Assembly (NCBI GenBank): GCA_964586355.1
Contig: CAZPGO010000035.1
Location: 1 to 30,422 of the forward strand
Source: an uncultured archaeon
GTDB lineage: Archaea; Iainarchaeota; Iainarchaeia; Iainarchaeales; CSSED10-239
Length of the DNA stretch: 30,422 nucleotides
Direction: 5' to 3'
The notes below the pieces were generated by a model. That model saw only the letters and a list, made by a program, of their open reading frames with translations. It ran no database searches and was not told where the DNA came from. The translations under genes were made by a program, and so were the position numbers. Positions 1-30,422 of this stretch are shown one piece after another (the stretch's first letter is position 1; each line of letters starts with the position of its first letter).

Positions 1-1
1 T

Positions 2-1129
2 ACTTCTCCCATTAATTTATCAGCAGGTTCTACTTCTCAATTACCTCTTATTTGTGTGCCCGCTTCTTTATTTAGTTTAAATCTAATTACAGATAATGGT
101 ACTTATGTTCCAATCAACTTAAGTAACATAAATGGATCTATTCCTGATGGTTGTAGAATGGAAGTAGTTGGGAATGGATCTGAGAGTGATTCTTATAAAA
201 TTTATAATGTTTTTCAGTTAAATGATGTGAGAAACTATTTAGATCAAGAGGACATTAATTTTACTTTAGAAAAGAATATTGACTTTGAATGGATTTCTTT
301 AAGTGAGTTTTCTGATATTAATGGTTTTGAGGAATATGATGTTAATGGTTGGTATCCTATTGGAGATAATTGGGATAATACATTTCAAGGAAATTTTGAT
401 GGCAAAGGCAAAACTATTAAAAATCTTTATATTTATAGACCATCACAAAACAATATTGGGTTATTTGGATTTGTAGAAAATTCTGAAATTAAAAATATTG
501 GTGTGGTTGATGTTAATGTTACTGGAAATAGTGATGTTGGAGGATTAATTGGAGTTTTACAAAATTCAAATATTTTTAATGCTTATTCTTCTGGAAATGT
601 TACTGGCCTAGGATATTATATAGGTGGATTAGTTGGATGTGCTATATTAGCTGGTGTTTCTTTGGATAATTCTCACATAATAGATAGTTGTTATTCAACT
701 GCAAATGTATTTGGATCATCTGAAAGTGGTGGATTAATTGGATATTTAGGTTGGGGTAAATTATCTAATAGTTATGCTACTGGTAATGTTATTGGAGAAA
801 ATGTTTCTGGTGGTTTGGTTGGATATTTTGCAGAAGAAGGTGAAGGAGTTATAGAAAATTCATATTCTGTAGGAAATGTTTCTGGAATACCAGTGGTTGG
901 TGGATTAATTGGTTTTAATGGGGAATCTAATTTTAATGGGGAATCTAATTCAGAAGTTAATAATTCTTTTTGGAACACAGAAACTTCTGGTCTATTAACA
1001 AGCGATGGTGGTATAGGAAAAACAACAGAACAAATGAAACAAAGATCTACCTATGTTGGTTGGGATTTTGATACTGTCTGGCAAATTGAAGAAGGAGTTA
1101 CCTATCCTTATCTAAGATCTAATCCATAA
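2..1129 (+). CDS. GLUG-motif repeat surface protein, C-terminal part (5' end lies outside the window)
   Basis: The frame is open from base 2 with no upstream stop, so the GTG at 56 in the ORF track is probably internal. G-G-L-[IV]-G motifs recur about every 25 aa (GGLIG, GGLVG x6). The C-terminal signature FWNTETSG..GIGKTTEQMK..WDFDTVW..YPYL is typical of GLUG (PF07581-type) beta-helical adhesin or protease-associated proteins. Confidence 0.7.
   Translation, partial: TSPINLSAGSTSQLPLICVPASLFSLNLITDNGTYVPINLSNINGSIPDGCRMEVVGNGSESDSYKIYNVFQLNDVRNYLDQEDINFTLEKNIDFEWISLSEFSDINGFEEYDVNGWYPIGDNWDNTFQGNFDGKGKTIKNLYIYRPSQNNIGLFGFVENSEIKNIGVVDVNVTGNSDVGGLIGVLQNSNIFNAYSSGNVTGLGYYIGGLVGCAILAGVSLDNSHIIDSCYSTANVFGSSESGGLIGYLGWGKLSNSYATGNVIGENVSGGLVGYFAEEGEGVIENSYSVGNVSGIPVVGGLIGFNGESNFNGESNSEVNNSFWNTETSGLLTSDGGIGKTTEQMKQRSTYVGWDFDTVWQIEEGVTYPYLRSNP
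913..948. repeat. Perfect 18-bp tandem duplication (ttttaatggggaatctaa x2) inside the GLUG gene
   Basis: Read directly: 913-930 is identical to 931-948. It is in frame and duplicates the hexapeptide FNGESN. Confidence 0.9.
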
Positions 1130-1197
1130 TCCCCACCTCCTGAATAATCTCTGTCAAGTAGATATATTTAAATAGATTAACTATCTATAATTAAATA

Positions 1198-2124
1198 ATG
1201 ATTGCTAATACTTTACTATTTAAAAAAATAATAATCCTTTTACTATTTATAACCCTAAATTCTGCTTTTTTGTATTCATTAGAGCAAAATACAGAAAAAA
1301 TAGAAATAATACAAATAACCAAATCAGATCAACTAGAAAACCAATTTGATCTTTTTAAAAACGATCTAAAAGAAATAAATTTTAAGGTTTCTTTTGACTC
1401 TAAAAATTCTTTTGAAAAAAAAGTAATTTATTCTTATGATGTCTTATCAAATAATTTTAATAAAAATAAAGTGAGTTTAGATCTCTCTAAAAAAGAAGAA
1501 TATTTTTTTAAAAATTTAAACTCTAATCTACAATTAAAAGTTCTTACAAAAGAGTTTAGTGAGTCTTCTTTTCTTTTAAAAATAGAAGCAAAAGTTTATG
1601 ATAATTATAATAATCTAATAGACTACACTAGAATCTATCTCTCTTTTCAAGCCAATAATAAAGATCTAGAAAATACAGATTTGTTTAGTGGTTTTAACTA
1701 TTCTAGATCTCTTGCCTTAATAGAGAACAAAAACGATTTTGATATTATTAAAATTACTACAAAAAACAAAGGTTATGATCTTTATTGTAAATCAGATAAC
1801 CCTGCTTTAGAAACAAACATAAACTATCCTCAAAAAGAGGGTGAGTTTGATCTAAATATTTCTGTTGATAAAAACTATTCTTTTTTAGAAAACAGATCAA
1901 TTGTTTCTTGTTATGCTTTTACAGCAACAGAAAAAATAAAATTAAAAGATATTATTGTTATTTATGAAAATAGAGAAATAGAATATTTAGAAGAAGAAAA
2001 AATAAATAAAATAGATCTAACAACACTTCTTTCTTTTACAAAAAATACAAATAAAAACATTTTAACTTTAGTTTTTATTTTTGTGCTATTTTTGTTCTTT
2101 TTATCACTTTCTAAAAAAAAATAA
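1198..2124 (+). CDS. Hypothetical surface protein with N-terminal signal/anchor and C-terminal TM anchor
   Basis: 308-aa ORF with a hydrophobic N-terminus (IIILLLFITLNSAFLYS) and a C-terminal TM (ILTLVFIFVLFLFFLSL) followed by KKK. It is Asn/Lys-rich and I recognise no family. Confidence 0.5.
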   Translation: MIANTLLFKKIIILLLFITLNSAFLYSLEQNTEKIEIIQITKSDQLENQFDLFKNDLKEINFKVSFDSKNSFEKKVIYSYDVLSNNFNKNKVSLDLSKKEEYFFKNLNSNLQLKVLTKEFSESSFLLKIEAKVYDNYNNLIDYTRIYLSFQANNKDLENTDLFSGFNYSRSLALIENKNDFDIIKITTKNKGYDLYCKSDNPALETNINYPQKEGEFDLNISVDKNYSFLENRSIVSCYAFTATEKIKLKDIIVIYENREIEYLEEEKINKIDLTTLLSFTKNTNKNILTLVFIFVLFLFFLSLSKKK

Positions 2125-2125
2125 T

Positions 2126-2563
2126 CTAAAATTTATCAACTATCCAATGAGAAGCATAACCAATAACTCCAGCAATAAAGAAACCAAGGCTAGGATAGTT
2201 AATAAAGTATAAAGGAATTGATAAAATTATTCCAACAATAGGAGAATGCAGAACTCCTCTGTGTTTTATAAATTGTAAAAATATTTCTATAATTACTAAA
2301 AATCCAGCAGCAAGTATTAGTCCAATTACTCCTGTTACAAAAAATAAAATAGATAAAATAATAATAGAATATATTACAATAGTATTAAACTGTCCCTTTA
2401 TCCAAGAGCTTTTTAAGTCAAGATCAGGAATTAAAGCATATACTAAACAAAACAAAAACCCCAGCATTACTTCTGGACCAGATAATAAAAATAGCGGACC
2501 CAAAAGAAGATAAAAAACTATATAAAATAGGCTTGCCCAAAGCAAGTGATGAAATTTGTTCAT
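2126..2563 (-). CDS. Membrane-bound metal-dependent hydrolase-like protein (YdjM/DUF457-like)
   Basis: 145-aa polytopic membrane ORF. The motifs IPDLD, HRGVLHSP and a C-terminal SHWIVD match the His/Asp pattern I recall for DUF457/YdjM. Confidence 0.5.
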   Translation of the reverse strand: MNKFHHLLWASLFYIVFYLLLGPLFLLSGPEVMLGFLFCLVYALIPDLDLKSSWIKGQFNTIVIYSIIILSILFFVTGVIGLILAAGFLVIIEIFLQFIKHRGVLHSPIVGIILSIPLYFINYPSLGFFIAGVIGYASHWIVDKF

Positions 2564-2700
2564 AAGTTAATCTTCTTTTTATTATTGAATATGTATTTAT
2601 TAAACCAAAGGTCTTTAAAAAGACTATCTTCTTTATATTAAAAAAAGAGTTCAAAATCTTTATAAATGATTTGTTCTTTTATTATATATTGATCTTAAAC

Positions 2701-2706
2701 GAGGTG
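2701..2706 (+). promoter_or_regulatory. Shine-Dalgarno-like site (GAGGTG) 7 nt upstream of the thioredoxin ATG
   Basis: GAGGTG is complementary to the generic 16S 3' tail (..GAUCACCUCCU). Similar GGTGA/GTGATC/AAGGAG elements precede ftsZ (16198-16204), spt5 (17632-17638), secE, sec61-beta and the ORF at 12007 (11994-11999). Confidence 0.5.
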
Positions 2707-2713
2707 TAAACAT

Positions 2714-3034
2714 ATGAGTGAAAATATAATTAATTTAGATGATTCTAATTTTAAAACAGAACTAAAAAAATACAAATTAGCAATAGTAGATTTTTGGGCA
2801 GAATGGTGTGGTCCATGTAGAATGTTTGCAAGTATTTTTGAAGAGTTCGCATCAGAGAATAAAGAAGTAACTTGCATAAAGGTAAATGTTGATAATGCCC
2901 CAAAAATAAGCACCGAATATAATGTAATGTCAATACCTTCAATATTTTTCTTTAAAGAAGGAGAAATAGCAAAACAAACAATAGGTGTTTTACCAAAAGC
3001 AATGTTAAAAAAAATAATAGATGAAATAAAATAA
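2714..3034 (+). CDS. trxA: Thioredoxin
   Basis: 106 aa with the active-site motif W-C-G-P-C (FWAEWCGPCR) and a downstream cis-Pro context (SIPS). Size is typical. Confidence 0.9.
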   Translation: MSENIINLDDSNFKTELKKYKLAIVDFWAEWCGPCRMFASIFEEFASENKEVTCIKVNVDNAPKISTEYNVMSIPSIFFFKEGEIAKQTIGVLPKAMLKKIIDEIK

Positions 3035-3042
3035 GGATTATT

Positions 3043-4563
3043 ATGACCTATACCAAAAAATTAAAAGCAAAAATAATAGATATAGAAGCAAACAAGCCAA
3101 TCTTTTTACTAAACGAAAAAGTAGCAGAAGATATTTTAGCATCTACAAACAATCGTGTGGTTGTAAGGTCTGCTAAAGAGTGTGTTACTGGTCTAGTGGA
3201 TATTACTAATACTGTGATTGATGATTATAGTATTGGAATATATAAGAACCAACAATCAAAACTAAATATCAATGATGGAGATCTTGTTGAGGTAAATGTT
3301 ATGCCTTACCCAGAATCTCTTCAATATATTATAAATAAAATAAAAAATAACCCACTCTCAGAAGAGGAAGCATATACAATAATAAAAGATGTTTTAGATG
3401 ACAAATTATCAGAAGCAGAAATATCAGCATTTTTAACTGCCCTTACAATAAATGGTTTAAGTTTAGAAGAAACAACTTATCTTTGTAAAGCCTTAACAAA
3501 CACAGGAAAAACCATAAGTTTTGATAGACCAGAAATTTTAGATAAACATTCTATTGGTGGAATAAACGGTAGAGTTTCTATGTTAGTGGTTCCAATAATT
3601 GTTGCTAATGGTTATATGATGCCAAAAACCGCATCTAGATCCATAAGTTCTGCTGCAGGAACTGCTGATTGTATGGAGGTCTTAGCAAGAGTGGATCTTG
3701 GTGCTGATAAGATCAAAGAAATTGTTTCAGATGTTGGAGGCGTTATTACTTGGAATGGTAGACTAGATCTTTCTCCTGGTGATGATAAGATGATAGCTAT
3801 AAGGCATAGTTTAGGGCTAGATCCAGAAGGCCTGGTTATAGCTTCTGTGTTGTCTAAGAAAAAAAGTGCAGGATCTACTCATTTAATAATAGATTTACCA
3901 GTTGGTAAAGAAGTAAAAATAAAAACAAGAGAAGATGCTGAAAAATGGGCAAAAAAGTTTTTAGTTATAAGTAAAGAGCTTGGAATAAAAACAAGAGTTG
4001 TTTTAACAAATGGAGAAGTACCTTGTGGAAGAAATTTTGGAGCAGCTTTAGAATCAAAAGCAGCTCTAGAAATTTTAGAAGGAAAATATTTTGATAACCT
4101 TGCAGCAAAAGCTTGTGAGATTGCTGGAAAGTTGTTTGATCTTGTTGGAAAGACTAAAGATGGAGAGGGTTATGATCTTGCAAGAGAGACCATAAAATCA
4201 GGAAAAGCCTTAGAAAAATTTAAAGAAATCATAAAAGCACAAGAAGGAAATATTTTTTGCTCAGAGGATGTGCCAATAGCTGAAAATAAAAAAACAATTA
4301 TTAATCAATCTATTGGAAAGATTGTAGATATGGATGTTGCTTTATTAACAAAAATAGCAAGACTAGCAGGAGCTCCATATGATAAGGGAGCAGGTTTAGT
4401 TCTTTTATGTGATTCTGGAGATGAATTAAAAGAAGGAGATCCAATCTTTGAGATTTATGCAAATAATCCTGATAAACTAGATCAAGCAGAAGAATTTGCT
4501 AAAGAGAATTTAAAAGATATTATTCAAATTGAAAGAATGATACTTGAAGAAATGGATCAATAA
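3043..4563 (+). CDS. deoA: AMP phosphorylase (archaeal thymidine-phosphorylase-family enzyme with extra N-terminal domain)
   Basis: 506 aa, matching archaeal AMPpase length of about 500 aa. It carries DKHSIGG..., PKTASRSISSAAGTADCME and an N-terminal extension of about 85 aa upstream of the glycosyltransferase-family-3 helical domain. Confidence 0.75.
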   Translation: MTYTKKLKAKIIDIEANKPIFLLNEKVAEDILASTNNRVVVRSAKECVTGLVDITNTVIDDYSIGIYKNQQSKLNINDGDLVEVNVMPYPESLQYIINKIKNNPLSEEEAYTIIKDVLDDKLSEAEISAFLTALTINGLSLEETTYLCKALTNTGKTISFDRPEILDKHSIGGINGRVSMLVVPIIVANGYMMPKTASRSISSAAGTADCMEVLARVDLGADKIKEIVSDVGGVITWNGRLDLSPGDDKMIAIRHSLGLDPEGLVIASVLSKKKSAGSTHLIIDLPVGKEVKIKTREDAEKWAKKFLVISKELGIKTRVVLTNGEVPCGRNFGAALESKAALEILEGKYFDNLAAKACEIAGKLFDLVGKTKDGEGYDLARETIKSGKALEKFKEIIKAQEGNIFCSEDVPIAENKKTIINQSIGKIVDMDVALLTKIARLAGAPYDKGAGLVLLCDSGDELKEGDPIFEIYANNPDKLDQAEEFAKENLKDIIQIERMILEEMDQ

Positions 4564-4566
4564 GCT

Positions 4567-5358
4567 TTATTTAAATAAAGTGTTATAAACATCATTAAGT
4601 TCATCAGACTCTAATGACTTTACTTTTCTTTTAAGTAAATCTTCTTTAACTTTTTTTATTTTTTCTAAATATTCTTTATCTATATTATTTGAAATTAATC
4701 TAAGAGCATTATAAAGATCTTTATTAGAATATCTAAACAATTCTTTTATAAAAAGAACAAAATCAGCATCATATTTCTTATTCTTACTTTCAAAAGAGAT
4801 AATTGCTGATTCACAGTTTGGTACTGGAAAAAAACTTTTTTTACTTATTTTTTTACTCATTTTTATATTAAAATAATTTTGTGCAAGAACAGAAACAGTT
4901 GTGTAGTTTTTAAAACCAGGAATTGCTGTTAGTTTTTCTGCAAATTCTTTTTGCACTACTAGAACTGTTGTTTTGTTTGTGGTTATTATTCTTTCAATAA
5001 TTTCTTTTGATATAGAATATGGAATAAATCCAACTATCTTATCAAAATCAATGGTGTTAAGATCTACATCTAAGATATTAGTATTAATTATTTTAAGATT
5101 TTTTGTATCTATTTCCTCTTTTAATATTTCACACATTTTTTTATCTTTTTCAATAACAGTTATCTTAGGTTGATCTATTAGCTTTTTTGTTAAAAAACCA
5201 GTTCCTCCACCAATCTCTAATATTTTTTCTGTTTTTTCTAGTTTTAGTTCTTTTATAACTAGATCTATAACAGAGTCATCAATCATAAAATTTTGATCAA
5301 ATCTATGATTTGGTTTAAAATTATATTTTAACATTTGTGTGTATAGATCTTTTAACAT
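4567..5358 (-). CDS. rsmA: 16S/18S rRNA (adenine-N6,N6)-dimethyltransferase KsgA/Dim1
   Basis: 263 aa with the N-terminal FKPNHRFDQNFMID signature and the SAM motif ILEIGGGTGFLT. It sits in the conserved archaeal position downstream of DUF655. Confidence 0.85.
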   Translation of the reverse strand: MLKDLYTQMLKYNFKPNHRFDQNFMIDDSVIDLVIKELKLEKTEKILEIGGGTGFLTKKLIDQPKITVIEKDKKMCEILKEEIDTKNLKIINTNILDVDLNTIDFDKIVGFIPYSISKEIIERIITTNKTTVLVVQKEFAEKLTAIPGFKNYTTVSVLAQNYFNIKMSKKISKKSFFPVPNCESAIISFESKNKKYDADFVLFIKELFRYSNKDLYNALRLISNNIDKEYLEKIKKVKEDLLKRKVKSLESDELNDVYNTLFK

Positions 5359-5379
5359 TTAAACCATCTTTAAAAAAAG

Positions 5380-5913
5380 TTATTGTTTTTTAAAAAAAGG
5401 CATAGTAAATAGATGATGCTTTTCAGTATCCCCATTTAATATTTCTTCCATTATTCTACTAGTAATTATTTTTATTGGATCAGGTAGCATCTCTATTTTT
5501 TTTAGATCATCTAAACTTTTAAATGGTCCGTTTTTATCTAAGTAACTTAGTATTGCTAATCTGTGTTTTTTACCAATCATTGGTAATAGATCTAATTGAT
5601 GTCTTCTTACACCAATAGGTCTTGCAGTATTAAAAAAAGTAACAAATCTTTCTGAGTTTTTTTTAACCAAGTCTTCAATAGTTTTTTCTAATTCGTTTTT
5701 TGCTATTGAAGTTAATTTTTCATATGTTATTCTTTTTACTATGATATCTTCTGTTGAGATTACATCTTGAATTTTAACATTTTTGTCGCTATAAACCTCT
5801 AACAAAGAAAAATTTGATGTGCCGATGCATTGTATAACTGGTGTTTGTTTGAATTGTATCTCTTTATTTGTCTTATCTAAGACAATTGCTTCTTTTTTTA
5901 TTTGTGAATACAT
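5380..5913 (-). CDS. DUF655/COG1491 nucleic-acid-binding protein
   Basis: 177 aa with FFNTARPIGVRRHQLDLLPMIGKK...PFKSLDDL (helix-hairpin-helix region). Its position between rpoF and ksgA is the conserved archaeal neighbourhood. Confidence 0.7.
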   Translation of the reverse strand: MYSQIKKEAIVLDKTNKEIQFKQTPVIQCIGTSNFSLLEVYSDKNVKIQDVISTEDIIVKRITYEKLTSIAKNELEKTIEDLVKKNSERFVTFFNTARPIGVRRHQLDLLPMIGKKHRLAILSYLDKNGPFKSLDDLKKIEMLPDPIKIITSRIMEEILNGDTEKHHLFTMPFFKKQ

Positions 5914-5923
5914 ATTTTTTATT

Positions 5924-6265
5924 TTATTCTTTTTTATATTTTTTTACAAGCGCTAATATTTGTTCTTTATTCTCATCATTGATACACTTGTTTTTTTCAG
6001 AGATTAGTTCTAGTTCTATTTGATTAGGCAATATATCTATAATCTTTGTTGCAACCTCATCAGTAATATCTTCAATCTCTAAAAGCTCTTTTTTTAGTTT
6101 TTCTGCTTTTAATACTGTTAATTTTGCAAATAATTTCGCATGTTCATATGCCATTTTTTGTTCATAATTAAGTTCTTTTTCTTTTGATTTTTCTGATAGA
6201 ATTTTTTTAATTTCAGGCAAAGAAACATCTTCAACATATGTTGCATTATTTTGCATTTTTTTCAC
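5924..6265 (-). CDS. rpoF: DNA-directed RNA polymerase subunit F (Rpo4)
   Basis: 113-aa helical acidic/basic protein directly downstream of rpl21e. The layout (E..IL..., ...ATKIIDILP...ELELI) matches Rpo4/F. The start overlaps the rpl21e end by 20 nt; an alternative ATG at 6256 overlaps by 11 nt. Confidence 0.65.
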   Translation of the reverse strand: MKKMQNNATYVEDVSLPEIKKILSEKSKEKELNYEQKMAYEHAKLFAKLTVLKAEKLKKELLEIEDITDEVATKIIDILPNQIELELISEKNKCINDENKEQILALVKKYKKE

Positions 6266-6566
6266 CTTTTGCTATTTGTTTTAATAATTTAAGATGAATT
6301 CTGTGTGTTATGATTTTTTTAGGTTTATTACCATCCTTTAATTGTACTATTGGGCAATTTCCTTGAAATCCAATTACCTTACCAGTAATTCCATCAACTC
6401 TTCTGTGAGGTAAACCGTTATGTACTGAGCTATTTGCATTAATTTGTACAACATCATCTACATTTATTGGTTTTATCATTTCGTTTACTGTTGTTTTATC
6501 TCTAACATTTCTTCTATATCTGCTTCTTGTAAGAGATCTTTTTCCTTTTGCTTTTTTATTTGCCAT
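6246..6566 (-). CDS. rpl21e: 50S ribosomal protein L21e (eL21)
   Basis: 106 aa with a basic N-terminus KGKRSLTRSRYRR and an SH3-like core (DDVVQINANSSVHNGLPHRRVDGITGKV). Confidence 0.85.
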   Translation of the reverse strand: MANKKAKGKRSLTRSRYRRNVRDKTTVNEMIKPINVDDVVQINANSSVHNGLPHRRVDGITGKVIGFQGNCPIVQLKDGNKPKKIITHRIHLKLLKQIAKGEKNAK

Positions 6567-6877
6567 ATTCTCTACATCCTTTTTTAATTTTCTGTATTGA
6601 TTATAATTATATATATGGAGCAGTAAGTTTTTATATAGTGCTTTTTTCTTAAAAATAACCTAACTTTTCTATAGCTAAAACCCATAATCTCCAAACTAAA
6701 ACTAATCAGAATGTTTGGTTTTTTCTGTTGTCTTTTAGTATTTAAATTTTTTGTATACCTTTATAAACCCTTTTATATATAAAATATATTTATATATAAA
6801 TGTTTCTTTTGTAAAATCAAGAAAAAACAAGCACAATTTACGGTGTTATTTAAAATAGAAAAAGAGGTTTTGATAAA

Positions 6878-7429
6878 ATGGATTATAAAATTGTAAATTT
6901 AGTAGCATCAAGTAGTTTAGGATCTAGTTTAGATCTATATAATTTAGCAACAGCTATACCAGAAATAGAATATGAACCTGAACAATTTCCTGGAGCTATT
7001 TTAAAATTAGCTGAACCTAAAGTATCTTTGTTATTATTTAAAAATGGAAATATTATTATTTCAGGAGCATCTTTTGAAAAAGATATAAAGGCAGCAATAA
7101 AAAAAGCCACAAAAATAATTAATGAAGTTCAAAAAAATGTACCAATAAAGCAAAGAATTACTTATAAAATAGTAAATTTAGTTGCAACCTCTAGTTTAAA
7201 TAAGCAAATAGATTTGTTTAATGCTGCTGTAACTTTAGATAATATAGAATATGAACCAGAACAATTTCCTGGAGCTATTGTAAGATTATTTAATCCAAAA
7301 TTAACCATGTTATTATTTAAAAATGGAAAATTGATTTGTGCAGGTGCTAAATCAGAAGAAGATATTGTAAAAGGATTAAGTAAATTAAAGAAAGTTATTG
7401 CCGGATCTAAACCAAAAGCAAAGAAATAA
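6878..7429 (+). CDS. tbp: TATA-box binding protein
   Basis: 183 aa made of two direct repeats, each with YKIVNLVA(S/T)SSL...IEYEPEQFPGAI...LLFKNG...(S/A)GA. Confidence 0.95.
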   Translation: MDYKIVNLVASSSLGSSLDLYNLATAIPEIEYEPEQFPGAILKLAEPKVSLLLFKNGNIIISGASFEKDIKAAIKKATKIINEVQKNVPIKQRITYKIVNLVATSSLNKQIDLFNAAVTLDNIEYEPEQFPGAIVRLFNPKLTMLLFKNGKLICAGAKSEEDIVKGLSKLKKVIAGSKPKAKK

Positions 7430-7430
7430 C

Positions 7431-7446
7431 GATTTATTTAAAAACC
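7431..7446 (+). promoter_or_regulatory. Archaeal TATA box for the 5S rRNA gene
   Basis: TTTATTTAAAA is centred about 28 nt upstream of the predicted mature 5' end (7467) and begins 2 nt after the tbp stop codon. Confidence 0.5.
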
Positions 7447-7466
7447 TTTTCGTTCATAATTGTTTT

Positions 7467-7582
7467 GTTAGCGATCATAGGAACAAGGAAACACCTGGAC
7501 CCTTTCCGAACCCAGAAGTTAAGATTGTTACCGTTATTGTTGGCCCTAAGTTCTTTCTTGGAGCTGCAGTTCAGTTGCTAAC
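7467..7582 (+). rRNA. rrf: 5S ribosomal RNA (stand-alone, not linked to 16S/23S in this window)
   Basis: This is the only GC-richer intergenic island. It contains ACACCTGGACCCTTTCCGAACCCAGAAGTTAAG, the universal 5S loop B/C region. The termini GTTAGC / GCTAAC pair as helix I. It is about 116 nt long and followed by T-runs. Confidence 0.85.
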
Positions 7583-7602
7583 TTTTATATTACTCTTTTT
7601 TT
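7583..7602 (+). terminator. Oligo-T termination signals after 5S rRNA
   Basis: TTTT lies directly after the 3' end and a T7 run lies at 7596-7602. Archaeal RNAP terminates at oligo-T. Confidence 0.45.
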
Positions 7603-7799
7603 AAAATTAATTTTTATTAATACTATTTATTGTTTATATCTTTAATACTATTTATTTTTTAAACCTTTAATCTTTCATATAACTTACAATTATTTTTCAT
7701 ATAAAATAATTTTTTTATTCTAATTTTATATACTTACTATTTTTAATTATAATGTCTTAATAATATATTTATTATTTTTAATATTTGAGTTGATAAATA

Positions 7800-9758
7800 A
7801 TGATAAAAGACAAAACAAAAAAAATACTATTAATATTATTAATTTCTGTTTTAATTTTTATACTTGGTTTTGCTATTAGAGGCCATTTATTAAAATATGA
7901 CTATTTATTTGAGTATGATCCATATTGGCATCTAAGAGTAACTGGGTATGTTTTACAAGGAGAGTTACCCTCAAATGACCCCTTAGGATTTTACTTAACT
8001 GGTGGAACTAGATACACAGGTTGGCCAAGTTTATTATGGCGATTTACTGCTTGGATCTACAAGATAACAACATTTGGAGCAAGTTATAATAAAGAGCTTT
8101 TAATGAGTTATGCTAGAGTTTTGCCAGCCATATTTGGTGCACTTATTGCTGTGAGTATGTTCTTTTTAGGAAAAAAAATGTATGACACAAAAACAGGAAT
8201 AATGATGGGATTACTCTCAGCAGTAATACCCGCATTTGTCTATAGAACCATGGCTGGGTTTTTTGAAGAAGATGCTTTAGGGTTTTTATGGATGGTTATT
8301 GGTTTTATTTTTTTAGTTATGGCTATAGAAAGATCTAAACTACAAAATAAAATAAAATCATGCTCAATAATATATGCAATAATTGCTGGATTATTCTTTT
8401 GGTTAATGGCAATTACTTGGGAGATGTTTTTATTAATTCCTTTGGTTTTAATTGCCTATTATTTTACTCAAATGGTTTATCTATTAATAAGAAAAGAAAA
8501 AAAGCAAAAGATCATAATTTTTTCAATAATCTTTGCAATAGCTTTTTTCTTGTTTGCAACTTTAACAACTATTAGTGGTGGACCTGTGTGGATTAATAGA
8601 ACCACTGAATATGTTACTCAGTATCTTCCTATTTCAAGTGATAATCTTGAAAGAATTAGTAGTAATACTGTTGTAGAAAGTGATGTTGTTGGAGCCACAG
8701 TTGGTGAAGAAAATACTGGTAAACAATTTTTCTTAGAAAAATATAGTTTGTTAATATTTATTCCATTTTTAGTTTTGCCAATAATAATAATAAACTTTAT
8801 AAGATCTGCCTTTACAAAAAAAGGCAAAGAAAAACCAGCAGATTTTCATACCCTAATTATTTTTTACTGGTTATTGATAACAACCTTTATGGCATGGACC
8901 AAATTAAAATTCACTTACACCTTGGGTTTGCCTATTGCTGCTGGTGCAGCATATTTGTTTTATCTTGTCTTTAACTATATTAAAGATAAATCCCTATTAA
9001 AAAAAAGAATATTTGCATTTTTTGTTTTATTTATGGTTTTAGGTTCTATTGCTGCAGGAATTCATTTTGTAATAACAAAAGTAAATCCTATAGAGCAAGA
9101 ACCAGATTGGTTAGATACCATGAACTGGATAAAAGAGAATACAGGAAAAGAGGTTAAAATCTTTAATTGGTGGGATTATGGTCATTGGATAACTTATTTT
9201 ACTGAAAGAAAAGCAAGTACAGATAACACCAATTCAAATAATAGGGCAACTAGTGACTTTGGAAAATTTATAATTTCACAAGATATTAATGAAAGTAAAG
9301 AGCTATTAAGAAAATATGATGCCGATTATGTTTTAGTAGATAGTAAAACTTTACAAAAGCATATGGCCTTTGCTTTATATGCTCATCTTACTATTAACTA
9401 TCAAGATCCTAGAGTGCAAAAGTATCTATCTATGAGATCAGATTGCCAAAAACACAAAACTCCAATAACAAATGTTGTTAGTTATGTGTGTAATAATCAA
9501 AGTTTTACTGAAGAAGGTTTTTTAGATATGCCAACAACTTGGAAAAGTACACCTTATATTGTTGACCAAGGCACGCCTCTTTATGTTTATAGAGATCTTA
9601 ACAACTCTGCATTTTATTTGTTTAATAATGCGGTAAACAAAACAATATTTGTAAGACTTTGGTTTAACGATCCATCTGTAGAGCCTATTTTAGATCTGGT
9701 CTACTCTAAAGGGGATGTTAGGTTATATAAAGTAAATAAGGAGTTATTAAATAATTAA
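7800..9758 (+). CDS. aglB: Oligosaccharyltransferase AglB (STT3 family)
   Basis: 652 aa with a multi-TM N-terminal half and a soluble C-terminal domain carrying the diagnostic WWDYG motif (FNWWDYGHWITYF). Confidence 0.85.
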   Translation: MIKDKTKKILLILLISVLIFILGFAIRGHLLKYDYLFEYDPYWHLRVTGYVLQGELPSNDPLGFYLTGGTRYTGWPSLLWRFTAWIYKITTFGASYNKELLMSYARVLPAIFGALIAVSMFFLGKKMYDTKTGIMMGLLSAVIPAFVYRTMAGFFEEDALGFLWMVIGFIFLVMAIERSKLQNKIKSCSIIYAIIAGLFFWLMAITWEMFLLIPLVLIAYYFTQMVYLLIRKEKKQKIIIFSIIFAIAFFLFATLTTISGGPVWINRTTEYVTQYLPISSDNLERISSNTVVESDVVGATVGEENTGKQFFLEKYSLLIFIPFLVLPIIIINFIRSAFTKKGKEKPADFHTLIIFYWLLITTFMAWTKLKFTYTLGLPIAAGAAYLFYLVFNYIKDKSLLKKRIFAFFVLFMVLGSIAAGIHFVITKVNPIEQEPDWLDTMNWIKENTGKEVKIFNWWDYGHWITYFTERKASTDNTNSNNRATSDFGKFIISQDINESKELLRKYDADYVLVDSKTLQKHMAFALYAHLTINYQDPRVQKYLSMRSDCQKHKTPITNVVSYVCNNQSFTEEGFLDMPTTWKSTPYIVDQGTPLYVYRDLNNSAFYLFNNAVNKTIFVRLWFNDPSVEPILDLVYSKGDVRLYKVNKELLNN

Positions 9759-9770
9759 AAAAGATTCTAA

Positions 9771-10796
9771 ATGTTAGAAATTATTATTTTATCTTCTCTT
9801 TTTGCATTATTTACAGCCATCTTTGCATTAGGTTATTTTAAGTCCTTTTTTGTATCAAGAGACATAATAGCAATAGATCAGCAAAAAAAAGAAAAGCCTG
9901 TTTTGCCACAATCAGGAGGTTTTCCTGTTTTTTTTGGAATATTACTTGGAGTTTGTTTTTTTTTATTATTTTCTGTATTCTTTTCTACAATAAATACTGC
10001 TTTAATTTTAGTATCTTTACTCTCTATTTTACTTGCTATGTTAGTTGGATTTTTTGATGATATTAATTTAAGTAAAGAGCCAGTAAAAAACATCTATGGA
10101 GATCTAGAAATAAGAGTTGGATTAACACAAATAGCTAAACCAGTTTTAACACTAATAGCATCCATTCCTTTAATATCTTTACTAGTTGGTGATTTTTTTC
10201 TAACTTTGCCTTTTATAGGTCACATAAATTTAGGATATTTTTATTCATTTTTATTTGTACCGCTTTTTTTTATAGTATTAACAAATGCCACAAATATGCT
10301 TGCAGGAGCAAATGGGTTAGAAGCAGGATCTATGTTTTTAATTACTTTGGCATTAGGGATTTTTTGTTTGATAAATGGAAGAATTGAAGCAGCAATCATT
10401 TCAATAATCTCTTGTTTTGCAGTAATCCCTTTTTTAGTAAATAATTGGTATCCTGCAAAAATACTTCCAGGAGATTCTCTGACCTATCTTTTTGGGGCCG
10501 TATATGCTACTGTTGCAATTGTTGGAAATGTTGAAATGTTTGCAACATTTATTTTTATTCCTTGGGCTATAGAAATACTTTTAAAGTTAAGAGGGAAACT
10601 AAAAGTTAGATCTCTAGGGGATCTACAAAAAGACGGGACTTTACAAAAACCCTATAAAAACATTTATTCTTGGACACATATCATGATGTGGATTCCAGAA
10701 TGGTTTGGCAAACGTGCAAAAGAATATCAAATAACTGTTGGTATTTTAGCTGTTGAGTTGTTAGTTATTGTTATAGGTTTTATTTTATTTTTATAA
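9771..10796 (+). CDS. aglH: Dolichyl-phosphate HexNAc-1-phosphate transferase (GT4, MraY/WecA/AglH family)
   Basis: 341-aa polytopic membrane protein with GFFDDINL (DD motif) and NATNMLAGANGLEAGS (archaeal/eukaryal GPT-type motif). It is adjacent to aglB. Confidence 0.75.
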   Translation: MLEIIILSSLFALFTAIFALGYFKSFFVSRDIIAIDQQKKEKPVLPQSGGFPVFFGILLGVCFFLLFSVFFSTINTALILVSLLSILLAMLVGFFDDINLSKEPVKNIYGDLEIRVGLTQIAKPVLTLIASIPLISLLVGDFFLTLPFIGHINLGYFYSFLFVPLFFIVLTNATNMLAGANGLEAGSMFLITLALGIFCLINGRIEAAIISIISCFAVIPFLVNNWYPAKILPGDSLTYLFGAVYATVAIVGNVEMFATFIFIPWAIEILLKLRGKLKVRSLGDLQKDGTLQKPYKNIYSWTHIMMWIPEWFGKRAKEYQITVGILAVELLVIVIGFILFL

Positions 10797-11864
10797 GAAA
10801 TCACAAAGTCTTTTTTGACATTTAATATCTTTAAGTATTTCTGATTTTTTTGACCAGTAATCAACACCATTTTTTATACCTAAAGAATCAATAAAGGCAA
10901 GAGCTGAGTTTAGATCATCAAATACAAAAGGATTTTTTTCAAAAGCTGTTTTTATTGCTTCTCTTATTACCCAAACCCCTTTAGAAGAATAACTTTCATT
11001 AATTTCTCTAAAAATTATTGTTGTTGCTTTTCTTTTTATTTTTTGTAAATATTTACTAACTTCTATTCTTGAGGCATAATATCCACCAGTAACAGAGGTC
11101 GCATATGTTTTTCTAGGTTCATTAATTTCATAATCTTTACACAAAAAATTATTTTGTTCTTCTATTTGTTCAAAGCCCCAGTTTCTAGGGATTAACAGTA
11201 TATAGAATTTATTATTATAATATTCTTGAAAGAATACAAGATATTTATCAATAGTGTTATTAATCAAGATATTGTTTATAACATCCCTTGAAACAATATC
11301 ATCTACAGAAGTAATAGCCCATCTTGTAGGAACCAAAATCCTTTTTTTTTCTTGTCCTAATAGACCAGATGAAAGAATCTGTTCTATTTTGTAAACATCA
11401 TTAAGTTTTTTATTAAGATCTATAATTCCTTCTCTTGCTTTAAGATCTTTGTCTGTTACTACTTTGTCTATTATTTTTGGAATTTTAATGTTGTCTATTA
11501 TTTTTATGTTTTCAAGTTCATAAGAAAAATTACTAATTCCACTAATGTTTTCTTTAACCAGTTTAGGAGTTTTTTCTAAGTCTAATTCAAGTTCTGCAGT
11601 TTTATATGTTTGAGATAGTAGTTGTAACTCCAAAAGTTCTTTATTAGGGTGTCTTGTATCTTCTTTATGTACTCTTTTAAAAGAAAATATCTGTTTAGAT
11701 CTATATTTTTCAATCTCTTTAGTTTCTTTTTTAATCCAAGTGTTAGGAGAGTGTTCTTTTGCAAGACCATACTCCAAAAAAACTCCTGGACCTATAAATA
11801 GATTAGGGTAATTATTTTCATAAACTAAGTTAAATGGCTTAGAATAAAATTGTTTTTTTTCCAC
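10791..11864 (-). CDS. nreA: Putative Nre-family (DUF650/DUF651) DNA repair protein with C-terminal PIP box
   Basis: 357 aa. The central VPTRWAITSVDD motif resembles my recollection of the Nre N-domain. The extreme C-terminus QKRLCDFL fits the PCNA-interaction consensus Qxx[LIM]xx[FY][FYL], as reported for Nre proteins. The family call is unverified. Confidence 0.45.
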   Translation of the reverse strand: MEKKQFYSKPFNLVYENNYPNLFIGPGVFLEYGLAKEHSPNTWIKKETKEIEKYRSKQIFSFKRVHKEDTRHPNKELLELQLLSQTYKTAELELDLEKTPKLVKENISGISNFSYELENIKIIDNIKIPKIIDKVVTDKDLKAREGIIDLNKKLNDVYKIEQILSSGLLGQEKKRILVPTRWAITSVDDIVSRDVINNILINNTIDKYLVFFQEYYNNKFYILLIPRNWGFEQIEEQNNFLCKDYEINEPRKTYATSVTGGYYASRIEVSKYLQKIKRKATTIIFREINESYSSKGVWVIREAIKTAFEKNPFVFDDLNSALAFIDSLGIKNGVDYWSKKSEILKDIKCQKRLCDFL

Positions 11865-11885
11865 TTTATTATTTTAGTATTGGAA

Positions 11886-11898
11886 TATTTTAAATATG
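11886..11898 (-). promoter_or_regulatory. TATA-like element for the nre-like gene (predicts a near-leaderless mRNA)
   Basis: The 13-mer TATTTTAAATATG (minus-strand reading CATATTTAAAATA) lies 22-34 nt upstream of the ATG at 11864. Confidence 0.35.
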
Positions 11899-11935
11899 TT
11901 TATTCTTTTTTACTAAAATCTTCAAAAATAGTTAG

Positions 11936-11948
11936 TATTTTAAATATG
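11936..11948 (+). promoter_or_regulatory. Second identical copy of the 13-mer TATA-like element, upstream of the 12007 gene
   Basis: This is an exact repeat of TATTTTAAATATG 50 nt from the first copy. It lies about 60 nt upstream of ATG 12007, which has an AAGGAG SD at 11994-11999. Confidence 0.35.
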
Positions 11949-12006
11949 GTCTTACTAAATATAATATAGAAAGAATTATTTTTTAAAGAAAATAAGGAGA
12001 ATTTTT

Positions 12007-12642
12007 ATGTTAACAGAAGTAGGTAAAAAAAAAAGAGGTCCAAGAGCTTTAGTTGAATATTTTTATAATAAGGTAAATATTTCTAATGCTTTTGGTGTTG
12101 TTTTAATACTATTATTATTAAATATCATTTTTTATTTTATAATCAAAATGCCAAAGTTAGGTCTACAAATAATATATGAGATCTATTCTAGTGTTTTTGT
12201 TAGTTGGTTTGTAGTTGGTCTTGTACTTTTCTTAATGGTTTATTTTATAAAAAGTGCAAAAAAATTACCAAAAAGACCATTAGAGAAAATATTATCTGGC
12301 TTGGCTTCTTTTAGAATACCTACTATTGTTTATAGTTTGTTTTCTTTTTTAATAGTTTTGTTATTTTTTCCAAATCTACTAACATTATTACAAAGTTTTT
12401 TATCAAACCCAGCAATAATTGCTAGTGAAACTTTTATGCCAGTAATAACTACTTTTAATATAATTGGGTTGCTTTTATTAGGTCTCTTGACTACAGCATT
12501 TTTAGTTTATATTATAGTAATGATGTTTGTTTTTGTAGAAACAGTATTTGATACTAAAAACTTTTTTACAAAATTAGGTTTAGTTATTTTATTTTTATTT
12601 ATTCTTTGGTTTTGCTCTTGGATTTTTGGCCTACCATTTTAA
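12007..12642 (+). CDS. Hypothetical polytopic membrane protein (about 5 TM; possibly Yip1-like, unverified)
   Basis: 211-aa ORF preceded by a good SD. It has five long hydrophobic segments and no recognisable motif. Confidence 0.5.
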   Translation: MLTEVGKKKRGPRALVEYFYNKVNISNAFGVVLILLLLNIIFYFIIKMPKLGLQIIYEIYSSVFVSWFVVGLVLFLMVYFIKSAKKLPKRPLEKILSGLASFRIPTIVYSLFSFLIVLLFFPNLLTLLQSFLSNPAIIASETFMPVITTFNIIGLLLLGLLTTAFLVYIIVMMFVFVETVFDTKNFFTKLGLVILFLFILWFCSWIFGLPF

Positions 12643-12673
12643 TTTTTATTTTTTTTAGTGTGAGATCTTTTTT

Positions 12674-15154
12674 ATGTTAAAAATATTTAAAAAACAAAAT
12701 ATTGAAGAAAAAGAAGATCCTATTAAAGATTCTTTACAAGGCATTTTATTAAATTCTTATTATAAAGATGACAAACTTTTTTGTGTTATTAAAACAAGTA
12801 AAGAAAAAAAAAGATATGTTATAGATTTTTCGCCCTATTTTTATTTAACCACAACAGGTTTATTATCAGAAGAGAATAAAACAGAAATAAAAGAAAAGCT
12901 TTTTTTAAAAGATTTATTTTTGGATTCAAAAGAAAACCATGAATTTTGTTATAGATGTGTTTTTTACAAAGTCTCTGATCTTATAGAAATTAGAAATAAG
13001 CTAATGAATTTAGAAATAAATTTTTCCTTTAACTATAAATTATTTGAATATGATATACCTTTTATTTATAGATTTTTCTTAGAAAAAAAGATCTCTAATT
13101 TTAGATATGTTTTATATGTTCTAAATAAAGAGAATAAGATAATAGAGATTAAAGATATAGGAAAAGTAGAAGTTAAAGAGCTTATTACAGGCTGTTTTGA
13201 TATAGAAGTTTTAGTCTCCAACACTTTAGCTTTTCCAACTCCAGGAAAAGATCCCATTATTTCAATTAGTTATTTAGATTCTAAGTATAATAGATCTGTG
13301 TTTTTTTTAAGTGAAAAAGAATTATCAGATTCAAAAATTCAAGAATATAAAAAAGATTTAGCACTTAAAGATTTTTATAACTACACAAATGAGTTTGATC
13401 TAATAAATGGTTTTTTAAAATTTGTAAAAGAAAAAGACCCTGATCTAATTTATACCTATAACGGTGTGTTTGATTTTGAATATTTACAAAAAGCCTATAA
13501 CTCACACACACAAAAAGATTTTATTTTTGCAGATAGCCCATTAATATTTACAAAAAGACCAAGTAAAAGAATTACTTTGGAAAATATTGTGCATATGGAT
13601 GTTTATATAATTTTAAAACAATTAAATTATTTACAAGTGTTTAATCAACCAAAATTAGATCTTAATACCATTTACACAAAATTAACAAACAATTCTAAAA
13701 AAGAATTGCCTCCTAAAAATATGAGAGAGGCTTATCTAAATAAAGAATATAAAAAAATAATAGAGTATAATCTAGATGATGTACTAGCAACACAACACCT
13801 TGCAGAAAACTATCAAAATCTTGTAATTGAGATGGCAAATTATCTTAATGCACCAGTTTTAGATATACTTAATTCTGCAGCAGGTAGCTTGGTTGAAAAG
13901 CAGTTTATAAAATATTATTTTGAACATAACTTGTTAGTTCCTAATAAACCATCCCAACAAGAAATAATAGAAAGAAACAAATATTCTTTTACTGGGGGAT
14001 ATGTAAAGCAACCAATTTCAGGAATTCATAATAATATTGCTGTTTTGGATTTTAGAAGTTATCACATATCTATTTTAATGTCTTATAATATAAGTCCAGA
14101 GACCATTAACTGCTCCTGTTGTAAGAACACAGATCTTTCTTTAAAAACTTCTGTTTTAGGAAACTATATTTGTAAAAAGAAAAAAGGTTTTGTGCCAATT
14201 ATTGTTGATCAATTACTAACACAAAGAATGAAAAACAAAGATCTTATGAACACTTTTTCAAAAGATTCAAAAGAATATAGATCATTATATGCAAAACAAT
14301 ATGCACAAAAAATACTTCTAGCATCAACCTATGGGTATATGGGTTTTTCTGGATCTAGATGGTATTCTCGTCAAGTTTTGGATATTATGTTTTTTTTAGT
14401 GAGATCAAAGATTCAAGATGTAATTACAGATTTTGAAAATTTAGGTTATTTGGTTCTTTATGGGGACACCGATTCCTGTTTTATACAGTTTACAAATCTA
14501 GACAAATTACAGAAAGATCTTTATAAGATCTCTTTAAATCTTCCAAAAGATATGCATTTGGAACTAGAGGAAGTGTATATGTCTGGAATATTTGTAAAAT
14601 CCAGAGATAAAGAAAAAACAGCAAAAAAGAAATATGCTCTTCTTGATTTTAATGAAAATTTAAAAATAAAAGGTTTTGAGTATGTAAGACATGATTGGTG
14701 TATTTTAGTAAAAGAAACTCAAAAAGAAATATTAAAATTAATATTAAAAGAGCAAGATCCAAAAAAAGCAGTAATCTTCATACAAAATGTAATTTCTGAT
14801 CTTGAACAAAAAGAGGTGCCGAATAGTAAACTAGTTATTCAAACTTTTTTAAGAAAAAGTATTTCTAGTTACAAAACAAAAAACCCAGTAATGTCTGCAG
14901 TAATTTCTGCAAAGAAATTAGGAGTGAAAATAAAAACAGGACAATTAATAGAATATGTAATAACAGAAAAAGGAGCAACTATTTCAGAAAAAGCAAAACT
15001 AGTAGAGTTTGTAAAAGAAAAAGAATATGATTCTAATTACTATATTAATAATCAATTACTCCCTGCAATTTTACCAATCTTAGAAGAATTTAATGTAACA
15101 AAAGAAGAACTATTAACAAGCACAAAACAAAAAGGGATTGGAGAGTTTTTTTAA
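12674..15154 (+). CDS. polB: DNA polymerase, family B, with 3'-5' exonuclease domain and C-terminal PIP box
   Basis: 826 aa. Motifs present: Exo I (FDIE), Exo II (YNGVFDFEYL), Exo III (YNLDDV), motif A (LDFRSYHISIL, variant), motif B (KILLASTYG, variant), motif C (YGDTDS), and the C-terminal QKGIGEFF. Confidence 0.92.
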   Translation: MLKIFKKQNIEEKEDPIKDSLQGILLNSYYKDDKLFCVIKTSKEKKRYVIDFSPYFYLTTTGLLSEENKTEIKEKLFLKDLFLDSKENHEFCYRCVFYKVSDLIEIRNKLMNLEINFSFNYKLFEYDIPFIYRFFLEKKISNFRYVLYVLNKENKIIEIKDIGKVEVKELITGCFDIEVLVSNTLAFPTPGKDPIISISYLDSKYNRSVFFLSEKELSDSKIQEYKKDLALKDFYNYTNEFDLINGFLKFVKEKDPDLIYTYNGVFDFEYLQKAYNSHTQKDFIFADSPLIFTKRPSKRITLENIVHMDVYIILKQLNYLQVFNQPKLDLNTIYTKLTNNSKKELPPKNMREAYLNKEYKKIIEYNLDDVLATQHLAENYQNLVIEMANYLNAPVLDILNSAAGSLVEKQFIKYYFEHNLLVPNKPSQQEIIERNKYSFTGGYVKQPISGIHNNIAVLDFRSYHISILMSYNISPETINCSCCKNTDLSLKTSVLGNYICKKKKGFVPIIVDQLLTQRMKNKDLMNTFSKDSKEYRSLYAKQYAQKILLASTYGYMGFSGSRWYSRQVLDIMFFLVRSKIQDVITDFENLGYLVLYGDTDSCFIQFTNLDKLQKDLYKISLNLPKDMHLELEEVYMSGIFVKSRDKEKTAKKKYALLDFNENLKIKGFEYVRHDWCILVKETQKEILKLILKEQDPKKAVIFIQNVISDLEQKEVPNSKLVIQTFLRKSISSYKTKNPVMSAVISAKKLGVKIKTGQLIEYVITEKGATISEKAKLVEFVKEKEYDSNYYINNQLLPAILPILEEFNVTKEELLTSTKQKGIGEFF

Positions 15155-16068
15155 AATCTATTTTTTTGTGACCATATGGAAAAACTTTCTGGGGAAAACA
15201 CTCCAACTTCTGTGATAAATTTATCTATTAGTTCATTAGGAGTGATATCAAAAGCAGGATTTTTAAGTAAAAGATTTTTTGGTCTTTTTTCTTTTTCCCA
15301 AATTTCTGAATCACTTCTTTCTTCTATAGCTCCTCTAATATTTAATAGATCATTACTTTCATAACAATGGGTTGTGGTTAGAACAATATGAGGTGTTTTG
15401 AAATTATTTGCAACTATACTAATACTATGTGTGCCTATCTTGTTCATTACAGATCCATCAGAAAAAATAACATCTGCCCCAGTTAAAAAAAAATCTATTT
15501 TTTTAAGATAACTAGATACTGCAGAATCAACAATCTGAATTGTATTTATTCCATAATCACTTAATGCTTTTGCAGTAATCCTTCCTTGATACCTTGGTCT
15601 GGTCTCTGTACAGTAAACAGTAAAATTAATTCCTTTGTCGTGTGCTTTTTTAAGAGCTTTTTCAACAAGGTTAGAATGACAATGAGTAAGAACACTAGTT
15701 CCATCTGTTATTAGTTGACTGGTAGTCTCAACAATTTTTTGATTGTTTTTTATAATATTTACTCCATACTCGTCAATTGCTTTAATTAGTTTTTCTCTTT
15801 CCTCTTTTTTTGAAAATTTTTGAGAATATATTAAAATATAGTTTAGGGAGTTTCTAAGTTTTGGTTCATTTAGTCTTTGTTTTATTAAATGGTTTATATT
15901 TTCTTTAAGCTCTTCTATAAACTCTAAACCCTCCTTATCGGTTTTTTGAATATATCCATAGATTACTCCTATGGCTGCAAGTTCAATTTTACTGGCTCCT
16001 TGTATCTTTATCTCTTTTATCTCTTGTGCTATTTTTCTTACATTAATATCAATCATTTTATTAATCAC
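15151..16068 (-). CDS. eIF-2B alpha/beta/delta-family isomerase, most consistent with ribose-1,5-bisphosphate isomerase
   Basis: 305 aa with THCHSN (candidate catalytic Cys) and TGADVIFSDGSVMNKIGTH (candidate catalytic Asp plus NKIGT). Length and motifs look closer to the archaeal e2b2/R15P isomerase group than to MtnA (TxCNxG). Confidence 0.6.
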   Translation of the reverse strand: MINKMIDINVRKIAQEIKEIKIQGASKIELAAIGVIYGYIQKTDKEGLEFIEELKENINHLIKQRLNEPKLRNSLNYILIYSQKFSKKEEREKLIKAIDEYGVNIIKNNQKIVETTSQLITDGTSVLTHCHSNLVEKALKKAHDKGINFTVYCTETRPRYQGRITAKALSDYGINTIQIVDSAVSSYLKKIDFFLTGADVIFSDGSVMNKIGTHSISIVANNFKTPHIVLTTTHCYESNDLLNIRGAIEERSDSEIWEKEKRPKNLLLKNPAFDITPNELIDKFITEVGVFSPESFSIWSQKNRF

Positions 16069-16197
16069 CTATAAATAAAGATAAAATAGATTTATATTTA
16101 AAGGTTTCTTATCTAATATTTATATATTTTATATGTTTATTTCTCTTATTTTTAAGTAAATTTAAAAAGATCTATAGAGATGATTATATTTTTTAAA

Positions 16198-16204
16198 AAG
16201 GTGA
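16198..16204 (+). promoter_or_regulatory. Shine-Dalgarno (AAGGTGA) for the TTG-initiated ftsZ
   Basis: It lies 6 nt upstream of TTG 16211. There is no in-frame ATG between the upstream stop and the conserved IYVIGVGG segment. Confidence 0.5.
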
Positions 16205-16210
16205 GTTTTT

Positions 16211-17380
16211 TTGTCAGATACCCAAGGAACAAGTAAAGTTGTAGCAAAAGATGCTAACACAGAAAAAATACAGAGAAGTGATGATGAAGACTTAGAAGAA
16301 TTTTTGAGATCTTCTCTACCAAACATCTATGTGATTGGTGTTGGGGGTAGTGGAGGAAATAGTCTTGATCGTATGAATCGTGTAGGTATTGAAGGAACAG
16401 CATTAATTGCAATGAACACTGATGCCCAAGCACTTTTAAAGATAAAAGCCGATAAAAAAATGCTTATTGGTAAGAAAACCACAAGAGGACTAGGTGCTGG
16501 ATCTAACCCAGAAGTAGGAAAAGGTGCTGCACAAGAATCAGAAGAAGATATAAAAAAAATTTTAAAAGATGCTGATATGGTTTTTGTAACCTGTGGGCTT
16601 GGTGGAGGAACAGGAACAGGAGCTATTCCAGAAATTTCAAAAATAGTTAAAGAAAATAATGCTTTGTGTGTTGGTGTTGTTACCTTACCATTTGCAGTAG
16701 AAGGAAAACAAAGAATTGAAAATGCTTTGTCTGGTCTTGAAAGACTAAAAAAAGAAGTAGACACATTAATAATAATACCAAATGATAAAATATTAGAAAT
16801 CGCTCCAGATCTTCCACTACAAATAGCTTTTCAAGAAGTGGATAAGATATTAACACATTCTGTTAAAGGAATAATAGAATTAGTAACAAGAGCAGGAATA
16901 ATTAACTTAGACTTTGCAGATCTAAGAACCATTTTATCTAATGGTGGTCTTGCTATGATTGGTGTTGGAGAAACAGCCTCTAACAATAGAGGAAATAATG
17001 ATTCAAGAGCAATTGGAGCTATTGAAGATGCTTTAACTTCTCCCCTACTAGATATGGATATATCTAATGCAAAGAAAGCATTAGTAAATGTAATTGGTGG
17101 AGCAGATATGACATTAAAAGAAGCAGAGGTTATTGTTGAAACTGTGGCTTCAAAAATAAGTCAAGAAGCACATATTATTTGGGGGGCTATGATAGATGAC
17201 GAGATCCCTAAAAGTTCTATAAAAGTTATGGTGGTAATCTCTGGTGCTGATATTCCTTATCTTTCACAAGTTAATGGAGTTACAAGTTCTAGTTCAGAAA
17301 TTATAGAGGATAATATAAAAAAAGAAGAACCTAAAGAAAAGCTTTTTAATCAGGCAGAAAAGGTTATAAAAAACAACTGA
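16211..17380 (+). CDS. ftsZ: Cell division GTPase FtsZ
   Basis: 389 aa with VIGVGGSGGN, NTDAQAL and the tubulin signature GGGTGTG. It lies upstream of secE-spt5-rpl11, as in many archaea. Confidence 0.95.
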   Translation: MSDTQGTSKVVAKDANTEKIQRSDDEDLEEFLRSSLPNIYVIGVGGSGGNSLDRMNRVGIEGTALIAMNTDAQALLKIKADKKMLIGKKTTRGLGAGSNPEVGKGAAQESEEDIKKILKDADMVFVTCGLGGGTGTGAIPEISKIVKENNALCVGVVTLPFAVEGKQRIENALSGLERLKKEVDTLIIIPNDKILEIAPDLPLQIAFQEVDKILTHSVKGIIELVTRAGIINLDFADLRTILSNGGLAMIGVGETASNNRGNNDSRAIGAIEDALTSPLLDMDISNAKKALVNVIGGADMTLKEAEVIVETVASKISQEAHIIWGAMIDDEIPKSSIKVMVVISGADIPYLSQVNGVTSSSSEIIEDNIKKEEPKEKLFNQAEKVIKNN

Positions 17381-17456
17381 TTTTTTTGTAATTTTTAAAA
17401 ATAATAGCTTTTTAAAGAATTTTAATCATATAATATTTTAGTAATAGTGATAAAAT

Positions 17457-17633
17457 ATGAAAATATTTAAAAAAATAAAAGAATTTTTAATCTCATCAAA
17501 AAGAATACTATCAATATCAACAAAACCAAGCAAAAAAGAATTTTGGACAATGTCAAAAGTTATTGGTCTTGGAATGGTTATTATTGGTATTATTGGTTTT
17601 TTGGTTAAGTTAATAATGGAATTTATACTTTAG
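17457..17633 (+). CDS. secE: Preprotein translocase subunit SecE / Sec61-gamma (58 aa, absent from the ORF track)
   Basis: My translation is MKIFKKIKEFLISSKRILSISTKPSKKEFWTMSKVIGLGMVIIGIIGFLVKLIMEFIL. The pattern KP(S/T)KxEF...KV..LG...G.IGF plus a single C-terminal TM is typical archaeal SecE. It sits in the canonical position before spt5. Confidence 0.8.
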   Translation: MKIFKKIKEFLISSKRILSISTKPSKKEFWTMSKVIGLGMVIIGIIGFLVKLIMEFIL

Positions 17634-17642
17634 TGATCAAAT

Positions 17643-18080
17643 ATGATTTTTACTGTAAGAACAACTGTTGGACAAGAAAAAGTAGTTATTGATATTTTAC
17701 ATAATAAAATAAAAGATGATGAACTTCCAGTCTATTCATTAGTAGAGATGGCAGATCTAAAAGGCTACATCTTAATAGAAGCAGACACAGAAAAAACAGT
17801 TGAGCTGTTAATACACAATGTTCCACATATAAAAGGTGGACAAATAGTTTCTGGGAAAATAAATGTTAAAGAGATTGCTGGAATATTAGAATCTAGACCT
17901 CTAATGTCCTCTATAAAGCCAGGACAAACAGTTGAAGTTATCTTGGGCCCTTTTAAAGGATCTAGAGCTAGAGTAACAAGAGTTAATGTTGCAAAAGAAG
18001 AAGTAGTAATAGAACTTTTTGATGCAACTGTTAAGATTCCAATAACTATAAAAGCAGAAAATATAAAATTATTAAACTAA
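17643..18080 (+). CDS. spt5: Transcription elongation factor Spt5 (archaeal NusG)
   Basis: 145 aa with an NGN domain (IFTVRTTVGQEK..GYILIE) and a KOW motif (GQTVEVILGPFKGSRARVTRVN). A GTGATC SD overlaps the secE stop. Confidence 0.9.
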   Translation: MIFTVRTTVGQEKVVIDILHNKIKDDELPVYSLVEMADLKGYILIEADTEKTVELLIHNVPHIKGGQIVSGKINVKEIAGILESRPLMSSIKPGQTVEVILGPFKGSRARVTRVNVAKEEVVIELFDATVKIPITIKAENIKLLN

Positions 18081-18105
18081 AAATAAAAAGAGAGTGAAAA
18101 AAATT

Positions 18106-18573
18106 ATGACAACAATAAAAGTTTTAGTAGATGCCGGAAAAGCAAATGCTGGTCCACCAATTGGTCCTGCTTTAGGTCCCTTAGGTGTTAACACTGTTGA
18201 AGTTGTTAATGAGATTAATAAGGTGACAAAGGATTTAGAAGGTATGCAAGTACCAGTAAAAATACATATTAATACAGACAAATCTTATTCAGTTGAAGTG
18301 GGTTCCCCATTAACAAGTGCTTTAATAAAAAAAGAATTAAATATTAAAAAAGCATCAGGAGTTCCAAACACAACATTTGTTGGTAATTTAACTCTTGATC
18401 AATTACTTAAAATAACAAAAGCAAAATATCCACAACTAAATTCAAGAGATATGGAATCAGCTTTAAAAGAAGTTGTTGGAACCTGTAGATCTTTGGGTGT
18501 AACTGTTGATGGATTAACACCTAAAGAGATTACTGAAAAGATAAATAATAAAGAATATAAAGACAAATATTAG
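18106..18573 (+). CDS. rpl11: 50S ribosomal protein L11 (uL11)
   Basis: It contains GKANAGPPIGPALGPLGVN, the hallmark of L11. I prefer ATG 18106 (MTTIKVLV...) over the GTG at 18094 used by the ORF track, because the GTG lies in a GAGTGA SD-like element. Confidence 0.9.
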   Translation: MTTIKVLVDAGKANAGPPIGPALGPLGVNTVEVVNEINKVTKDLEGMQVPVKIHINTDKSYSVEVGSPLTSALIKKELNIKKASGVPNTTFVGNLTLDQLLKITKAKYPQLNSRDMESALKEVVGTCRSLGVTVDGLTPKEITEKINNKEYKDKY

Positions 18574-18574
18574 A

Positions 18575-18599
18575 TTTTTTTTTAATATTCTCTTTTTTT
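18575..18599 (+). terminator. Oligo-T runs (T9, T7) after rpl11
   Basis: A T9 run at 18575-18583 begins 2 nt after the stop codon, and a T7 run lies at 18593-18599. Confidence 0.4.
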
Positions 18600-18706
18600 A
18601 TTATTTTTTTAAAAAAAATATATTTTTATATACTATTTCCTTATATTTTATAAATATATTTTAAATAAGGTGATTAATTATCAAAAAAATCTTTTCTAGT
18701 TTAATA

Positions 18707-19192
18707 ATGTTAATAGCTTTTTTAGTTTTTACAAATAATATCTTTGCAGCAGACTTAGCAATTACAGATCTTTCTGTGCCAAAAGTTGTTTATGCTGATT
18801 CTAATTTTGATGTGAATATTTATGTTGCAAACACAGATGGGTCTAGGGCTTTTGTTGATCTGAATATTGAATTTTATAGACCTAATATGCCTGTGATGAT
18901 TGTTACAACCAACGCTTTTATTGCTGGCAATTCTATTGGTGTTGTAAATTATGCATTTATTAATGTTGACACAAATTTTTCAAATAGTCAACATATTATA
19001 AGAGCTATTATTACTAATGAAACAAATGAAGATCCAACAAACAACATAGCAACAAAATATTTTGTAGTCTCTAAATCACAAGTAAAAACCCCAGTTCCAG
19101 ACCTGCCTATTTTTTTAGGTATTGCTGTTGGTCTATTTGCTGGTTTTTTTGTAATCTCTTCTAAAAAAAATAAAAAAGGTTCTAATAAATGA
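18707..19192 (+). CDS. Secreted, C-terminally anchored protein with CARDB-like domain (true start may be the upstream ATT/ATC at 18677/18680)
   Basis: 161 aa. DLAITDLSVPKVVYADSNFDVNIYVANTDGS resembles the CARDB N-terminal strand pattern. A C-terminal TM (IFLGIAVGLFAGFFVI) is followed by a Lys-rich tail. Confidence 0.5.
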   Translation: MLIAFLVFTNNIFAADLAITDLSVPKVVYADSNFDVNIYVANTDGSRAFVDLNIEFYRPNMPVMIVTTNAFIAGNSIGVVNYAFINVDTNFSNSQHIIRAIITNETNEDPTNNIATKYFVVSKSQVKTPVPDLPIFLGIAVGLFAGFFVISSKKNKKGSNK

Positions 19193-20109
19193 ATGAAACA
19201 GAAATATCACTTTTAAAAAAATCAGGACAAATAACAAATAAAGCACATAAGTTAGCAAAAAAAATAATTAAGCCAGGAGCTTCTTTTTATGAGGTTGGCA
19301 CAAAAATTGAAAACTTTATAAAAGATCAAGGTGCTTTTCCAGCTTTTCCAATAAACTTGTCCTATAATAATCAAGCAGCACATAATTCCTATAGTGATGA
19401 GGAAGTTATAATAAATGAGGATATGATATTAAAAGTAGATATTGGTTCACAGATTGATGGATATATTACAGATTCTGCACAAACAATTATTTTTAATAAA
19501 AAACATGAGCTTTTAAGAGAAGCAAGTTTTAAGGCTTTACAAGATGCAAAGAAATATATTTCAGAAAACTTAAGTACAGCTAAAGTTAGTGATGTTGGAG
19601 AGATTGTCGAAAATAAGATCTTTTCTTATGGTTTTAGACCAATATGTAATCTTACAGGTCATTTTATATCCATATATGAAACTCATGATCACCCCTCAAT
19701 TCCAAATATCAAAAACAATATTGATTTAAAATTTAGGGATCTTTGTAAAGATAAATGGTTTGCAATAGAACCATTTGCTTCAACTGGTAAGGGAGAGATC
19801 TTTGAAGGTCCAGAAGTTTTTATATTTCAGCATATAGAAGATAGACCAATAAGAAACCAAAATGCAAGAATATTATTAGAAGAGATAAAAGAATTTAATG
19901 GATTACCTTTTTTGGAATACTGGATAGGCAAAAACATCTCTGCCTTTGATAAAAAGTTTGCTCTAAGAGAACTATTAAAGCAACAGATTATTTCTAGTTA
20001 TCCTGTTTTATTAGAAAAACAAGGGGTTTCTATTTCACAATGGGAAACAAGTTTTGCAATATTTAATGATGAATTAATTGATTTGGTGAATATTCATGAG
20101 TTCTACTGA
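19189..20109 (+). CDS. map: Methionine aminopeptidase, type 2 (archaeal)
   Basis: 306 aa. Metal-ligand contexts are present: VDIGSQIDGYITDSAQT, LTGHFI...HD, FAIEPFASTG and SQWETS. It overlaps the upstream gene by 4 nt (ATGA). Confidence 0.85.
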   Translation: MNETEISLLKKSGQITNKAHKLAKKIIKPGASFYEVGTKIENFIKDQGAFPAFPINLSYNNQAAHNSYSDEEVIINEDMILKVDIGSQIDGYITDSAQTIIFNKKHELLREASFKALQDAKKYISENLSTAKVSDVGEIVENKIFSYGFRPICNLTGHFISIYETHDHPSIPNIKNNIDLKFRDLCKDKWFAIEPFASTGKGEIFEGPEVFIFQHIEDRPIRNQNARILLEEIKEFNGLPFLEYWIGKNISAFDKKFALRELLKQQIISSYPVLLEKQGVSISQWETSFAIFNDELIDLVNIHEFY

Positions 20110-21079
20110 CTTTTTAAATAAAAAAAATATTTTTAAGTTATTTTTAATAACATTATCCTTAGTCATTTGGGTTTATTTTTTTGTAGCCAGTAAAGCAAGT
20201 TTAGATTTAATTATAGTTTTTGATCTTCAATCCATAATTAACACCTATTTTACTACTAACTTTTTATTCTTTTTATTATTTTTTCCATTAACCACAATTA
20301 TTGTTATTGCCATGTCCTTTAGTGAGGATAAAAAAATAAACCTGTTAAATATTCTTTTTGGAATGTTAATTGCAATAGTTTTATCTATGATTATTTTTAA
20401 ACTAAGTTATGTTTTTTTAGTGTTTTTAATACTTTATTTAATCTTACATATAGTAATTAGCTTTATTGCCTCAAATAAATATTTAGAAAACCCTGAAAAA
20501 AAGATAATCTCTATTGCAACATCTTTAAATTCCATAATTACTTTACTTTTTTGTTTAGTTTTGTTTTTAACAATTTTTTTAGGAATCTTACCAGATCAAA
20601 AAATAAAAGCAGAACAAATGGAGATTGGTGTGGTTAATCTTTTTGTTGGAGAAGATATTACTAATTGGGTTAATACTTCTTACAGTATTAGTAGGCAATG
20701 CACCTTAGCAAACATAGATTTTATTATGGGCTCATCTCAATATAGGGCTCTTGAGCAAGAAGATGGCAAAGAATCAAAAGCCTTTATAAATTACTTAGAA
20801 AGCCTTAAGGAGAGAAGCCAAGAACCAAAAACAAGTGAGGATATTGTGGCTTTGTATCCTGATATGACCTCTAACAATATACGAACAAATGTTTTAAAGA
20901 CCATTAAATCTATTCCTTTAATGAATATTATAGAGTCCAATTTTGCAATAATCTTTGCTCTTTTAATTATTTTTTTAGTATATTTCTATTTTTGGCTTGC
21001 TTTTTTAATAAGTACGATCTTTGTAGTAATTTTTTATAAAATATTTAATATTAATAAAAATACAGAAAATATAGAATAA
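20096..21079 (+). CDS. Hypothetical polytopic membrane protein (about 5 TM, a soluble loop of about 115 aa, then 2 TM)
   Basis: 327-aa ORF that overlaps map by 14 nt. It has no recognisable motif. Confidence 0.5.
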   Translation: MSSTDFLNKKNIFKLFLITLSLVIWVYFFVASKASLDLIIVFDLQSIINTYFTTNFLFFLLFFPLTTIIVIAMSFSEDKKINLLNILFGMLIAIVLSMIIFKLSYVFLVFLILYLILHIVISFIASNKYLENPEKKIISIATSLNSIITLLFCLVLFLTIFLGILPDQKIKAEQMEIGVVNLFVGEDITNWVNTSYSISRQCTLANIDFIMGSSQYRALEQEDGKESKAFINYLESLKERSQEPKTSEDIVALYPDMTSNNIRTNVLKTIKSIPLMNIIESNFAIIFALLIIFLVYFYFWLAFLISTIFVVIFYKIFNINKNTENIE

Positions 21080-21081
21080 AT

Positions 21082-22422
21082 ATGATAAAAATGAAGTTAA
21101 TGAAAATAACAACACTATTTTTTTTAATCATAATAAGTACATCAATTTTTGCAACATCAACAACCACTGCACAAAATATAGCAAAGCAATATCTTTTAGA
21201 AAATGAGTTCGTGGATGTTAGTGCAAGTAATATCTCTTGTGATGACTCTGATTATTATTTGGTGCCTATAATAGATGTAAAAAGTAATATTGTTTTTTAT
21301 GTTCCAATATCTGCAGAAAATGGAGAAGTCTTTAAAGAAAAAAATCAAGATAATAAGATAAGATCTTTATTTAAATCTTCAAACCTTATCTTTGAGATAA
21401 GTAAAGCAACAAGTAACAACTATCTTACAACTCAGTTAATAGATAAGATTGATTCTTTAAGGCTAGTTTTAGAGTCTAAGGACGCTAGACTTGATGGTAT
21501 TATAAAATCTAATTATTCATCAATAATTACAAATAAAGTAAAAGACACAAAAAACAAATTAACAGCATTAATCTCTCAATTAGAAGATCTGCAAACAAAT
21601 CTTTCAAAAGCACAAAGAGATCAATCCGATTTTTTAGGATCTCCAGATTGTTCAAAAACAGATGCTTTAATCTTAACTTATAAAGATGCTTTTGAAGGTT
21701 ATCAAAATCTAACAAAACAAGCTTTGGATTATAGAGATTCTATTAACTTAATAATTTCAGAAGTTGTGTCAAATGAAGAACTAGATGAAAACACAAAAAG
21801 AGTTGTTTTAAGTTATGTTGAGTCACCAACAAACCTAAGTTCAGATATTAGCATAATTACTCAAAGTGTTTCTTCAACAAAAAGTTTTTATGATCCAATA
21901 GTTTTAGAGCTAGAAAGGTCTGGAGAAAATAGTAAGATTAATGAAATGTTAAATAATTTTAGAGCAAGAGAAGAATATATAGTGGCAAAATCTTTACTAT
22001 ATAATTATGATTCAGATCTAAAAACATCATTAGATCAAAAAATAAAAAACATACTAAATCCTGATGTGGTAAATTTTTATAAAGACCTAGAAACTGTTAC
22101 TAAACTAAGTAGTAATTATGAGCAAATAAATGATCTATATTCTAAAGGAAAATATACAGAAGTAATCCCAAAAATAAAAACTGCAAAAACACAGGCGGAA
22201 AAAATAATAACAGAGGGCTTTAATTATCAACAAGAGGAACCAATAGTAATAAAATATTATTTTATTGTTGTTGGAGTAAGTATTGTTCTTTTAATAATAC
22301 TTTTTATTAATAAAGATAAGATCTTCAAACAAAAAAAGAAAAAGCCAAAAACCACCTCTCCAGAAAAGAAAGAAGTTAATTCTTTAGATTCACTTATGGA
22401 AAGAAACGATCCTTTTAAATAG
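21082..22422 (+). CDS. Hypothetical secreted coiled-coil protein with a PepSY-like N-terminal module and C-terminal TM anchor
   Basis: 446 aa with a signal peptide (LFFLIIISTSIFATSTTTAQ). AQNIAKQYLLEN...YYLVPIID...VPISAENGEVF resembles PepSY. A long heptad-like middle is followed by the TM YYFIVVGVSIVLLIILFI and a KKKKPK tail. Confidence 0.45.
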   Translation: MIKMKLMKITTLFFLIIISTSIFATSTTTAQNIAKQYLLENEFVDVSASNISCDDSDYYLVPIIDVKSNIVFYVPISAENGEVFKEKNQDNKIRSLFKSSNLIFEISKATSNNYLTTQLIDKIDSLRLVLESKDARLDGIIKSNYSSIITNKVKDTKNKLTALISQLEDLQTNLSKAQRDQSDFLGSPDCSKTDALILTYKDAFEGYQNLTKQALDYRDSINLIISEVVSNEELDENTKRVVLSYVESPTNLSSDISIITQSVSSTKSFYDPIVLELERSGENSKINEMLNNFRAREEYIVAKSLLYNYDSDLKTSLDQKIKNILNPDVVNFYKDLETVTKLSSNYEQINDLYSKGKYTEVIPKIKTAKTQAEKIITEGFNYQQEEPIVIKYYFIVVGVSIVLLIILFINKDKIFKQKKKKPKTTSPEKKEVNSLDSLMERNDPFK

Positions 22423-22424
22423 TT

Positions 22425-24473
22425 TTAATTATTTATTTGGTTTAGTTTCTCTTCTGTTGCTTTATACTTGTTAAGAGCTAATTTAAACTCTACATAGTCT
22501 TTTGGGTGTTTTTCAATAAGGTCCTCAATGAATTTTATTCTCTCATTTATTACTTCTAATAAAGTATTTATATTTAGATTATATTCCTTAGAGATATCTT
22601 TTAGAATCTCACTTTTATAAGTAATTGGGAGATCACTTGTAAATAGATCCTCTTTGTGTTTTTCTTTTGGTTGATCTGAATAGTTATATACTGCATTATA
22701 TTCTATTTTATTTTCTTTAATATTAAAACCTCTTACCTCATCAATCTCTTTTATACTTCTTTTGGTCTCACTACCTCCAGAGAACCCACCAACAATAACA
22801 ACATCAAGACTAGTTAATAATGATGGTTCTAAAGAAATTGGTGGGGTTATTAATCTGTTAACAAGATCATTTAGACTTCTTGCGTGTAATGTTGATAAAC
22901 AACAGTGACCAGAAGCCATACCTTGAAACATCAAAGAAATTTCTTCTCCTCTAACTTCACCGATTATCAAGTAATCAGGTCTTTGTCTAAAGGATTCTTT
23001 TATTAGATCCCCCATAGTAACTTCACCATACTTTTTACCAGAATTGTCTGGTGGTCCAAATCCTGGTCTTGTTATGTGGGGTACCCAATTATCTAATAAC
23101 AAATTAATTTCACGAGTATCTTCAATTGATACAACTCTTTTGCCTGGAGGTATAAATGAGGTTATAACATTTAACAAGGTTGTTTTACCAGCAGCAGTTG
23201 GACCAATAATTACTACTGTTTTTCTAAATTCCATAATTGTCCAAAGATAAGCAATTAAAACAGGATTAAGTGTTTTTCCTTTTGCAAGATCTATTGCAGT
23301 TAATGGGTTTTGAGGGAATTTTCTAATAGTGAATGTTGGACCTCTAGTAGAAACATTACTTGTTAGTGTTGCATTTACACGAGATCCATCAGGCAAAATA
23401 GAATCTAATAAAGGTGATGCATATGATACATAACTTTTACAAAGGTGTGCCATCTTTATAACAAACTGTTGTAATTCTTTCTCATCATCATAAACCAGAT
23501 TTGTAGCAAGATTACCATATTTTCTATGAACAATAAAAATAGGTATTCCTGTTCCATCTTGTTCTATATCTTCAATTAGTGGATCATGCATTAATGGTTC
23601 TATAATATCTAGACCTTTTATTTGTTTGCCTATATAATAAATAATATTTGCTTCTTGTTGAGCAGATAATTTTATTTTTTTCTTACTAAATATTTTTTTT
23701 ACTTGTTTTAATAAACTATTTTCATCTTTTAGATCCATTAATGATATTTTGTTTATTAGTTCTTGTTTTGTATCCTCTAATATTTTCTTTTCTTCGTCAT
23801 TTAGTTCTGGTTCAACAACTATATATTTTCTTTCCCCTTCTTTTTCTTCAATCATAGCATAAGCAAAACCAGGTATTAATACTTGATAGTTTTCTGGTTG
23901 TAGTTCTTTAGGTGTTGAAAACTCTGGTCTTTTATCATGTTTTGATATTGTAGAAATTGCGTCTTCTTTTTTAACTTCTTTTTTTGTAATTGTTTTTTTA
24001 CCTCTAAGAGCAAAAAGATTTGTTATGCTATCAGTGAATCTCTTTTGTTCTTTACTAACATAAGCTTTTTGTGTAGAAAAATTAGTTGTTATATTTTTTA
24101 TTTCTGGTTTTTCTACTTTTATTTTCTTTTTGGTTTTAAATAATTTTTTTATTTCTGAAATTACTTTTACATACTTGGATTTTTTATACCTTTTATATTT
24201 TGTGGTATATGGGATATCTAAATTTTTTGAAATATCCAATAATTTATTATTATACTCTAAAAAAAAATTTAAAAATATTTTACAAAGATCTTTGCTTTTT
24301 TTTAAAGAATCATCTTTATCTAGTTCTTTTAATAATTGAGAAGTAGTGATTTCTTTTTTTGCTAATTTTTCAAAAAGCTCTTTTTCTTTATCGGTTCTTT
24401 GATTTTCATTTTCTTTAATTTCTGTTATGAGCTCTAGTAATTTTGACGAATCATTTCTAGATGGTAAGTTCAT
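22425..24473 (-). CDS. Type IV filament / secretion ATPase of the archaeal FlaI(ArlI)/PilB/GspE family, with a Lys-rich N-terminal extension of about 195 aa
   Basis: 682 aa. Motifs present: KYIVVEPELNDEE (archaeal FlaI-type N-domain), Walker A GPTAAGKTT (nt 23178-23204), Asp box VVSIEDTREI, Walker B PDYLIIGEVRGEE and His box GHCCLSTLHA. Confidence 0.85.
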   Translation of the reverse strand: MNLPSRNDSSKLLELITEIKENENQRTDKEKELFEKLAKKEITTSQLLKELDKDDSLKKSKDLCKIFLNFFLEYNNKLLDISKNLDIPYTTKYKRYKKSKYVKVISEIKKLFKTKKKIKVEKPEIKNITTNFSTQKAYVSKEQKRFTDSITNLFALRGKKTITKKEVKKEDAISTISKHDKRPEFSTPKELQPENYQVLIPGFAYAMIEEKEGERKYIVVEPELNDEEKKILEDTKQELINKISLMDLKDENSLLKQVKKIFSKKKIKLSAQQEANIIYYIGKQIKGLDIIEPLMHDPLIEDIEQDGTGIPIFIVHRKYGNLATNLVYDDEKELQQFVIKMAHLCKSYVSYASPLLDSILPDGSRVNATLTSNVSTRGPTFTIRKFPQNPLTAIDLAKGKTLNPVLIAYLWTIMEFRKTVVIIGPTAAGKTTLLNVITSFIPPGKRVVSIEDTREINLLLDNWVPHITRPGFGPPDNSGKKYGEVTMGDLIKESFRQRPDYLIIGEVRGEEISLMFQGMASGHCCLSTLHARSLNDLVNRLITPPISLEPSLLTSLDVVIVGGFSGGSETKRSIKEIDEVRGFNIKENKIEYNAVYNYSDQPKEKHKEDLFTSDLPITYKSEILKDISKEYNLNINTLLEVINERIKFIEDLIEKHPKDYVEFKLALNKYKATEEKLNQINN

Positions 24474-24509
24474 AAATAATCTTTAAAAAAATAATAGTAA
24501 GAAGAGACA

Positions 24510-24857
24510 TTATTGGTCTATTTTTATTTCTTCTTCTCCTTCTACTTCTGCAACTTTATTATATTCTTCTTTTAGTTTTGCAAGATTATCACTAATACTA
24601 TTAACAGTTTCAGCAATATCATCCCAGGCTTCTTTTTTAGCATTTGTGTTTGCTGCAACTCTTTTTTTGTTTATTTCTAACATTGTTGCATAAGAAAATT
24701 TACTTATATCTCCATCATCTAATTTTTTTTTAATATTTTCTAGCTCTTTTTTAATGGTGTCCTCATCATTTTGAGATACTCTTAAAATCTCTAATTTTGC
24801 AATAACAGAATTGCTTAGTTTTTCTATTTCATCTATTATATTTTGTGTTCCTGACAT
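24510..24857 (-). CDS. Hypothetical acidic coiled-coil protein
   Basis: 115 aa, Glu/Lys/Asp-rich with heptad character and no TM segment. It lies 36 nt upstream of the ATPase gene. Confidence 0.45.
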   Translation of the reverse strand: MSGTQNIIDEIEKLSNSVIAKLEILRVSQNDEDTIKKELENIKKKLDDGDISKFSYATMLEINKKRVAANTNAKKEAWDDIAETVNSISDNLAKLKEEYNKVAEVEGEEEIKIDQ

Positions 24858-24867
24858 ATTTATAACC

Positions 24868-25350
24868 TCAATTTTTTAATTGTGTAATTTGATTTTTATT
24901 ATTATATATATTTAAATAATATCCACTAATGTCTATATATGTACAATTACATAAATATATATTCGTATTATTTATAAACCTATCTGTTTTTAGAGTGTTT
25001 TTATTTGCTACTTGGTTAATAATTTCCTCATCTTTTATTAAATTACAAGTATTTCCTGTATAGTTGCTAAAATAAAAACAATTCTCGTCTTCTATTATCG
25101 TACAAAACTTAACCTCTTGTGAATGTGATTTTATATAATTATAAATATTTAGTAATTTTTCATCAATAGTTTCTTCTGAAAGATCACTATTTAAAAGAAC
25201 CTCAAACTCATTATTAAAATTACTAGCAAGCATTTCTTGTTTATAATCTGTTTGAGAAACTTGTTTTTGATTATTTAATATTAGTACACCAGTAATTGAC
25301 ATAATTAAAATTATTGTAACTATTATATATGTAAAGCCTTTTGATTTCAT
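24868..25350 (-). CDS. Putative archaeal type IV pilin-like protein (class III signal peptide)
   Basis: 160 aa. The N-terminus MKSKG/FTYIIVTIILIMSITGVLIL combines a basic residue, Gly, a hydrophobic helix of about 20 residues and a K-G|F-T prepilin-peptidase-type site. The globular part is Cys/Asn/Tyr-rich with 6 Cys. Confidence 0.5.
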   Translation of the reverse strand: MKSKGFTYIIVTIILIMSITGVLILNNQKQVSQTDYKQEMLASNFNNEFEVLLNSDLSEETIDEKLLNIYNYIKSHSQEVKFCTIIEDENCFYFSNYTGNTCNLIKDEEIINQVANKNTLKTDRFINNTNIYLCNCTYIDISGYYLNIYNNKNQITQLKN

Positions 25351-25360
25351 TCATTTCACA

Positions 25361-25717
25361 TTAATAAATAATAATATATAGTGTTTTATTGAGATCTATA
25401 AAATAATAATCATAAGCAATATTTTTAGTAGTTATTACCTCATCACTACTATAAACACAATTATCGTCTAAACTTTCACAAACACTAATTAGGTAGTTTT
25501 GATTTATGTATGGATAAAAGATATCATAAACTAAATCAACATTCTTTAAATTAACAGACTCTCTAAAACCAGAATCTTTTGCTAGAAGGTTAATAATATT
25601 TTGATATTGCTGCTCATATTCTAAATTACAATTAGAGGAACCATACATCTGATAAGCAAATACCAAAAAACCAAATAACATTACTAAAGCTATTGTTAAT
25701 TCAAGAGATTTAATCAA
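25361..25717 (-). CDS. Small N-terminally anchored protein, possible minor pilin-like subunit
   Basis: 118 aa. MIKS/LELTIALVMLFGFLVFAY is followed by a Cys-containing globular part. Ser at position -1 is not a canonical FlaFind site, so the call is weaker than for the 160-aa neighbour. Confidence 0.35.
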   Translation of the reverse strand: MIKSLELTIALVMLFGFLVFAYQMYGSSNCNLEYEQQYQNIINLLAKDSGFRESVNLKNVDLVYDIFYPYINQNYLISVCESLDDNCVYSSDEVITTKNIAYDYYFIDLNKTLYIIIY

Positions 25718-25730
25718 AAATAATCACTTT

Positions 25731-26645
25731 TTAATTCACCATACCATCAAACATATTAGATATAATAGATATAAATTTTTGTTTATCATCTTCTTCTACT
25801 AAATACTCAGGAGGAATAGCATAATAAGCTACTCTATTAGAGTTTGTGGTAACTATTGCAGGAAAAACAGAACCATAGCTTTTCTGATTATTATCAAAAA
25901 GGTTTGTGCTATAGTCTATTTTTAAAGGCACTAGGCTTCTGGAATCTATGGTTTTAACTATTGAATAATTATCATAGATCTGTAAATTTGGATTAAGACC
26001 AAAAATTAAAGGACTATTTCCATGAGAGACAAGTTTACCAGTAATTACTTTTGGGCCACATTCTTTAAGATCACAAAAGTTTGTAACATAGTTTACTCCA
26101 ATAAACTCATTAAATTTCAATAATGTGTTATTTTCTGTAACTCTTACCCATCCGTTGTTATAAGGATAGATCTCCGAATTACTATCAAAATATTGATCGC
26201 CTTGACCCTTAATGGTTCCAGAGTCACCAATCCAAACTAGTCTTCCACCTTGACCTACATAGTCTATAAAAGTTAATAGTTGTAAGGTTGAAACCTTTCT
26301 AGCTTTGTCAACAATAACTAAGCTTGTGTTCTTTAATTGGTCTGGGCTTAAGTAATTTATGTTTCCTGTGTTAACTGTTGCACCGATTAATTTTCTATCA
26401 GAAAGCACATCTTTTAATAGTTCTGGATCTCCCATAGCCTCAGTATCTGTGGGGTCATAAAGTATTAAAACACTTGGTTGGTTTTTTCCAGTTGCTAGTG
26501 TTTGAATACCCCAGTAAATGTTACACCCTCCAGGAATTACTCTGCATCTTATTGTTCCTGACCAAATAAGAATGTATAAAGTTATTATTATTATAATAAT
26601 TAAAAAAATTATTCTGCCAGTCCATTTTTTTTTATTTTGATCCAT
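25731..26645 (-). CDS. Hypothetical N-terminally anchored extracytoplasmic protein (weak GATase1/ThuA/DUF4159-like pattern)
   Basis: 304 aa with the TM RIIFLIIIIIITLYILIW. SVLILYDP...SLVIVDKARKVSTLQLLTFIDYVGQGGRLVWIGDSG resembles the strand-helix-GG pattern of class-I glutamine-amidotransferase-like folds. Unverified. Confidence 0.4.
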   Translation of the reverse strand: MDQNKKKWTGRIIFLIIIIIITLYILIWSGTIRCRVIPGGCNIYWGIQTLATGKNQPSVLILYDPTDTEAMGDPELLKDVLSDRKLIGATVNTGNINYLSPDQLKNTSLVIVDKARKVSTLQLLTFIDYVGQGGRLVWIGDSGTIKGQGDQYFDSNSEIYPYNNGWVRVTENNTLLKFNEFIGVNYVTNFCDLKECGPKVITGKLVSHGNSPLIFGLNPNLQIYDNYSIVKTIDSRSLVPLKIDYSTNLFDNNQKSYGSVFPAIVTTNSNRVAYYAIPPEYLVEEDDKQKFISIISNMFDGMVN

Positions 26646-26749
26646 TTTTGTTCTCTTTTATTTTTTCTATCTATAAATATAATAAAAGATTATTATAAAA
26701 TAGTTTTGTTTTTTATATATATTAATGTTTATTATAAAAGTGATGAAAT

Positions 26750-26923
26750 ATGAAAATGAAATATAACAAATCAGCACAACAAGGACCAAGTTCTGCTATA
26801 GGGATAATGAAATTTAAAGAAGGGCTTAATGGACCAAAACTAACTCCAGAAACAGTTATAGCTTTAGCTGTTGGTTTATGTGTTTTGGTTTTAGTGTTAA
26901 GATTTGTTTTTGGTCTTAGTTAA
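26750..26923 (+). CDS. secG: Preprotein translocase subunit Sec61-beta (archaeal SecG; 57 aa, absent from the ORF track)
   Basis: My translation is MKMKYNKSAQQGPSSAIGIMKFKEGLNGPKLTPETVIALAVGLCVLVLVLRFVFGLS. It matches the archaeal Sec61-beta pattern (P)SSAxG(I/L)(M/I)(K/R)(F/Y)...(P)K(L/I)xPxxV plus a C-terminal TM. An AGTGATG SD lies upstream. Confidence 0.75.
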   Translation: MKMKYNKSAQQGPSSAIGIMKFKEGLNGPKLTPETVIALAVGLCVLVLVLRFVFGLS

Positions 26924-26925
26924 AA

Positions 26926-29802
26926 TCATCTATACTCTTTTTCTTTTTTAGTGTATAAGTAAGAGATCTCTGAAGAATTTAGAGATCTATTATAGATTCT
27001 TGTTTCGCCCAGATATCCATTAAATTTATTTGTCCAACCACTGTTTCCAGCCCACCCAAGATCAGCATATCCTTGGAAAATAATATTTCCTGTATAAGTT
27101 CCTGTTTTTGTTAGAACTCCATTTTTATAAAAATAATAATTTCCAGAATCATAAGTTAAGGTAAGATTACTCCATTCATTTTCTAAAACCACTGCATTAG
27201 TGTTAATTGCTGCTGCTGTTGAGACGCCCAAGGATAAAACACTTGAAGCTGAAAAGCCGATATATAGTCTATTTGTTATCAATTGATGACCAAAGATCAT
27301 TGTTTGAGGGGTAATTGTAATAGGTTTTACCCAAATATTTATTGTTCCAGAATCTCCATTAAAATCTTTTGTTGGTATTCTTACATATGTATCAGATCCA
27401 TTAAAATATCCAGAATTATTAGTAATAATGTTCTCTTTTTTGTAAAAATCTATGATATTTGATCCAAAAATATTTCCATCATTATCAGTAATTTTATCTT
27501 TTAATATTAATGATTTATTATCTCTAAAATCATAATAAGTAACTATGCCACTCTCTATATCTGGAGTATTGGTGTCAATTGCGAAATTAAATGGTTTAAT
27601 TAGCAGATTAACTAAATAATTATTTCCAAAATTATCAATATATTTAAAATAATTAGAATATATTTTATTTTCCATATTAATTTCTCTACCTTTTTTTAGA
27701 TCAATTGTTTTTTGATCCTTTATTTCTAAGAAATAATTATTTGGATCTAAGTTGTTTATATATTCTTCAAAAACAACCCTTTCCTTATTTTTTATAATAT
27801 TTATATTTGGATAGTCTGTGTAATCAGTAACCTCAAGATCTCTAGATCTTATTTTTATTAGTGCATCATTTGAACAACTATTAATAGTAATTTTATTATT
27901 TTTATAAGTATAATTACAATCAATTGGTAAATTTGTATTTGAATCAAAGAAATCAATTATTATTTTTTTTCTATTTGTATTTAGATCTATTAATTCAATT
28001 TTTTTATTTTCAAAATTTACTCCAGAGTTAACATCAAGATCATATTTTTGAGAAAGATAGTTTTCTACAAGTAAACGGTTGGAATCAGATAATGCTGAAT
28101 TAAAAAGTAATATTTCTGAAATATGCATATCTGTTGCTCTTTGATCAACATTTAAGCTGTTCCAAGAACCAATTGCGATAGTGTTTTCACTAGTGGTGGT
28201 TGAAGTTACTGTTCCTGTTACTTCTTCGGTGCCAGAAATAATTTTATGTGTTGTTCCTTCTCTTATATTTTGAATTATGTGCCATTGTTCATCAGGTATT
28301 GAAATAAATCTACCGTATGGTACACTTGTTTCTTTAACACCACCACCCCAGGAATTTGCAGAGCTACCATTTCTTCCTAACCAAAAACCGTTTGTGTAAC
28401 TATGATCTAGTATTCTTTCAAATGTCGATACTGTTGAATGATCTTTGAATAATACAAAGATTGTCCAATCATTTAGAGAAAAATTATTTTCAGTAAGTAA
28501 TGCTGAATTATTAAATAATATAGCTGGTTTTCCATTTAAAATATTTTCTTTAAAAACCGGTTTATTACCGTCATTATCTTGTATAGCATGATTATCATTT
28601 CCACTAAGATCTGTCCAACTACTAACAAGATCATTATCATTTAAACTAAGCGAAGAAGCATCCAACCAAAGTTTTAGATCTTCTGTGAAATTAACATCTA
28701 GATCTATTCCTAAATTATAATCAAGATCAATAATTAAAGAATCAGTTTCATCCTTAAAAGCCCAAAACTCTTTAGTTTGTGAAAAAAAAATCAATTTTTC
28801 TTTTTCTGTGTTGTTTTTTATTATAGCTATTTCTTTTGAATCTGGCACAACTAAAATTTCAGAAAAATCAAATGATAAATTATAATTTATTTTTAAAAAA
28901 GAAATATTTGCATTTGTATCCTCTATCTCCACATAAAACTCATTAGATTCTATTGTTTTATCTGCACTTTTTGAATGTAGATCATTACTTTCAAAACCAA
29001 GAATTTTTGAGATGTTGATTGTATCGGTATTTTCAATAATTATTTTTCCAACATCTATTGTAGAATTAAGATCTAAATTTGTTGTTTTATCCACATAACA
29101 AAAAGAAATCTTGCTTAATTTATTTGATCCAAAATAAACTTTTTTCCAAGATTTTGTTGTAATTATATTATTTGTCTCTGAATCTATTATTATTCCATTG
29201 GAGATCTCTTTAAGTGTTTGTTGATTATTTTTAATTTCACATTCATAGTAACTGTTAGTGTCTTCATTATAATTAAATTTTATATTTAGACTAGAACCCA
29301 TAAAATCAATAACCCCAATAACATCTCTAAACTCTTTTTTTGAGATCAGTTGTGTGTTTGCTTCTAAATAAATGGTGTCATACATATTTGTTGGTGTGTT
29401 TCCAAAATTAACATCAAAATAATTAAATTCTCCATTTAAAAAAGACTCATCAATTACTTTTGTACCAAGAGTGTTTTTTGTATCTGTAAGTTTTTCATTT
29501 GCATATAATTCTGTTTGTTTATTTATTGTGCCATAGACATAATTATCTTTTATAATTGGATTATTAGATTTAATTGTATTTTCATCTATTTTTAATCTAA
29601 ACGGATAATTTTCTTGATCAGTATTGTTTAACTTAACAGTGTATTGGTCATAAAAATCAGCAATCTCAAAAGAAATAGTGTTTGCACTAATGTCTGGTGT
29701 TTGATTATCTGTAAGATCTAATGTTTGTGGTAAAGTTATTATTACAAAAGAAATTACTATTAAAAAAATTACTGAAGAAATAATCCAGTCAATATATTCC
29801 AT
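26926..29802 (-). CDS. Large N-terminally anchored surface protein with two LamG/concanavalin-A-like lectin domains
   Basis: 958 aa with the N-terminal TM WIISSVIFLIVISFVIITL. LamG-like domain 1 spans about aa 375-586 (LKLWLDASSL..WTDLSGNDNHA..NGKPAILF...ISEILLFNSALSDSNRLLVENYLSQKY). LamG domain 2 spans about aa 752-950 (VTYYDFRDN..GYFNGSDTYVRIP..GTINIWVKP..WSNLTLTYDSGNYYFYKNG..FNGYLGETRIYNRSLNSSEISYLY). The first 370 aa or so match no family I recognise. Confidence 0.7.
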   Translation of the reverse strand: MEYIDWIISSVIFLIVISFVIITLPQTLDLTDNQTPDISANTISFEIADFYDQYTVKLNNTDQENYPFRLKIDENTIKSNNPIIKDNYVYGTINKQTELYANEKLTDTKNTLGTKVIDESFLNGEFNYFDVNFGNTPTNMYDTIYLEANTQLISKKEFRDVIGVIDFMGSSLNIKFNYNEDTNSYYECEIKNNQQTLKEISNGIIIDSETNNIITTKSWKKVYFGSNKLSKISFCYVDKTTNLDLNSTIDVGKIIIENTDTINISKILGFESNDLHSKSADKTIESNEFYVEIEDTNANISFLKINYNLSFDFSEILVVPDSKEIAIIKNNTEKEKLIFFSQTKEFWAFKDETDSLIIDLDYNLGIDLDVNFTEDLKLWLDASSLSLNDNDLVSSWTDLSGNDNHAIQDNDGNKPVFKENILNGKPAILFNNSALLTENNFSLNDWTIFVLFKDHSTVSTFERILDHSYTNGFWLGRNGSSANSWGGGVKETSVPYGRFISIPDEQWHIIQNIREGTTHKIISGTEEVTGTVTSTTTSENTIAIGSWNSLNVDQRATDMHISEILLFNSALSDSNRLLVENYLSQKYDLDVNSGVNFENKKIELIDLNTNRKKIIIDFFDSNTNLPIDCNYTYKNNKITINSCSNDALIKIRSRDLEVTDYTDYPNINIIKNKERVVFEEYINNLDPNNYFLEIKDQKTIDLKKGREINMENKIYSNYFKYIDNFGNNYLVNLLIKPFNFAIDTNTPDIESGIVTYYDFRDNKSLILKDKITDNDGNIFGSNIIDFYKKENIITNNSGYFNGSDTYVRIPTKDFNGDSGTINIWVKPITITPQTMIFGHQLITNRLYIGFSASSVLSLGVSTAAAINTNAVVLENEWSNLTLTYDSGNYYFYKNGVLTKTGTYTGNIIFQGYADLGWAGNSGWTNKFNGYLGETRIYNRSLNSSEISYLYTKKEKEYR

Positions 29803-29853
29803 ATTTTATCTAATATATTATAGTTATTATCTTTAAATAATTTTTCTTTTTAG

Positions 29854-30231
29854 TTATTTAAAGGTAATTTTCTTATTTGCAAAAAAATACCAATAAAATA
29901 GAATAAAATTTGCAATTATTTGTGCAAATATGTACCAAATATTTAATATTGATACAATAAATCCTACTAAAAACAAATTTATAATTAATCCAATAAAATA
30001 GATTGTTATGTATTTGGAATATTGTCTAAAAACACATTTTTTCTGATTACAGAAAGTATATTTTTTTTGAAAAATAAAACCAGTAAATGATGATGCCATA
30101 AAAGATATTGTTACTGCTAATAAATAAAAGATTTTAAAAAAATCTACTAATATAAATAATAATATTAATTCAAATATAGCAATAAGTATACCGATTCTAG
30201 CATATTTTTTCATTTGTTTTTTTGTGGTCAT
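29854..30231 (-). CDS. GtrA-family membrane protein
   Basis: 125 aa with 4 TM. The layout and the motif ...FTGFIFQKKYTF match GtrA (PF04138-type) small polyisoprenyl-sugar-associated membrane proteins. Confidence 0.6.
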   Translation of the reverse strand: MTTKKQMKKYARIGILIAIFELILLFILVDFFKIFYLLAVTISFMASSFTGFIFQKKYTFCNQKKCVFRQYSKYITIYFIGLIINLFLVGFIVSILNIWYIFAQIIANFILFYWYFFANKKITFK

Positions 30232-30422
30232 ATTTTTTCTTTTTTTTCTTTAAATGTTAGATTTTTATTAGCAGTATAATTCCAAACAAATCCTACTACT
30301 ATTGCAAAACCTTTTGCAAATATATACCACATATTTGTGTAATCCACTAAGATCTTTAAAACAAACAAGTTTAGAAATAATCCCACGGTTGAAATGATTG
30401 AAAACATATAGAATTGAAATAA
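30228..30422 (-). CDS. Second GtrA-family membrane protein, C-terminal 64 aa only (rest outside the window)
   Basis: My translation of the minus strand is LFQFYMFSIISTVGLFLNLFVLKILVDYTNMWYIFAKGFAIVVGFVWNYTANKNLTFKEKKEKI*. The (F)xWNYxxN(K/R)xxTF ending is the GtrA hallmark. Its TGA overlaps the ATG of the next GtrA gene (ATGA). Confidence 0.6.
   Translation of the reverse strand, partial: LFQFYMFSIISTVGLFLNLFVLKILVDYTNMWYIFAKGFAIVVGFVWNYTANKNLTFKEKKEKI

Follow-up and report, generated by a model that had tools for sequence, protein, structure and literature searches.

A DPANN type IV filament-type locus that keeps its secretion ATPase, pilin-like proteins and LamG adhesin with no platform gene at the locus

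Archaeal type IV filament systems are catalogued around a core of secretion ATPase and membrane platform that two censuses treat as inseparable (PMC4858521; bioRxiv 10.64898/2026.04.22.720090), bearing out the earlier note on this DNA, which had regarded the pair as an invariable unit. The systems closest to the locus described here are the two-platform loci of DPANN and euryarchaeal genomes ('system 1'/'subsystem 4A' of Sivabalasarma & Albers 2026, bioRxiv 10.64898/2026.04.22.720090; clades 1/4 of Makarova et al. 2016, PMC4858521), represented in our comparison by the sister loci L030, L011, L032, L033 and L106. Their ATPases are orthologous to ours (50-55% identical over the catalytic part), and they share the order of three small genes upstream of the ATPase and a LamG adhesin with an MxYIDW N-terminus. 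Unlike them, our locus has no T2SSFa/T2SSFb genes after the ATPase and no KG/VSP pilins (the slash marks the cleavage site), and carries an inserted Sec61beta/ThuA-GIFT pair. A split archaeal pilus machine is known to work in Haloferax volcanii, whose pilins PilA1-6 are encoded in trans to PilB3-PilC3 (PMC4858521, section 11), but there only the pilins lie elsewhere, ATPase and platform having remained side by side, whereas here the ATPase lies with pilin-like genes and the platform is missing. The Thermoproteales ATPases of subclade 4D resemble ours in lacking a recognisable TadC and in having an unrelated small polytopic membrane protein nearby (PMC4858521, section 14); they differ in their transcription-related context devoid of secreted or pilin-like genes, where our locus has pilin-like genes and an adhesin.

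The window, by which we mean the whole stretch of 30,422 nucleotides that was analysed, comes from an uncultured archaeon (contig CAZPGO010000035.1). It contains five minus-strand genes with spacers of 13, 10, 10 and 36 nt, and the stop of a convergent 446-aa gene, at 22422, lies 2 nt from the ATPase stop codon; in both respects the ORF coordinates agree with what had been claimed. The same gene order is found in 17 related low-GC DPANN loci, whose members are partly labelled Candidatus Iainarchaeum and whose ATPases are 51-80% identical, and the ORFs of the block are intact in every one of them. The five genes and the neighbouring adhesin gene are under purifying selection, with dN/dS values against the L006 orthologues of 0.06-0.30 for all five. 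Given a gene order kept in 17 loci and these low ratios, the arrangement is not due to chance.

By its Pfam, NCBIfam and PDB matches and its motifs, the 682-aa product of the last gene (22425..24473, minus strand) is a secretion ATPase of the FlaI/PilB/GspE family. It matches Pfam T2SSE at 1.2e-30, has 7023 homologues at E<=1e-20, and its closest solved relatives are A. fulgidus GspE (2OAP, 6e-91) and FlaI (4II7, 8e-66). After a Lys-rich N-terminal extension of ~200 aa come catalytic boxes that are all intact, as had been read from the translation: Walker A GPTAAGKTT at position 424, the Asp box IEDTREI at 450, Walker B LIIGEVR at 502 and the His box TLHA at 528 (dN/dS of the gene, 0.125). The locus thus has the hexameric-type PilB/FlaI/GspE/TadA-family ATPase, with all four motifs, expected of type IV filament (T4F/TFF) systems. 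We rejected an archaellum identity: the NCBIfam FlaI model matches at 1.5e-94 with 317.7 bits, under its 550-bit cut-off, and no KaiC-like ArlH, ArlJ or archaellin family was matched by the window ORFs scanned. Directly upstream of the ATPase gene, its constant position, lies the gene for f115 (24510..24857, minus strand), a cytoplasmic alpha-helical/coiled-coil protein of 115 aa that is acidic as described (pI 4.67) and has no TM segment; orthologues stand at the same position in the sister loci L030 (1.8e-30), L032 (5.9e-19) and L033 (1.9e-14).

The two genes before it encode pilin-like proteins. The 160-aa f160 (24868..25350, minus strand) indeed carries the prepilin-type site that the earlier note had pointed out, a class III-type signal peptide MKSKG/FTYIIV: a [KR]G/FTY motif with predicted cleavage, followed by a hydrophobic helix of ~20 residues, as in T4F/TFF pilins. 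Among 16 orthologues, F6, C83 and C136 do not vary at all, and K4, G5, T7, Y8 and I9 hardly do; HMM matches occur in L011, L033, L081, L106 and L030, and hhalign aligns f160 over its full length with d201 of L011 (86% probability). With a tyrosine at +3 and no E5, it would presumably be missed by the strict FlaFind and PilFind patterns. The nearly invariant KG/FTY site implies that a class III prepilin peptidase, at least, would be supplied in trans. The 118-aa f118 (25361..25717, minus strand) is a leaderless minor-pilin-like protein, consisting of MIKSLE, a hydrophobic helix of ~20 residues and a Cys-containing globular part, with E6, C80, C87 and Y104 invariant. Public gene calls shorten it to 106 aa; judging from 15 orthologues that begin with ATG at the same position and the common N-terminus M[IT]K[ST]xE, the TTG start giving 118 aa is the correct one. 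Its initiator Met aligns with the +1 residue after KG/ in homologues that have a class III leader (alignment A8). The f118 HMM matches 15 ORFs in platform-bearing loci, and hhalign pairs f118 with d132 of L011 at 95% probability.

Further upstream, beyond the block as first delimited, a gene at 26926..29802 (minus strand) encodes a 958-aa surface adhesin with two LamG (concanavalin A-like) domains (Pfam Laminin_G_3, 2.9e-25, two stretches) and a hydrophobic, pilin-like, leaderless N-terminus (MEYIDWIISS...). The form M[EDQ][YH][IV]DW is kept in 11 related loci, and the sister locus L030 encodes a 2211-aa FG-GAP/LamG adhesin with a like N-terminus, MHYIDWVVGS; elsewhere among DPANN pilus loci, the gene before the f118-like one invariably encodes a 'MASQIDF' protein of ~232 aa. 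The 958-aa protein is the orthologue of the sister-locus adhesin, which makes the operon boundary originally drawn too narrow, and from its sequence we count it as part of the pilus module.

How do these genes compare with complete operons? L030 has an ATPase 55% identical to ours, three KG/V-type pilins, the MHYIDW adhesin and two T2SSF genes, with the platform genes and the canonical pilins at opposite ends of the operon, and it matches f118 at 8.6e-17, f160 at 1.4e-22 and f115 at 1.8e-30; L011, L032, L033 and L106 are equivalent. Among the 71 JGI loci, nearly all of those with the flank present show ATPase-T2SSFa-T2SSFb and then pilins, and the three-gene module of IDF protein, f118-like and f160-like genes recurs. 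Our locus shares with the L030/L011/L106 type the whole accessory set upstream of the ATPase, that is, the MxYIDW adhesin and the f118-, f160- and f115-like genes, and lacks the two T2SSF genes directly after it and the KG/V pilins. What the earlier note read here, a type IV filament-type gene set that includes pilin-like proteins and whose FlaI/PilB-family ATPase is intact, stands, but its 'orphan' accessory genes do not, since our locus shares the f118, f160 and f115 families with platform-bearing DPANN loci.

The absence of platform and prepilin peptidase genes from the window, claimed from the outset, was upheld: Pfam found no T2SSF or A24 peptidase family among the 19 largest ORFs, and T2SSF HMMs had no match among all ORFs of >=45 aa. 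Nor was a T2SSF-like gene detected within ~10 kb in the 17 in-clade loci by Pfam, blastp and T2SSF HMMs, and none of the 17 has KG/VSP-type canonical pilins at the locus. As the platform is absent from all 17, and the sisters carry two T2SSF genes after the orthologous ATPase, its absence at the locus is not an assembly accident. The in-clade search read about 20-30 kb per genome, the source genome being incomplete, and no T2SSF, A24 peptidase or canonical pilin was found in these stretches. JGI metagenomes were scanned with two sequence motifs that every sister T2SSFa carries, including that of L106, which had been left out when the motifs were built. The scan returned the 71 loci; none of them has a GC below 0.31, and none is on either of the two JGI contigs (0.66 and 0.69 Mb) that belong to the clade.

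What, then, occupies the site where sister loci have their T2SSF genes? Here two convergent genes (20096..22422, plus strand) encode a 327-aa polytopic membrane protein and a 446-aa surface protein with a Sec signal and a C-terminal anchor; the pair is kept in 17/17 in-clade loci and absent from the sister loci retrieved. The 327-aa protein has seven TM segments and its gene lies 1.3 kb from the 3' end of the ATPase gene. As a T2SSF platform it was rejected (hhalign probability ~1%, no match to T2SSF HMMs), and as an A24 peptidase likewise, having no invariant Asp. By the positive-inside rule, the one large loop of the protein would lie outside the cytoplasm, and its gene start overlaps the MetAP stop, so that it is translationally coupled to MetAP and not to the pilus genes.

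The first gene of the block (25731..26645, minus strand) encodes f304, a 304-aa protein with the N-terminal membrane anchor and extracytoplasmic domain originally proposed. Pfam matches in its family are weak and all under the curated gathering cut-offs (PF09822 ABC_transp_aux in 14/17 members, DUF4350 in 6/17, IFT52_GIFT in 4/17). The AF2 model is of high confidence (pLDDT 92.1, pTM 0.90), and its best Foldseek matches are ThuA-like 4pxy (E 1.5e-08), GH42 domain B and IFT52 (5fms), each with probability 1.00 and with TM-scores of 0.56-0.68 on the target, which identifies the domain as flavodoxin-like alpha/beta, of the class I glutamine-amidotransferase-like type. The modelled fold matches those of ThuA, GIFT (GldG, IFT52) and GH42 domain B; f304 differs from these proteins in being membrane-anchored and extracytoplasmic with conserved cysteines, four of them invariant in-clade, and in showing no evident Cys-His-Glu catalytic triad among its invariant residues. 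It has 127 representative homologues among 1.84 billion proteins. Divergent from it lies the housekeeping gene for Sec61beta (26750..26923, plus strand; Pfam Sec61_beta, 4.9e-08), which breaks up the adhesin/minor-pilin module.

We consider it reasonably probable, if far from assured, that the window covers the midsection of a DPANN type IV pilus operon of known kind whose platform and canonical pilin genes lie elsewhere in the genome. The usual order is canonical pilins, giant adhesin, f118-like, f160-like, coiled-coil protein, ATPase, T2SSFa and T2SSFb; in the low-GC clade, the locus no longer has its canonical pilin genes or either platform gene, and the Sec61beta/ThuA-GIFT pair has come to lie between adhesin and minor pilins. 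Together with its small coiled-coil partner, the ATPase hexamer could power assembly, and leaderless f118, peptidase-processed f160 and the LamG adhesin with its pilin-like helix could form a priming/tip complex whose lectin domains serve attachment, a host cell being a plausible target. A TadB/C-like platform, the prepilin peptidase and filament-forming pilins would come from other loci; for the platform genes in particular, a place elsewhere in the genome is the most likely. The KG/FTY site of f160 demands a class III signal peptidase encoded elsewhere, so trans-encoded parts are required anyway. Against a split system stands the position of platform and pilin genes at opposite operon ends, which calls for two separate relocations or losses; the separation of ATPase and platform in particular is unusual by the published censuses, and the T2SSFa scan found none of its loci on the two large in-clade contigs or at a GC below 0.31.

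The same scan, negative on the large in-clade contigs, would be expected if the clade had truly lost its T2SSF platform, and perhaps its long-filament pilins, leaving a short stub or anchor on which the LamG adhesin is displayed; the ATPase and its coiled-coil partner would then work through another membrane protein or engage the N-terminal helices of f118, f160 and the adhesin directly. We rate such a loss as unlikely, although the platform genes are missing clade-wide at exactly the sister-locus site, the canonical pilins are gone as well, two of the three helix-anchored proteins are leaderless, and a conserved 7-TM protein lies close by, much as the subclade 4D ATPases of Thermoproteales pair with 4-5-TM proteins unlike TadC (PMC4858521, section 14). 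The 7-TM protein, however, has no T2SSF signal, its large loop is predicted to face outward and its coupling is to MetAP; f160 retains its peptidase site, and leaderless f118 and adhesin forms also occur in the T2SSF-bearing loci L011, L030, L035 and L106, so that leaderlessness is not tied to loss. We know of no T4F-family ATPase that functions without a PilC/TadC/ArlJ-type platform. The fullest form of such a loss, a platform-independent ATPase working without filament-forming pilins throughout a clade of ultra-small archaea, with leaderless helices inserting or displaying a lectin adhesin for host attachment, seems to us slightly less likely still; if true, it would give the type IV filament superfamily its first member that needs no platform. 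It is improbable, in turn, that the five genes are not one unit, with f304 a Sec61beta-linked housekeeping surface protein that landed before a four-gene pilus remnant and the ATPase re-used for other export or uptake, such as adhesin secretion or DNA uptake. The Sec61beta/f304 pair does occur in L107, where the 10 kb around it contain no pilus gene, and in L106, where it forms a convergent unit of its own next to a pilus operon that is complete; an f304 homologue in L103 adjoins a thioredoxin-CcdA fusion, and f304 (dN/dS 0.064) is much more conserved than the pilin-like genes. Yet in 17/17 in-clade loci only 2-23 nt separate f304 from f118, which follows it on the same strand, working sister operons have the same f118-f160-f115-ATPase order, and nothing points to a particular alternative substrate. 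From this spacing, f304 is predicted to be at least co-expressed with f118, but as its gene pairs with Sec61beta in other lineages, it is unlikely to be a dedicated component of the pilus. The loss of both ends of the ancestral operon might suggest a decaying, functionless remnant, but we give this hardly any credence: the ORFs and catalytic motifs are intact across loci whose ATPases have diverged widely and dN/dS is low, and on these sequence data decay is effectively refuted.

Locus-based detection models rely on the unit of ATPase and platform and would miss or mis-score such a clade, which offers a natural test of whether the platform acts in trans or is dispensable. Should complete clade genomes hold T2SSF and A24 genes elsewhere, as the split operon that we favour predicts, the finding would be that of an ordinary split operon.

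Finally, we would place the adhesin beside bacterial minor-pilin/PilY1 tip complexes and the lectin pilins of Streptococcus sanguinis, which likewise combine small pilin-like genes with a large adhesin and a lectin-type (concanavalin A-like/LamG) module with a pilin-like N-terminal helix (PMC9934059, PMC8179133); the comparison is by analogy, and the archaeal proteins, unlike the bacterial ones, are partly leaderless. For host contact, the pilin-like proteins and the LamG adhesin are the most plausible hardware that these reduced archaea have. The N-terminal half of the adhesin differs among otherwise identical co-occurring strains.

The locus of five minus-strand genes at 22425-26645, taken with an adhesin gene upstream, is a known type of DPANN pilus operon in a form specific to its clade, and not a set of orphan genes; its one unusual property, established at the level of the locus, is that the ATPase gene is uncoupled from platform genes. 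An earlier note had described a filament operon without platform protein and with orphan accessory genes. Its observation of a five-gene block with no local platform stands, its interpretation stands in part, and the 'orphan' label has to be dropped. The ORFs lie where it had placed them. Their intergenic gaps measure 13, 10, 10 and 36 nt, and only 2 nt indeed separate the ATPase stop from the end of the convergent 446-aa gene. The surrounding window has a GC content of ~26% and a gene content that includes TBP, FtsZ, PolB, AglB, Spt5, L11 and Sec61beta.

The 682-aa product is a FlaI/PilB/GspE-family ATPase (Pfam T2SSE, 1.2e-30) that matches NCBIfam FlaI at 1.5e-94, under the equivalog cut-off, and has afGspE (2OAP) and FlaI (4II7) as its closest solved structures. 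All four nucleotide-binding boxes are present, as had been proposed. Readings as an archaellum or bindosome (BasE) were rejected, with scores far under the cut-offs and the partner genes absent. The identical ATPase is present on nine public contigs, and the contigs that carry relatives at 51-80% identity reach 0.98 Mb.

The locus is shared by 17 readable in-clade loci (the window, L006, L008, L010 and L012-L024), which have a GC content of 0.24-0.29 and record titles of 'archaeon' or 'Candidatus Iainarchaeum'. Gene order is constant in all 17. An adhesin (LamG or DUF2341) comes first, then Sec61beta on the other strand, and the 304-, ~118-, ~160- and ~115-aa genes lead up to the ATPase. Convergent with these follow genes for a surface protein of ~446 aa, a polytopic protein of ~327 aa, MetAP and another surface protein, of ~161 aa. 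Compared with L006, dN/dS is 0.064 for the 304-aa protein (f304), 0.21 for the 118-aa protein (f118), 0.30 for the 160-aa protein (f160), 0.24 for the 115-aa protein (f115) and 0.125 for the ATPase. Judged from these sequence comparisons, the five genes are real and selectively maintained, and the selection data exclude a decaying pilus remnant. The f118 gene (25361-25717) is read here from a TTG codon, giving 118 aa, because the conserved N terminus requires this upstream start: 15 orthologues begin with ATG at the corresponding codon and have the N terminus M[IT]K[ST]xE in common. Public annotations of identical contigs give a 106-aa product from an internal ATG.

The convergent operon (18707-22422, plus strand) embeds MetAP among three proteins conserved in-clade, namely the 161- and 446-aa surface proteins, both C-terminally anchored, and the 327-aa 7-TM protein, whose gene begins 14 nt inside the end of the MetAP gene. 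None of these three families had a match in any fetched out-of-clade locus. In eight in-clade loci the adhesin gene is immediately preceded by two extra conserved genes (L008:3297-5615; equivalents in L013, L016-L020 and L023), one for a cytoplasmic coiled-coil protein of 278 aa and one for an extracellular protein of ~493 aa with an N-terminal anchor; GtrA-family genes occupy this position in the window and L006.

What places the locus among known systems is the comparison with sister ATPases, which share ~50-55% identity over the catalytic part, with non-alignable N-terminal extensions, and around which the pilus operons are complete. In order, L030 encodes three KG/V-type pilins (the slash marks the class III cleavage site), a 2211-aa FG-GAP/LamG adhesin starting MHYIDW, homologues of f118 (8.6e-17), f160 (1.4e-22) and f115 (1.8e-30), the ATPase, an HD hydrolase and two TadB/C-like platform proteins, T2SSFa and T2SSFb. 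Equivalent operons occur in L011, L032, L033 and L106. Scanning JGI metagenomes with motifs from a narrow T2SSF alignment, a broader one being too diverse, added 71 further DPANN loci. Almost all of them have ATPase-T2SSFa-T2SSFb where the flank is present, usually with an opposite-strand pair of pilin genes after T2SSFb, and many carry a three-gene module of a ~232-aa 'MASQIDF' protein, an f118-like and an f160-like protein. The accessory partners had been called orphans, yet three of the four belong to families common to canonical platform-bearing systems. The operon limits had also been drawn too narrowly, as the gene at 26926-29802, upstream of Sec61beta, encodes the module's adhesin, a 958-aa LamG protein, and has to be included.

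The claim that neither platform nor peptidase is encoded in the window held up: its 19 larger ORFs gave no match to T2SSF or to an A24 peptidase. No T2SSF-like sequence was found in ~400 kb of in-clade DNA, all from one syntenic region, by blastp, with unfiltered HMMs built from 47 and 54 T2SSF sequences, or with two scan motifs. The polytopic 327-aa protein was considered as a cryptic platform and provisionally rejected, with an hhalign probability of ~1% and no match to the unfiltered T2SSF HMMs; Pfam, NCBIfam and PDB profile searches with it were all empty, and Asp is invariant at no position. The 278- and ~493-aa proteins likewise failed as a divergent TadC, the former having no TM segment, the latter one anchor, and hhalign being negative. 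Queried with T2SSFa of L030, a word-indexed protein search yielded seven matches, none on in-clade contigs. The 71 loci of the JGI scan include no in-clade locus and no contig with GC <0.31, and both large in-clade JGI contigs went unmatched. Both scan motifs are present in L106, a locus left out of their derivation; still, the negative scan is weak evidence, as the motifs may have drifted and the samples of those two contigs perhaps lie outside the scanned collection.

The most economical reading, which we hold with moderate confidence, is a split system: the locus would retain the motor with its coiled-coil partner as well as the tip/adhesin module, and platform, peptidase and filament pilins would be encoded elsewhere in the genome. 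A truly platform-less or re-wired machine would be remarkable, and we consider it unlikely. Two censuses of archaeal type IV filaments describe ATPase, platform, peptidase and pilin as universal (PMC4858521; bioRxiv 10.64898/2026.04.22.720090). The only precedents are two, both partial. In Thermoproteales subclade 4D, the partners are unrelated 4-5-TM proteins, and in haloarchaeal systems the part supplied in trans is the pilins, not the platform.

The pilin-like proteins bear on whether a machine here could do without a peptidase. In an alignment of f118 homologues, the in-clade initiator Met aligns with the +1 residue after KG/ (or HS/, KA/) of other-lineage homologues, and the f118-type proteins of L011, L030, L035 and L106 start at the same position as the in-clade ones; neither the Glu at +6 nor two of the cysteines vary. 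By this alignment, f118 is a class III-type pilin-like protein that has no leader. The likewise pilin-like adhesin N terminus (MEYIDW, MHYIDW or MASQIDF; window 29770-29802) is leaderless wherever seen. Leaderless forms alone are no sign of a peptidase-free machine, because they are also found in T2SSF-bearing loci. In f160, a nearly invariant [KR]G/FTY[IV] site precedes a hydrophobic stretch of ~20 residues, and the protein also has two invariant cysteines; the conservation of this site indicates that a peptidase does act on the system.

The 304-aa protein had been counted as a member of the pilus operon, but in our view its role in the pilus is not established. Single-sequence family searches gave no matches; 14 of the 17 family members have sub-threshold ABC_transp_aux (GldG-like) matches, some also to DUF4350, IFT52_GIFT or ThuA. 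Among 1.84 billion representatives, a full HMMER pass detected no more than 127 relatives. With an alignment containing 38 of these, AlphaFold2 gave a model with a pLDDT of 92.1 and a pTM of 0.90 (pLDDT 36 from the single sequence), and its Foldseek matches (ThuA-like 4pxy, GH42 galactosidase domain B, the IFT52 GIFT domain) identify f304 as a membrane-anchored extracytoplasmic ThuA/GIFT-fold protein. The divergent Sec61beta/f304 pair (window intergenic region 26646-26749) is found in at least three DPANN lineages, this one included, with pilus genes adjacent or not: in L106 (3595-5856) its neighbour is a complete ATPase-T2SSFa-T2SSFb operon, to which it is convergent, and in L107 (9658-10948) there is no pilus gene for 10 kb around it. 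In L103 (3350-4183), from another DPANN lineage, the gene after the f304 homologue encodes a membrane fusion of the thioredoxin-fold/CcdA-like type. Three of the f304-homologue contigs consulted reach no further than the neighbouring genes. From these pairings and the L103 context, f304 appears to be a Sec61beta-linked surface protein that was later co-transcribed with pilus genes in the clade. Four cysteines of f304 are invariant in-clade, and the thioredoxin-CcdA neighbour fits the family's conserved cysteine pairs, which would need extracytoplasmic disulfide chemistry.

Elsewhere, the whole 30-kb window is devoid of tRNA genes, and its sole Rfam family is a stand-alone 5S rRNA gene (7467-7583, plus strand; 62.9 bits), just downstream of the TBP gene and outside the pilus locus. 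Near the contig start, a plus-strand ORF with GLUG-motif repeats (56-1129; Pfam Glug, 4.4e-10) is probably another large surface adhesin. L001, a contig from the same population, is nucleotide-identical to the window over ~12 kb bar five isolated mismatches; at 28600-30300 (~1.7 kb), the two diverge by ~20% with several indels, and both contigs end just past this stretch. It spans adhesin codons ~1-400 and the GtrA genes at 29854-30231 and 30228-30407, and the two adhesins share 85% amino-acid identity with a dN/dS of 0.46. The stretch looks like a recombination-swapped or hypervariable segment for host contact or glycosylation.
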